DNA of 60,159 nt, filler included. It is 6 parts of 6 records of this genome, joined end to end, with 100 filler letters (N's around TTAATTAATTAA, not from the genome) between each part and the next. Parts side by side here need not be neighbours in the genome. Positions count along the whole stretch, not along the records: positions 1 to 21,206 come from SRR31156797_36725; 5 more parts are not named here. One strand, given 5' to 3'. The translations under genes and the position numbers were made by a program. The notes beneath the pieces were generated by a model. The model was given only the letters and a program-made list of their open reading frames with translations. It made no database searches and was not told the origin of the DNA. Each line of letters begins with the position of its first letter. Position 1 is the first letter of the stretch. Positions 1 through 60,159 of this stretch are shown one piece after another.

Positions 1-1
1 T

Positions 2-376
2 CCGTTGATTGGGTTCGCGCAAGCCGGTTCTGCTGGTTACTTCGACGATGCGGGTTATCCGACCGGTGGATCCTGGGATGAAATCCCATTTCCCGATGTT
101 GGCGACCCGCACGCCTATGCCCTTGAAATCACGGGCGACAGCATGGAGCCGGTTTATCGTGACGGCGATACCGTCATCGTTTCGCCGGCCGCCAGCGTAA
201 GGCGAAGTGACCGCGTCGTCGTGAAGACCTTGAAAGACGAGGTCATGGCAAAGCAGTTACGCCGCAAAACAGCTCGGAAAGTCGAACTGCAATCCCTGAA
301 CCCGGATCATGACGATCGGGTGCTGGCGATTGAGGAGCTTGATTGGATCGCCCGAATTGTCTGGGTCAGTCAATAG
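2..376 (+). CDS. S24 peptidase domain of an XRE/LexA-like repressor (RogA-like alphaproteobacterial family), 5' truncated
   Basis: PLIGFAQAG cleavage-site region, GDSMEP catalytic Ser, VMAK catalytic Lys, C-terminal WIARIVWVSQ; frame is open to the window edge. Confidence 0.85.
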   Translation, partial: PLIGFAQAGSAGYFDDAGYPTGGSWDEIPFPDVGDPHAYALEITGDSMEPVYRDGDTVIVSPAASVRRSDRVVVKTLKDEVMAKQLRRKTARKVELQSLNPDHDDRVLAIEELDWIARIVWVSQ

Positions 377-473
377 CGGCGGCCAACTGTCGGCCTGCAA
401 ATAGTTTATCTATTCGCCGTTTCCCACCAACCGGAATTTGGATGGATGTTGGAGGTTGGCCAAGGGGTTTCGA

Positions 474-1364
474 ATGCATTTCCGCGACAAAACAATCGTT
501 AAAAAGACAACCGCGTCGCGCGGCATCGTATTTTATGACGGGCAATGGCATGACGAAAATCCGATGGTTCTGGGACCGGCTTCCCATGCCGCATGGATGG
601 CGTCAACCGTGTTCGACGGCGCCCGCGCATTTGCGGGCTGCGCACCGGACTTAGATCGCCACTGCGCACGAGCCGTCAGATCGGCAAAGGCCTTGGCCCT
701 AAATCCGGAAATCTCTGCTGCCGAGATTGAAGCGCTCGCCCGCGAAGGTATAAAGAGATTTCCATCGGAAACGGCGCTCTACGTCTGCCCGATGTTCTAC
801 GCCGAAAAAGGCTTCATCGCGCCTGACCCCGAATCGACACGTTTTGCCCTGATCGTTCTCGAATCACCCTTGCCCGATATGGAAGATGGTTTTTCGGCTT
901 GCCTGTCCCGTTTCAAACGCCCGGCGGCCGACATGGCGCCAAACGATGCGAAGGCCGCTTGCCTATATCCCAATGTCGCGCGGGCTCTGGGCGAGGCCAA
1001 GGAACATGGGTTCGATACGGCTGTCGTACTCGATCCCGAAAGCGCCGTCGCCGAATTTGCCTATGCCAATCTGTTTATGGTCAGCGACGGGACCATCCAT
1101 ACGCCACAGATCAACGGTACGTTTCTGGACGGCATAACCCGACAGCGCATTATCGCCCTTCTCACCGATGCCGGTCATGACATCGTCGAGAGGACAATAA
1201 GGTTTGACGAGTTGATAGCCGCTGACGAACTGTTCGGTACCGGGAACTACTACAAGGTCGCGCCTTGCGTGCGGCTGGACGACCGGGAACTCGCTGCCGG
1301 GCCGATCTATGCCAAAGCCCGCGAACTCTATTTCAATTATGCCAAAGCCTGTCCGGTGGGCTGA
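474..1364 (+). CDS. Class IV PLP aminotransferase (branched-chain amino acid aminotransferase-like); start uncertain (438 or 474)
   Basis: VFDGARAF, LDRHCAR, AKAACLY (PLP Lys), FLDGITRQ motifs. Confidence 0.88.
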   Translation: MHFRDKTIVKKTTASRGIVFYDGQWHDENPMVLGPASHAAWMASTVFDGARAFAGCAPDLDRHCARAVRSAKALALNPEISAAEIEALAREGIKRFPSETALYVCPMFYAEKGFIAPDPESTRFALIVLESPLPDMEDGFSACLSRFKRPAADMAPNDAKAACLYPNVARALGEAKEHGFDTAVVLDPESAVAEFAYANLFMVSDGTIHTPQINGTFLDGITRQRIIALLTDAGHDIVERTIRFDELIAADELFGTGNYYKVAPCVRLDDRELAAGPIYAKARELYFNYAKACPVG

Positions 1365-1394
1365 CGACAAACCCGGTCTATCGCCGGCTCGACA

Positions 1395-2978
1395 TCAAGC
1401 GCCTAAATCTTCCCCGGCCACCACGCGGTCGATAAGGCTGATGGTCTCGTCCCGGCCATAAAGCGCGATGAACGACCCCATTCGCGGTCCCTGACTTTGC
1501 CCCAACAATATTTCATAAAGCGCCTTGAACCAGGATTTCAGGTCGGGAAAATCGTGGTGTTTTCCCACCTCATAGACTTCCGTCTGAAATGCTTCGGCAT
1601 CGGCACCCGCGGGAAGCCCCTGCAAGGCCTTGGCGAGTTCCTGTAGCGCCGCAGTTTCGACATCGTTCGCAGCCCTATAGGCTTTCGCAGGCTTCACGAA
1701 ATCCCGGTAATAGTTGATGGCATATTCCACCAGGCGATCGAGTATCGGCGCCGTTTCCGGAGTCGCGTCCGGGCGATAGCGCGAAATGAAATGCCATAAC
1801 ACGCTCTTTTCTTCGGTATGGCATACGCTGGCCAAATTCAGCAGCACATTGAAACTGAGATGAGCCTGTTCGCTTGGCGGGTTGCCCAAATGGATATGCC
1901 AGACCGGGTTATCGATGCGCTTGTTTTCTTCCTGTTTGGTGAATCCACCAAGGTGACTTAAATAGTCATCGACGTTGCGGGGTATGACGTCGAAATACAG
2001 CCGTTTAGCGGCTTTCGGCTTCTGAAACATGAAAAGCGAAAGGCTCTCCGGCGGGGCATATCGAAGCCAATCCTCAACCGCCAGCCCATTGCCCCTGGAC
2101 TTGGAAATCTTTTCACCGTTCTCATCCAGGAACAGCTCGTAAGTGAAGCCGGCCGGCGGCCTTCCCCCAATAATGCGGCAGATCTTCCCCGAAAGATTGA
2201 CTGAATCGATCAGATCCTTTCCGGACATCTCATAATCGACATCCAGCGCCGCCCAGCGCATGGCCCAATCGGGTTTCCATTGCAGCTTGCAATTTCCACC
2301 GGTGACCGGCACCTCGGTTTTCGATCCGTCTTCGTCTTCATAAACGATGGTTCCGGCCTCCACATCGCATTCGACGATCGGCACCTGAAGTACATTTCCG
2401 GTCTTCGGACAGACGGGCAAGAACGGGCTGTAGGTGGCGCGGCGTTCCGGGCCCAAGGTCGGCAGGATCACATTCATGACAGCGTCGTATTGGGCCAGTA
2501 CCTTCAGGAGCGCCTGATCGAACCGGCCTTCCCGATAAAGCTCGGTGGAACTGACGAATTCATAGTCGAACCCGAATCCATCGAGAAATTCCCGCAACAT
2601 GGCGTTGTTGTGGTGACCGAAGCTTTCGTGAGTGCCGAACGGGTCGGGAATCGCGGTCAGGGGCTTGCCAAGATATTCCGCCACCATCTCGCGGTTCGGA
2701 ATGTTGTCGGGCACTTTGCGAAGACCGTCCATATCGTCGGAAAACGCGAACAGACGGCTCGGAATGTCGGATAGCGCCGCAAAGGCGTTTCGCACCATCG
2801 ACGTTCTCGCCACTTCGCCGAATGTGCCGATATGCGGCAACCCCGACGGACCATACCCGGTTTCAAACAGGGCATAGCCTTTTTCCGGCACCTTGCCGTT
2901 CAAACGTTTCAACAGGCTCCGCGCCTCGGCAAATGGCCAGGCGTTGCTGTTTTCAGCAAAGGCACGGATATCGGACAT
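1395..2978 (-). CDS. lysS: Lysine--tRNA ligase, class I
   Basis: [42 protein letters not shown] motifs. Confidence 0.97.
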
Positions 2979-3070
2979 GATGGCTCTCTTTCGACGGGAA
3001 TTGTTGTTGTGGCCGGCAATGACCGGCGCCGGACCCTAAAAGGCAGGCCGTCCGCCGTCAACCGTACGGC

Positions 3071-4594
3071 TTATTTCCAGATCGGTTTTCCGTTTCCCGG
3101 CAGACCGTAATCCGCCCATTTCCGGGTCACCTCGGCAATCACATCGTCGCTCATGCGAATTTTCGTACCCCATTCGCGCTTCGTCTCCGGCGGGATTTTG
3201 GTGGTGGCGTCGATACCCATCTTGCTGCCAAGGCCCGATTCCGGTGACGCAAAATCCAGATAATCGATCGGGGTGTTTTCGATCATCGTAACGTCGCGGA
3301 TGGGATCGACATTCGTTGATATCGCCCAAACCACATCGGCCCAATCACGTGGATCGATGTCGTCGTCCACAACGATCACGAATTTCGTGTACATGAACTG
3401 GCGCAGGTACGACCAAACACCCATCATGACGCGCTTTGCATGACCGGCGTAGGCCTTGCGCATGGAAACCACAGCAACCCGGTAGGAACAGGCTTCCGGA
3501 GGCAACCAGAAATCCGTGATCTCCGGAAACTGCTGACGAAACAGCGGCACGAACACGTCGTTCAGGGCCTCGCCCAGGACCGACGGCTCATCCGGCGGCC
3601 GTCCGGTATAAGTGGACAGATAGATGGGCTTCCGCCGCATGGTTATGGCGCTGATCGTAAAAACGGGAAATTTTTCGACCGCATTGAAGTACCCGGTGTG
3701 ATCGCCGTAGGGTCCCTCTCTGTCTTCTTCGCTCGGCGAAACATGCCCTTCCAGGATGATCTCGGCTGTTGCCGGCACCTTTAAGGGAATCGTCTTGCAA
3801 TCAACCAGATCCACTTTTTGGCCGCGCAGCAAACCGGCGAACTGGTACTCGGACAGGGTATCGGGGATCGGTGTCACGGCGGCCAGGATGCATCCCGGAT
3901 CGGCCCCGATGACAATGGCTACCGGCATCGGATCTTGCCTTGCCGCTTTCCAACGCGCGAACTGCTGCGCGCCGCCCCGATGCTTGAGCCATCGCATCAA
4001 GGTCGTGTTCGGCCCCGTAACCTGCATGCGGTAGACGCCCAGGTTGTAATCATCCCGTTTGTCGCCGCCGTCCGTGTCCGCATCGGGACCGCGGCTGACA
4101 ACCAACGGCCAAGTAATCAGGGGAGCCGGTTCTCCCGGCCAACAGGTTTGAATCGGCAACCGCCGAAGATCGATGTCCTTGCCCTTCAAAATGACTTCCT
4201 GGCAGGGCGCCTTTGACGTCGGTTTCGGCCGCATCGACATGACCGTTTTCAACATAGGCAACATCTCAACCGCCTCGCGCCAGCCGCCGGGAGGTTCCGG
4301 CTGGCGCAGGAAGGCCAGCATCTCGCCGATTTCACGTAACTTGTCCGGCTCGCGATTCATGCCCCATGCGACCCGCTCGACGGTTCCGAACAAATTCACC
4401 AGAACCGGCATGTCAAAGACGCCACCATCCGGCTGCACCACGCTCTCGAACAGAACGGCTGGTCCTTTTTCGGCCAAAAGCCGGGTTTGGATTTCGGTCA
4501 TCTCAAAAATGGGCGAGACCGGCTCCGAGACCCGTACAAGGCGCCCTTTGCGTTCGAGCCGGTCGATAAATTCCCGAAGGCTGGCGTAAGCCAT
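3071..4594 (-). CDS. ubiD: UbiD family decarboxylase (3-octaprenyl-4-hydroxybenzoate carboxy-lyase)
   Basis: [31 protein letters not shown] motifs. Confidence 0.96.
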
Positions 4595-4952
4595 TTTCCC
4601 CCCAAACTGTGTTTTGCCGAGTAATTTGCCCTTTTCGCCCCCATGGGCGTCAAGAGGTTTGCATGGTAGTGGGTCGTTAGGGCCAGGAATATGGCAACCT
4701 GGATCACAGAAACTGGAAACGGGTTTGGACGCACTTCGCCCATTCGTTGCGATATAAATATACTAGAATCAGAACGTCGTCAAGGATTTTATTTCTATTT
4801 TCGGCTATTATACATAATACAGTTCTCGGTTATGCCATTCGTCTGTTTCGGATTCATCTGTCACACTGGCGCTCGCTTTTGTTGCAATCGGGACCGTGCA
4901 TTCATACCTTTTTGCTTGAATTGATGCTCTTCGCGCGGGGTTCGGGGGTGGA

Positions 4953-4968
4953 TTAACCATTGGGAAAC
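4953..4968 (+). promoter_or_regulatory. Possible CtrA site upstream of the HD-GYP gene
   Basis: TTAACCAT 8-mer followed by a degenerate second half (TTAA-N7-GAAAC), about 90-100 nt upstream of the start. Confidence 0.35.
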
Positions 4969-5053
4969 CAAAATAGAGGAAGTTCTACCATGTCGGGGAA
5001 CTTCCGCGAACGGACCCGCACCCCGCCGAATGGAATGCAAGGGGTTGGCGGCA

Positions 5054-6838
5054 ATGACCGTTGCTACGGCTCAAGGCGATGCGAGCAGTCGCTTCGAACG
5101 GCTGATCGAAATCGGCATTGCGCTCTCCGCGGAGCGCAATCACAACCGGCTAATGGAACGAATCCTTCTTGAGGCGAAGGGACTGTGCAACGCCGATGGC
5201 GGCACCCTTTACCTCAAGTCCGACGATGATCGACTGCGCTTCGAAATCATGCGCACCGATTCACTCGGCATCGCCATGGGTGGAACGACCGGCAAGGAAA
5301 TCCCCTTCCCGCCACTTGAAATGTTCGATCCCGAAACCGGGCAGCCCAACCACAAGAACATTGCAACCCATGCCGCCCTGACCGGCGATTGCATCGATAT
5401 TCCCGATGCCTATACCGCCGATCAATTCGATTTTTCCGGAACAAAAAAATTCGACGAAGGAACCGGTTATCGCTCGAAGTCGTTTTTGACGGTTCCGCTC
5501 AAGAACCACGACGGCGATGTCATCGGGGTTCTCCAGCTTTTGAATGCACAAGATTTGCAGTCCGGAGACGTTATTCCGTTCACCGCCGATATCCAACCGT
5601 TGATCGAAGCATTGGCGTCGCAAGCCGCCGTTGCGCTGGACAACCAGCAGCTGATCGATGCCCAGCGGCGCTTGCTCGATTCTTTCATCGAATTGATTGC
5701 CAGCGCAATCGACGCCAAATCGCCTTATACCGGCGGCCACTGCCAGCGCGTGCCCGAATTGACCAAGATGCTGGTCGGCGCCGCATGCAACGCGAACGAT
5801 GGCCTCTACAAGGAATTCGATCTCACCGAAGACGAATGGTACGAACTGCACATCTCGGCCTGGTTACACGATTGCGGCAAGGTCACCACACCGGAATACG
5901 TGGTCGACAAGGCCACCAAGCTGGAAACTATCAACAACCGCTTACATGAGGTCCGCACCCGGTTCGAGGTCATCAAAAGGGACGTCGAGATCGACTACCT
6001 GAAAGGCGTGCTCGACGGCGGCGATGAAAAAAACCTGGCCGCCGAACGGGATGCCCGATTGGCTCAACTGGACGATGATTTCGCCTTTGTCGCGGAATGC
6101 AATGTCGGTGGCGAATTCATGGCGCCGGAACGTATCGAACGGCTGGAGAATATCGCCCGGATCAAATGGTCACGCACCCTGGACAACCGCATCGGCCTAT
6201 CGCACGAAGAAGAAAAACGCATCAACAAAACGCCGGCGCCGAAGCTGCCGGTCGAGGAAAGCCTGCTCGCCGACAAACCGGAACACATCATTGAACGCGA
6301 ACCAAGCGACATTATCGCCGAAGACAACCCGTATGGATTCAAGCTCGAAACGCCTAAGGACAAATACAATTTGGGCGAGGTCTACAATCTGCGGGTCTCG
6401 CGGGGCACCCTAACCGCCGAGGAACGATACAAGATCAACGACCATATGGTTCAGACCATCGTCATGCTGGAGCAACTGCCGTTCCCGAAGCACCTGAAAC
6501 GCGTGCCCGAATATGCCGGGGGCCACCACGAAACGATGATCGGCACCGGATATCCCAAAAAACTGACCAAAGCGGACATGTCGATCCCGGCCCGTTGCAT
6601 GGCCATCGCCGATATTTTCGAGGCGCTCACCGCCTCCGACCGGCCTTATAAAAAACCGAAGACGCTGAGCGAAAGCATCCGCATCATGTCGTTCATGCGC
6701 AACGACCAGCACATCGATGCGGACCTGTTTGAGTTGTTCCTGCGGTCCGGCGTCCACAAACAATACGGCGAGAAATATCTGGCGCCGGAACAGGTCGACG
6801 AGGTCGATATCGAGGGGTTCTTGAATACGGGATATTAG
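5054..6838 (+). CDS. GAF + HD-GYP domain protein (c-di-GMP phosphodiesterase)
   Basis: N-terminal GAF (ADGGTLY, GYRSKSFLTVP), DAKSPYTGGHCQRV, WLHDCGK, HHETMIGTGYP, ADIFEALTASDRPYK. Confidence 0.93.
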   Translation: MTVATAQGDASSRFERLIEIGIALSAERNHNRLMERILLEAKGLCNADGGTLYLKSDDDRLRFEIMRTDSLGIAMGGTTGKEIPFPPLEMFDPETGQPNHKNIATHAALTGDCIDIPDAYTADQFDFSGTKKFDEGTGYRSKSFLTVPLKNHDGDVIGVLQLLNAQDLQSGDVIPFTADIQPLIEALASQAAVALDNQQLIDAQRRLLDSFIELIASAIDAKSPYTGGHCQRVPELTKMLVGAACNANDGLYKEFDLTEDEWYELHISAWLHDCGKVTTPEYVVDKATKLETINNRLHEVRTRFEVIKRDVEIDYLKGVLDGGDEKNLAAERDARLAQLDDDFAFVAECNVGGEFMAPERIERLENIARIKWSRTLDNRIGLSHEEEKRINKTPAPKLPVEESLLADKPEHIIEREPSDIIAEDNPYGFKLETPKDKYNLGEVYNLRVSRGTLTAEERYKINDHMVQTIVMLEQLPFPKHLKRVPEYAGGHHETMIGTGYPKKLTKADMSIPARCMAIADIFEALTASDRPYKKPKTLSESIRIMSFMRNDQHIDADLFELFLRSGVHKQYGEKYLAPEQVDEVDIEGFLNTGY

Positions 6839-6864
6839 CGTCCACAAACGCCGGGTTCACGGGC

Positions 6865-7794
6865 CTAAACCGCCAGTTGGGCGGCGATCATTCCAGCCAA
6901 CACAATCAACCCGAAATCGCGATTAGACTTGAATTTTTTCAGGCAGTCCTTGGGATCCGCGGTATCAACCCGCGCCACCTGCAAGCCGAGGTGAAACGAG
7001 CCCCCTGCCAGAAATGCGAAAAATGGCCACGGCAATTCCTCCAGAAATCCGGAAACAGCCATAAGCACAACAGCAATTCCATAAAATCCAAACAACCATG
7101 GTCGGGTCCGGTCACCCAACCTCAAGGCGCTGGATTTGACGCCAACCAAAAGGTCGTCCTCCTTGTCCTGATGCGCGTAGATCGTGTCGTAGCCGAGGGT
7201 CCAGAAAAATCCCGCCGCATAAAGGACAACGGGGGCCCAGGAAAGCCCGCCCTGCACCGCCGCCCATCCCATCAATGCTCCCCAATTGAAGGTGAGGCCG
7301 AGCCAGGCCTGCGGCCAATAGGTGAAGCGCTTCATGAACGGATAGATTGCAACCAACGGCAAAGCGGCCACACCCAGCCAGATGGTGAAAGCATTGAACT
7401 GCAATAAAATCAGAAGTCCGACCGACAACAGTCCGCCAAGGAATACAAAGGCGGCAAAAAGCGAGATCGCACCGCTGGCGACGGGCCGGGTCGCGGTTCG
7501 CGCCACTTGGCGGTCGAATTCCCGATCCGCCATGTCGTTGACGGTGCATCCAGCCGCCCGCATGACCAGCGAACCGATCGCGAAAAGCGCTGCCAGATAA
7601 AAACCCGACCAATCCGGCTTCGCCAAAGCGACGCCCCACCAACAAGGCAACAACAATAGCCATGTACCGATCGGCCGGTCGATCCGTGCAAGCCTAAAAT
7701 AGGGGCGCGCCGCAGACGGAACGTATCGATCGATCCAATCGTCCGATTTGATATCGCTGGCGCTGTCGGCAAATTCTTTCATCGGCCGAACCAT
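6865..7794 (-). CDS. ubiA: 4-hydroxybenzoate octaprenyltransferase
   Basis: RIDRPIGTWLLLLP, NDMADREFD, YDTIYAHQDKEDD. Confidence 0.96.
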   Translation of the reverse strand: MVRPMKEFADSASDIKSDDWIDRYVPSAARPYFRLARIDRPIGTWLLLLPCWWGVALAKPDWSGFYLAALFAIGSLVMRAAGCTVNDMADREFDRQVARTATRPVASGAISLFAAFVFLGGLLSVGLLILLQFNAFTIWLGVAALPLVAIYPFMKRFTYWPQAWLGLTFNWGALMGWAAVQGGLSWAPVVLYAAGFFWTLGYDTIYAHQDKEDDLLVGVKSSALRLGDRTRPWLFGFYGIAVVLMAVSGFLEELPWPFFAFLAGGSFHLGLQVARVDTADPKDCLKKFKSNRDFGLIVLAGMIAAQLAV

Positions 7795-7921
7795 ATACGT
7801 CCCAATGGGGATCGGGCAACGGTTCCGGCCAGTTCAACAAACTCCCGAGTATTCGGTGCCTTGCAGTGCTCTCCCCGGATCGTATGATGGCCTTCAATCG
7901 GTTTCGTATGGGATTGGTCCA

Positions 7922-8683
7922 ATGACCCGGGAGAAAAACAAGGTCCGCCTGTATATCGATGAGGCTCTCACTGAAAGCCGGGCGATCGAACTCGGCCGCG
8001 AGCAAAGTCATTACGTCGCCCATGTCATGCGTCAGCGCATGGGCGATGAGATTTCTCTGTTCAATGGAAGGGATGGCGAGTGGCGGGCGGCCATCTCGGA
8101 ATTGATGCGCAACCGTGTCAGCGTTTCCTGCCTTGGGCAAATACACGAACAGAATCCCGAGCCAGACATCTGGCTGCTGTTTGCGCCTTTAAAAAAAACG
8201 CGCATCGATTTTGTTGTCGAAAAGGCAACCGAACTCGGGGTCTCATGCCTGCACCCCGTCCTGACCGAAAGAACTGCCGTAACCCGCATCAATCCGGATC
8301 GGCTTTTAGCCCGCGCCATCGAAGCCGCCGAGCAGTGCGAGCGTTTGACCGTTCCCCAGATCGAACCGGCGTCCAGCCTCCATAACCTGATCTCCGATTG
8401 GAACGAAGACCGGCGCCTGTTCGTTTTGGACGAAACCGGAAGCGGCCAATCAATTTTCTCTGCCTTTGCCGAAGCCGCCGGAAAAGCGGGAAAAGCGGTT
8501 CCGCCATGCGGGATTTTAATCGGTCCCGAGGGCGGTTTTTCCGCTTCGGAACTTGACGGCCTGAAAAAACAACCCTTTGTTACGTCAGTAACGCTTGGCC
8601 CTCGAATTCTCCGAGCCGAAACCGCCGCAGTGGCGGCGTTGGCATGCTGGCAGGCTATCGTCGGGGACTGGCAACGACAATAA
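7922..8683 (+). CDS. rsmE: 16S rRNA m3U1498 methyltransferase
   Basis: VEKATELGV, EAAEQCER, IGPEGGF, LGPRILRAETA; ATG at 7922 preferred over the longer ORF call. Confidence 0.95.
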   Translation: MTREKNKVRLYIDEALTESRAIELGREQSHYVAHVMRQRMGDEISLFNGRDGEWRAAISELMRNRVSVSCLGQIHEQNPEPDIWLLFAPLKKTRIDFVVEKATELGVSCLHPVLTERTAVTRINPDRLLARAIEAAEQCERLTVPQIEPASSLHNLISDWNEDRRLFVLDETGSGQSIFSAFAEAAGKAGKAVPPCGILIGPEGGFSASELDGLKKQPFVTSVTLGPRILRAETAAVAALACWQAIVGDWQRQ

Positions 8684-8727
8684 TCGCGGCCCTTGGCCGT
8701 TCTTCCAACTGAGCTCAAGGAATTCTC

Positions 8728-10095
8728 ATGGCCGAGACCACAAACGAACGCGCCCAACCGATCACCGACAAGCGTGTTTTCGTTGAACACCTCGAAAGCG
8801 GATGCAAGCCGATAGAGGATTGGCGGATCGGCACCGAGCACGAAAAGTTTGCATACAGTCTGGAAGATTATCGGCCCCTCGAATACGAGGGCGAAGGCGG
8901 CATCAAGAAGATCCTCGAAGGCCTCACGCGTTTCGGATGGACGCCGGTCCTCGAAAAAGGAAACATCATTGCCCTGACCGCTGCCGACGGCTGCTCGGTT
9001 ACGCTCGAACCCGCCGGTCAGGTCGAACTATCCGGCGCAACCGTCGAGACCATTCATCAAACCTGCCGCGAAGTGAACCTGCATCTCAAGCAGGTGAAAG
9101 AAGTGGCCGGCGAGATGAACGTCGGCCTGATGGGGCTCGGCTACAATCCGAAATGGCCGCGCGCGGAAATGCCGTGGATGCCAAAAGGACGCTACGGGAT
9201 CATGCGACGTCACATGCCGACCCGCGGCAATCTTGGACTGGATATGATGCAATCGACCTGCACCGTTCAGGTCAATCTCGATTTCGATTCGGAATCGACC
9301 ATGGTCAAGATGTTCCGCATTTCCTTGGCATTGCAACCAATCGCGACCGCGCTATGGGCGAATTCACCGTTCAAAGAAGGTAAGCCGACAGGGTTTCTCA
9401 GCTATCGCAGCCATATCTGGACCGATACCGATCCCGATCGCTGCGGGACGTTGCCGTTCGTCTTCGAAGACGGGTTCGGCTTCGAACGCTATGTCGACTA
9501 CTTGCTCGACGTACCCATGTATTTCGTCTATCGCGACGGCCAGTACATCGATGCTGCCGGGCAATCCTTTCGGGATTTCATGGCCGGAAAACTGCCGGCA
9601 CTTCCCGGCGAATACCCGACCATCGGTGACTGGAACGACCAACTGACCGTCGCTTTCCCGGAAGTGCGATTGAAACGTTTCCTCGAGATGCGCGGCGCCG
9701 ATGGCGGGCCTTGGAACCGGCTGTGTGCGTTGCCGGCCTTCTGGGTTGGCTTGTTATACGAGACGGGTTGCCGCGATGCCGCCTGGGATCTGGTTAAAGA
9801 CTGGACGGCGGAAGAACACGAAACGTTGCGAAATGAAGTCCCGCGTCTTGCCCTGAAAACGCCCTTCCGCAAAGGCACCGTTGGAGACATCGCGCTCGAT
9901 GCGCTCGATATCGCCCGTGAAGGCCTGAAAAAACGGGCCCGATTGGACGGTGCCGGAATGAACGAAACCTCGTTCCTGAACCCACTGTTCCGCATCGCCG
10001 AATCCGGCGTAACCCCGGCGGAAGAACTGTTGACGGCCTACCACCGACGCTGGGGCGAAAGCGTCGATCCGGTCTTCGAGGAATACGCCTACTAG
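8728..10095 (+). CDS. gshA: Glutamate--cysteine ligase (alphaproteobacterial/plant type)
   Basis: [43 protein letters not shown]. Confidence 0.96.
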
Positions 10096-10146
10096 ACGCT
10101 GTTCAAGGCGCCTGATTTCCGGGATTGTTTCGCCGCGGTAAAGCGT

Positions 10147-11586
10147 TCAGACCGAAGTCCCGCCGATGGTCAGGGAATCCACCTTCAGCGTCGGTTGACC
10201 GACCCCGACAGGCACGCCCTGCCCTTCCTTGCCGCAGGTTCCGATCCCCGGATCGAGCTTCATGTCGTTCCCAACCATCGAAACCCGGGTCAAGGCGTCC
10301 GGACCGTTTCCGATCAGTGTCGCCCCCTTAACGGGAGCGCCGATTTTTCCACTCTCGATCATGTAGGCTTCGGTGCAGGAAAACACGAATTTGCCAGACG
10401 TGATGTCCACCTGTCCGCCGCCGAAGTTCACGGCATAAAGCCCCTTGTCCACCGATCGGACGATTTCCTCCGGATCTTCCGATCCGGCCAACATGCAGGT
10501 ATTCGTCATGCGCGGCATCGGCGAATGGGCAAAGCTCTGACGGCGTCCGTTGCCGGTGGGATTCACGCCCATCAAACGCGCATTCATTCTGTCCTGCATG
10601 AATCCGGTCAGAATTCCGTCTTCGATGAGAACGTTCGATTGTGTCGGCGTCCCTTCGTCATCGACGGTCAACGACCCGCGCCGGTCGGCAATGGTGCCGT
10701 CATCGATGACCGTTACTCCGGGCGATGCCACGCGCTCGCCCATCAGGCCCGCGAAGGCCGATGTATTCTTTCTGTTGAAATCGCCCTCCAGCCCATGGCC
10801 GACCGCCTCGTGCAGAAGTATACCGGGCCACCCCGGTCCAAGGACCACGGGCATCTCGCCGGCCGGCGCCGGGGCGGATTCGAGGTTGACCAACGCCTGA
10901 CGCAAGGCCTCGTCTATGGCTCCCTGCCAAGTCTGCGGGTCGACGAACCCGTCATAGGCAATGCGCCCTCCGGTCCCGTAGCTGCCGCTTTCCATGCGAT
11001 CGCCCTTGGCAACAACAACCGAGACATTGAGGCGAACCAATGGACGGATATCCGCAACCCGCAATCCGCCGGGCCGAATGATTTGCACGCCCTGCCATTC
11101 ACCGGAAAGCGACGCCATCACCTGTTTTACGCGCTCGTCCTTCTTGCGCGCATAGGCATCCATTTCGCTCAGAAGGCTGACTTTCTTGGAAAACTCGATC
11201 TGCCCCAGCGGGTTGTCATCGGTATAGAGACTACGGTTCGTGCCGGCCGGAGCCCCCGCCATTTCAACGTTATGGCCGGCCAGTACGGCACGCACGGTGT
11301 TACCTGCCCGCTGGATGGCCGCCTCGCTCAGATCGGATGAATGGGAATATCCGGTGGCCTCACCGGACACGGCGCGCAATCCGAACCCGCGGGCCGTATC
11401 GAAAGCAGCGCTTTTCAAACGTCCATCATCGAAAACAAGGCCTTCCGACTGCGTGTATTCGAGGAATAGCTCGCCGTCGTCGGCACCGTGCAGGGTTTCA
11501 TCGACAATCGATTGAACACGGCCCTGATCAAGACCGGTCTGCTCAAAAAACAATTCGTCGGTTACGGAAAGGTCACTCACACCCAC
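10147..11586 (-). CDS. tldD: Metalloprotease TldD
   Basis: LLHEAVGHGLEGDFNRK, PMPRMTNT, GTCGKEGQGVPVGVGQPT. Confidence 0.97.
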   Translation of the reverse strand: MGVSDLSVTDELFFEQTGLDQGRVQSIVDETLHGADDGELFLEYTQSEGLVFDDGRLKSAAFDTARGFGLRAVSGEATGYSHSSDLSEAAIQRAGNTVRAVLAGHNVEMAGAPAGTNRSLYTDDNPLGQIEFSKKVSLLSEMDAYARKKDERVKQVMASLSGEWQGVQIIRPGGLRVADIRPLVRLNVSVVVAKGDRMESGSYGTGGRIAYDGFVDPQTWQGAIDEALRQALVNLESAPAPAGEMPVVLGPGWPGILLHEAVGHGLEGDFNRKNTSAFAGLMGERVASPGVTVIDDGTIADRRGSLTVDDEGTPTQSNVLIEDGILTGFMQDRMNARLMGVNPTGNGRRQSFAHSPMPRMTNTCMLAGSEDPEEIVRSVDKGLYAVNFGGGQVDITSGKFVFSCTEAYMIESGKIGAPVKGATLIGNGPDALTRVSMVGNDMKLDPGIGTCGKEGQGVPVGVGQPTLKVDSLTIGGTSV

Positions 11587-11700
11587 TCTCCAATTGCTCG
11601 CGGTTTGCTGCCGGCAGTCGGCTTACCTAATACAAGGGCCTGAATACGGTTGAGATCAAGCGTTACCTCCGGCTTGCCCCCGACATAACCGACGAACGCC

Positions 11701-11729
11701 TTGACGCAGCAGGCCGAAAACCCTATTTG
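11701..11729 (+). promoter_or_regulatory. Putative sigma70 promoter for the riboswitch-metZ transcript
   Basis: TTGACG-N17-TATTTG ending a few nt before the riboswitch. Confidence 0.6.
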
Positions 11730-11734
11730 CCTTT

Positions 11735-11797
11735 CACATGGTGATTTGCTCGACCAGCTTGCGACCACGAAAAACAATCTGCTAAACGGTCGGAGCT
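11735..11797 (+). ncRNA. SAM-II (SAM-alpha) riboswitch aptamer
   Basis: TGGTGATTTG...GCTTGCGACCAC...AAACAA...GCTAAA matches the SAM-alpha consensus; lies directly upstream of metZ. Confidence 0.9.
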
Positions 11798-11804
11798 GTT
11801 ATAG

Positions 11805-11832
11805 CCCTGACCGTTCCGGTTGGGGTTTTTTT
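11805..11832 (+). terminator. Intrinsic terminator in the riboswitch expression platform
   Basis: CCCTGACCG-TTC-CGGTTGGGG 9-bp stem (two G-U pairs) followed by T7. Confidence 0.8.
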
Positions 11833-11864
11833 GTGTTCTGCAGCTTGAGACGTGGGGAAATGTG

Positions 11865-13064
11865 ATGCCGAAGAACAATCCGGACACAGAAAATTGGCGT
11901 TCCGCAACCCGCCAAGTTCGCGGTGGCCTTGAACGATCCCAGTTCAATGAAACCAGCGAAGGCCTATTCATGACGTCGGGCTACGTCTACGAAACGGCCG
12001 AAGAGGCCGAACAGGCGTTCAAAGGCGAACGGCAGCGATACATCTATTCGCGCTACGCCAATCCGACCCTGTCGGTTTTTGAACAACGTTTGGCCCTGGT
12101 CGAAGGCGCCAGACATTGCCGTGCAACCGCAAGCGGAATGGCCGCCGTCTTCGCCGCACTGATCAGTCCATTGCGGGCAGGCGATCGTATCGTCGCGGCG
12201 CGGGCCCTTTTCGGCTCGTGTCATTTCATCGTGTCCGAACTATTGCCGAAATACGGCATCGAATACGAATTCGTCGACGGCACGGATCTCGGTCAATGGG
12301 AACAGGCGCTTTCAAAGCCCGCAAACTGCGTTTTTCTTGAAACGCCGTCGAACCCGACGCTCGAAATCATTGATCTTTCGGCTGTTTCAAAACTCGCCCA
12401 CGGGGCGGGCGCCCGCGTCGTCATCGACAATGTTTTCGCCACGCCGATCCTTCAGAACCCTCTCAAACTGGGCGCCGACGTCGTCGTTTACTCGACGACC
12501 AAACACATCGACGGGCAGGGCCGAAGCCTCGGCGGCGCGATTCTGACCAATGACGATGCCTTTATCGACGATATGCTCACGCCCTTTCTTCGCCATACCG
12601 GCCCGGCGCTCAGCCCCTTCAACGCGTGGCTTCTGGTCAAGGGTCTGGAAACCCTGGATCTGCGGGTACGCCGCCAATGCGAGAACGCGGCCGGCATCGC
12701 CGATACGTTGGCCGACCTACCTGGAATCGCCCGCGTATTGTACCCGGGCCGCGCGGATCATCCGCAACATGCGCTTGCCAACAGCCAAATGGCCGGCGGC
12801 GGGACGTTGGTCGCCTTTGAGGTCGAAGGCGGACGGAACGAAGCCTTCAAATTCCTCAATGCCTTGTCGCTTATCGACATTTCCAACAATCTGGGCGATG
12901 CCAAGAGCCTGATCACACACCCGGCCTCGACGACGCATGAGCGAGTCGGTCCCGAGGAGCGGTCGCGCATGGGCATTGGTGACGGCTTGCTCAGGCTTTC
13001 GGTCGGGTTGGAAGACGTTGCCGACTTGCAGGAAGATCTCGCCCGCGCCGTAAAAGCCATGTAA
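11865..13064 (+). CDS. metZ: O-succinylhomoserine sulfhydrylase
   Basis: ETSEGLFMTSGY, YSRYANPT, YSTTKHIDGQGR, SNNLGDAKSLITHP. Confidence 0.95.
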   Translation: MPKNNPDTENWRSATRQVRGGLERSQFNETSEGLFMTSGYVYETAEEAEQAFKGERQRYIYSRYANPTLSVFEQRLALVEGARHCRATASGMAAVFAALISPLRAGDRIVAARALFGSCHFIVSELLPKYGIEYEFVDGTDLGQWEQALSKPANCVFLETPSNPTLEIIDLSAVSKLAHGAGARVVIDNVFATPILQNPLKLGADVVVYSTTKHIDGQGRSLGGAILTNDDAFIDDMLTPFLRHTGPALSPFNAWLLVKGLETLDLRVRRQCENAAGIADTLADLPGIARVLYPGRADHPQHALANSQMAGGGTLVAFEVEGGRNEAFKFLNALSLIDISNNLGDAKSLITHPASTTHERVGPEERSRMGIGDGLLRLSVGLEDVADLQEDLARAVKAM

Positions 13065-13164
13065 CGCGGTTGCACAATGGCGGCACAATCCATATTCAAA
13101 GAGGGTGGGAGTAACCGCCTTCTCATTGTCAGCAAATCAATGCAACAAATCGGTGTCGAACAAC

Positions 13165-14508
13165 ATGGATAGCCAGCAGGACCATCTCGATCGCCTGAAT
13201 AGTCTGATTGCGCAGGCACAGACCGCAGGGGCCGACGCGGCGGACGCAATCCTGATTTCCAGTACGTCCCTGTCTGTCGCACGCAGGCTCGGCAATCCGG
13301 AACACCTGGAACGCTCCGAAAGCAGCGATGTCGGTCTGCGGGTCTTCGTCGGGAAAAAACAGGCCATCGTTTCGTCATCGGACTTGTCCGACGACGGCCT
13401 GGCGGAGCTTCCGGATCGTGCCGTCGCCATGGCCCGGGCAGTGCCGGACGATCCATTCTGCGGACTGGCGGATCCCGCCATCCTGGCCGGCGAAATCCCC
13501 GATCTCGATATGTGCGATTCCATCGAGCCCCCGGTTGAAACGCTGATCGACTGGGCGGCTGAAGCCGAGGAAGCCGCCCTCGGTGTGGACGGTGTTTCCA
13601 ATTCCGAAGGCGGCCAGGCGGGCTGGAGCCTGGCAACCATAGCCTTGGCCGCGACCAATGGAATGGCCCACATGTACCGCCGATCGCAGTTCAGCATTTC
13701 GGCTTCCGTCGTGGCGGGGGAAGGCACGGCGATGGAGCGGGACTACGACTATACCGCCGCCGTCCACGCCGCCGACTTGTCCTCGCCTCGTGAAATCGGC
13801 TTGGCCGCCGGTGAAAAAGCCGTCCGGCGGTTGAACCCGCGTCAGGTGGAAACGGCACAGGTTCCGGTTATTTACGACCCGCGTGTTTCCCGCGGCCTTG
13901 CCGGGCATCTAGCCAGTGCCATCAACGGCACGGCGGTTGCCCGCGGGACAACGTTCCTGAAGGACAAACTGGGCAAGACGATATTTCCGGCGACGATTTC
14001 CATCGTCGACGACCCGCTTCGGCGGCGCGGGCTGCGCTCGAAACCGTTTGACGCCGAAGGCGTTGCAACACAAAGGCGCGCGATCATCGAGAACGGCAAG
14101 CTGACGACCTGGATCCTGGATTTGCGCTCGGCCCGTCAGTTGGGTCTCGACACCACGGGACACGCCTCGCGCGGCCCATCGTCGCCCCCAGGCCCGGCTC
14201 CGTCCAACCTTTATATCGAACCCGGATCGATTTCGCCGGAAGCCATGATCGGAGATATCTCATCGGGGTTCTATGTGACCGAACTGATCGGCATGGGCCT
14301 GAATATGGTCACCGGCGATTACAGCCGGGGAGCGGCCGGATTCTGGATCGAAAACGGCGAAATCGCCTTCCCGGTCAGCGAAGTGACGGTCGCCGGCAAT
14401 CTGAACGACATGTTCGCCCATCTTACGGTGGCCGATGACCTGCAGTTCAAATACGGAACCGACGCGCCAACGCTTCGTGTCGACGGCATGACGGTCGCGG
14501 GGAAATAG
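13165..14508 (+). CDS. pmbA: TldE/PmbA family protein
   Basis: MERDYDY, SKPFDAEGV, VTGDYSRGAAGFWIENGE; lacks HExxxH. Confidence 0.94.
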   Translation: MDSQQDHLDRLNSLIAQAQTAGADAADAILISSTSLSVARRLGNPEHLERSESSDVGLRVFVGKKQAIVSSSDLSDDGLAELPDRAVAMARAVPDDPFCGLADPAILAGEIPDLDMCDSIEPPVETLIDWAAEAEEAALGVDGVSNSEGGQAGWSLATIALAATNGMAHMYRRSQFSISASVVAGEGTAMERDYDYTAAVHAADLSSPREIGLAAGEKAVRRLNPRQVETAQVPVIYDPRVSRGLAGHLASAINGTAVARGTTFLKDKLGKTIFPATISIVDDPLRRRGLRSKPFDAEGVATQRRAIIENGKLTTWILDLRSARQLGLDTTGHASRGPSSPPGPAPSNLYIEPGSISPEAMIGDISSGFYVTELIGMGLNMVTGDYSRGAAGFWIENGEIAFPVSEVTVAGNLNDMFAHLTVADDLQFKYGTDAPTLRVDGMTVAGK

Positions 14509-14557
14509 AGACATCCCGATTTCCCCCATCGAAACCGCCCCGGCGACCGCCCTTTTT

Positions 14558-15463
14558 TTACGTCGGCATAACGATACGGAGCGTATGACCGGCCAGAAAC
14601 GCCGTCATCGGTGACTGCCCGAGAATTTCGCCGTCGCCCTGTACCGGTTCGCCGATGATCCCGTCGACGCTCACCCGAACCGCCGGCAGAATGGCCACAT
14701 CCGGCAGCCGGTCCAACCGGCCAAGAACCAGCCAGGCGCAATATCTGAGCGCGCGCAAAGGCCCCGGCTTCAGGAACAGACAGGCGTAAAGAAGCGGATC
14801 CTGTAGACGGGCCAAGGGCGCACAAGTGAATTTCCCGCCATAGAAATGGCCGTTGGCGATAACCGCCGAAGCGGCCGTGTAAGTCCGGTTGTCGACGGTA
14901 ACCTGGTAGGTCCGTGACGAATACGAAAAAAGGCCCCGGATCGACGCCAGCACGAATGCCGCCTTTCCTATCCATCTTTTGATCCGCGAGGAAACGGCCG
15001 CCACCACCTTGGCGTCGAAACCGACACCCACCATCATCACGAACAGGCGCTCGTTGACGACACCGATGTGCACGGGTTTTGCCGTCCCGGTCGCGATCAA
15101 ACGCGCAATATCTTTCGCCCGCTCGGGCAAACCGATCTCGGCAGCAAGCACGTTGGCGGTGCCCATGGGAATGACGGCGAGCGGCATGTCCGAACCATAA
15201 AGCCCGTTCACAACCTCGTTGACGGTGCCGTCGCCGCCGGCAGCGACGACGACATCCCACCCGCTATCGCATGCCTCTTCGGCCAGGGCCCGGGCTTCCC
15301 CTTGCGCCTGGGTCTGGCGCAGGCAGATTTCGCAATCATAGCCCTTCAAAGCATCAAGCACCGCGGCCAGAAATCCCCGGCGGCGGCGGCCGGCGGCCGG
15401 GTTGAAAATGACAAGCGCCCGGCGTCTCGGCCGGGCGCCGGTCTCCGTCTCGTTTTCATCCAT
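14558..15463 (-). CDS. Diacylglycerol kinase family (YegS/DagK) lipid kinase
   Basis: FNPAAG, AAGGDGTVNEV, PMGTANVLA, QGDGE. Confidence 0.92.
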   Translation of the reverse strand: MDENETETGARPRRRALVIFNPAAGRRRRGFLAAVLDALKGYDCEICLRQTQAQGEARALAEEACDSGWDVVVAAGGDGTVNEVVNGLYGSDMPLAVIPMGTANVLAAEIGLPERAKDIARLIATGTAKPVHIGVVNERLFVMMVGVGFDAKVVAAVSSRIKRWIGKAAFVLASIRGLFSYSSRTYQVTVDNRTYTAASAVIANGHFYGGKFTCAPLARLQDPLLYACLFLKPGPLRALRYCAWLVLGRLDRLPDVAILPAVRVSVDGIIGEPVQGDGEILGQSPMTAFLAGHTLRIVMPT

Positions 15464-15480
15464 TCCTTGTTCCTTTAATT

Positions 15481-15498
15481 ATTACCGAAATATTACGG
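15481..15498 (-). promoter_or_regulatory. Pho-box-like tandem repeat
   Basis: Minus strand CCGTAAT-ATTT-CGGTAAT (7-4-7, 11-bp period) resembles CTGTCAT/CTGTAAT; lies between dagK and the plcP-like gene. Confidence 0.45.
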
Positions 15499-15638
15499 AA
15501 TAAATTTCAGATTTGTTTCTAATTCGTGTCGCGGAAATTAAATATATGATGTGCATATGTACAATATATTGTTTCGTCAATACATTTGAAGTCAACAGTT
15601 TGATTGTTCCCGTTCTGTATTTTTGGCGAGGATGCGTC

Positions 15639-16493
15639 GTGAACGCAGTCACATCTCAGAAATTTGGTTTCCGCGCCATCTGGATTTCCGACGTCCATCT
15701 CGGCACGCGCGGATGCAATGCCGCCTTTCTGCTGGATTTCCTCAAAAACACGGAATCCGACTATCTGTATCTGGTCGGCGACATCATCGACGGCTGGCGC
15801 ATGAAGCGAACCTGGTATTGGCGTCAGGAGCACAACGACGTCATCCAGAAGCTTTTGCGCAAGGCCCGCAAGGGCACGCGCGTCATCTACATTCCGGGAA
15901 ACCACGACGAGAGCTTCCGCGATTTTGCCCGTTGCCGTTTCGGCCGCGTGGTCGTCCTCAAAGACGCCATCCACGTGTCGGCCGATGGCCGCCGGTTCCT
16001 TGTTCTTCACGGCGATCAGTTCGATGGCGTCGTCAAATACGCCAAGTGGCTGGCCTTCGTCGGCGACTACGCCTATGCGGCGGCCTTGACCCTGAACACT
16101 TGGTTCAATGTGGCGCGGCGCAAGTTGGGGTTTCGCTATTGGTCCTTGTCGGCCTACCTCAAGAACAAGGTCAAAAACGCGGTCGAATATATCAGCAACT
16201 TCGAAGACGCCGTGGTCGGCGAAGCCCGGCGCCGCCAGGTCGACGGCGTCATCTGCGGCCACATCCACACGGCGGAAATGCGCACCATCGACGGCGTTCT
16301 CTACTGCAATGACGGCGATTGGGTCGAAAGCTGCACGGCCCTGGTCGAACACTATGACGGGCGCTTCGAAATCCTTCGCTGGACCGACGTCCGGGGAACC
16401 GCCCTTATCGGGAAAACGGAATGCGAATACTCATCGTCACCGACGCCTGGTATCCTCAAATCAATGGCGTCGTTCGCACGCTTGACACGTTAA
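15639..16493 (+). CDS. LpxH-like metallophosphoesterase (PlcP-type phospholipase C)
   Basis: ISDVHLG, GDIIDGW, PGNHD, HGDQFD, CGHIH, NDGDWVES; GTG start inferred. Confidence 0.88.
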   Translation: MNAVTSQKFGFRAIWISDVHLGTRGCNAAFLLDFLKNTESDYLYLVGDIIDGWRMKRTWYWRQEHNDVIQKLLRKARKGTRVIYIPGNHDESFRDFARCRFGRVVVLKDAIHVSADGRRFLVLHGDQFDGVVKYAKWLAFVGDYAYAAALTLNTWFNVARRKLGFRYWSLSAYLKNKVKNAVEYISNFEDAVVGEARRRQVDGVICGHIHTAEMRTIDGVLYCNDGDWVESCTALVEHYDGRFEILRWTDVRGTALIGKTECEYSSSPTPGILKSMASFARLTR

Positions 16494-17452
16494 GGCACGA
16501 ACTCACCCGCATCGGGCACGAGATCCATCTCATAACCCCCGAACAATTTCGGACCTTTCCGTGTCCATCCTATCCTGAAATCCGGCTGGCGGTGCGATGC
16601 GCCGCTGGCGTCGCCCGCATGATCGATGCCTTTCAACCGGCAGCCATTCATATTTCCACCGAAGGGCCGCTGGGTCTGGCGGCGCGGCGTCATTGCCTGA
16701 AAATGGGCTACGATTTCACCACCGCCTTCCACACCCGATTCCCCGAATACGTCCAGGCCCGCTGGCGGGTGCCGACGGCTTGGACCTATCGCTGGGTGCG
16801 ATGGTTCCACGATCCGGCCTCCGCGATCATGGTGTCGACCCAGACCATCGAAGACGCGCTGAAGGAACGCGGTTTCGGTCGCATCAAGCGCTGGTCGCGC
16901 GGCGTCGATACTGATCTGTTCCGGCCCCGCGACAAGGACTTCCTCTCGGCCACCTGCCCGATTTTCATGTATGTCGGCCGTGTCGCCGTCGAAAAGAACG
17001 TCGAGGCCTTCCTGTCGCTCGATCTTCCGGGCACCAAATACGTGGTCGGGGACGGCCCGCAGATGGCCGATTTGAAAACGAAATTCCCGGAAACCGTCTT
17101 TACCGGCGCCAAAACCGGCGAAGACCTGGCCCGCCACTACGCCGCCGCCGACGTTTTCGTCTTTCCAAGCCTGACCGATACCTTCGGCCTGGTCATATTG
17201 GAAGCCCTGGCCTGCGGCGTTCCGGTCGCCGCCTATCCGGTCGAAGGCCCGCTCGATGTCATCGGGCAGTCGACCGCCGGCGTCCTCGATGCCGATCTTG
17301 GTTGTGCCGTCCGGGCGGCGCTTGAAATTCCGCCCGAGGTCTGCCGGGCCCATGCCGAATCTTTTTCGTGGGAAGCCTCGGCCCGCCAGTTCCTCGGCAA
17401 CCTGCAGCGTCTCGATCCGCCGGCCGGTGTGCAACGAGCCCGCGCTGCTTGA
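16421..17452 (+). CDS. GT4 glycosyltransferase (Agt-like glycolipid synthase)
   Basis: TDAWYPQINGVVRT, TEGPLG, HTRFPEY, GRVAVEKN, TDTFGLVILEA; overlaps the upstream gene. Confidence 0.9.
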   Translation: MRILIVTDAWYPQINGVVRTLDTLRHELTRIGHEIHLITPEQFRTFPCPSYPEIRLAVRCAAGVARMIDAFQPAAIHISTEGPLGLAARRHCLKMGYDFTTAFHTRFPEYVQARWRVPTAWTYRWVRWFHDPASAIMVSTQTIEDALKERGFGRIKRWSRGVDTDLFRPRDKDFLSATCPIFMYVGRVAVEKNVEAFLSLDLPGTKYVVGDGPQMADLKTKFPETVFTGAKTGEDLARHYAAADVFVFPSLTDTFGLVILEALACGVPVAAYPVEGPLDVIGQSTAGVLDADLGCAVRAALEIPPEVCRAHAESFSWEASARQFLGNLQRLDPPAGVQRARAA

Positions 17453-17472
17453 TCCGATTGTCGCGGAACTCC

Positions 17473-17763
17473 TTAGTCCTCGTCTTTCTCATTGGCGATC
17501 GATCCGTCTTCGGCGTCGTTGACGATCAGCGGCCACAACAGCGCCCCCATCTCGGGACCGAAGGCCTTGGTCAGCAAATAGGCCGCATCCGGTGAGATCG
17601 CCGCGTCCAGGCGTTTCAGTTCCTCGGGCGACAGGTTGCGAAGACCGCCCAGCAGGTGCGGCATCATCGCCGGTCCGTGCGGGTTGGCCATTCGGTTGGC
17701 CTGGGCCGGTTCGCCCGCCCCGGGGTTTTCCGCAAATTCGGCATCGAGTAAAGATTGGCTCAT
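17473..17763 (-). CDS. Hypothetical 96-aa acidic protein
   Basis: ATG overlaps the upstream stop (ATGA, 17760-17763); high-GC codon usage. Confidence 0.65.
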   Translation of the reverse strand: MSQSLLDAEFAENPGAGEPAQANRMANPHGPAMMPHLLGGLRNLSPEELKRLDAAISPDAAYLLTKAFGPEMGALLWPLIVNDAEDGSIANEKDED

Positions 17764-20423
17764 GAACTTGTCTCCTGTTCGTATAGCATCGAATAGTCGG
17801 TCTCGCGCGCGAACCGGCCCAGCAGCCAGCACAACGGCTCACCGACAAATCGCACGATCTTGCCGCGCAGGCTGCCGCGCGGCCGCTTGCCCAGAACATG
17901 CGCCACCTCCTCGGCCCGCCAGCGCGCCAGCGGCGCGACAATAGCTGTCGCCAGCCTGGATCGCCGCATCAGGCGCACCAGCGGCACCGCCCACAGGTGA
18001 TAGCCGCGCAAATGGGCCGGGCTTAGCCGTTCCTCGGCAAAGCGCAGATCGAGGAAATAGAGCTCCGCCTCAAGGCGCCCCTGGCGTACCAGCTCGGTGC
18101 AGATGACGCGGGTATCGGGGCCATTGTCCGACGGGCCTCCGATAAGAAGGTTTTCTCTTCCGCCGCCGGTCGTAACAACGAAACCGGAATAATCGCTTCT
18201 GATGGGCTTCCCATCTGCGTTGGTTACGGGCTGGAGAGAGAGCGGTTCATGAGGAGCTCCCGGAACGAAGCCTTCCGCACCGTAATCGCCACCGCGTCCG
18301 TCGCGTCCTCCTGCCCCGCTCCCTCCGTCGCCGTCTGTGGGGCGGTTTCGCCTGCTGTCTTGATTGGACCGCAAATTCCATTCGCCTTTGCTTTTGGCGG
18401 AATTTTGCGCCGTCCTCACGGCTTCGGCCATCTGGCGTGGAATTTCCCGGGAGTCGAGATCCCGTTTTCCTGCTTTAGCCAGTGTATTGGGTACAAAACC
18501 TTCGGCACCGAAATCCTCAACGCCGAACGCGGCAACGGAGATTTTCCTGTCGTCGGCTAATTTGTTTCGGCGTTCGTCGATTTCCGCCGCTCTTGCCAAC
18601 TCCTGACGATCACGGGCCATTGCTGCTTGTCGTTCGGCTTTATTGGTTCGGGTTTTGGTTGCCGCATCGATATCCCTGGCACGATTTCTGGCTTCCCCTT
18701 GTTTTTCCATTTGGGCGTCGAAAACGGTTGGGTTATTCATAAATCCCGCCAACACCTCTTTTCCGCCCAATGACGCAAGTTGGCGACCTTTTTGCGGATT
18801 TGCCCCCGGTACGCCGAGACCAATCTTCGCACTTCTATTTGGATACCCGGGACCGCCTTGCCACCCTATGCCTGTGATTGAGGTTATCGGATCCGCAAAG
18901 GTATCGAATAGGTTCGACTGTTTTCCGGGCACTGTGTTTGTCTTTTGTTCCTTATACTTTCCAACCGGAGAATTCTTGGATGCGTCCAACGCCTGACTTA
19001 CCTTCGCGGCAGCAAAATTGGTTGCAGCTTCATCGGTCATTCCAGAGTCGCGGGCAGCCGTATAAGCCGCTTCGAATTCGGGAGTTTGAATAGCACGGCC
19101 GCGAACTTCCACCGGTTGTCCATCGAAATCTATGGTGACGAGAGGTGATCCCATCGGGGTCTTAATCGCATTCGCCTCGGCCACCTCGATTGCCCTCGCG
19201 GCGGTAACATCGAGGGCGTCCTCGTGCCAGAGACCAGCACCTATGCCGTCAACATAAGCCTGCTGAGACACCTTCGGATCAATTGGATCGTAACCCATCA
19301 TATGGAGATACGTCCCGATCAAATCGGCAACGGGTGCCGAATAGGGATCCAACATCGAAATCCCCGTTCCCGACCGGAGTGCTGATTTTAAGTTTTCGGC
19401 ATTACCCGTGCTGAATTCTTGAACGATTTTAGCCGCAATTTCTTCGATCGATTTGCCCAACGTGATTTCTGAAAGCGCATAGTCTTTGGCCTTCGTCCAA
19501 TGCTTTTGATCTAGTTTCCTCGGTGTTCGACTGAGTTTTGCGAAGGCTCTCTGAACGGCGATGTTCGCGCGGTCCACTTTCAGCCCGTCACTAGTCAACG
19601 CAAGTGCTGAAGTTCCGCCAAGCGCGCGTCCAACTTGGGTCCAGAACGGCTTCGATGCCTTCTCGTGGCGGATCGAAATCGGCTGCACCTTTTTGTTGAT
19701 AACGTCATCAAAAAAGGACTTCATCAGATGCGTCTCGACGGGCTCCTTTCCGCTAACGATGGGGGCACCCAGAAGAGGTCCCAAATCGGGATCGCCCGGG
19801 GTCCATGTCGTTGCCCGAGGGTAGGTTGCCGTTTCGACCAAAGATGTTCCAAATTTGGAAACCTGTTCATTGGAAATGCGATGTGCATAACCTTCAATAC
19901 GGGACATTACAGAGGGATCAAGTGGGCGATCTAAAACTGATTCCAAAGCCTCCTTGCTGCCCGGACCTTGGATATTTTCAACGGTACACCTGCCAGGAGC
20001 GTTCCGACCCGCTTTTTCGAGGGCCTGATAGCATAACGCCTCAGCAAGCCCCCCTCCGGCACTATGTCCGATCGCCTTTACGTGTGAGCCTTTCTGAATT
20101 TCCGTTGCCATACGGTCGACAACCCGCGCAAATACGGGGCTGTCCATCCATGCCTGCAACAGACCGATATCAGCGACAACGTCCTTTGTCGCCTCTTTGT
20201 AGCCTCGGTCAAATTCCGTCCCCCGAATGTTGATCGTTATCTCGCTTGGATTTCCAATTTTATTTTGTTCGTAAGCGACAAACCCAATCTCCGGGTCCAC
20301 GTGAGGTTTTGGAGAAGTAAATCCGTCCAACCTAGCTTTTGAAGGGTTTTCATATGCTTTGTCCGCGGCTTCGGCCGCGAACTTCAGTTCGTTGTGATCG
20401 ATTTGAGGTTTATTCGATGCCAT
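17760..20423 (-). CDS. 887-aa protein: N-terminal class-3-lipase-like alpha/beta hydrolase, long low-complexity middle, C-terminal 'VICTEL...GYHLWA' domain
   Basis: Long ORF preceded by AGGAG; motifs IRGTE, IGHSAGGGLA, QGPG, ETHL; no signal peptide. Confidence 0.8.
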   Translation of the reverse strand: MASNKPQIDHNELKFAAEAADKAYENPSKARLDGFTSPKPHVDPEIGFVAYEQNKIGNPSEITINIRGTEFDRGYKEATKDVVADIGLLQAWMDSPVFARVVDRMATEIQKGSHVKAIGHSAGGGLAEALCYQALEKAGRNAPGRCTVENIQGPGSKEALESVLDRPLDPSVMSRIEGYAHRISNEQVSKFGTSLVETATYPRATTWTPGDPDLGPLLGAPIVSGKEPVETHLMKSFFDDVINKKVQPISIRHEKASKPFWTQVGRALGGTSALALTSDGLKVDRANIAVQRAFAKLSRTPRKLDQKHWTKAKDYALSEITLGKSIEEIAAKIVQEFSTGNAENLKSALRSGTGISMLDPYSAPVADLIGTYLHMMGYDPIDPKVSQQAYVDGIGAGLWHEDALDVTAARAIEVAEANAIKTPMGSPLVTIDFDGQPVEVRGRAIQTPEFEAAYTAARDSGMTDEAATNFAAAKVSQALDASKNSPVGKYKEQKTNTVPGKQSNLFDTFADPITSITGIGWQGGPGYPNRSAKIGLGVPGANPQKGRQLASLGGKEVLAGFMNNPTVFDAQMEKQGEARNRARDIDAATKTRTNKAERQAAMARDRQELARAAEIDERRNKLADDRKISVAAFGVEDFGAEGFVPNTLAKAGKRDLDSREIPRQMAEAVRTAQNSAKSKGEWNLRSNQDSRRNRPTDGDGGSGAGGRDGRGGDYGAEGFVPGAPHEPLSLQPVTNADGKPIRSDYSGFVVTTGGGRENLLIGGPSDNGPDTRVICTELVRQGRLEAELYFLDLRFAEERLSPAHLRGYHLWAVPLVRLMRRSRLATAIVAPLARWRAEEVAHVLGKRPRGSLRGKIVRFVGEPLCWLLGRFARETDYSMLYEQETSS

Positions 20424-20508
20424 GGTCAGTGGCTCCTACCGGGCGAAGTAATTCCGTACAAGCGACAGCATTTTGACGAGGTCATTCATATCCAAAGCAA
20501 ACTAGTTT

Positions 20509-21072
20509 TTAGGTAATCGAGCTCTCGCCCAAACGCTCCGCCAACGCCTGCCCAATGGCGGATTTACGTTCGTCCGGGCTCAGGCCTGGCAGCTCGGTGG
20601 GCTTGATATTGGACAGCGGTCCAACCGGCCTTGAGCCTTTCGACGTGCCCCTCAACCCCAGCCACGCCGAGTCCGTTCGGGGGTTTTCCGAGATCGGGCT
20701 CATTCTGCCGAGGTCGTATTTCGCACGGCCCGGATAGGCCCCATCGAAGAAAGACAAAACCGTATCCCGCACCGCTTTCGATTGCGGTGACGTGCCTTGC
20801 CGGTATTCGGCCGTCGGCATCAATCCGTGGGTGACCTCGTGCTCGTGCAGCAGATCGGGATCGAGCGGCAAACGCCCGATGGGCGTATCGATGCGCTCCG
20901 GCTCGGCCCGGCCCAACATCAGGGCCAAAACGTCGAAAATATCCTTCGGCGCCGTATCCGGCGCTTCCCGCGCCGTAATATGATTGTGCTTGAATGCATC
21001 GAAGGCGGGTTCGGCCAACAGGCCGGACAAGCTCCTCAAAACGTCCCGTTCGAAAATCGTGCTCGATGTCAT
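20509..21072 (-). CDS. Hypothetical 187-aa protein with an HExxH motif
   Basis: ORF preceded by GGAG and a promoter; contains LLHEHEVTHGL. Confidence 0.6.
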   Translation of the reverse strand: MTSSTIFERDVLRSLSGLLAEPAFDAFKHNHITAREAPDTAPKDIFDVLALMLGRAEPERIDTPIGRLPLDPDLLHEHEVTHGLMPTAEYRQGTSPQSKAVRDTVLSFFDGAYPGRAKYDLGRMSPISENPRTDSAWLGLRGTSKGSRPVGPLSNIKPTELPGLSPDERKSAIGQALAERLGESSIT

Positions 21073-21099
21073 GGTCTACTGCTCCATTCCTTCGATCAC

Positions 21100-21128
21100 A
21101 TCATAGGATAATAATCTCTTATTGTCAA
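21100..21128 (-). promoter_or_regulatory. Near-consensus sigma70 promoter overlapped by imperfect palindromes
   Basis: Minus strand TTGACA-ATAAGAGATTATTATCC(17)-TATGAT, 27 nt upstream of the ATG at 21072. Confidence 0.8.
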
Positions 21129-21206
21129 GGTATTTTTTCTTATTGTGTGTTTTACGTCATTTTAACGGCATCCGGGATAGCGCGCGGACTGCACGCAAAT
21201 GAGGCT

Positions 21207-21306
21207 NNNNNNNNNNNNNNNNNNNNNNNNNNNNNNNNNNNNNNNNNNNNTTAATTAATTAANNNNNNNNNNNNNNNNNNNNNNNNNNNNNNNNNNNNNN
21301 NNNNNN
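21207..21306. other. Artificial contig linker
   Basis: 44 N + TTAATTAATTAA (stops in all six frames) + 44 N. Confidence 0.99.
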
Positions 21307-21315
21307 CGCTTCATT

Positions 21316-21603
21316 TTAGTTATTGTTTCCAGGAGCGCCGCCCGGATTTCCCCGGGGCCGATCGGGGCGAAGCACCAATTGATCTCCCATTTCCACGCAG
21401 ACGCCGGTGACAGTATCCCCGCGCGGGCTGGTAAACTTAGCCTTGTCGCCGACGCTTTTTCCTTCGCAAGCCGTAAAAGCCTCCTGCGGCGGCCCCTGAC
21501 GCCTTCCGCCCGAACGCGATGAAGAATCATCCCCAAAAGCATTTACTGCGACAAGAAGACCGAAAAGAGCAAATACCAGGCATGTTGTTTTTGTAATTTT
21601 CAT
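21316..21603 (-). CDS. Small secreted protein with a GPPQEAFTAC...GVC motif
   Basis: AGGAGG ribosome-binding site, signal peptide MKITKTTCLVFALFGLLVAVNAFG, two Cys in the mature part. Confidence 0.75.
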   Translation of the reverse strand: MKITKTTCLVFALFGLLVAVNAFGDDSSSRSGGRRQGPPQEAFTACEGKSVGDKAKFTSPRGDTVTGVCVEMGDQLVLRPDRPRGNPGGAPGNNN

Positions 21604-21985
21604 TGAAAAACCTCCTATAGCGGCGGGCGGAGGGCGCCGGCCTTTTGTATTCCTGATTTTCCTGATTTGACGCTGCACGACTTTTAATCGCCGGACATCC
21701 CAATCAGGACCGAATCTCGAGACGATTTTCGCCTTGGACCTGAAACGAAAATACTTAACTGGCGTAAAGATATTTTTTATTTTAGGATTAATTATGTAAT
21801 GATTTGGTAAAGGGGATTAACACTTGGCGAGTGACAAAAATGTTTTAAGGTTGAAGGCGTCTTACGAAATGAATAAGAAGCCATTTTATATGCGGCCGCC
21901 GTGCAATTAGCCAGGCTGAAAGGAAGATCGTTATTCTCCCCTTCTCCTGGCTATTTCTATTCTCAATTCCCAAAGAACAATGAGC

Positions 21986-23410
21986 CTACCCCTTCAATTT
22001 CTTCGCTTCGAACATCGCGTAGGACTTGTAATAATTTATGGTGGGGCCGTTAATGGACAGGTTGCTGAGACCTTTCAACGACACGACCTTCATATGTCTG
22101 GCGGTTTTGTTGCCTGGATCGTTCTGGAGCACCATTTCACAGAGTTCCAGCACAGCCTGGTGTCGTCCGGCTTTCTGAGCCTGATCGGCCTGGGCCAGGA
22201 CCTTGTCGGCGGATCCGGCCAGGGCCAGAATTTCTGCCCCCAGTTCCTTTTTCGTCAGCGGCGCCAGGTTGACCGGGTCGCCGTCAAACCAGCCGACGAG
22301 CGACTCATAGATGGCCTGGGCGCTGTATCGCACATTGCCGTAAAATTCCTGGAGGTAGGGCAATTGAGCCAGTTCGGGCGGAAGTTTGGCCTTGGGCAGG
22401 AACTGGTCCAGGGTCAGATTTTTCTTAACCGCTTTAAAAGCGATTTCATGGACGTAGTTAATGGCGTCGCGGTAATTTCCCAGAACGGTTTTTATCTCCC
22501 CGGCGTTGTTGATGGGAAAGCCGTGCATCGGCACGAGAATATCCGGCGCCAGATCGATGACAGTATCCTGGGCCTTGGCCCATTCCATTACCGGTCGGTA
22601 GGAAGTACCCCTTATGGTATATAGATTCGGGAATGAAGCATAGAAATTGTCGCCGCAAATGACCAGCTTGTATTCGGGTATATGGATGATGATCTGGTCC
22701 GGGGTTTCGCCTGGCGAGTGGATGCATTCAATAGTCAGGCCGCCCAGTGAAATAACATGCTTATCCTTGAAAACGACATTGGGAAAGACCAGATCCTTGG
22801 GCGAGATATCTTCCCAATTAAGGCGTGTCCAGCGCGGCTCCGGATAGATGCCTACCGAGGCGTGACGTTTATCCGGCGGGAACAGCAAAGCAAACATGGC
22901 CACGGCGCCGATGCTGGCTCGCATACCGCGTAAATTCTGAAGCTTGACCTCGGGCATGAACAGTTCATGGGCCACTACCTTGATTCCGTCCTCGTAAAAG
23001 GCCTTGGTTCCTCGAAAATGGTCGCCGTGGTTGTGAGTGTAGATGACGTATTTGACCGGCTTATCCGAGATCTTGCGAAATTCGGCCATGATTTTTTCCG
23101 CAACTTTTATTGATTCGGTAGTGTCCACAATGACCAGTCCGTCAGTAGTCTCAATCATGATCATATTGCCCAGGGCATAACCCATGGCCGAATAGACGCC
23201 GTCCCGGACCTTGACCACACGCCCTTCAAATGGCTGGGCCATGATCTCATTGACTTTTTCCCGCTCGGGCGAGAAGGGAAGATCAGCCGGAGGCTGGTAG
23301 TCGAACGCCAGGGCTTCGGCGGGAAAAATTGGAACGCCGACTCCGGCGGCCGCAACCGTTGCCGCCGCACCGGCAGCCAGGAAATTTCTGCGAGTTAATT
23401 CAGTCATCAC
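21986..23410 (-). CDS. Tat-exported alkyl/aryl-sulfatase (SdsA1/BDS1-like metallo-beta-lactamase fold)
   Basis: TRRNFL twin-arginine signal; THNHGDH, PGETPDQ, FPNLYTIRG, LVPMHG, EFYG, GWFDGDP. Confidence 0.88.
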   Translation of the reverse strand: MMTELTRRNFLAAGAAATVAAAGVGVPIFPAEALAFDYQPPADLPFSPEREKVNEIMAQPFEGRVVKVRDGVYSAMGYALGNMIMIETTDGLVIVDTTESIKVAEKIMAEFRKISDKPVKYVIYTHNHGDHFRGTKAFYEDGIKVVAHELFMPEVKLQNLRGMRASIGAVAMFALLFPPDKRHASVGIYPEPRWTRLNWEDISPKDLVFPNVVFKDKHVISLGGLTIECIHSPGETPDQIIIHIPEYKLVICGDNFYASFPNLYTIRGTSYRPVMEWAKAQDTVIDLAPDILVPMHGFPINNAGEIKTVLGNYRDAINYVHEIAFKAVKKNLTLDQFLPKAKLPPELAQLPYLQEFYGNVRYSAQAIYESLVGWFDGDPVNLAPLTKKELGAEILALAGSADKVLAQADQAQKAGRHQAVLELCEMVLQNDPGNKTARHMKVVSLKGLSNLSINGPTINYYKSYAMFEAKKLKG

Positions 23411-23481
23411 ACCCTCCTTTACTTACTCGGTTTTCATTCGGGCCATATTCGGCGGAGCCGTATATGACCGACCGAAAGTCT

Positions 23482-23523
23482 AATGAAGCGGTCACCCCGC
23501 CGCTTGTTGCGGGGAGCTTCATT
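23482..23523. repeat. Nested inverted repeat (REP/MITE-like hairpin) in the sulfatase leader
   Basis: AATGAAGC...GCTTCATT enclosing CCCCGC...GCGGGG. Confidence 0.6.
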
Positions 23524-23603
23524 TATTCAGTAAAAGCCATACCTCCAAAGATCCGGAGCCATGGGCTAATGGACGGCAATTACGTGCGAAATTGAATATT
23601 TTG

Positions 23604-23650
23604 ATGTTATGTCGTTATCAAGACATAACATGCAGCGCCTTCTATGTCAA
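23604..23650 (-). promoter_or_regulatory. Sigma70 promoter with an overlapping palindromic operator
   Basis: TTGACA-N17-TATGTC with extended -10 TG; perfect inverted repeat ATGTTATGTC-N8-GACATAACAT at 23604-23631. Confidence 0.75.
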
Positions 23651-23727
23651 TTTGATTTGAAATCACTTCAACAATAACTGGTTATCGCGGGGTTCAATAA
23701 GGTAGTATTACGGTCCAACCAGATCAA

Positions 23728-24462
23728 TCACTCCTCCTGAACAATTAGAGAAGCAGTACTCAAACCTTCTGAAATCCAGAAAACTCGGCCGTCTGCCTCG
23801 CTTACTATCCAGGTGCGATGAAAAACAGGCGTACCTTCAGTCAATTCCAACAGTTCAGCAGTTTCCAGATTGCATATCCAGGGTCGGGTCAGGATCTTAT
23901 ATTTATAATCTTTTGTTGATAATTGATGAAAGTATTCGCCTTGCAACACAGACCCGATTAAATCATCGATGTAATTTTCAGGAATATATACGTTCGTAAT
24001 CCGCCTGTTTTCCTTTGGAGATTTGTAAACCAACAATAAACGGACCGTGAACACCTTACCATCCCTATAAACATTTTCCTGGCCGCCGAAAATCCTCATT
24101 ATGCGTTTAGGAGGGACTACCCATTCCTGAGAAAGCACCTTGGGATATCCTTGCAGCAGTTCGTCGATAATTTGGCCTGCCTTGATCGAAGAGGCTGTAT
24201 GAACGGCCAAATTCAAATCATTTCTTATATAAACGCCAAACCCGCTTCGCTTGATTATAAAATCTTCCTTGTCCAGCAATTCCAGGGCGCGTCTTACGCT
24301 ATGATTGGCGATATTATATTGTTCGGCCATCTCTTCAATTGTCGGGAGGCGGCTTCCCGGTTCATACTCCCCCAATAATATCCGGCTTCTCAAATATTGG
24401 TAAAACTGCATGAATATAGGAGTATGCGCTTTTTGAAATTTAGGTTTTGAGTGAATTTGCAC
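23728..24462 (-). CDS. GntR family regulator (HutC-like, UTRA-type C-terminus)
   Basis: YEPGSRLPTIEEMAEQY...VRRALELL...RSGFGVYI winged-helix domain; LLELTEGTPVF. Confidence 0.85.
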   Translation of the reverse strand: MQIHSKPKFQKAHTPIFMQFYQYLRSRILLGEYEPGSRLPTIEEMAEQYNIANHSVRRALELLDKEDFIIKRSGFGVYIRNDLNLAVHTASSIKAGQIIDELLQGYPKVLSQEWVVPPKRIMRIFGGQENVYRDGKVFTVRLLLVYKSPKENRRITNVYIPENYIDDLIGSVLQGEYFHQLSTKDYKYKILTRPWICNLETAELLELTEGTPVFHRTWIVSEADGRVFWISEGLSTASLIVQEE

Positions 24463-24651
24463 AAATCACCATTTCGCTTCTGTGTCTCCTAAGAAACAAA
24501 GCTTAGTTCGGCTGCGGGCGGCACCCAAAATTATTTGTTGTCTCAATATGTTAGCCACAATATAGATGTGTCTCAGCTACTCGGTCTGACAATGATTGAA
24601 TTCATCGTATCATCTTGAAAAGACATTGTCACAAAAACTAGTTTTCCGTTC

Positions 24652-25674
24652 CTACCTTTTTGAGCGAGGCGCCTGCAGATTGACGGTCATTGTCTCAGGG
24701 GAAATTTGCCTCAGCCAGGCGCTGGTCATAACCCTGCGATTTTCTTCATTCATACCTTCAGCCATTTTTACATTTACCACGCTGTCCCCGGGCAGACCGG
24801 CCAGTTTCCGGCTTATCCACGCCCTTAAGCTGTCCGGCCCGGTCAGGTTTGTCGGCGGGACAATCACATGCATCGGCCTGGCCGGCAGTTTCATGAAACG
24901 CCCGCGGACCTTAATCCGGTCGTCAGGATTGATTTCCAAAATGAAATATCCCTTTTCCTCATCCTTTTCCGCAAACGACGTCCTTTCTATCGAACCGGGA
25001 TAAAAAATGGGGGCCGACAAGGGATTGCCTTTGAGGTCATGGGTCAATATTTGGGCGCGATGGATATGCCCGGTTAGAACTGCGTCCAGGTTCGCCGGTA
25101 GATCGGCTGTTTTTATTACATCCGGTTGGCTCCTGAAAACATAATTGTTGGGACCAACGGAAGCTCCTTCAAAAAGATGATGCAGACACAGAAGTTTTAC
25201 ATCAGCACTGTTATTATACCAGCCGGTTGCTTCAATAAGCCGGAGAAAATCATGACGCACATTCCGGGGATAATACGGCCAGCCGGAAATAAGAACACGA
25301 ATCCCGTTTTTCTTAAAAATAAAACTCTCCGGCGAACGAAAAATATGGATTGATTTGTGTACAGCTAAAAATGGGTGAGGAATAGCCGATCGTTCATGGT
25401 TTCCCGGCGCAATATATATCGGGATTCCGCAGTCGGCTATGGATAGTAGAGGCTCAAAAGCCTTGGCGGTCAGGCGAGGCGGAACTTTGCTTCGGTATAA
25501 TAAATCGCCGCCGTGAACAATCGCATCGACCCGGCCTTCAAATGCAGGCTTTAAGGCGAGCTGGTAATTGGCCCAAAAATCGTCGCCCCGCCTTCGGCGT
25601 TTCACCCTGGGCTGCCAGGCGTAATCGAAACCCAAATGGGTATCGGCTATAAAAAGAAATCTTATAAGGCTCAT
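24652..25674 (-). CDS. SbcD/Mre11-like metallophosphoesterase (DNA repair exonuclease)
   Basis: ADTHLG, HGGDL, PGNHE, TGHIH, YPGSIERTSFAE. Confidence 0.88.
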   Translation of the reverse strand: MSLIRFLFIADTHLGFDYAWQPRVKRRRRGDDFWANYQLALKPAFEGRVDAIVHGGDLLYRSKVPPRLTAKAFEPLLSIADCGIPIYIAPGNHERSAIPHPFLAVHKSIHIFRSPESFIFKKNGIRVLISGWPYYPRNVRHDFLRLIEATGWYNNSADVKLLCLHHLFEGASVGPNNYVFRSQPDVIKTADLPANLDAVLTGHIHRAQILTHDLKGNPLSAPIFYPGSIERTSFAEKDEEKGYFILEINPDDRIKVRGRFMKLPARPMHVIVPPTNLTGPDSLRAWISRKLAGLPGDSVVNVKMAEGMNEENRRVMTSAWLRQISPETMTVNLQAPRSKR

Positions 25675-25858
25675 ATTGAATGACCGGTATAACAAATCCT
25701 GCTATCTAGTGAAACCGTTATGTTTGTCTTTTTTCGGAATGTGAGAATAACACGGTCAAGAAGTGTACGAAGCCCGTAAAGTAAGAAAAGTAAACTCATA
25801 TCCAGAGATATCAATTGTAAGAACTTGCACTGGACCAAGTCAGTTCTCAGCCCGGTTT

Positions 25859-26017
25859 CTACTCGACTTCATCGGTGATATTAAAACCCTTTTCAGTCAA
25901 CAGCCGGTTGACGCCTGGAATATGAGGGACGCCGACGCAGACAACAGCCCTCCCCTCTTCCAGGTTGGGCTGCACCCTCTCCACAAATATCTCATCGCTA
26001 TAATCAATGACGGAAGG
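25859..26017 (-). pseudogene. C-terminal remnant of a TraB/GumN family gene
   Basis: Own translation PSVIDYSDEIFVERVQPNLEEGRAVVCVGVPHIPGVNRLLTEKGFNITDEVE* resembles the TraB VGxxH...LLxxKGF tail; no credible start upstream of the homologous region. Confidence 0.6.
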
Positions 26018-26059
26018 CGCCCGCGGGAGATGGAGAGTCAGCCTAAAGTCCCGCGGGCG
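26018..26059 (-). terminator. Inverted repeat downstream of glnK (possible terminator)
   Basis: CGCCCGCGGGA-N20-TCCCGCGGGCG, perfect 11-bp arms. Confidence 0.5.
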
Positions 26060-26171
26060 GTTAGATTATTATCGCCCCCAATAAGAGTGAAGGATGGATA
26101 AGGAAAAGTATGTTTAAGTTATTTATTCCTCCGAACTGCGATCACCAGGAAAAGCATTTGGCATTCAAATA

Positions 26172-26525
<354 letters not shown>

Positions 26526-26529
26526 TCAA

Positions 26530-27864
26530 TTACTTCTGGGCGTAAGCGGACACCTGAAAATCCGGATAGGCATTGCCCGCGTGTTCCGTGAAATCCAAAC
26601 CTTCGGCTTCTTCTTCCGGGGTCACCCTGAGCCCGACGGTCTTGTCTATCAGCTTGAACATTATGTACCCCATGCCGAAAGCCCAAATAAAACAAACGAC
26701 TATTCCCAGGAGCTGCACACCGACAATCTGGAGGGTCACGCCTTCGATATTGAAAAGTCCGGCCGCCAAAGTCCCCCAGGCTCCGTTTACTCCATGAACC
26801 GAGACAGCCCCTACGGGGTCATCAACTTTAATCTTTTCAAAGAAAAGAACCGAAAAGACCACCAGCACGCCGGCCACGGCGCCGATAATCACCGCGCTGG
26901 TAGGGGATACGTTGTAACAGGGCGCGGTAATAGCCACCAACCCGGCCAGGGCCCCGTTAAGGCTCATGCTTATTTCCGGCTTTCCAAACTTGATCCAGGA
27001 AATAATCATGGCCGTAATGCAGCCGGCCGCCGCAGCCAGGTTGGTGTTGACAAAAATCCAGGATATTTCCTTGTTGGCCGCAGTTGTCGAACCCGGATTG
27101 AAACCGAACCAACCCAGCCAGAGGATAAAGACGCCCAGGGCGCCCAGGGGCAGGTTGTGGCCGGGTATGGCCCGGGCCTTGCCGTCCTTTGTGTATTTGC
27201 CAATACGAGGTCCAAGTACTATGGCGCCGGCCAACCCCACCCAGGCGCCCACGGAATGAACAACGGTCGAACCGGCAAAATCTATAAAACCCAAGTTTTC
27301 AAGCCAGCCGCCGCCGTTCAGCAGTCCTCCCCAGGCCCAGCTGCCGAATATGGGGTAGATGATCGCGCTGACCACAACGCTGTATATAAGGTACGATGAA
27401 AACCTGGTCCTTTCCGCCATAGCCCCGGAGACGATGGTCGCGGCCGTGGCGCAAAAAACAACCTGAAACATCCAGAACGCCAAAACCCATGGATCGCCGC
27501 CCGGTTTCCAGTCTGAAAGAAAGAAACCCGACGTTCCAAACCAGCCCGTGCTTGTCGCCCCAAACATCAAACCGAATCCCAAAGCCCAGAAACCTATGGT
27601 TCCCACGGAAAAGTCCATCAGGTTTTTCATTATTATATTAATGGCGTTTTTGGCTCTGGTAAAGCCGGCCTCCACAAGAGCAAAGCCCGCCTGCATGAAA
27701 AACACCAGGGCGGCTGCAATCAAGGTCCACAGAAAATCGGCGTGCGTCTGCACGAGTCCTATGGCGGTCTGGTTCGCTTCCACGGTAGGGGGTTTTTCGC
27801 CTGCCCAGACCTGGGCGCCGGTGACAGCTATCAGGCCCAGTGCAATTAACGCTTTCTTTTTCAT
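26530..27864 (-). CDS. amtB: Ammonium transporter
   Basis: FMQAGFALVEAG, SGAMAER, DFAGSTVVHSVG, GWFGFNPGS, DDPVGAVSVHG. Confidence 0.97.
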   Translation of the reverse strand: MKKKALIALGLIAVTGAQVWAGEKPPTVEANQTAIGLVQTHADFLWTLIAAALVFFMQAGFALVEAGFTRAKNAINIIMKNLMDFSVGTIGFWALGFGLMFGATSTGWFGTSGFFLSDWKPGGDPWVLAFWMFQVVFCATAATIVSGAMAERTRFSSYLIYSVVVSAIIYPIFGSWAWGGLLNGGGWLENLGFIDFAGSTVVHSVGAWVGLAGAIVLGPRIGKYTKDGKARAIPGHNLPLGALGVFILWLGWFGFNPGSTTAANKEISWIFVNTNLAAAAGCITAMIISWIKFGKPEISMSLNGALAGLVAITAPCYNVSPTSAVIIGAVAGVLVVFSVLFFEKIKVDDPVGAVSVHGVNGAWGTLAAGLFNIEGVTLQIVGVQLLGIVVCFIWAFGMGYIMFKLIDKTVGLRVTPEEEAEGLDFTEHAGNAYPDFQVSAYAQK

Positions 27865-27905
27865 GACAATGACTCCTTTACAGAATATTTTCATTCTCCA
27901 TAAAG

Positions 27906-27921
27906 GCAATCGCCATGCCAA
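27906..27921 (-). promoter_or_regulatory. Sigma54 (-24/-12) promoter of amtB-glnK
   Basis: TTGGCAT-GGCGA-TTGC on the minus strand. Confidence 0.88.
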
Positions 27922-28013
27922 TTTCTTTTTTGGTGTAATTACAGAATTTTATCATATACGACCATATACTAACGAGAACTTAAACTACAAAATTGTCACA
28001 AGCTTTCCGATGG

Positions 28014-28031
28014 GCCAACAAAAATGTTAGC
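28014..28031. promoter_or_regulatory. Putative enhancer-binding-protein site (UAS)
   Basis: GCCAACA-AAAA-TGTTAGC near-palindrome about 100 bp upstream of the sigma54 promoter. Confidence 0.5.
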
Positions 28032-28178
28032 AATGAAAATGGACTTATTACAAGCGGTTCACAGGCGGGATCCGCCCGGTAATTTTGCATAGAAAATACC
28101 CCTCACTCATCTTTTGCTAAGTCACTGGCTCAATTTTTTTAACTTAAGCCGAAGCAAAAGTTTGGCCATCAACCTTCT

Positions 28179-28203
28179 TGTTCCCGTGCTCCGCGCGGGA
28201 ACA
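28179..28203. repeat. REP-like palindrome at the contig end
   Basis: TGTTCCCG-TGCTCCGCG-CGGGAACA; the assembly breaks exactly here. Confidence 0.65.
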
Positions 28204-28303
28204 NNNNNNNNNNNNNNNNNNNNNNNNNNNNNNNNNNNNNNNNNNNNTTAATTAATTAANNNNNNNNNNNNNNNNNNNNNNNNNNNNNNNNNNNNNNNNN
28301 NNN
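28204..28303. other. Artificial contig linker
   Basis: 44 N + TTAATTAATTAA + 44 N. Confidence 0.99.
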
Positions 28304-28305
28304 GT

Positions 28306-30276
28306 ATGGGGAATTACGAAAGTGTGGTTACCATTGGTATGCGTGGCGATGGAGATGAAGGAATGTCGGAAGAAACAGCGGTTGATCTACTTCAAACAAT
28401 TATTAAAGACCAGCGCGAAATAATTGCAGATGTTACCGGAAAACCTGCAGAAGAAACACCGCAGGTTTGGGCCATTTACAAAGAAGTGCAGGATTACTAC
28501 GACAAAGGAATGCGGGTTGATGAGGATATAACCGTTTTATTTAGCGACGACAATTGGGGAAATATCCGGTACCTGCCGAAAAAAGAAGACCTTGATCATC
28601 CGGGAGGATACGGAATGTACTATCATTTCGATTATGTTGGAGGCCCTGTATCCTACAGGTGGTTGAATACCACACAGATTGAACGTGTGTGGGAGCAAAT
28701 GAAGATTACTTATGAACATGGTGTGAAAAATATATGGATCGCCAATGTTGGTGATATAAAACCCATGGAACTACCCATTAGTTTCTTTTTGGATTTTGCC
28801 TGGAATCCGGATGCTATAGAGGGCAAAGACTTACCGGCATATTATGAGCATTTTGCAAAACAACAGTTTGGAGAATCTTTTGCGAAAGAAATAGCCGCGC
28901 TACTTTCGCTTTATACCAAATACAATGCAAGGCGCACACCCGAAATGCTCTTGGCTGAAACATATAGTATCGAAAATTACCGCGAAGCAGATAAGGTGGT
29001 TAAGGAATACCGATTACTGGAAACTAAGGCTAAAAAGATATATGCTGAACTTGCCGCTGAGTATAAATCAGCTTTTTACCAGTTGGTGCTTTCACCGATC
29101 GAATTGTGTGCCAACCTAAACGAAATGTATGTGGCTGCCGGTAAGAATAAATATTATGCCGAACGAGGGGCAGCATCAGCTAATTATTATGCTGGTAAAG
29201 TGAAAGAGTTGTTTGAAAAAGATGCAGAACTTACGCAGAAATATCATGTTTTGGAAGGTGGTAAATGGAATCACATGATGTCGCAAACCCACATTGGTTA
29301 TACATATTGGAATCATCCACCTCTAAACAAAATGCCTGCTGTTTCGTATGTGCAGGTGCAAAAAGAAGCAGAATTGGGGTACCTGTTGGAATATGGCAAA
29401 ACTCCACCGTGGGGGTGGCTCGATGTTGAGGCCGACTGGGCATTTAGCGAAGAAATGCCGGTTTTCGATCCTGTAAATAAGCAGGAATACTATATCGATA
29501 TTATCAATAAAGGAGAGGAAGAACTAAGCTATACATTAAAAGCAAAAGAGGATTGGATTAAAATATCTTCCGAAACCGGAACGACTCAATTTAACGAAAA
29601 GGTTTATGTAAGTATCGACTGGGAAAATGCTCCAAAAGAAAATGCAACAGGTGAAATTTTAATAGCAGGTGCAGGGAAAAAATATGTTGTACAGGTGCCC
29701 ATTCAAAATGATCTTCCATTAGTATCAGGTTTTGTTGAAAATAATGGTGTTGTTGCATTTGAAGCTTCTAATTTTACCAGAAAGACAGAAACAAGTGAGG
29801 GAAATTGGACGGTTGTGCCAAATCTTGGGCGAACTAATTCTTCAATTATCGCAGAACCTGTAAATGCTGAGAGACAATCTCTTGAAAACGATCCGCCAAG
29901 TGTTGAATATGATTTTACTGTCTTCAACAAAGGAGAAATAACTGTTGAAACATTCTTCTCTCCAACACAAGATTACAAAAAACAAGGTGGTTTAAAACTT
30001 GCCATTGCTATCGACGATGAGGAACCTCAAATTGTAAATATGAACAAAGACGAAGAAGTACCTGATTGGAAATACGCGGATTGGTGGAGTCAATCGGTTG
30101 GCGACCATATCAAAATACGAAAATCGAAACATCAAATAGATGAACCGGGTGAACATACCCTAAAGATTTGGATGATTGATTCGGGTATTGTAATTCAAAG
30201 GTTTGTAATTGATGCCGGTGGTAAGAGAAATTCATACCTGGGAGCACCTGAAGGTAAATATATTGAACAGAGATAG
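28306..30276 (+). CDS. GH115 alpha-glucuronidase, 5' truncated
   Basis: TIGMRGDGD, WAIYKEV, SDDNWGN, GMYYHFDYVG, NVGDIKPMELP, C-terminal SYLGAPE. Confidence 0.93.
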   Translation: MGNYESVVTIGMRGDGDEGMSEETAVDLLQTIIKDQREIIADVTGKPAEETPQVWAIYKEVQDYYDKGMRVDEDITVLFSDDNWGNIRYLPKKEDLDHPGGYGMYYHFDYVGGPVSYRWLNTTQIERVWEQMKITYEHGVKNIWIANVGDIKPMELPISFFLDFAWNPDAIEGKDLPAYYEHFAKQQFGESFAKEIAALLSLYTKYNARRTPEMLLAETYSIENYREADKVVKEYRLLETKAKKIYAELAAEYKSAFYQLVLSPIELCANLNEMYVAAGKNKYYAERGAASANYYAGKVKELFEKDAELTQKYHVLEGGKWNHMMSQTHIGYTYWNHPPLNKMPAVSYVQVQKEAELGYLLEYGKTPPWGWLDVEADWAFSEEMPVFDPVNKQEYYIDIINKGEEELSYTLKAKEDWIKISSETGTTQFNEKVYVSIDWENAPKENATGEILIAGAGKKYVVQVPIQNDLPLVSGFVENNGVVAFEASNFTRKTETSEGNWTVVPNLGRTNSSIIAEPVNAERQSLENDPPSVEYDFTVFNKGEITVETFFSPTQDYKKQGGLKLAIAIDDEEPQIVNMNKDEEVPDWKYADWWSQSVGDHIKIRKSKHQIDEPGEHTLKIWMIDSGIVIQRFVIDAGGKRNSYLGAPEGKYIEQR

Positions 30277-30349
30277 TAACGGAGGTTTTATTCGCTAGGA
30301 TTATTATTTGGAGGAAAAGATTAAAAACTTATCCGTAAAAGACATATTA

Positions 30350-31084
30350 ATGAAAAAGATCTATTACCAACTAAGAAATCTTGTAATTTGCATTTCATTT
30401 CTAACAATTGTTTCTTGTTCAAATGAAACGGCAGATCAATCATTCTGTATCACTGCCGATTCTGATCAGATAGAAGGAGAACAGGATGGATTTCGTTATG
30501 AATTATGGAATCAGTATTCACAGGGTACGGCATGTATGACTCTGGGGAGCAGAGCCTTATTTAGTGGCAAATGGAAGGATGTTGAAAATTACCTGGCCCG
30601 AAGAGGATTAAGCTATGATCAAACACAGGAGTACCAGGAAATAGGAAGATTTTATTCCCAATTTGATTGTGATTACAATCCGTCTGATTCTTCCGGGATG
30701 TCGTATTTGTCCATATATGGGTGGACGGTGGAACCTTTGGCGGAGTATTATATCATTGAAAACTGGAGTCGCTGGATACCTTCAATGGCTGAAGAAGCTG
30801 TATTTAAAGATTCCATTGTTATTAATGGAAGCGTATATGATATTTTCGAAAGTATACGAATTAATCAACCTTCCATTGTTGGTGATACCATATTTCCACA
30901 ATATTTTAGTATTCGCAGAGAGAAACGAAACGCTGGAAAGATCAATATCTCCGATCACTTTGAGAAGTGGGAAGAATTAGGAATGGAGATGGGTAAGTTG
31001 CATGAAGTATCGTTTGTGGTAGAAGGATTTCAAAACTATGGAACTTTCGAATTTAAAGAGCTGGATATTTATACGACAGAATAA
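30350..31084 (+). CDS. GH11 endo-1,4-beta-xylanase, lipoprotein
   Basis: Lipobox VSC; SYLSIYGW, PLAEYYIIE (nucleophile), NQPSIVG, FPQYFSIR, VEGFQ (acid/base). Confidence 0.92.
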   Translation: MKKIYYQLRNLVICISFLTIVSCSNETADQSFCITADSDQIEGEQDGFRYELWNQYSQGTACMTLGSRALFSGKWKDVENYLARRGLSYDQTQEYQEIGRFYSQFDCDYNPSDSSGMSYLSIYGWTVEPLAEYYIIENWSRWIPSMAEEAVFKDSIVINGSVYDIFESIRINQPSIVGDTIFPQYFSIRREKRNAGKINISDHFEKWEELGMEMGKLHEVSFVVEGFQNYGTFEFKELDIYTTE

Positions 31085-31212
31085 CCTTCTTCAAAAGAAG
31101 AGAATTAAAATCAACTATAACTAATGTCTATAGGCATTTTTACTTTTTTCTGTTTTACACAAGGGTAAAGTGTAAAAAAGATAAGAACTGTTCTGATTAA
31201 AATTAAGTTACG

Positions 31213-34032
31213 ATGATTAAAAAACTAATGTGGTCACTTTTTGTGTTGCAATTTGTGCTGTTGCTTGGTAATTGTACGGTAAAAGAGCAAAATGAATCAG
31301 AAAAAAGTAACACTGTTTCCCTTAGTGGAAAATGGCAATTTCAACTTGATCCTGCAAATGAAGGTATCACAAATAAATGGTTTCTGAAACATTTGTCTGA
31401 TGAGATAGATTTGCCCGGAACAACTGATGTTCAAAAGAAAGGTGAATTAAATACAAAAACCGAGTACGGTAGGTTTACGCGTCTTTATCCTTATCATGGA
31501 GCGGCCTGGTATCAAAAAGAAATAGAAATTTCTTCTACCTGGAACGGAAAGGAATTCCTGCTTTTTATGGAACTTACCAAAGCTTCATCAGTTTGGGTTG
31601 ACGGGCAATACATGGGCAAAGAAATTAGTTTAACAGCTCCTCACATTTATAACCTGACTCAAAAGCTTACTACTGGTAAACATTTGATTTCTGTTAGAAT
31701 TGATAACAGCGATAATCCTCCGGTTGGCTGGCCGCATCAAATAAGTGACCAAACCCAGACCAATTGGAATGGTATTTTAGGACGTATTGAATTACAGGTT
31801 AAAGATTTGGTCTGGATTGAAGATGTACAGGTATATCCTGATATTCATGATAAAAGAGTTGAAGTAAAAGTGAAGTTCAACAAAGCGTGCTCAGGAACAT
31901 TAAAGCTTAAGGCCAAAGCATGGAATACCAGCGTTGAACATATTGTTCCTCGGAAAATTGTTGAATTTGAAACAACAGAAGGGAAGGAATATACCACTTC
32001 TTTGGAAATGGGTGAAAATGTACAATTATGGGATGAATTTAATCCGGCTTTGTACAAACTCGTAGTGGAGTACAATGGAAAATCTGAAGAAAAGTCTATA
32101 AAAGATACCAGGGAAATTGACTTTGGGATGAGGAAGTTCAGTACCAATGGTTCTCAATTTCAGGTAAACGGGAAAACGGTTTTTTTAAGAGGTAAACATG
32201 AATCTCATGTATTCCCGGTTACCGGGCATGTACCTATGGAGGTGGATGAGTGGATTAGAATCTTTAAAATAGCTAAATCGTACGGCATTAATCATTATCG
32301 TTACCATACCTGTGTTCCCTCTGAAGCTGCATTTGCTGCTGCCGATATTGTAGGAATTTATCTTGAACCACAATTGCCTCGTTGGGGACAGGTGGGTGAT
32401 TCTCAACTGCAGTTTACGCTGGAAGATGTTGAAATTAAAAAAGATGCTTCGGATGCTACAGAGCTGGTGGAATACATGTTATTTGAAGGTTTTAAAATAT
32501 TGGAAACCTTTGGTAATCATGCTTCTTTTTGTATGTTCTCGCTGGGGAACGAATTGCATGGCGACAGAAAGTTGTTATCGCAGATGGTGAGTCGGTTTAA
32601 AGAAGCAGACAACAGGCATTTGTATGCTTCCGGTTCCAATAATTTCCTTTGGTCGCCGGAATTGTCTCCGGGTGATGATTTTTGGACAACGACTTTTACC
32701 GGTGGGCATTACACCCCGGGGAAGTATTATCCTGATACAAAGGGCCTCGATACAAGAAGCTCTTATCCGGTACATACCGTTGGGCAGATTAACAATGTTT
32801 ACCCCAATACTACCTATACCTACAGTAGCGGAATAAAGAGTGTTCCTGTTCCGGTAATCAGTCATGAAAACGGGCAGTTTCAGGTTTATCCGAACTTTGA
32901 TGAAATAGAAAAGTTTACCGGTGTGGTGCGTGCAAAAAATTATGAAGCATATCGTGATCGATTGGAAAAAGCAGGTATGCTCGATCAGGCGAATGATTTC
33001 TTTAAAGCTTCAGGTGCCTTGTCGGTGCTTTGTTACAGAGCAGATATTGAAACCGCTATTCGTACAAAAGGATTTGGTGGATTTCAAATGCTCGACCTGC
33101 AGGATTTTCCGGGGCAAGGGACAGCTCTGGTTGGTATTCTCGACGTTTTTATGGATTCAAAAGGTTTGATCACGCCCGAAAAGTGGCGGGAATTCTGTAG
33201 CCCGGTTGTTCCATTGTTGAAAATGGAAAAATACACCTGGACCAGTGACGAAAAGTTTGCTGGGCAAATCAGTTTAGCAAATTATGGTTGCGACGATATA
33301 AATTCAACCCTAAGCTGGGAGCTTGTTAATGCTAAAAAAAGCTTAGTAGCCAGTGGAGAAATAAACATTCAATCGTTACAAGGTACGGTAACCGATCTTG
33401 AATCCATTAATGTTGATTTGTCAGGCATTTCTACTCCTCAGAAATTGGAATTCCGTTTGGCGGTAAAGGAGTCAAAGGCAAAAAATACTTACCCGTTGTG
33501 GGTTTATCCTGCAAAAGTTAAAACCAACACATTTGAAGGAATAACCATTGCCAATACGCTAGATGAACCAACCATTAAGAAACTGGAAAATGGAGACAAG
33601 GTATTGTTGTTACCCGACTCAACTTTGTTAACGAACGCTGTTGATGGTGCGTTTCAAAGCGACTTTTGGTGTTATCCGATGTTTAAAAAATATTCACCTC
33701 CGGGGACATTGGGAATTTTATGTGATCCAGGTCATCCTGTTTTTAAGGAGTTTCCAACTGAATTTCATTCCAACTGGCAGTGGTGGTCCATGTTAAAACA
33801 CGGAAAAGCAATGATACTCGACAGCATTCCGGTTGATTTCCGGCCTTTAGTTCAGGTGATTGATAATTTTGAACGAAACCACAAACTGGCAGTAATGTTT
33901 GAATGTAAAGTGGGAGAAGGTAAACTGCTGGTATGTAGTTGTAACCTGCAGAATCAACAGCAATACCCCGAGGCGCGTCAATTGTTGCATAGTATTCTTG
34001 GTTATATGGACTGTGATAAATTTCATCCGGAA
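31213..34032 (+). CDS. GH2-like glycoside hydrolase, probable lipoprotein, 3' truncated
   Basis: SLSGKWQF, NWNGILG, LWDEFNPALY, YGINHYRYH, SLGNEL, ISHENG, DFPGQGTALVG. Confidence 0.88.
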
Positions 34033-34132
34033 NNNNNNNNNNNNNNNNNNNNNNNNNNNNNNNNNNNNNNNNNNNNTTAATTAATTAANNNNNNNNNNNN
34101 NNNNNNNNNNNNNNNNNNNNNNNNNNNNNNNN
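34033..34132. other. Artificial contig linker
   Basis: 44 N + TTAATTAATTAA + 44 N. Confidence 0.99.
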
Positions 34133-34285
34133 GGTAATTTCCTGGCTTCTTTCTGCCTGGGCTACTATATACCGGACATCAGCCCCGAGGCTGGAGAGTT
34201 TTTCCATAACCGGAATAATAAACCGGGTGTGATGGAGGAGGGCAACATAGGCGATGACTTTTTTATTCTTCCAGAAATTATCCAT
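34133..34285 (-). CDS. Hypothetical protein, N-terminal fragment
   Basis: MDNFWKNKKVIAYVALLHHTRF; start overlaps the upstream gene's end; runs into the linker. Confidence 0.6.
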
Positions 34286-35483
34286 TGGCACTACCTTTTA
34301 GTTCGGGACGGTTGGGGGACAGATTCCTTTTGGCAATATCTATGAGGATATAGGCAAGCTCTGTTTCGTCCGTGTGGGAAATAATGATCTCATTTACCAA
34401 TTCGTTAAATACATCCCTGTCATTGGTCCAGATTTTATATCCTTCCACATGGGGCGGGATCATGGGGTCAAAAATAAGGGTGGGTATGCCTAAAACCGAA
34501 GAAACTTCAGTGCAATAACAGTCAGAACAGGCAAGGACGGCATCGGCCATAACGATTTCCGTGGGATGGTTTAAGTCATGGAAGGAGTAGGAAAAAAGGG
34601 GTAATTCTGTGTTGCTGACGGTTTCAATGATCTGCTTGTGGGTGTGTGATCCCCTTACCTGGTCCTTTCCATAGGAAAACATCAGGTGGATTTTGTCTGC
34701 CACGGGTTTGAGTTGTGCTACCAGGTCTTTGTATTCATATGACATGGCAACATTATGGGGAATATAAACAAGGGTTTTTTCGGGCGGTATATTCTGGCGC
34801 TTATACCGAAGTCCCATTCCGTTTCTCCATAGGGTATGGGTCACAGGGGAGAAAAATTTGCCTTCATATCTGGGAACCCGCCAGATTTTCCGTGATAGAG
34901 ATGCCTCAGGCCCCCTCAGGTATGCATGGCTTTCTTTCCGGGTTGTAATGATACCGTCCATGAGGGAAGGGGCCAGGGTCCAGCGGGTGGCCAGGGGCAA
35001 GAGTTCATACCCGATCACCGGAACCTTGTTCATTTTTGCAAGATGAACCCAGGCATAAAATATCCTTTCTTCACTTTCTCCTGAGCCAAGGGGGGTCGGT
35101 ATCTGGAGCACAACTCCTGTGACATTTTCTTCATTGGGGGCATTGATGAATGCCTGATAGAGATTTCCGCTGCCAAGGTCATCCAAAAGGAGCACCTGCC
35201 AGAATTTCAGGCCCTCTGAAAAATCCTTGTTTCCCAACTGATCTCTTTTCCGGCAGTATCCTTCATAGGTATTGTGTTTTGACTTTGACCCGATTTTAAA
35301 AATAGTCGGTTTAAGCTTGGCGGTTAGTTCCAAGGTCTTTTTTGAGGTTTCGGGAATGAGAAATTTTAAGTTCAACAACTCTTTGATCCGTAATTGAATC
35401 AATTCAAGAAAATCAATGAGGCTGGGAGTGACCTGGTTGTCCTGGAGCACCCAGTAAAGGACAGGTTTTTTATTTTGTTTCAT
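34278..35483 (-). CDS. Hypothetical protein, possibly GT-B fold
   Basis: 401-aa ORF; VPVIGYE and ADAVLAC...GIPTLIFD segments recall GT-B enzymes. Confidence 0.65.
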   Translation of the reverse strand: MKQNKKPVLYWVLQDNQVTPSLIDFLELIQLRIKELLNLKFLIPETSKKTLELTAKLKPTIFKIGSKSKHNTYEGYCRKRDQLGNKDFSEGLKFWQVLLLDDLGSGNLYQAFINAPNEENVTGVVLQIPTPLGSGESEERIFYAWVHLAKMNKVPVIGYELLPLATRWTLAPSLMDGIITTRKESHAYLRGPEASLSRKIWRVPRYEGKFFSPVTHTLWRNGMGLRYKRQNIPPEKTLVYIPHNVAMSYEYKDLVAQLKPVADKIHLMFSYGKDQVRGSHTHKQIIETVSNTELPLFSYSFHDLNHPTEIVMADAVLACSDCYCTEVSSVLGIPTLIFDPMIPPHVEGYKIWTNDRDVFNELVNEIIISHTDETELAYILIDIAKRNLSPNRPELKGSANG

Positions 35484-35797
35484 ACGGTATTAATTCCCCG
35501 GGGGGTTAAAATGGAATACATGTTCCTATGGGGGTTCATCCTGCCATAATTGAGTTCTTTTTTTCAAGGGTTTAAATTTTGCCGCCGGTCCACGGCTTCC
35601 TGTTTGAGCCGTTCAAGGAATCGCTCCCCATTTTTTAAAAACTATTGTAATCAGGTTCTGCATAAACTATCATGGCATACGCCTTTATTGAAAGGGTATT
35701 CGCTATTATGGCATCTCCGGTTGTGCTTGGTGGCATAACCGGAAAAAAGAATGTGTTGGATTGGGATGACAAAGTACTAATTAGATTGTTGCTTTAG

Positions 35798-36805
<1,008 letters not shown>

Positions 36806-36807
36806 AA

Positions 36808-37434
36808 TTAATTTTTCTGCAATAAAAACCAATTAAGATCGTCGTCGGGAAAGTTGGGGTCCCGTCTGTACACAAATCCGTAATCGATTAGGCTGAGCGT
36901 TGAATACCGGTCCATGATCTCCCCTGCAAAATCACGTTTGAACAGCCTGTTTTTATGGCCCCGGTAGGGCACCTCCACCGGACTGGGATTATAATATTCA
37001 TAAATGAGGATATAGTTTGAAGAGGCTTGGTACAATGTTTCGTATACCTTGGGAAGGGCCTGGGGGGCAATATGTATCAGGACGCCTGCGGTAAATGTCA
37101 GGTCACAAATCGTCTCTGGTGTGAACTCAATGATGGAGTCATGGAAAATATGTGAATTTTCAAGCGCCTGTGCAATTTTGACGGCCTTTTCATTGATTTC
37201 CACCCCGTAAAGGTTGGCATCCGGGCGCAGCCTTTGGATGGCCTTGAGGTTTAATCCGATGTTGCAGCCCAGTTCCAATACCGAATTCACCGAGCGGGTT
37301 GATGATAAAATTTTTGAAAACAAGGCGGTTTTACTGCTTAAAAGTGCCTGGCCTTCATTCCGTGAAATATAGTCGTTGCCGAATTCGCCTGCCCAGAAAT
37401 TTTCTTGTTCCGTCTCGTACATATTTATATCCAT
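36808..37434 (-). CDS. Pseudaminic acid biosynthesis-associated methylase
   Basis: QENFWAGEFGNDYISRN, ELGCNIGLNL, EYYNPSP, LFKRDFAGE, WFLL. Confidence 0.92.
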   Translation of the reverse strand: MDINMYETEQENFWAGEFGNDYISRNEGQALLSSKTALFSKILSSTRSVNSVLELGCNIGLNLKAIQRLRPDANLYGVEINEKAVKIAQALENSHIFHDSIIEFTPETICDLTFTAGVLIHIAPQALPKVYETLYQASSNYILIYEYYNPSPVEVPYRGHKNRLFKRDFAGEIMDRYSTLSLIDYGFVYRRDPNFPDDDLNWFLLQKN

Positions 37435-38729
37435 TCAAATGATTTTGAAAATTCATCCATGGCCTGTTCTCCTTTTTTCAAAGGGGGATTATCAGGGGTG
37501 TAGAACATGGCCCGGTTGTTTTCCGAAAATGTCCATTCTTTTTCATCTGCCCTTTGAGGCCGCGCCTTTTCTACTAAGGGATCTTGTGCATCATCGTGCA
37601 TCCATGCGGCGTCTTTGACCTGCCAATTCCCCTGGTTGTCTTTTTCCCAGATATCCAAATCCCTCATGGGCGCAATAAAATCATAAAATTCTTTTTTGGT
37701 GATCCCCATAAATTCACAATAGAATTCCAGGGTGCTTGGTTCCCTTCCATCGTATTCCTTAACCAAAGCCATTCCCTCTTCTCTTGTCATCCTGCCGTGA
37801 CGGATCTCCATTGAGGCATCGTCTGTGGTCCGGCCGTATCCGAATTTTAAATATTTAAGATAATCATGGACATCATTGGCATGGTCTTCGATTTTTCCGT
37901 GCAGGTTAAAGGTCCGTTCCCGTTTGAATGTAATGGGAGAAAAGTCCCAGGCTTCCATCATCTGCCTTGCCTGCTCTTTTGCATTCCAGTACAGGAAATT
38001 GCTCAGGTAAACCCCCCGCACCTCAACCCGTTCCAGGTCTTGGTCTGAGGGGTTGACATAGGGGGCGATATCCTTTCGGGTGATCCCGCCTTGGCCGATG
38101 AGGTCTTCCGGCTCAATGCCTCTCATATCATGCTCTTTTCGTTTCCACCGGGTGTGCTCCACAAAATCTTCAAGGGAAACAATACCGGTTAATTCGGCAA
38201 ATCCGTGCTCCCCCCATACAATGAGGGGGATGTTTTTTTCCACTGCCACCTGAAAGGGAACGGTCTGGATGCCGGCATGGTAATGCCAGGTCAGGTCGCC
38301 GACTCTCTCCAGCATATACCTGGAGATTTTTTTAACCGAGTCTTTTCCTGCCGTATACCTGATAAGATCACATCCTGATTTATCGGCCAGGTTTTGTAAA
38401 TTTCGATTTCCGGCAGGGGAGTTGAATCCGTGGTTAAAGGTCACCAAAAGGGGATTCATCTTATATTTTTCCTTGAGCAGCCATACCTGAAAATGGGAAT
38501 CCTTGCCCCCGCTCACCGGAATGATGCAGTCATGGCTGTTTCCCCGGTCTTTTGCCATTTGTTTGGCTTCGTCCACGATTTCCTGGAAAATTTCTTCCCG
38601 TTCTTCCCAGTCAATTTCAAGCTTCATCCGGCTTTCATGGTATCTGCAGCCTGAGCAGACCCCTTCATCGTCAAAAATAATGGTGGGTTTTGCATTTTCC
38701 GGATACAAACATCTTTTACAATACCTCAT
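37425..38729 (-). CDS. N-acetyl sugar amidotransferase (PseA/WbuX family)
   Basis: MRYCKRC...CSGC, PP-loop PVSGGKDS, YLKFGYGR, IRHGRMTREE. Confidence 0.92.
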   Translation of the reverse strand: MRYCKRCLYPENAKPTIIFDDEGVCSGCRYHESRMKLEIDWEEREEIFQEIVDEAKQMAKDRGNSHDCIIPVSGGKDSHFQVWLLKEKYKMNPLLVTFNHGFNSPAGNRNLQNLADKSGCDLIRYTAGKDSVKKISRYMLERVGDLTWHYHAGIQTVPFQVAVEKNIPLIVWGEHGFAELTGIVSLEDFVEHTRWKRKEHDMRGIEPEDLIGQGGITRKDIAPYVNPSDQDLERVEVRGVYLSNFLYWNAKEQARQMMEAWDFSPITFKRERTFNLHGKIEDHANDVHDYLKYLKFGYGRTTDDASMEIRHGRMTREEGMALVKEYDGREPSTLEFYCEFMGITKKEFYDFIAPMRDLDIWEKDNQGNWQVKDAAWMHDDAQDPLVEKARPQRADEKEWTFSENNRAMFYTPDNPPLKKGEQAMDEFSKSFEWI

Positions 38730-39501
38730 AGGTGACCTGTCCTTCCTGTCTGATTGGATACCCTTTTCCAGCCAGATACCGTTTTGCCTGCTTGGTTGCA
38801 TGCTCTTTGTAATGAAAAATATTGGCCGCTGCCACGGCATCTGCGCCTGCATCCAGACCCTGGGCCATGTGCTTCCAAAGGAAAACACCGCCAAAGGCAA
38901 TGACAGGGACATTTACCGAACGGCAAACAGATTTCAGGTTTTTTAAATCATATCCTTTTCTGTTTCCGTCAAAATCCATGGCGTTGAAAAAGATTTCTCC
39001 CGCCCCCTGGTCCACCATTCTTTTGGCCCATTGGTCCGGTGGGGTATCAATAAATAATTGCCCGCGGTCGATGCCGATGCCCGTCTGCCCGTCCGGTGTC
39101 TGTTTCACGTCCATGGAACCGACAATACACTGGACGCCGAACCGTTTGGCCAAGCGGCTGACAAGATCCGTATCTCTGTGAAAGGCTGAATTCAGAACCA
39201 GTTTGTCCGCACCGTTTTCTATCAATGATGCGCCATAGTCCTCTGAATTTATCCACCCCCCTGCGGCAAGGGGAACAAAGCAGGTTGAAGATACATGGGT
39301 CAGGATATCTAAAAACTGCTGTTGGGAGGTTTCGGACCGGGACACATTCAAAAGCACCATCTCATCCACGGCCCACCGGTTGAATGCCTCTACTGCGTGA
39401 AAGGCATCGTAGTGAATGACATTGGTGTGTTTGAAGCGGACACTTTGAACAACGCCGCCGTCCCGAATAATGATGACCGCTATGACTCTGTTTTTAAGCA
39501 T
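38716..39501 (-). CDS. HisF-like cyclase subunit (WbuZ-like)
   Basis: MLKNRVIA, AGGWI, GADK, GAGEI, DGNRKGYD, AAANIFH; located within the glycan cluster. Confidence 0.9.
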   Translation of the reverse strand: MLKNRVIAVIIIRDGGVVQSVRFKHTNVIHYDAFHAVEAFNRWAVDEMVLLNVSRSETSQQQFLDILTHVSSTCFVPLAAGGWINSEDYGASLIENGADKLVLNSAFHRDTDLVSRLAKRFGVQCIVGSMDVKQTPDGQTGIGIDRGQLFIDTPPDQWAKRMVDQGAGEIFFNAMDFDGNRKGYDLKNLKSVCRSVNVPVIAFGGVFLWKHMAQGLDAGADAVAAANIFHYKEHATKQAKRYLAGKGYPIRQEGQVTYEVL

Positions 39502-40114
39502 GATGAATGAAATTGCTCAGTATTTTTAAACCGGGGGTCTGGCTTTTTTCCGGATGAAATTGTACTCCCCATACATTTGAATGTCTGAAAATCGAGGAGA
39601 ACGCCTCTCCATAATCCGTTGTGCCCACATTGACCGACGGGTCATTGGGTTTTACGCAATAGCTGTGGACAAAGTAAAAATCCTGCTCTTTGCCCAGGCC
39701 CTCCACCAGGGGGTCTTGGGCAACAAAGGACACGGTGTTCCATCCCATGTGGGGAACCTTGAGTCCGTTTTTTGTCCCAAGGGACCGGACGGATGCATCC
39801 ACGATTCCCAGGCCTTTATCTGATCCTTCTTCGGACCAAAGGCAGAGCATCTGCATACCCAGGCAGATGCCGAGGACCTTATTACGGGTGTCGGACAGAT
39901 ACCGCTTGAGCGGTTTAAACAATTCTTTTTCCTTTAGGTTCCGGCAAACGGAATCAAAGGCGCCAACCCCCGGGAAAATAAGTTTTTTAACGGAGCACAG
40001 ATCTGAATCAGAGGCGATTATCTTGACATCGGGAACCCCGATTTTTGATAATGCATTTTTAACCGAGCGAATATTCCCGCACCCATATTCAAGTATGCCG
40101 ATGTCCATAGTCAT
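39494..40114 (-). CDS. HisH-like glutamine amidotransferase (WbuY-like)
   Basis: PGVGAF, GICLGMQ, PHMGWN, FYFVHSY, QFHPEKS. Confidence 0.93.
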   Translation of the reverse strand: MTMDIGILEYGCGNIRSVKNALSKIGVPDVKIIASDSDLCSVKKLIFPGVGAFDSVCRNLKEKELFKPLKRYLSDTRNKVLGICLGMQMLCLWSEEGSDKGLGIVDASVRSLGTKNGLKVPHMGWNTVSFVAQDPLVEGLGKEQDFYFVHSYCVKPNDPSVNVGTTDYGEAFSSIFRHSNVWGVQFHPEKSQTPGLKILSNFIHHA

Positions 40115-40299
40115 ATTTTTTATTTTTTTACGGGTATTAATAAATTGTCCCCTCTTCCAGAAATTCGGATGCTATAGATAATTCTTTAGTATTTTTATTT
40201 ACTGAAGTCAAAGCATGAAACCATTGATTTTGCCGGGGAAGACGTATATCTTTTTTTTATATGATGACAGCACACCGATATTAAAGGGTAATAGATCAG

Positions 40300-40998
40300 A
40301 TGCAAAAAATTGCAATCATCCCCGCCAGGGGCGGGTCAAAACGTCTGCCGAGGAAAAATATCCTGCCTGTTCTGGGAAAACCCATGCTCTCTTATCCGGT
40401 TGCGGCGGCACTGGAGAGTCAATTGTTTGATCAGGTCATTGTTTCAACTGAGGATGAGGAGATCCGGTCCGTGGCCCTTCAAAGCGGCGCACGGGTTATG
40501 GGACGGCCTGAAAATCTGGCCCGGGACAGATCAACGGTTGCCCAGGTATGCCAAAATGTGATTGAGGTCATTGGGCAGAAAGAAGAGACGCCGCCATGGT
40601 TCTGCTGCATTTATGCCACGGCCGTTTTTCTTACCTCCCAAGATTTGACAGCCTCTTTTCAGCTTTTGGATCTATTTCCCGAGGCCAATGTGATCATGGG
40701 GGTTTCCCGGTATAATCTTCAGCCTGTTCAGGCTCTGGCTGCCGCTAAAAACGGGTTTTTGGCCCCCCAATGGCCGGAGTATAAGGGGGTGCAGTCCCAG
40801 TTTCATCCTGATCTTGTGGCCAGTAACGGTACCTTGTACTGGGCCAAAACCAAAGATTTTTTAAAAAACCGGACGTTTTATACCGATAAACTGGCAGGGT
40901 ATGAAATCCCCTGGATCCGGGCCATTGACCTTGATACGCCCGAGGATTATGAAACGGCCCGATTAATGGCCCCCCTGCTGCTCAATGGAGGTGTCTGA
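40300..40998 (+). CDS. pseF: Pseudaminic acid/acylneuraminate cytidylyltransferase
   Basis: IIPARGGSKRLPRKNI, VSTED, CCIYATA, DLDTPED. Confidence 0.88.
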   Translation: MQKIAIIPARGGSKRLPRKNILPVLGKPMLSYPVAAALESQLFDQVIVSTEDEEIRSVALQSGARVMGRPENLARDRSTVAQVCQNVIEVIGQKEETPPWFCCIYATAVFLTSQDLTASFQLLDLFPEANVIMGVSRYNLQPVQALAAAKNGFLAPQWPEYKGVQSQFHPDLVASNGTLYWAKTKDFLKNRTFYTDKLAGYEIPWIRAIDLDTPEDYETARLMAPLLLNGGV

Positions 40999-41000
40999 GG

Positions 41001-41591
41001 CTAACGGTTCAAGGCCTTTCCTCTTATTTGGTCAACAGGGGTTTCCCAGCCCTTTTCAGCGATCAGGTAAAGGAAATGGTTTTTATCCTTTGAGGTGTGG
41101 AATGACCCTGTTCCCCGCTTCTGGGGGGCCGGGGGGATGCTGCCATTGTAGATATTGTCCCAGGAGGCCATCAATAGCTGAACAATGCCTTGGTTTAATT
41201 GGTCATAGGTTGAGGATAATGTCCCGCCTTTAAAAACGTATTCTTTTTGAACGAGAATATCCCCTGTGTCCAGTCCTGGGTCCACACAATGGATGGTGAC
41301 ACCCTTTGGAGAATCCTCAAGAAAACTCCATAGATTGGGATCAGCCCCCCGGTTCCAGGGCAGCAGGGAAATGTGAAGATTGATGATTCTGCCCGGAAAC
41401 AGATCGATCACCTCTTTTTGAATCATATGCCGATATCTGTAGCTGATGATGAACCCTATGTTATGCCGGGAAAAAAAATCAATGGACAGGGCAGACTGCT
41501 TAACCATGGTATGGAAAGATTTTTTTTTAAAAAAATGAATAAGGGTATCGGGAATATCTCCGACAAGCAGAAGGGTTTTTGTATCGGGCAT
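41001..41591 (-). CDS. Sugar N-formyltransferase
   Basis: SYRYRH, INLHISLLPWNRGADPN, GVTIH, DPGLDTGDI. Confidence 0.9.
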   Translation of the reverse strand: MPDTKTLLLVGDIPDTLIHFFKKKSFHTMVKQSALSIDFFSRHNIGFIISYRYRHMIQKEVIDLFPGRIINLHISLLPWNRGADPNLWSFLEDSPKGVTIHCVDPGLDTGDILVQKEYVFKGGTLSSTYDQLNQGIVQLLMASWDNIYNGSIPPAPQKRGTGSFHTSKDKNHFLYLIAEKGWETPVDQIRGKALNR

Positions 41592-41607
41592 CAGTATCCT
41601 CCTGGCG

Positions 41608-42660
41608 TTAAGCGATCATGTCCTTGGAAAGGGGGGTGCCTCTTTTGATCTCTTTGGCAGCCGTTTTTTCCATGATTTTGAAAAAATAACGGGGGTGCAT
41701 GCCGAAACCGGGTCTTATGGACCGGACATTTTCCGGTGTAAAAGCCTCTCCTTTACCGATATCCTTTACGGCAAACAAAGACCGTCTGAATATCCTGCTT
41801 TTTTTTTGGTTTTCGGTTATTTCATAGGATATCTCCCCCATGGCCTTTTCCATGATTCTGATCCGGTCTACCATTTCCCTGAATTCTCCGGGCTCGATGG
41901 AAAAGGCATTGTCCGGTCCGGGTTCGTTTCTGGACAGGGTAAAATGCTTTTCAATAATCGATGCGCCCAATGCTATTGCGCCGAGGGTGACCGTATCTCC
42001 CAATGTATGGTCTGAAATGCCTACCGGGCAGTTAAACTGGGCTTTCAAATGGGGGATGGTTCTCAGGTTGGCTTCCTCGGGAGGGGCTGGGTAGGCACTG
42101 GTGCATTTTAACAGGGCCAATTGGGGGCATCCGTTATTTGTCAGCGTGAGTACGGCTTCTGATATCTCATCAAAAGAGGCCATCCCGGTTGAGAGGATCA
42201 CCGGTTTTCCGGTTTTGGCAATCTTTGTGAGCAACGGAATATCAACTATTTCAAAAGAGGCGACTTTGTATGCGGGAACGGCCAGTTTTTCTAAAAAATC
42301 AACTGCATTGTTGTCAAAAGGAGTTGAAAAAAGGTCCAGGCCGTATTCTTGGGCCACTTGTTGCAATTTGCCGGTCCATTCCCAGGGGGTGGATGCCTCG
42401 GAATAAAGTTCAAAAAGGGTTTTTCCTTTCCAGATGGTATCCTGGAGTCTGAAATATTTCTTTGGGGAATCGATGGTAAGGCTTTCTGCCGTGTAGGTCT
42501 GAAGCTTGACCGCATCGGCCCCTGCCTCTGCCGCAGCTTTGATAATGCTCACGGCCTTGTCAAAATTCTGGTTATGGTTTGCCGACATCTCGGCAATAAT
42601 ATAGGCGGGACGGCCTTTGCCGATTTGTCTGGTATTGATCTTCAAGGTTGAGATGCTCAT
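41608..42660 (-). CDS. pseI: Pseudaminic acid synthase
   Basis: IAEMSANHN, KLQTYTA, TPWEW, KVASFE, LKCTSAYP, SDHTLG, EKHFTL, SAF domain SIRPGFG. Confidence 0.95.
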   Translation of the reverse strand: MSISTLKINTRQIGKGRPAYIIAEMSANHNQNFDKAVSIIKAAAEAGADAVKLQTYTAESLTIDSPKKYFRLQDTIWKGKTLFELYSEASTPWEWTGKLQQVAQEYGLDLFSTPFDNNAVDFLEKLAVPAYKVASFEIVDIPLLTKIAKTGKPVILSTGMASFDEISEAVLTLTNNGCPQLALLKCTSAYPAPPEEANLRTIPHLKAQFNCPVGISDHTLGDTVTLGAIALGASIIEKHFTLSRNEPGPDNAFSIEPGEFREMVDRIRIMEKAMGEISYEITENQKKSRIFRRSLFAVKDIGKGEAFTPENVRSIRPGFGMHPRYFFKIMEKTAAKEIKRGTPLSKDMIA

Positions 42661-42671
42661 GGTCCTTCCCT

Positions 42672-43706
42672 TTAATTGGTCAAGTGAAGATATTTTACAA
42701 TTTTGTCCGCCCCATTTCCGGGCACAAGCTGTCTGCTGTTTTCTGAGAGGGTTTTCCGCTTTTTTTTGTTGTGGATAAGGCTGTCTAAGTTCTGGGAAAG
42801 TTCCTGCAGTTTAATATCCTTATACCAGCCGGCATAAACGCCTGCCCCTGCCTGGTCTAAGGCCGGACTGATTCCCCTTTGATTTTCTGCAATGCTGACA
42901 TAAAGACTTGGCACTCCCATAAAGGATAGTTCCCATGTTGTGCTGCCCCCGGCTGAAACTGCCAGGTCAGCCCATTCCATGAGTGCCGGCATCTTGTCGG
43001 TGGCTCTGATGATCCGGATCCTTGCATTTGATTTTTCTGATTCTCTGGCCAGAGAATCAAAATGGGGATTGGCGTGTCCGACAATTATCCGGATGGTGGA
43101 TGAGTTCAGATCAAGCCGGTTCATTGCTTTGAGTATTTTCAGGCTGGTATTGTCCGGGTCTGCCCCTCCCATGGTGATTAATATGTTTTTTGCCGTATGG
43201 GGAAAATTTCTTTTGGTTTTCGTTCTTTGGGAAAATTCGTTTCGAAGCAGGGCAAATTGCGGGCCCAGAAGCTTAATGGTATTTTCGGGGCAGCCATAGG
43301 CCAGTGATTCAGCGCCGAGATTCTGGTTCAATAATATATCTGCGTCATAGTAAGGCAAATGATTATAATCGTCCAATACCAATAGCCCGGCCCCTGTACT
43401 TCGGATGGATTGGTGATCCTTGGCGCTGAATTGGTATCCGTCCAGGACAACCCAGCCGGTTAGATCATTTTTAATGATGGGTTTAATTCCATCCATGTCC
43501 AAGGGGGGAGGGCATTGGGCGGGGATATACTCAAATCCTTCGGCCTGTAATCTGCCGACAAGCCCGGGGCTGTCGACAGATGAAATAAATACGACCTTTC
43601 CCCCCTGCCTTTTCCATGCCTGACCGATGGCGATGCAGCGCATGACATGTCCTGCCCCCATTATCCCGTCGGCATCTGCCCTGATTACCATCTTATTTTT
43701 CAACAT
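42672..43706 (-). CDS. pseG: UDP-2,4-diacetamido-2,4,6-trideoxy-beta-L-altropyranose hydrolase
   Basis: RADA...GAGHVMRC, VLDGY, LNQN, MGGADP, AGGSTTWE, AENQ. Confidence 0.93.
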   Translation of the reverse strand: MLKNKMVIRADADGIMGAGHVMRCIAIGQAWKRQGGKVVFISSVDSPGLVGRLQAEGFEYIPAQCPPPLDMDGIKPIIKNDLTGWVVLDGYQFSAKDHQSIRSTGAGLLVLDDYNHLPYYDADILLNQNLGAESLAYGCPENTIKLLGPQFALLRNEFSQRTKTKRNFPHTAKNILITMGGADPDNTSLKILKAMNRLDLNSSTIRIIVGHANPHFDSLARESEKSNARIRIIRATDKMPALMEWADLAVSAGGSTTWELSFMGVPSLYVSIAENQRGISPALDQAGAGVYAGWYKDIKLQELSQNLDSLIHNKKKRKTLSENSRQLVPGNGADKIVKYLHLTN

Positions 43707-43863
43707 TTTTCCACCATCTATGAAAGGCGCTTATTCCATGGTTTCATACCATTTGCTGTCAGTTTAGTTATATTGGAACCATAAAACAAGGCGTAATTCC
43801 ATTGTACCGTAACGGCGAATCAGATATAAAAAGTATACCATTACCTTATTTAGGAGAGTTGTC

Positions 43864-44335
43864 ATGAGTGTTAGACTTGGAAATAAAATGATTGGAGATG
43901 ACCATCCGGTTTTTATCGTGTTTGAGGCCGGCCCGACCCATGATGGTATTGAATCGGCAAAGCGCCTGGCCCGATATGCCGCAGAGGCCGGTGCCGATGC
44001 CATTAAATTTCAAATTGTCGACCCAGAACGGCTTGTGCCGGATAAAACCCAGCTTTTTTCCTATGAGGTCCTCCTTGATAAAGACACCGGCCGGCGTCAG
44101 AATAAAACCGAACCCCTGTATGATATTTTAATGCGCCGGTATCTGACATTTGAGCAATGGGAGGAGGTCAAGACCTATTGTGATGACTTGGGCATTGCCT
44201 TTTTTTCTACGGTTACCTTTGTGGAAGAGGTGGATTTTTTAAAAAAAATAGGGGTTGAAACGGTTAAAATCTGCTCGGGGGACGTGAGTCACCTGCCCTT
44301 TATACGGTATTGCGCCGAAACCGGGATGAGCATCC
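43864..44335 (+). CDS. Second NeuB/SpsE-family nonulosonic acid synthase, 3' truncated
   Basis: VFEAGPTHDG, AGADAIKFQ, FFSTV, KICSGD. Confidence 0.88.
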
Positions 44336-44435
44336 NNNNNNNNNNNNNNNNNNNNNNNNNNNNNNNNNNNNNNNNNNNNTTAATTAATTAANNNNNNNNN
44401 NNNNNNNNNNNNNNNNNNNNNNNNNNNNNNNNNNN
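44336..44435. other. Artificial contig linker
   Basis: 44 N + TTAATTAATTAA + 44 N. Confidence 0.99.
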
Positions 44436-44908
44436 GTCAGGTACTTGACCTGATTGAGCGCGAAGCTGGAACGGATATTGGCGACGCCGGGAATGCGGGT
44501 CAGGTGATCCATTAGAAAGGACCGGAACTCGGCGACGTCGCGGGCGACGACGCGCAGCATGTAATCGCTATCGCCGGTCATCAGATAACATTCCATGACC
44601 TCGGGCAGGCCGGCGATGACGCTTTCGAAAACCTCGAGATCCTGTTCCGCCTGTTTTTCCAGGGTGACGCTGATGAAGACGCTGACCGGCAGGCCGGCGG
44701 CCTCGGGATCGACGATCATCGCATAGCGCTGAATGATGCCGGATTGTTCGAGATCGCGGACCCGGCGCGAGCAGGCCGACGCCGACAGGCCGACATCGCG
44801 GGCGAGATCGGCATTCGATATCCGGGCGTTCTGCTGCAGGCCCAGGAGGATTTTTCGGTCGATTGCGTCCAGCGGCTGTTTTTGCACGAATTCGTCCTTT
44901 TGCCCCAT
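44436..44908 (-). CDS. Lrp/AsnC family regulator, 3' end truncated
   Basis: LDAIDRKIL, VGLSASACSRRVRDLE, ECYLMTGDSDY. Confidence 0.95.
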
Positions 44909-45036
44909 TCAAACGATGAATCATTGCTTAACAATGCCATGACTGCGCAACCTTCGCAACAAACGACGGTGGCGTGCGTGGTATTCTCGGAGGGCCTGAA
45001 GGACCGCCTTCGGGCTCGAAGAAAAGGACGCAAGTC

Positions 45037-47415
45037 ATGCCCTCGCCGGCTCGTAAAAACGGCAAAACCAAGAACGGCGGCATAACGTCGGATACCCTGG
45101 CCACATTGAAGGAACTTGAGCGCAAAGTGCTGTGGCTATCGAGCTGGATGATCCATCACGCCAATCATGTGCGTCCATCGAAAAACGGGCTCAAGGTCGG
45201 CGGCCACCAGGCTTCGTGCGCTTCCGCGGCAACGGCGCTGACGGCGCTTTATCTGAACGTGCTCGGCCCCGACGACCGGGTCGCGGTGAAACCCCACGCG
45301 GCGCCGGTGTTCCACGCCCTGCAGTTTCTGTTGGGCAAGGAACCGTTGGACCGACTGGTCAATTTTCGGGCATTGGGCGGGGCGCAGTCCTATCCGTCGC
45401 GCACCAAGGATTTGGGCGACGTCGCCTTTTCCACCGGCTCGGTCGGCCTGGGTGTGGCAACGACATTGTTCGCGTCCCTGGTCCAGGATTATGTGCGCCT
45501 GCAAGGATTGGTTCCGAACCACCGGCCGATGGGACGCATGGTCGCGGTGATGGGCGATGCCGAACTGGACGAAGGCAACGTCTTCGAGGCGTTGCTCGAG
45601 GGCTGGAAGCACGACGTGCGCAATCTTTGGTGGGTGATCGATTACAATCGCCAGAGCCTGGACGGCGTCATCAACGATTTCCTGTTCAAGAAGATCAAGG
45701 ACTTCTTCCGCACCGTCGGCTGGAAGGTGGTCATCCTTAAATACGGCAAGCGCCTGGAAGCCGCCTTCGAAGGTCCGGCCGGCGAGGCGCTCAAACGCTG
45801 GATCGACGAATGCCCGAATCCGCTTTATTCGGCCCTATGTTTCAAGGGCGGTGCGGCTTGGCGCGAGCATCTTTCCAACGACCTTCGCGGCGCCAGTGGG
45901 TTCAAGACCTTCCTCGACGGCCACGACGATGCTTCGTTGCACGCGCTGATGACCAACCTGGCCGGTCACGATATGGAATCGGTGCTGGAGGCCTTCCACG
46001 CGGTCCGGTCGGACGCGCCGCATTGTTTCGTCGCCTATACCATCAAGGGCATGGGGCTGCCGCTGGCCGGACACAAGGACAACCATGCCGGCCTGATGAC
46101 GCCCGATCAGATGGCCGGATTCCAGGCCGATCTGGGCATCGCCGAAGGCGACGAGTGGGACCCCTTTGCGGGGCTTGCGACCGAACCCACCAAGTTGCGC
46201 ACCTTTCTATCGTCGCTGCCGCTGGCGCCCGACCGCCAGCCGTCGCGTCCGGTGCCGCGCATTGCCGTCAGCGCCATCGAACCGCCAACCGCCGAGAAAA
46301 TTTCGACCCAGGACGCCTTCGGCCGGATCATGACCGAACTGGGCAAACGCGATGACGACCTGGGCAAGCGCATCGTCACGACATCGCCGGACGTCACCGT
46401 TTCCACCAACCTCGGCGGCTGGGTCAATCAGAAGCGGCTTTTCCACCGCGACCGGCAACGCGACGTCTTCCGCCTCGAGGGCGTGCCGTCGCCGCAGCGC
46501 TGGGGCCGCTGGCCCGAGGGCCAGCACATCGAACTGGGTATCGCCGAAAACAATCTGTTCCTTCTGCTTGCCGCGCTCGGCCTGTCGGACCGGCTGTTCG
46601 GAGCGCGCCTGCTTCCCGTGGGAGCGCTCTACGATCCCTTCATCGCGCGCGGTTTGGATGCCTTGAACTACGGCTGTTATGCCGATTCCCGGTTCATGGT
46701 GGTCGGCACACCGTCGGGCATCTCGCTGGCGCCGGAAGGCGGCGCCCACCAATCGATCACGACGCCGTTGATCGGCCTCGGCCAAGACGGCCTGACCGCT
46801 TTCGAACCGGCCTTCGCCGACGAATTGGCGGCGGTCATGCAATGGGGCTTCGATCATATGCAGGCACCGGACGGCGGCGCCGTCTATCTGCGGCTGTCGA
46901 CCCGGGCGATTGCGCAGCCCAGTCGGCCGATGGACGAGGCTTTGCGCGGGGACATTCTTTCCGGCGCCTACTGGCGCCAAGCACCGGCGCCGGGTGCCGA
47001 ACTGGCCATTATCTATAGCGGCGTCGTCGCGCCCGAAGCGGAAGAGGCGTTTGCACAGATCCGCGAGGACATTCCGGGTGCCGGACTTCTGGCCGTGACC
47101 TCGGCCGACCGGCTTCATGCCGATTGGCTGGCATCGGGCAAGGAGGCAACCAACGGCAAACAACCGTCGCGGATCGAACGCCTGCTCGCGCCTCTATCAC
47201 CGCAGGCGTCGCTGATCACGGTTATCGACGGCCATCCGGCAACGCTTTCGTGGATCGGCGGCGCCACCTGCCGGCGGGTCCATCCGCTGGGGGTCAGCCG
47301 GTTCGGCCAATCGGGCGACCTGGCGGATCTTTATGCGGCTTATGGTATCGACAGCGCCGCCATATTGGACGCGGCAGCCGGGGCCTGCCTGTCGCGCCTT
47401 CGACCGGTTGCGTAA
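45037..47415 (+). CDS. ThDP-dependent 2-oxoacid dehydrogenase E1 (AceE/MdeB-like, transketolase-like)
   Basis: KVGGHQAS, QSYPS, STGSVGLG, GDAELDEG...YNRQSLD, ELGIAE, PEGGAHQS, FGQSG. Confidence 0.9.
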   Translation: MPSPARKNGKTKNGGITSDTLATLKELERKVLWLSSWMIHHANHVRPSKNGLKVGGHQASCASAATALTALYLNVLGPDDRVAVKPHAAPVFHALQFLLGKEPLDRLVNFRALGGAQSYPSRTKDLGDVAFSTGSVGLGVATTLFASLVQDYVRLQGLVPNHRPMGRMVAVMGDAELDEGNVFEALLEGWKHDVRNLWWVIDYNRQSLDGVINDFLFKKIKDFFRTVGWKVVILKYGKRLEAAFEGPAGEALKRWIDECPNPLYSALCFKGGAAWREHLSNDLRGASGFKTFLDGHDDASLHALMTNLAGHDMESVLEAFHAVRSDAPHCFVAYTIKGMGLPLAGHKDNHAGLMTPDQMAGFQADLGIAEGDEWDPFAGLATEPTKLRTFLSSLPLAPDRQPSRPVPRIAVSAIEPPTAEKISTQDAFGRIMTELGKRDDDLGKRIVTTSPDVTVSTNLGGWVNQKRLFHRDRQRDVFRLEGVPSPQRWGRWPEGQHIELGIAENNLFLLLAALGLSDRLFGARLLPVGALYDPFIARGLDALNYGCYADSRFMVVGTPSGISLAPEGGAHQSITTPLIGLGQDGLTAFEPAFADELAAVMQWGFDHMQAPDGGAVYLRLSTRAIAQPSRPMDEALRGDILSGAYWRQAPAPGAELAIIYSGVVAPEAEEAFAQIREDIPGAGLLAVTSADRLHADWLASGKEATNGKQPSRIERLLAPLSPQASLITVIDGHPATLSWIGGATCRRVHPLGVSRFGQSGDLADLYAAYGIDSAAILDAAAGACLSRLRPVA

Positions 47416-47523
47416 GCCGACTGGATCGGGTTCCTTCCCTTGACGGTTGCCCTCGGACGTTTTCATCTGTTGAATAAGCTAAGGGTGCCGGCACCTTCCG
47501 GCGACGACAGAGGGAGGCAAAAC

Positions 47524-48483
47524 ATGAAACCCGTTGTCCTGGTCACGCGCAAACTTCCCGACGCGGTGGAAGCCCGCCTGAGCCGCGATTACGATGCCCG
47601 TCTCAATCCCGACGACAAGCTGTATACGGCCGACGACATCATCGCGATGGCCGAGGGCGCCGACGCCATCCTGCCGTGTCATACCGAAAAATTCACCGCC
47701 GAGGTGATCGAACGTCTGCCGGCCTGCGTCAAGGCGATCGCCAATTTCTCGGTCGGTTACGACCATGTCGATACCGAAGCCGCCAAGAAGCGCGGCCTTA
47801 TCGTCACCAACACCCCGGATGTGCTGTCCGACGCCACCGCCGAACTGACCATCATGCTGATGCTGGGCGCGGCAAGGCGGGCCAGCGAGGGCGAACGGCT
47901 GGTCCGCACCCGCGAATGGAAGGACTGGAGCCCCAGTTTCATGGTCGGCATCCAGATGACCGGTAAGCGCCTTGGTATTCTCGGGTTTGGCCGGGTCGGC
48001 CGGGTCGTCGCCGAGCGGGCGCGCGGCTTTGACATGGAAATCCACTATACCGATGTAAACCGTCTGCCGGTGGACCTGGAGAACGGCGCCGTCTTCCACG
48101 AAACGCCCGAAGACCTGTTGCCGCATTGCGATTTCCTGGCCATCCATTGCGTCGCGACGCCGGAAACAACTGGCCTGCTGAACGCCGAGCGAATCGCCCT
48201 TCTTCCCAACGGCGCAATCGTCACGAATGCCAGTCGCGGCGTCGTTATCGAGGACGAAGCGCTGATCGCTGCGTTGAAATCGGGCAAGGTCGCGGCCGCC
48301 GGATTGGACGTTTTCAACAACGAACCGGACATTCATCCCGGCTATCGCGAACTGACCAACGTCTTTTTGATGCCGCATATCGGAAGCGCCACGCGGGAAA
48401 CCCGGGACGGCATGGGATTTCGCGCGCTCGACAACCTGGATGCAATATTCGCCGGCAGGGAACCGGACGACCGCGTCGCCTGA
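47524..48483 (+). CDS. D-2-hydroxyacid dehydrogenase (glyoxylate/hydroxypyruvate reductase-like)
   Basis: VTNTPDVL, GFGRVG, NASRG, GLDVFNNEP, PHIGSAT. Confidence 0.93.
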   Translation: MKPVVLVTRKLPDAVEARLSRDYDARLNPDDKLYTADDIIAMAEGADAILPCHTEKFTAEVIERLPACVKAIANFSVGYDHVDTEAAKKRGLIVTNTPDVLSDATAELTIMLMLGAARRASEGERLVRTREWKDWSPSFMVGIQMTGKRLGILGFGRVGRVVAERARGFDMEIHYTDVNRLPVDLENGAVFHETPEDLLPHCDFLAIHCVATPETTGLLNAERIALLPNGAIVTNASRGVVIEDEALIAALKSGKVAAAGLDVFNNEPDIHPGYRELTNVFLMPHIGSATRETRDGMGFRALDNLDAIFAGREPDDRVA

Positions 48484-48919
48484 CCCGATGAAAAGTACCG
48501 GGTCGGCTTAGGTGTGGCTCAGACCGGGTCACCCTTCCGGCAAAGGTGGTAGCGGCACCATTTTACCAATCCAGAGTGTAATTCCATGCGAGGGAATTCC
48601 CGTTCCCGGCGCGCCCGGGCATACGGCCGTTTTTGTTCTTTATCGCTAGTTAATTGCAATGAAAGAAGAATTTCCAGTCGTCTCAAATGACGAAAAGAGC
48701 AATAAAATTGCTTGAAGATGCGGTCAAAATATCAGAGGGTAATAATATTGAATAATCGTCGGATTAAGAATCATCAACGACGGCTGTTCAAAATGCGACC
48801 TCAAGAAGCAAAAGAAACCAGGAGACATACACACCGACAATTCGAAAAAAATAATGCTTTCTGGGGCACGCGCTTAAATCTTGTTTCGTGCAATTTCTCA
48901 CAAACGGGGAGGTGAGAAG

Positions 48920-50047
48920 ATGAACAAACCCAAAGATAAAGTTTCGCGCCGCAAATTCCTTAAAACTGGTGCCGTCGTCGCGGGCGGGGCAGCAGCCGCG
49001 GTTTCAATGCCGAACGTATCCCGTGCCCAAACGACGACAATCAAAATGCAAGGCGCATGGGGCGCAAACGACATCTTTAACGAGATGGCCGAACAGTACG
49101 TCCAGCGCGTCAACGAGATGGGCGGCGGACGGCTCAAGGTTGACTATCTTGTCGCCGGTTCCGTGGTCAAGGCGTTCCAGGTCATGGATGCTGTGCATCG
49201 CGGCGTCATCGACGGCGCCCACTCGGTGACCGTGTACTGGTACGGCAAGAGTAAAATCGCGTCCCTGTTCGGCACCGGTCCGGTGTTCGGCCAGAACGCC
49301 CATGAAGGTTTGGCGTGGATTCTTGCCGGTGGTGGCAAGGAGCTTTACACCAAGACCGTCGACAGGCTTGGCCTCAACGTCGTTGCTTTCTTCGCCATGC
49401 CAATGCCGACTCAGCCGCTCGGCTGGTTCAACAAGAAGATCGAAAAGGCCGAAGACATGGCCGGCCTCAAGTACCGCACGGTCGGTCTGGCCGCCGATGT
49501 GTTCCAGGAGATGGGCGTCAAAGTGACGCAGCTTCCTGGCGGCGAAATCGTACCGGCCTTGGAAAAGGGCGTGATCGAGGCGTTCGAGTTCAACAACCCG
49601 ACGTCGGATAGCCGTTTCGGCGCCGCCGACGTTTCGAAGAACTATATGATGGGCAGCTATCACCAAGCCGCCGAGTTCTTCGAGATCCTCTTCAACAAGG
49701 ACTTGTATGCCGGTTTGGCACCGGAGCAGCAGAAGGTTCTCGAGTATGCCGCGGAAGCGGCTTCCACCGCCAATTTCGCCATCGCGATGGACAACTACTC
49801 GCGCGACCTTCAGAAGCTCAAGGGTCAGGGCGTCAACGTCCACCGTACGCCTCAAGGGGTCATGTCCGATCAGCTCAAGGCCTGGGATACGGTCCTGGCG
49901 AGACTCGAAGCCGAAGACGAGCATTTCAAGGAAGTTGTGGCTTCGCTCAAGGACTGGTCGCATCGGGTTGCGTATTACGAACTTCTCAACTCGGCCGACT
50001 ACAAACTGGCCTACGATCACTACTTCCCCGGCGAGCTTGGCTTCTAG
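48920..50047 (+). CDS. dctP: TRAP solute-binding protein (TakP-like, Tat signal)
   Basis: SRRKFLK twin-arginine signal, QPLGWF, GLKYRTVGL, LPGGEIVPALEKG. Confidence 0.92.
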   Translation: MNKPKDKVSRRKFLKTGAVVAGGAAAAVSMPNVSRAQTTTIKMQGAWGANDIFNEMAEQYVQRVNEMGGGRLKVDYLVAGSVVKAFQVMDAVHRGVIDGAHSVTVYWYGKSKIASLFGTGPVFGQNAHEGLAWILAGGGKELYTKTVDRLGLNVVAFFAMPMPTQPLGWFNKKIEKAEDMAGLKYRTVGLAADVFQEMGVKVTQLPGGEIVPALEKGVIEAFEFNNPTSDSRFGAADVSKNYMMGSYHQAAEFFEILFNKDLYAGLAPEQQKVLEYAAEAASTANFAIAMDNYSRDLQKLKGQGVNVHRTPQGVMSDQLKAWDTVLARLEAEDEHFKEVVASLKDWSHRVAYYELLNSADYKLAYDHYFPGELGF

Positions 50048-50091
50048 GTCGCCGGAACGTACGGGTATGCCCGGTTTGGGCAATGGAGTAT

Positions 50092-50118
50092 CGGGGTGGT
50101 GCAATACGCGCCACCCCG
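50092..50118 (+). terminator. Intercistronic hairpin after dctP
   Basis: CGGGGTGGTGC-AATAC-GCGCCACCCCG; no U-tract, so probably mRNA-stabilising. Confidence 0.5.
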
Positions 50119-50160
50119 CCATTCCCGTAGGCGCATCTTGAGCCCAACAAGAGATTAAAC

Positions 50161-50859
50161 ATGAAACGCATCCTGGATTTTATCGAGGGGATCACCGTTT
50201 GGACCGGCAAGAGCTTCGGTTGGTGCATCCTCATCCTCGCCCTTGCCACCACCTACGAGGTGTTCGTCCGCTACGCACTACACGACCCGACGGCGTGGGC
50301 CTTCGACATTAGTTATATTATGTACGGTGCCATGTTCATGATGGCCGGCGCTTACACGCTGTCGCGCGACGCCCATGTTCGAGGCGACGTCATCTATCGG
50401 CTTTGGCCGCCGCGCATACAGGCGGGCATCGAAATAACGCTGATATTCCTTTTCCTGTTCCCCGGCATGGCCGCCATGGTCTATGCGGGCGCGGACTACG
50501 CCATGGATTCATGGCGCTGGAAGGAAGCCAGCATCAACAGCCCGATCGGGGTCCCGGTCTTTCCGCTGAAGACCCTGTTGCCGATCGCCGCCGGCGCCGT
50601 TTTCCTGCAGGGAATTGCCGAGGTCGTACGCTGCGTCATCTGCCTGCGCACCGGGCAATGGCCACCGCGCGCGCATGACGTGGAAGAGATGGAAACCGCC
50701 ATCCTCCATCAGGTTGAACACGAACGGAAGAGGAAGGCCGAACTCGCCTCAATTCGCGGGATATCGGTTGAGGAACTCGAAGACGAACTTGTCGAAAAAG
50801 AGGCCCATCTCTCCGACTCGGGCGAAAACAGCCCGGAAAAAGGAGGGCATGCAGAATGA
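50161..50859 (+). CDS. dctQ: TRAP small permease
   Basis: YEVFVRY, PTAWA, HVRGD; four transmembrane segments. Confidence 0.92.
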   Translation: MKRILDFIEGITVWTGKSFGWCILILALATTYEVFVRYALHDPTAWAFDISYIMYGAMFMMAGAYTLSRDAHVRGDVIYRLWPPRIQAGIEITLIFLFLFPGMAAMVYAGADYAMDSWRWKEASINSPIGVPVFPLKTLLPIAAGAVFLQGIAEVVRCVICLRTGQWPPRAHDVEEMETAILHQVEHERKRKAELASIRGISVEELEDELVEKEAHLSDSGENSPEKGGHAE

Positions 50860-51943
50860 CCGATCCTGAAGTTGCCATCTTCATGCTTGGGATTTTCGTT
50901 CTCGTCATTCTTCTCGGCTTTCCCATCGCGTTCACGCTCGTCGCCATGGGTTTCGGTTTCGGCTACTACGCCTATGCCCGGCCGAACCAATTGGAGCACA
51001 TATTCAACAACCGAATATTCGACCTGATGGTCAATCAGACCTATTCGGTCATGATCAACGACGTGCTGGTGGCGGTGCCCCTGTTCCTATTCATGGGATA
51101 CGTGGTCGAACGAGCGAATATCGTCGACCGATTATTTTACAGCATCAACATCGCGGCGCGGCGTGTGCCCGCGTCCATGGCGGTGGCGGCGCTATTGACC
51201 TGCGCCATCTTCGCCACCGCGTCGGGAATCATCGGTGCGGTCGTGACGCTGATGGGCCTGCTGGCCTTCCCGGCCCTGCTCAAGGCCGGGTACGACGAAC
51301 GTTTCTCGGCCGGCGTCATCTGCGCCGGCGGCACGCTGGGTATCCTGATTCCGCCATCGATCATGCTGATCGTCTATGGGGCGACGGCGGCGGTATCGGT
51401 GGTTCAGCTCTATGCCGGGGCCATGCTTCCCGGCGCCATGCTGGCCGGTCTTTACATCCTTTATGTAATGGGCCGCGCGGTGATCAATCCGAAGCTGGCG
51501 CCGAAGCCGCCCAAGGAAGAAACGGAAATGCCCTTCCAGCGGCTCATGTGGATGCTGCTGACGTCGTTTGTGCCGCTGGCCTGCCTGATCATGGCCGTCC
51601 TCGGCGCCATCCTGTTCGGTTTGGCGACACCGACCGAGGCGGCGGCGATGGGAGCATCCGGCAGCCTGCTGCTGTCCATCCTGTACCGGGCATTCAATTG
51701 GAAAATGCTCAAGGAATCGGTCTATCTGACCATGCGGACGTCGGCCATGGTGTGCTGGCTGTTCGTGGGTTCGTGGACCTTCTCGTCGGTGTTCTCCTAT
51801 CTCGGCGGCCATGACATCATCCAGGAATTCGTGCTCGGCCTGAATCTGTCGCCGGTCATGTTCCTGATTCTGGCGCAGATCATCATCTTCCTGCTTGGCT
51901 GGCCGCTGGAGTGGAGCGAGATCATCATCATCTTCGTTCCCAT
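50856..51943 (+). CDS. dctM: TRAP large permease, 3' truncated
   Basis: AVPLFLFMG, GGTLGILIPPS, ATPTEAAA; ATGA overlap with dctQ. Confidence 0.94.
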
Positions 51944-52043
51944 NNNNNNNNNNNNNNNNNNNNNNNNNNNNNNNNNNNNNNNNNNNNTTAATTAATTAAN
52001 NNNNNNNNNNNNNNNNNNNNNNNNNNNNNNNNNNNNNNNNNNN
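51944..52043. other. Artificial contig linker
   Basis: 44 N + TTAATTAATTAA + 44 N. Confidence 0.99.
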
Positions 52044-52969
52044 AGGTGCCTGTACTTCGGAATGTATTTTTCCATCTCACTGGCAATAGCTGTAATCTCG
52101 TTGATGTCCATACCTGAGTCACGGTTGGTCCCTAACAATGACATAATAATAGGCTCTACTGCAGCATGAGACGTACGATAAGCGTAAGGGCCAATACAGG
52201 TATCAACGATGTCAACACCGGCTTCAATAGCTTTAAAGATGGCTAAATCACCCATGCCGGAAGTAAAGTGAGTATGCAGGTTAATCGGTGTATCGGTAAT
52301 TTTCTTGATTTCGCGAACCAGGTTGTAAATATCGTAAGGTGCAATCAAGCCAGCCATATCTTTGATACAGATTGAATCAACACCAAACTCAACCAAATCT
52401 TTTACTTTGCTTAGGTAATATTCCATGTTGTAAACATCTCCACCCAAACGAGGCTGATTTAGCGTGTAACAAACAACACCCTGGAAATGCTTGTCATTAT
52501 CCTTAATTACCTGAGCAGCGGTTTCAAAGTTACGGTAATCATTCAATGCGTCGAAACAACGGAAAATATCCATTCCGTTATCAATGGCGCGCTGAACAAA
52601 TGCTTTTACAACATCATCAGCATAATTTCTATAGCCTACCACATTTTGCCCGCGTAGCAGCATTGAAAATGGAGTTTTAGGCATGTGTTTTTTTAGCGTA
52701 CGTAAACGCTCCCATGGATCTTCAGCAAGGAAACGGTGCATGGTGTCAAACGTAGCACCACCCCAGGTTTCAACAGCATTGTACCCGGCATTGTCAATCA
52801 TCTCTGCCACCGGTAACATATCTTCTGTACGGCCACGAGTAGCAAACAAAGACTGGTGTCCGTCACGTAAACTTACGTCGTTAATTTTTATTGGATTGGC
52901 TGCTTTTGAACGATCAGTACCAAACTCTAGTGGAGTCATCTCAAGTACTCCGTGTTTATCGTAATTCAT
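52044..52969 (-). CDS. Pyruvate/oxaloacetate carboxyltransferase (PycB/OadA/transcarboxylase 5S-like), 3' truncated
   Basis: LRDGHQSL, WGGATFD, EDPWERL, MLLRGQN, IKDMAG, LHTHFTSG. Confidence 0.93.
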
Positions 52970-53005
52970 CTTTTTTTCTTTTTCTGTTTTTTAATTGGGT
53001 AAAAA

Positions 53006-53194
53006 TTATGCACCTGTTCTAAGCAATCGTCCTCGACGTTGCACTTTTGTACGGTTGTCCATCATTATCCCCTTGCCCGAGCTTACCCAGGCATTGTAAC
53101 TCGTCACATCCATATTATTATTCGCTGCCTCCTGTTCCAGGTAGTATGCAACTGCAATCATAGCAGCTCTTCTTTTTTTCTCTGTGGCTGTCAT
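53006..53194 (-). CDS. Small protein, possible carboxylase accessory (epsilon-like) subunit
   Basis: 62 aa filling the gap between two carboxyltransferase genes; AAMIAVAYYL...NAWVSSGK. Confidence 0.65.
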   Translation of the reverse strand: MTATEKKRRAAMIAVAYYLEQEAANNNMDVTSYNAWVSSGKGIMMDNRTKVQRRGRLLRTGA

Positions 53195-53207
53195 AATCAA
53201 TTGTTTT

Positions 53208-54764
53208 TTACAATGGTATATTTCCGTGTTTTTTAGGAGGAAGTACTTCTGTTTTAGTCGACAACACTTCCAGTGCATCAATTAAACGCAACCTGGTTTC
53301 GCTGGGTAGAATAACATCATCGATGTATCCACGTTTAGCGGCCAGATAAGGTACGTTAAAGGCGTCTTCGTACTCCTTGATTTTTTCTTCAGTCATTGCA
53401 GCCTTGTCTTCGGCTTCAGCAATTTGTTTACGGTAAGTTGAAATTACCTCAACTGCACCTTTTGCACCCATAACTGCAATTTCGGCTGATGGCCATGCAA
53501 ATACCATGTCGGCACCTAATGGTTTCGAACACATTGCCAAATAAGCTCCCCCGTAGTCTTTACGAGTAACCACTGTAAATTTAGGAACTGTAGCTTCAGC
53601 GTATGCCCAAAGCAGTTTCGCTCCATGACGAATAATACCGTCCCATTCTTGCTGTAACCCTGGTAAATACCCGGGTACATCAACAAATGTGATCATTGGG
53701 ATATTGTAAGCGTCGCAGGTACGTACAAAACGTGAAATTTTATCTGAAGCATCAATATCAAGACATCCTGCCTGAATCATTGGCTGGTTGGCAATAATAC
53801 CTACCGATCGGTTGTTTAAGTGACCAAAACCTATAATGGCATTTTCGGCATAATGCTCGTGTACTTGCATGAATTCGCCGTTATCCAGAACAGATTCGAT
53901 GATGCTAACCATATCGTATGGCACTTTCGAATCATCAGGGATTATGGTTTCCAGCTCCGTACAAATACGTGTTGGATCATCACCCATTGGGATCTGAGGT
54001 GCTTCTTCAAGGTTATTATTGGGAAGAAACTCCAGAAGCTCCTTAATGGCTTCAATAGTATCTTCATCGCTTTCACAAGCAAAGTGGGCATTCCCACTTT
54101 TTGTATTGTGTACCATGGCTCCTCCGAGCTCTTCGAAAGTTGTTTCTTCGCCGGTAACCGTTTTAATTACATAGGGACTGGTAATGAACATGTGACTTTG
54201 TTTTTTTACCATAAATACAAAGTCAGTCATAGCTGGTGAATAAACAGCACCGCCAGCACATGGTCCCATGATGGCCGATATTTGTGGTATTACGCCTGAA
54301 GCACGTGAATTACGCATAAATATCTCTCCGTAGCCTTTTAAAGCATCTACTCCTTCTTCAACGCGGGCACCCCCCGAATCGTTTAATCCAACCACAGGTG
54401 CACCTGCTTTTACCGCCAAATCCATAATCTTACAGATTTTTGCAGCATGCATTTCGCCAAGTGAACCACCTCTCGATGTGAAATCCTGGGAATAAGCAAA
54501 AACAGGTCGGTTATTAACCAGACCATGTCCAACAATGACACCGTCAGAAGCTATTTCAACTTCATTTAATCCGAAGTTTACCGAGCGATGTTCAACAAAC
54601 ATGTCCACCTCTCTAAAGCTTCCTTCGTCAAAAAGTAATTCCAAGCGTTCACGTGCGGAAAGTTTTCCCTTTTCATGTTGTTTTGCCACACGTTTTTCAC
54701 CACCCATTTTCAGCACGTCTTCGCGCTTTTTTTTAAGCAACTCTATTTTTTCCGATACTTTCAT
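53208..54764 (-). CDS. Acyl-CoA carboxyltransferase (PccB/MmdA/12S-like)
   Basis: GGSLGE, DSGGARVEEG, GPCAGGAVYSPA, VDVPGYLPG, YGGAY, KKHGNIPL. Confidence 0.96.
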   Translation of the reverse strand: MKVSEKIELLKKKREDVLKMGGEKRVAKQHEKGKLSARERLELLFDEGSFREVDMFVEHRSVNFGLNEVEIASDGVIVGHGLVNNRPVFAYSQDFTSRGGSLGEMHAAKICKIMDLAVKAGAPVVGLNDSGGARVEEGVDALKGYGEIFMRNSRASGVIPQISAIMGPCAGGAVYSPAMTDFVFMVKKQSHMFITSPYVIKTVTGEETTFEELGGAMVHNTKSGNAHFACESDEDTIEAIKELLEFLPNNNLEEAPQIPMGDDPTRICTELETIIPDDSKVPYDMVSIIESVLDNGEFMQVHEHYAENAIIGFGHLNNRSVGIIANQPMIQAGCLDIDASDKISRFVRTCDAYNIPMITFVDVPGYLPGLQQEWDGIIRHGAKLLWAYAEATVPKFTVVTRKDYGGAYLAMCSKPLGADMVFAWPSAEIAVMGAKGAVEVISTYRKQIAEAEDKAAMTEEKIKEYEDAFNVPYLAAKRGYIDDVILPSETRLRLIDALEVLSTKTEVLPPKKHGNIPL

Positions 54765-54808
54765 TTTATCAAGTACTGTTCGAATACACTAATAAGTTAA
54801 TTGTGATG

Positions 54809-54816
54809 CAAAATTA
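54809..54816 (-). promoter_or_regulatory. Bacteroidota -7 promoter element
   Basis: TAATTTTG (TAnnTTTG) 44 nt upstream of the start. Confidence 0.65.
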
Positions 54817-55327
54817 CTGCCTAAAAAAAATAAACTACATGATATAATGTTAAAATGACGTTAAATAGCGAAAAAATTCTTTATATAGAAAAATTCTTAA
54901 AAATAATTAGACCTGTATTTTGATGTTCTGGATGACGTAAGTATTGGGCAGACAGGTTGTTAGGGTTTGCTTTTGTTGGTGTTGTTAAGGTGGGAGGTCG
55001 TGCTTTAATACAGAATTAATTCTATATTAAATTTTTTATTGTAGGTTGTATTGGCGTTTATTGTGTTGGTAGTTAGTCTTTTATGTTGGTTTTTAAGTGT
55101 TTTAGGTTGAAGCGGTTGCAAATATCTTTTATTTGGCGATGCTGTGTTGCAGATTGTAATTTATTTGATCGGTTTTGTTTTAAATTAAAACCTTGCAGGT
55201 TGAGGAGTAGTAGTGCAAAGGCAGAAAAATAATTGAGAATATTAAGAGCCTTAAGTCTAAATCATATTAACTGTCTGTTGTTTTTCCTTTATCGAATTTT
55301 AGTCAGCTATTAAATTTGAACCTACAG

Positions 55328-55519
55328 CTAAATAATGTCCTTGATTCGCCCAACTTCGCCTGTTGTTAATCTTACTTTTATTCCGTGCGGGTGAACGGTT
55401 GATTTGGTCAGAATATTTTGTACAAACCCTTGAGTTAGCTCACCACTTTGCTGGTGATGTTTTTGAACAATTTTTACTTCTATTCCCGGTTTAACGTTTT
55501 TTCGTTGTTGTCCTTCCAT
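55328..55519 (-). CDS. YwbE family protein
   Basis: LTQGFVQNILTKSTVHPHGIKVRLTTGEVGRI. Confidence 0.9.
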   Translation of the reverse strand: MEGQQRKNVKPGIEVKIVQKHHQQSGELTQGFVQNILTKSTVHPHGIKVRLTTGEVGRIKDII

Positions 55520-55606
55520 ATTGTAATTTTTTTATAATCATTTTAACTTTTGTTCCTGAATGGCTTCATTCAAGACGCATTTGCTGAGTATTGGTTTGAA
55601 TTTGTT

Positions 55607-57226
<1,620 letters not shown>

Positions 57227-57269
57227 CTAATCTTATTTTACCATTTTCCCCTTTTTCTGAAAGGGAGTG

Positions 57270-57277
57270 CAAACGTA
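57270..57277 (-). promoter_or_regulatory. Bacteroidota -7 promoter element
   Basis: TACGTTTG upstream of the ABC-F gene. Confidence 0.65.
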
Positions 57278-57439
57278 GACAATTAATTGATTTTGGATGT
57301 TAAGGCAACAAAAAGGAATAGTGGAGTTAGTTTTAAATTAATATGTATTGTCAGTTTTGTGGAGTTGCAATAAAAAAATTGATTTGTTGATTGTTCGGTT
57401 GGCAGTAATCAGGAGTATAGCTTCATATTGCATTCATCT

Positions 57440-57472
57440 CCATCAATCTCACTTTAAAGGTGAGATTGATGG
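57440..57472 (-). terminator. Hairpin downstream of arsN2
   Basis: CCATCAATCTCAC-N7-GTGAGATTGATGG, perfect 13-bp arms, 23 nt after the stop. Confidence 0.7.
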
Positions 57473-57495
57473 TTAATTCCAGGGTAGAATTGGAA

Positions 57496-57927
57496 CTAAA
57501 TCTTTTTTTTCATACAAGTTGCCGAAGCAGTACATATAAATTTAAATTCGGTGCCGTTTAGTATGGAAACAGGACATTGACTTCGGGCAATTTTGTGGTA
57601 AGCCAAGTGTGTAAAAAAGGATTTGGCTGTGGTGGTCAATAGATACAATTGGTTTATTCCTTCTTTTTTAGCAGATTCCTCCAGAAAGGCTGTTAATTTA
57701 GTTCCAAGCCTTTTTTGCCGATATTTAGCTTTTACAGCCCGCGAGCGAAGTATCGCATCCTTATCGTATATTTCTAGCGCTCCAACTCCAATTATTTCTC
57801 CTTTTTCTTTAATTCCATAAAATTTTATAAAAGCATGATCGATATCTTCAACCGGAAGATCAGATTCGAGCAATAAGTCCCTGATCAAATCTTTATCGGA
57901 AGATTGTAAGGTTTCTATTTTTATCAT
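57496..57927 (-). CDS. arsN2: ArsN2-family GNAT acetyltransferase
   Basis: LLESDLPVEDI, ILRSxAV, LYLLTTTA, C-terminal FxxxCxxSAxCM; follows arsM. Confidence 0.82.
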   Translation of the reverse strand: MIKIETLQSSDKDLIRDLLLESDLPVEDIDHAFIKFYGIKEKGEIIGVGALEIYDKDAILRSRAVKAKYRQKRLGTKLTAFLEESAKKEGINQLYLLTTTAKSFFTHLAYHKIARSQCPVSILNGTEFKFICTASATCMKKKI

Positions 57928-57953
57928 TAAGAGAATTAAGTTTGTTTTATTAG

Positions 57954-58739
57954 CTATTCTGGTTTTATGGCTTCAATGGTTGCCGAGATTACATAGTCGG
58001 AAACAGTTTTACTTACATCCCAACTGTCAATAATTTCTTTGCTTCCTTTCTTTGGTTTAATAAGGATTTGTTCAAATCCGGCATGTTTAAGCTGTTGATT
58101 TATCTTATCTATGGTAGAAGCACCCGAAACACAGCCCGCATACATTGAAAGATCCTTTTTAATGGTCTCGGGAAGTTCTCCGGTTGCAACAACATCGGAA
58201 ATAGCTAGTCTTCCACCAGGTTTTAGAACGCGGTACGATTCATTAAAAACTTTTTGTTTCTCTGGTGAAAGGTTAATTACACAGTTCGAGATGATTACAT
58301 CAATGGTATTGTCAGCAACTGGTAAGTGTTCAATCTCTCCAAGTCTGAATTCAACCTGTTTAATACCTGCTTTTATTGCATTTTCTCTGGCTCGGTCTAT
58401 CATCTCCGGTGTCATGTCAACACCTATAACTTTACCATTCTCGTCCACCTGTTTAGCAGCCAGAAAAGCATCAAAACCACCTCCGCTACCCAGGTCTAAA
58501 ACGGTTTCTCCTTTTTTTATTGCTGCTATAGCCTGAGGATTACCGCAACCTAATCCCAAGTTGAAGCCTTCAGGAACCTGGTTAACGTCATCTTCGGTAT
58601 AGCCCAGTGCTACAGATACAGCATTGTAATCGGCTTTTCCGGTACAACAGTTTGGTGCACAGTAGTCTGCACCATCTGTTTTAACAATCTGGCTGTACTT
58701 CTCTCTTACATAATTTCTGATTGAATTTTCGTCTTTCAT
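57954..58739 (-). CDS. arsM: Arsenite S-adenosylmethionine methyltransferase
   Basis: NCC, LGLGCGNP, LDLGSGGGFD, GVDMT, ISNCVINL, AGCVSGA, SATIEAIKP. Confidence 0.95.
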   Translation of the reverse strand: MKDENSIRNYVREKYSQIVKTDGADYCAPNCCTGKADYNAVSVALGYTEDDVNQVPEGFNLGLGCGNPQAIAAIKKGETVLDLGSGGGFDAFLAAKQVDENGKVIGVDMTPEMIDRARENAIKAGIKQVEFRLGEIEHLPVADNTIDVIISNCVINLSPEKQKVFNESYRVLKPGGRLAISDVVATGELPETIKKDLSMYAGCVSGASTIDKINQQLKHAGFEQILIKPKKGSKEIIDSWDVSKTVSDYVISATIEAIKPE

Positions 58740-58771
58740 TTTGTCTCATTTTAGTTATTTGCCACCCTGTA

Positions 58772-58797
58772 GACGGCAGTTGTTTAAAACGGACACA
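58772..58797 (-). promoter_or_regulatory. Putative ECF (SigZ) promoter of arsM
   Basis: TGTGTCC-N14-CCGTC, with the same boxes and spacing as the motif upstream of sigZ. Confidence 0.8.
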
Positions 58798-58800
58798 GAT

Positions 58801-59352
58801 TTAGTCGCAATTCTTACACTGAGAGTTGTTCTTGTGGTAATCAATTACATTGCCATAAGCATCAACATGAAAGGTACAGCAGTCGGTTAAATCTTTTTTT
58901 AAAGCTTTTCTCCCTCTGGTAATTCTTGCCCGGGCATTGGTATAGCTGATGCCAAGCTTATTGGCAACTTCTTTTATCGGCAAGCCTTGCAACTCCGACA
59001 AGATCAATGCTTGTTTATAATTTTCAGGAAGCGCATGTATATAAAGGCCAATCCAGCTTTCAACCTCCTGCATGGCATTAACCGTTAATTCACTTTCTTC
59101 TTCTTTTTCAAGTAACGGTTTATTCTCTTTTGCTTTTAAACGGTAAAAATCGGATATGGTATTCCGGGTAATCTGGAATAACCAACTTTTAAGTTTTTCC
59201 TGGTTTTTAAGCCTGTTGATTCTGGAAAGGATTTTTAGAAATACTTCCTGTAAAATATCATCTGCATCATTTTCATCAGTAACACGTTTTCGGATAAAAT
59301 TCAGTAACATGTCATGATGCTCCTTCCAGATTTGATTTACTTGTGCACTCAT
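58801..59352 (-). CDS. sigZ: ECF sigma factor, SigZ-like, with a Cys-rich C-terminal extension
   Basis: ADDILQEVF, KSWLFQITRNTISDFYR, LPENYKQAL, tail DCCTFHVDAYGNVIDY...CKNCD. Confidence 0.88.
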   Translation of the reverse strand: MSAQVNQIWKEHHDMLLNFIRKRVTDENDADDILQEVFLKILSRINRLKNQEKLKSWLFQITRNTISDFYRLKAKENKPLLEKEEESELTVNAMQEVESWIGLYIHALPENYKQALILSELQGLPIKEVANKLGISYTNARARITRGRKALKKDLTDCCTFHVDAYGNVIDYHKNNSQCKNCD

Positions 59353-59398
59353 TTTATTCCATCAATACATTAGTATAATATGCAACTCTTTTACTAAT

Positions 59399-59424
59399 GA
59401 CGGAAAATAATTGCTTTGGACACA
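59399..59424 (-). promoter_or_regulatory. Putative autoregulatory ECF promoter of sigZ
   Basis: TGTGTCC-N14-CCGTC, 46 nt upstream of the sigZ ATG. Confidence 0.8.
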
Positions 59425-59489
59425 ATTTTAGGCCTAATTTTTAGCTATCCGCCTAAAAAAATAAGTAATGCTGAAAAAACAACCAGGAA

Positions 59490-60158
59490 TTAAGAATACA
59501 AATAGCGCTTAATTTTCTGAGTAGCAGTTTTTTGGAAAGGTGATGGTTGATCAACCACCAACTGAACACGTGAGAATTTGTTTACACGTTCGTTAATGTA
59601 TTGTTGAAGTTCCACTGTTAACTCCTCAATGGTCTCATCAACACGTTGCGAAAGTATTTCAACTTTTTCATCAATTTTTGAACTAACTCCTTCACGCATT
59701 TCCCTTATTCGTTGCTCCAGTTCTTCACGATTAAAGTGTACCATGGCTACCAGTTTCCCTTTTTTCTGAATTACAATAGACTCAACTACATGGCGGAAGT
59801 TGTTGATGATAGATTCAATTTCTTCAGGGTATATATTTTCTCCGTTGGCACCAACAATCATATTTTTTAACCGTCCTTTGTGACTTAACCAGCCATTTTT
59901 GTCGAATACTCCCAAATCTCCGGTTTTAAACCAACCGTCGTTTGTTAGTACCTTTTGTGTTTCTTTTTCGTTTTTGTAATACCCCAGCATTACGTTCGAA
60001 CCTTTTGCCCAAATCTCACCTTCGCCTGTAACCGGGTTCGGATCGTTAATTTTAAGTTCGCAGTTGATTACTTTTGGGCCAATGGCTTGTAGTTTTGTTT
60101 GTGTAGGATTCGATCCGGCAAGTAGAGGTGCTGTTTCTGTTAATCCATAACCAATGGC
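59490..60158 (-). CDS. Long-chain fatty acid--CoA ligase, 5' truncated
   Basis: GYGLTETAP, MLGYYK, WFKTGDLG, GRLKN, GENIYPEEIE, KTATQKIKR. Confidence 0.93.
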   Translation of the reverse strand, partial: AIGYGLTETAPLLAGSNPTQTKLQAIGPKVINCELKINDPNPVTGEGEIWAKGSNVMLGYYKNEKETQKVLTNDGWFKTGDLGVFDKNGWLSHKGRLKNMIVGANGENIYPEEIESIINNFRHVVESIVIQKKGKLVAMVHFNREELEQRIREMREGVSSKIDEKVEILSQRVDETIEELTVELQQYINERVNKFSRVQLVVDQPSPFQKTATQKIKRYLYS

Positions 60159-60159
60159 A

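Follow-up and report, generated by a model that had tools for sequence, protein, structure and literature searches.

A mosaic gene with a lipase-like N-terminus and a phage-type C-terminal domain in a marine Rhodospirillales-like bacterium: a possible phage-derived effector with an acidic partner

The DNA analysed here (the window; 60,159 nucleotides in all, made of six parts joined with filler) carries on its minus strand a three-gene operon led by a predicted promoter, with an 887-aa gene in the middle. The features of the locus, with positions counted along the whole window, are as follows.

17473..17763 (-), partner ORF, 96 aa, acidic
17760..20423 (-), 887-aa mosaic ORF consisting of a lipase-like domain, a linker and a C-terminal tail
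17763..18113 (-), tail domain at the C-terminus, aa 771-887, with six helices, a pI of 10.2 and two Cys that are conserved (ICTEL, EPLC)
18138..19703 (-), charged linker of low complexity, aa 241-762, bearing two GAEGFVP motifs
19704..20366 (-), alpha/beta-hydrolase domain similar to class-3 lipases, aa ~20-240
20052-20069 (-), GHSAGG motif with Ser121
20509..21072 (-), first gene of the operon, 187-aa ORF, GC3 0.745
21100..21128 (-), sigma-70-like promoter TTGACA-17-TATGAT upstream of the operon, 11/12 consensus matches
21207..21306 (no strand), artificial joint: 44 N, TTAATTAATTAA, 44 N

All three ORFs are intact and are preceded by Shine-Dalgarno sites. The 887-aa ORF, which begins 9 nt after an AGGAG, has the extent claimed for it in an earlier note on this DNA; the downstream partner ORF and the upstream 187-aa module ORF were absent from that note. 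The promoter, predicted from its consensus match alone, is the sole promoter-like site within 17200-21206. The contig that bears the operon ends at 21206, 134 nt upstream of the first gene. The neighbours of the 887-aa gene are housekeeping genes, and the operon belongs to a marine Rhodospirillales-like bacterium, in which the locus is chromosomal and lies in a non-prophage context. The 187-aa upstream protein had no match in Pfam, NCBIfam, PADLOC or PDB. It recurs as an internal fused module in relatives (P0007, E 3e-37; P0014, E 1e-20), with weaker matches to P0051, P0010, P0025 and P0009.

The motifs, the language-model neighbours and the fold matches of aa ~20-240 indicate that this region is class-3-lipase-like, the fold model having a pLDDT of 60. 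The lipase motifs listed in the earlier note were all found, namely IRGTE, GHSAGG (Ser121), E186 in ISNEQV and H232 in ETHL. In the model, the GHSAG sequence (aa 119-123) connects a strand with a helix, and the candidate Ser-acid-His spacing in the window protein is +65 and +111. In a 5-sequence alignment the candidate base H232 is invariant, while the candidate acid E186 is replaced by D in P0004 and P0005; both residues fall within aa 181-242, where the pLDDT is <50 and the triad geometry is not readable. The best 14 VIA fold matches of the model were all Lipase_3-fold proteins (Z 8.2-5.1; 115-155 residues aligned, the top Z of 8.2 being reached over about 145), and the best Foldseek matches were fungal lipases and a T6SS lipase effector (PDB 9cys; E 2e-3 to 1e-2). 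The ESM-atlas neighbours of the domain were Phospholipase-like, Lipase_3 and Mbeg1 clusters, with scores of 0.94-0.96. The window protein did not reach the Pfam Lipase_3 (PF01764) threshold, either whole or as aa 1-250, the sole match there being Abhydrolase_3 (E 0.18). An ORF at locus L214 that is homologous to window aa 67-207 (E 2e-8) does pass Pfam Lipase_3, with 30.6 bits against a cutoff of 22. The domain is similar to class-3 lipases and antibacterial lipase effectors in its GHSxG nucleophile elbow and its alpha/beta fold of the Rhizomucor-lipase type (Z up to 8.2), but it differs in that it stays below the Pfam threshold, its candidate acid is Glu, and the operon's contig showed neither T6SS genes nor T6SS markers. 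No hydrophobic segment was found in the whole 887-aa protein (maximum Kyte-Doolittle 19-residue mean 0.90), in agreement with the earlier statement that a signal peptide is lacking, as judged by this hydropathy scan.

Separate sub-segments of the linker are common to separate relatives, giving a mosaic pattern, and the linker and the lipase domain together form a low-GC3 segment (0.52). A step in GC near 18140, seen by eye in the earlier note, was recovered as a maximum-likelihood GC3 change point after codon 762 (window ~18137), where GC3 rises from 0.524 to 0.792 (2dLL 33.7, with 300 permutations reaching no more than 18.0; Fisher p = 1e-8). The composition of the N-terminal 762 codons is foreign. 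The GC3 of the tail (0.777), the partner (0.763) and the upstream ORF (0.745) is close to that of the host genes (0.727-0.769), and because of this host-like composition the tail-partner cassette appears to be old in the bacterial lineage.

The tail was modelled by AF2 as a compact domain of six helices (pLDDT 87.9), as the earlier note had supposed of its compactness. It had no relative in Pfam, NCBIfam, PHROGs or PDB sequences, nor in a PDB search by tail profile, and the 30 ESM-atlas clusters near it are all unnamed and mostly viral. Fold searches with the tail model found no solved fold resembling it, and therefore the label of effector for the tail is drawn from context alone. At E<=1e-3 the family counts 1912 representatives, and at E<=1e-10 it has 714 50%-clusters. 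The tail lies <=54 residues from the C-terminus in all 155 fetched relatives, whose lengths range from 122 to 2090 aa, and it stands behind various N-terminal regions; the relatives are not full-length homologues with an invariant N-terminus, and the idea of a conserved module behind differing N-termini is upheld. Besides the lipase-like domain, the nameable N-terminal modules were four LysM and one Hydrolase_2 among 67 proteins scanned, and a weak PPPDE match. Three settings of the tail can be distinguished: in marine phages it belongs to virion modules, beside PCAT/HlyD exporters it ends proteins that have a double-glycine leader, and in chromosomes it is also found in lone genes. Tail identity across these settings is about 40-60%, and the mean column identity of the partner is 22%.

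The conserved residues of the tail are the two Cys, Tyr50, Arg78, Glu104 and Gly, which match no known catalytic site. By motif count, the first Cys stands right where the domain begins in 153 of 156 proteins, and the second is present in 143 of 156. The position of the first Cys would suit a self-processing module, which the earlier note named as one option; in this reading the tail cleaves at VI/CTEL with this Cys as nucleophile and frees the N-terminal enzyme. The Hint/intein-like domains that occupy the tail position in some homologues of the phage protein gp49 described below (L145, intein_Cterm 19.8 bits, cutoff 15.6) would suit it too. A Hint/intein-type domain has an all-beta fold, an N-terminal Cys and a C-terminal His-Asn; the tail itself is modelled as all-alpha with six helices and had no Hint matches. 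No invariant His, Asn or Thr partners the Cys, and the second Cys suggests a disulfide or metal site instead, which leaves self-processing highly improbable.

Two further comparisons were made for the tail. The Lipocone superfamily has a four-helix cone with a conserved His (H2), Glu (H3) and Asp (H4) and a Gly cap (PMC12419801). In the tail, His51 (mostly conserved, not invariant), Glu82, Glu104 and Gly111 lie on successive helices; the tail matched none of the Pfam Lipocone families, and TelC, Wnt and SAA chains were absent among the fold matches listed. The likeness to CFI-box-CTERM domains named in the earlier note was not supported, as the window tail had no match to NF041770 at E<=1. One divergent phage tail (L148) aligned weakly to profile positions 1-64 of 69 (E 0.036; 13.9 bits, cutoff 40). 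What the tail has in common with CFI-box-CTERM is a C-terminal position and an opening Cys-containing motif; a literature search found no paper mentioning the CFI-box-CTERM name.

The orthologous locus L207 provides the closest comparison for the operon. Its flanking genes are 81% (GT4), 88% (LpxH-like), 67% (DAGK), 73% (TldD) and 79% (PmbA) identical to those of the window, its partner is 86% identical, and its upstream ORF (193 aa in L207) is 57% identical. The two tail proteins align over aa 441-887 only. L207 keeps the tail and partner with an unrelated N-terminal region of ~440 aa, which is the 'reversed polymorphic' layout put forward in the earlier note, and it shows a GC3 gradient like that of the window. 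No phage genes were found for 4.6 kb upstream or 8 kb downstream of L207, and no capsid, portal or secretion genes were found near the window or near the seven loci L004, L006, L017, L031, L035, L036 and L207. Other lone tail loci sit among housekeeping genes. These observations bear on whether the window locus could be what is left of an integrated phage, in decay and without present function in the host. The tail and partner are common to phage virion-module genes, and the contig end 134 nt upstream of the operon could hide neighbouring phage genes, but a remnant is very unlikely in view of the three intact ORFs with Shine-Dalgarno sites and a near-consensus promoter, the host-like GC3 of the tail, partner and upstream ORF, the retention of the locus in L207 with no phage genes around it, the housekeeping surroundings of other lone loci, and the absence of any tRNA or integrase on the 21-kb contig piece.

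The partner has a pI of 4.3. Its start codon (ATG) stands 8 nt after an AGGAG and begins before the 887-aa gene has ended at its TGA (TCATGA); this ATGA overlap marks the two genes as translationally coupled. Its family consists of 122 clusters, among them partners from contigs that match those of P0002 and P0003 in length, and it lies directly downstream of the tail gene in 42 of 80 viral loci, in 7 of 46 genome loci and in the window. Across 33 tail-partner pairs the tails are basic (median pI 9.4) and the partners acidic (median 4.85). The partner is absent from the PCAT-type loci, from the lone loci L004, L005, L006 and L036 and from four Terasakiella loci, which makes an obligatory immunity role doubtful.

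The phage link proposed in the earlier note was confirmed by tblastn, in which the tail matched gp49 of Puniceispirillum phage HMO-2011 (E 1e-29; 41.8% identity, with 93% of the tail aligned) and also Pelagibacter phage HTVC033P. HMO-2011-type phages are a dominant and widespread group in the ocean, according to PMC9038755. The gene order TerL-portal-gp50-tail protein-gp48-coat was found in 39 of 80 viral loci. At 12 further loci examined with PHROGs, the annotated neighbours were structural, packaging or lysis genes in 10; L121 has no neighbour with a PHROG function, and L113 lies between lytic/internal-virion genes and replication genes. The part of the window protein that can be aligned to phage proteins is at most aa 733-887, or 650-887 when stretches of low complexity are counted. 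It shares with gp49-type proteins the C-terminal tail followed by a small partner ORF, but lacks their conserved N-terminal domain (first ~130-220 aa) and their position between portal/gp50 and gp48/coat. In HMO-2011 the partner homologue is an unannotated 65-aa ORF between gp49 and gp48, and the partner HMM finds both this ORF and that of the window. A literature search found no virion proteome for HMO-2011-type phages.

The arrangement of the cassette was counted among 66 complete gp49-type proteins. A GLASKK end was found in 32, which have neither tail nor partner, and whose genes are separated from gp48 by 48-118 nt; another end together with an HMM-found partner was found in 18, with a gap of 204-293 nt; and 5 more have 'KIVCTAM' tails with a partner-like ORF, as seen by eye. 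None of the 66 combines a GLASKK end with a partner. The divergent phage tails are homologous to the window tail (hhalign 96.6%, E 7e-10), and the phage partner ends in RGLAS[KR], the C-terminal motif of the 'plain' gp49 proteins. The tail and partner thus behave as one cassette that ends the portal-adjacent gp49 in HMO-2011-type podoviruses, and in these phages it is the tail plus partner that forms the exchangeable C-terminal end. One reading, possible but of low probability, is that the tail and the head of the partner are a mobile gene-splitting cassette. It would insert in frame just ahead of the terminal GLASKK of the portal-adjacent virion protein and cut the gene in two, and the halves would be re-linked non-covalently by tail-partner binding, with a new activity gained. 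Bacteria would then have domesticated it as a fixed C-terminal platform onto which N-terminal enzymes, here the lipase, are swapped by recombination, giving a polymorphic effector of reversed polarity.

HlyD and PCAT genes lie within about 5 kb of the tail gene at 13 of 46 genome loci and at both plasmid loci examined. At 15 of 17 PCAT-linked loci a script detected a leader-like G[GA] that is separated from the tail by an extension of 47-119 aa, although it chose the wrong Gly-Gly for at least L027; in 13 of the 15 loci with a leader found, the extension is 53-74% Gly/Ala/Ser. The mature products would be about 160-240 aa long, with the 115-aa tail domain as their sole predicted folded part, and two of these loci have small 2-TM ORFs downstream. 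Such bacteriocin-like relatives occur in Rhizobium, Vibrio, Pasteurellaceae and Comamonadaceae. They resemble class II microcins and other double-glycine-leader PCAT substrates (PMC12219008, PMC10233263) in the leader, the Gly-rich stretches and the HlyD and PCAT neighbours, but classical microcins are smaller than these mature products. The window protein lacks a double-glycine leader at its N-terminus and no PCAT/HlyD neighbour or linked secretion system; the window's sole ABC match is weak (1e-58) and lies 35 kb off on another joined piece. In the PCAT-linked relatives, export appears to be specified by the N-terminal leader, and the tail would be cargo rather than address.

This distinction matters for the main proposal of the earlier note, a sorting or packaging role for the tail. 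Extended to include the partner, this reading makes the tail an address or handle for sorting, packaging or docking that binds the partner; the partner would tether the cargo to a capsid, portal or exporter, and the exchangeable N-terminal enzyme would be the sole active part. The constancy of the tail against varying N-termini, also at L207, agrees with such a role, as does the nature of the nameable N-terminal modules, which are enzymes or wall binders. Since the phage partner keeps the GLASK end of the 'plain' protein, a docking role fits as well as an immunity role, and tail-partner binding would re-link the split gene. However, an address without cargo would be pointless in PCAT-linked relatives that already have a leader and carry only the tail and its short extension. 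The window and the seven loci listed above have no capsid, portal or secretion genes nearby, the partner is missing at many loci, and the far better conservation of the tail than of the partner is unusual for a mere docking pair. Overall, the address role is unlikely; the conserved C-terminal module with a swapped N-terminus is supported, and a sorting, packaging or self-processing role is not.

The reading that we favour, tentatively and at slightly less than an even chance, is that the window operon encodes a mosaic, phage-derived polyvalent effector, its function being predicted. Because the PCAT/HlyD-exported relatives hold nothing else folded, the tail is taken to be an autonomous effector-type domain, which may act against a target that is conserved, probably anionic and located in the envelope or within cells. 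The acidic partner would bind the tail and mask or escort it in the producer, like an immunity protein or a chaperone, and the lipase would be a second, exchangeable warhead.

Lipase and phospholipase effectors are common in defence systems, and the operon could instead be a domesticated anti-phage system of the abortive-infection type. The tail-partner pair would then be a sensor or antitoxin, and tail or partner proteins of an HMO-2011-type phage would compete with the host pair, freeing the lipase to kill. A chromosomal, promoter-led locus at a conserved orthologous site, a basic tail with an acidic partner as in toxin-antitoxin pairs, and a host lineage that, going by relatives with Rhodospirillales names, is of a type which HMO-2011-type phages infect are all consistent with defence. 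The three window proteins and five proteins of relatives gave no match in PADLOC-DB 2.0 at E<=0.01, though, and relatives at the same locus have non-lipase N-termini. No known sensor or NTPase component is present, and a defence role is quite unlikely.

The favoured effector reading can be compared with several known systems. Two of them are the polymorphic toxins that phages encode on head proteins (MuF-type; Jamet et al. 2017, PMC5576092) and the polyvalent phage proteins (Iyer et al. 2017, PMC5512222). They are similar in being multi-module products of portal-adjacent or virion-module genes, with a variable end-module in the phage, a small gene directly downstream and chromosomal copies outside a phage context. 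In contrast, the present proteins have no MuF or other named domain, and their end-module is all-alpha and undescribed; at the bacterial locus it is the C-terminal part that stays constant and the N-terminal part that varies, and the phage downstream partner carries the displaced C-terminal motif of the host gene. Podovirus internal virion or ejection proteins, in the account of Hardies et al. 2016 (PMC4819975), host passenger domains, and are likewise long, low-complexity virion-module proteins in which these enzymatic domains vary. The likeness is one of architecture, with no sequence relation seen, and HMO-2011 gp49 lies between the portal and gp48/coat, not after the tail tube genes. In polymorphic toxin systems (Zhang et al. 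2012) a constant N-terminal trafficking part carries a variable C-terminal toxin tip, and an immunity gene follows directly downstream. This layout is reversed at the bacterial locus and matched in the phage gp49 slot, and a small ORF, as a candidate immunity gene, is present downstream; Pfam found no named toxin or pre-toxin domain in the window protein.

Among domain families that still lack a curated description, that of the tail is one of the larger, and it links virion proteins of HMO-2011-type phages, bacteriocin-like proteins exported by peptidase-containing ABC transporters, and conserved loci on the chromosomes of marine alphaproteobacteria. In the reference genome of HMO-2011, a conserved gene that had gone unannotated has come to light, and the comparison with L207 is a clean natural case of N-terminal module swapping on a fixed C-terminal cassette. 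If the tail is a docking module, it would represent a new way to load cargo; if it is an effector, it would represent a new antibacterial or host-takeover activity that comes with a ready-made neutralising partner.

The 887-aa protein consists of a lipase-like front part, a low-complexity linker and a C-terminal tail (aa 771-887), and its gene is part of the following operon on the first piece of the window.

17760..20423, minus strand: gene for the 887-aa protein, an ORF with AGGAG 9 nt ahead of its ATG
17473..17763, minus strand: ORF for a 96-aa acidic protein (the partner), with an AGGAG of its own; its ATG start codon, within TCATGA, overlaps the 887-aa gene's stop codon
20509..21072, minus strand: upstream ORF for a 187-aa protein

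The window is made of six joined, non-contiguous pieces with GC contents from ~0.36 to 0.65. Genes on separate pieces should not be treated as neighbours, and the five other pieces, which vary widely in GC, were left out as genomic context. The joints, each composed of 44 N, TTAATTAATTAA and 44 N, are located at 21207-21306, 28204-28303, 34033-34132, 44336-44435 and 51944-52043.

All of the lipase motifs that the earlier note had named are present in the 887-aa protein. The protein matched no Pfam family, no NCBIfam family and no PDB sequence, and it had one weak PHROGs match, in the linker (E 0.018). When pieces of the protein were searched at E<=10, the only match was to Abhydrolase_3 (E 0.18), across the GHSAGG elbow. 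The lipase reading of the front part is nevertheless supported by four independent lines of evidence. The ESM-atlas neighbours of aa 1-260 were Phospholipase-like, Lipase_3 and Mbeg1 clusters (0.94-0.96), and the ten best named matches all came from one clan. The AF2 model of this part (pLDDT 60.4) has a well-modelled core, residues 86-180, with a strand-elbow-helix arrangement surrounding Ser121. In the VIA-wide fold comparison, the top 14 rows were all Lipase_3-fold proteins (Z 8.2-5.1, 115-155 residues aligned) and the rows below were unrelated proteins scoring <=4.9, and Foldseek ranked fungal lipases, together with a lipase effector of a T6SS, at the top (E 2e-3 to 1e-2). Finally, locus L214 has an ORF that is homologous to aa 67-207 of the window protein (E 2e-8) and scores above the Pfam Lipase_3 threshold. 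The candidate catalytic triad consists of S121, E186 and H232, with the E186 position occupied by Asp in the aligned relatives P0004 and P0005. No homologues of similar length were found for the N-terminal domain. At L214 the Lipase_3-positive ORF is separate (423 aa, L214:5677-6948) and overlaps by 40 nt the ORF of a 483-aa tail protein (L214:6909-8360); the pair may be a natural two-gene form, or else a fusion broken by a frameshift. The linker contains GAEGFVP twice (window 18224-18244 and 18452-18472; aa 640-646 and 716-722), a motif that, among the 156 family proteins, only 8 close relatives have; two of these 8 carry it twice.

The tail belongs to a large family. A phmmer search of 1.84 billion cluster representatives returned 1912 matches at E<=1e-3, of which 714 reached E<=1e-10; a first metagenome scan with a single protein as query gave 197 pattern matches and 0 relatives. 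As the earlier note had proposed, the tail is a C-terminal module: in 155 of 155 relatives, with lengths from 122 to 2090 aa, the match ended <=54 residues from the C-terminus. Among 67 longer relatives tested against Pfam, 62 had no domain, four had LysM and one had Hydrolase_2 (cell-wall hydrolase). The AF2 model of the tail, built from a 39-sequence alignment, is all-helical (pLDDT 87.9, pTM 0.78). The domain is basic (pI 10.2) and without a membrane-spanning stretch, and conservation is found at two Cys, Gly49-Tyr50, Trp53, Pro56, Met61, Arg78, Glu104 and Gly111. Its sole structural matches were viral proteins with the same terminal domain, including gp49, a portal-adjacent virion-module protein of Puniceispirillum phage HMO-2011. 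The 30 atlas neighbours were all unnamed clusters, mostly viral; no PDB row in Foldseek had an E-value below 2.5, and the tail profile had 0 matches among PDB sequences. Self-cleavage of the tail is one of the less likely readings.

Three candidate identities for the tail were rejected. Likeness to NEL E3 ligases rested on the best VIA-wide rows (Z 4.8-5.1), which are below the stated noise level for helical bundles, and the NEL catalytic Cys presumably sits at the opposite end of the aligned range. The CFI-box likeness raised by the earlier note did not hold up, as only one divergent tail matched, below threshold, and it was absent from the literature found. Membership in the Lipocone superfamily (PMC12419801) amounted to a loose residue-pattern match, without profile or fold support.

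The composition of the 887-aa gene changes sharply near its end, as seen in the GC3 values of its parts and neighbours.

GC3 of the 887-aa gene, its neighbours and host genes
aa 1-260: 0.527
aa 261-757: 0.523
tail: 0.777
partner: 0.763
upstream ORF: 0.745
three host genes: 0.727-0.769

By maximum likelihood, the change point falls after codon 762 (window ~18137), nine codons ahead of the tail domain, with a 2dLL of 33.7 compared to a maximum of 18.0 in 300 codon shuffles. This agrees with the switch that had been placed by eye near 18140, and the 887-aa gene is therefore a compositional chimera. By base composition, the tail, partner and upstream ORF appear to be resident and the 2.3-kb front part appears to be imported. 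The low-GC segment had no match in phage records by DNA (distant mode) or protein searches.

The orthologous locus L207 lies on a metagenome contig of 31.9 kb and, apart from one extra 280-aa ORF, is collinear with the window.

Identity between L207 and window proteins
GT4: 81%
LpxH-like: 88%
DAGK: 67%
TldD: 73%
Cys/Met enzyme: 80%
PmbA: 79%
GCS2: 84%
partner: 86%
upstream ORF: 57%

The 786-aa tail protein of L207 aligns solely to window aa 441-887, and its N-terminus is P0008-like, not lipase-like. The same GC3 gradient is present (front part 0.58-0.65, tail 0.79-0.80), and the genes 5′ of the L207 operon are of ferredoxin and lipoprotein types, with no phage genes among them. This comparison directly supports the view that the N-terminal module is exchanged while the tail-partner platform stays fixed; that the operon is a remnant is less likely. 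The window's upstream 187-aa ORF recurs as an internal module in relatives (P0007, P0014 and others), and the linker segments shared with the window differ between relatives; therefore, module shuffling is general in the tail family.

Tail genes were found in three genomic settings. In HMO-2011-type podoviruses, the order TerL-portal-gp50-[tail protein]-gp48-coat was observed in 39 of 80 viral-contig loci, a fixed virion gene order that substantiates the phage link suggested previously; complete portal-preceded ORFs encode 462-1644 aa. A PHROGs scan of 12 further loci, L038 of Thalassospira and 11 on viral contigs, placed the tail gene behind the TerL and portal genes of a second podovirus group, next to baseplate or tail-fibre genes or next to lysins and internal-virion proteins in some loci, and after a head-closure gene close to giant polyvalent proteins. 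Replication genes lie on the far side of the tail gene at L113, and no neighbour at L121 had a PHROG function. On the myovirus-like contig L057, a 1463-aa protein ending in the tail domain (L057:3951-8342) is encoded beside baseplate wedge genes and matches phrog_358 and phrog_877 (both of unknown function) and, weakly, a tail-fibre PHROG; therefore, the tail domain is not limited to podoviruses or head-proximal genes. In the prophage-like Thalassospira region L038 and the related viral contig L072, the tail gene is ~4 kb upstream of a giant polyvalent protein.

L038:12285-16313: giant polyvalent protein, 1343 aa
L072:12240-16340: giant polyvalent protein, 1367 aa

Among the PHROG families matched by these giants are DarB-like antirestriction and minor head proteins, and the L038 giant additionally matches a DNA methyltransferase PHROG and Pfam InPase.

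In the second setting, a short tail protein is encoded <=~5 kb from an HlyD adaptor and a peptidase-domain ABC transporter (PCAT), in 13 of 46 genome loci and also on Rhizobium and Vibrio plasmids. In a scripted search, 15 of 17 exporter-linked loci showed a leader-like G[GA] separated from the tail by an extension of 47-119 aa. This extension is 53-74% Gly/Ala/Ser in 13 of the 15, and for at least L027 the wrong Gly-Gly was picked. The tail is the sole folded part of the exported product. At two of these loci, a ~60-aa ORF with two TM segments lies just 3′ of the tail gene; these ORFs are of a kind seen as bacteriocin immunity proteins and are unrelated to the acidic partner.

L008 (Rhizobiales): two-TM ORF, 62 aa, 9 nt after the tail gene
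L023 (Agrobacterium): two-TM ORF, 60 aa, 23 nt after the tail gene

The third setting consists of lone chromosomal tail genes among housekeeping genes (L004, L006, L017, L031, L035 and L036), with neighbours such as cytochrome bc1, PhoX, 2-oxoglutarate dehydrogenase, BipA and malate synthase. The window falls in this setting as well: its first 17.4 kb carry LexA-type, LysRS, UbiD/UbiA, RsmE, GCS2, PmbA/TldD, DAGK, LpxH-like and GT4 genes and contain neither a tRNA nor a phage gene. PADLOC had no matches among the proteins tested from the window and relatives, and a defence role for the operon is less likely. On the tail tree, the window tail is nearest to that of L207 (72% identity) and to other chromosomal or metagenome copies, and context labels cluster, on a tree that is weakly resolved (23 of 110 inner branches starred).

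An iterated profile of the partner found relatives directly 3′ of the tail gene, in 42 of the 80 viral loci and in 7 of the 46 genome loci, with offsets between -29 and +22 nt; none was found in the exporter-linked loci or in several lone loci. HMO-2011 itself has one, unannotated in the reference record, in the 270-nt 'gap' between gp49 and gp48, with a one-base overlap at the gp49 stop codon.

L056:8372-8566 (= L001:9372-9566), plus strand: partner ORF of HMO-2011, 65 aa

The partner family comprises 122 clusters, 0 of them named; some are close relatives (67-76% identity) from contigs that match those of P0002 and P0003 in length. Neither the partner nor the upstream ORF had a significant match among PDB sequences. 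Partners are acidic and tails basic (median pI 4.85 and 9.4, n=33 pairs), and this pairing suggests that the partner, putatively, binds and masks the tail. A tail-partner complex prediction scored 0.00, and with alignments unused and the partner fold uncertain it counts neither for nor against.

A search of viral contigs for the conserved N-terminal region of gp49 (139 aa) gave 334 matches; the best 80 were kept and contain 66 complete proteins. In 32 of these, the protein has the basic ...KKMKRGGLASKK end, there is no partner, and gp48 follows 48-118 nt on. Another 18 have a different end and a partner found by the profile, with 204-293 nt to gp48, and five have 'KIVCTAM...EPICYIVG' tails with a partner-like ORF seen by eye and missed by the profile. 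Of the other 11, two are split ORFs, two have Hint-type ends and seven end in some other way. The GLASKK end was found together with a partner in 0 of 66. By hhalign, the divergent Cys-helical phage tails are homologues of the window tail (96.6%, E 7e-10; mixed set 67.6%), and every phage partner ends in ...RGLAS[KR], the terminal motif of the 'plain' gp49-type proteins. Given this pattern of ends, partners and gaps, the tail, stop codon and partner head behave like a single unit placed ahead of the original C-terminal motif of the gp49-type protein. The earlier note had proposed a reversed polymorphic layout, with a constant C-terminus and an exchangeable front. This stands at the bacterial locus, where the front is swapped in L207 and the tail and partner are kept, but not in phages, where the polymorphic part is the C-terminus. 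Hint or intein-like C-terminal domains occur in some gp49 homologues (L145:7896-8795, L192:8321-9220 and L193:1739-2638); among these, L145 matched intein_Cterm at 19.8 bits, Hom_end_hint and Vint matches were below threshold, and L145 has, beyond its Hint domain, a hydrophobic tail and a partner ORF.

The anatomy, family, settings, cassette, swap and composition are direct observations; from them we infer that the tail is a putative autonomous effector-type domain, since PCAT substrates contain no other folded part, since the tail is always at the extreme C-terminus, like toxin tips, and since ~40-60% identity is kept across phage, exporter-linked and chromosomal copies while the partner drifts (mean column identity 22%). 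The 887-aa window protein itself is leaderless. That tail and partner form a docking pair instead of an effector pair remains a live alternative, and it accounts for the retention of the GLASK end by the phage partners. The literature and database searches that were run turned up neither a publication nor a curated family that describes the tail, the partner or the function of gp49, and no gp49 function was found in the HMO-2011 structure and proteomics literature. Under the reading of the tail as an effector-type domain, the system would be of a known kind, the phage-derived polyvalent or polymorphic effectors (PMC5512222; PMC3482391; PMC5576092). New features are the polarity seen at this bacterial locus, the proposed gene-splitting cassette and the domain that forms the tail.
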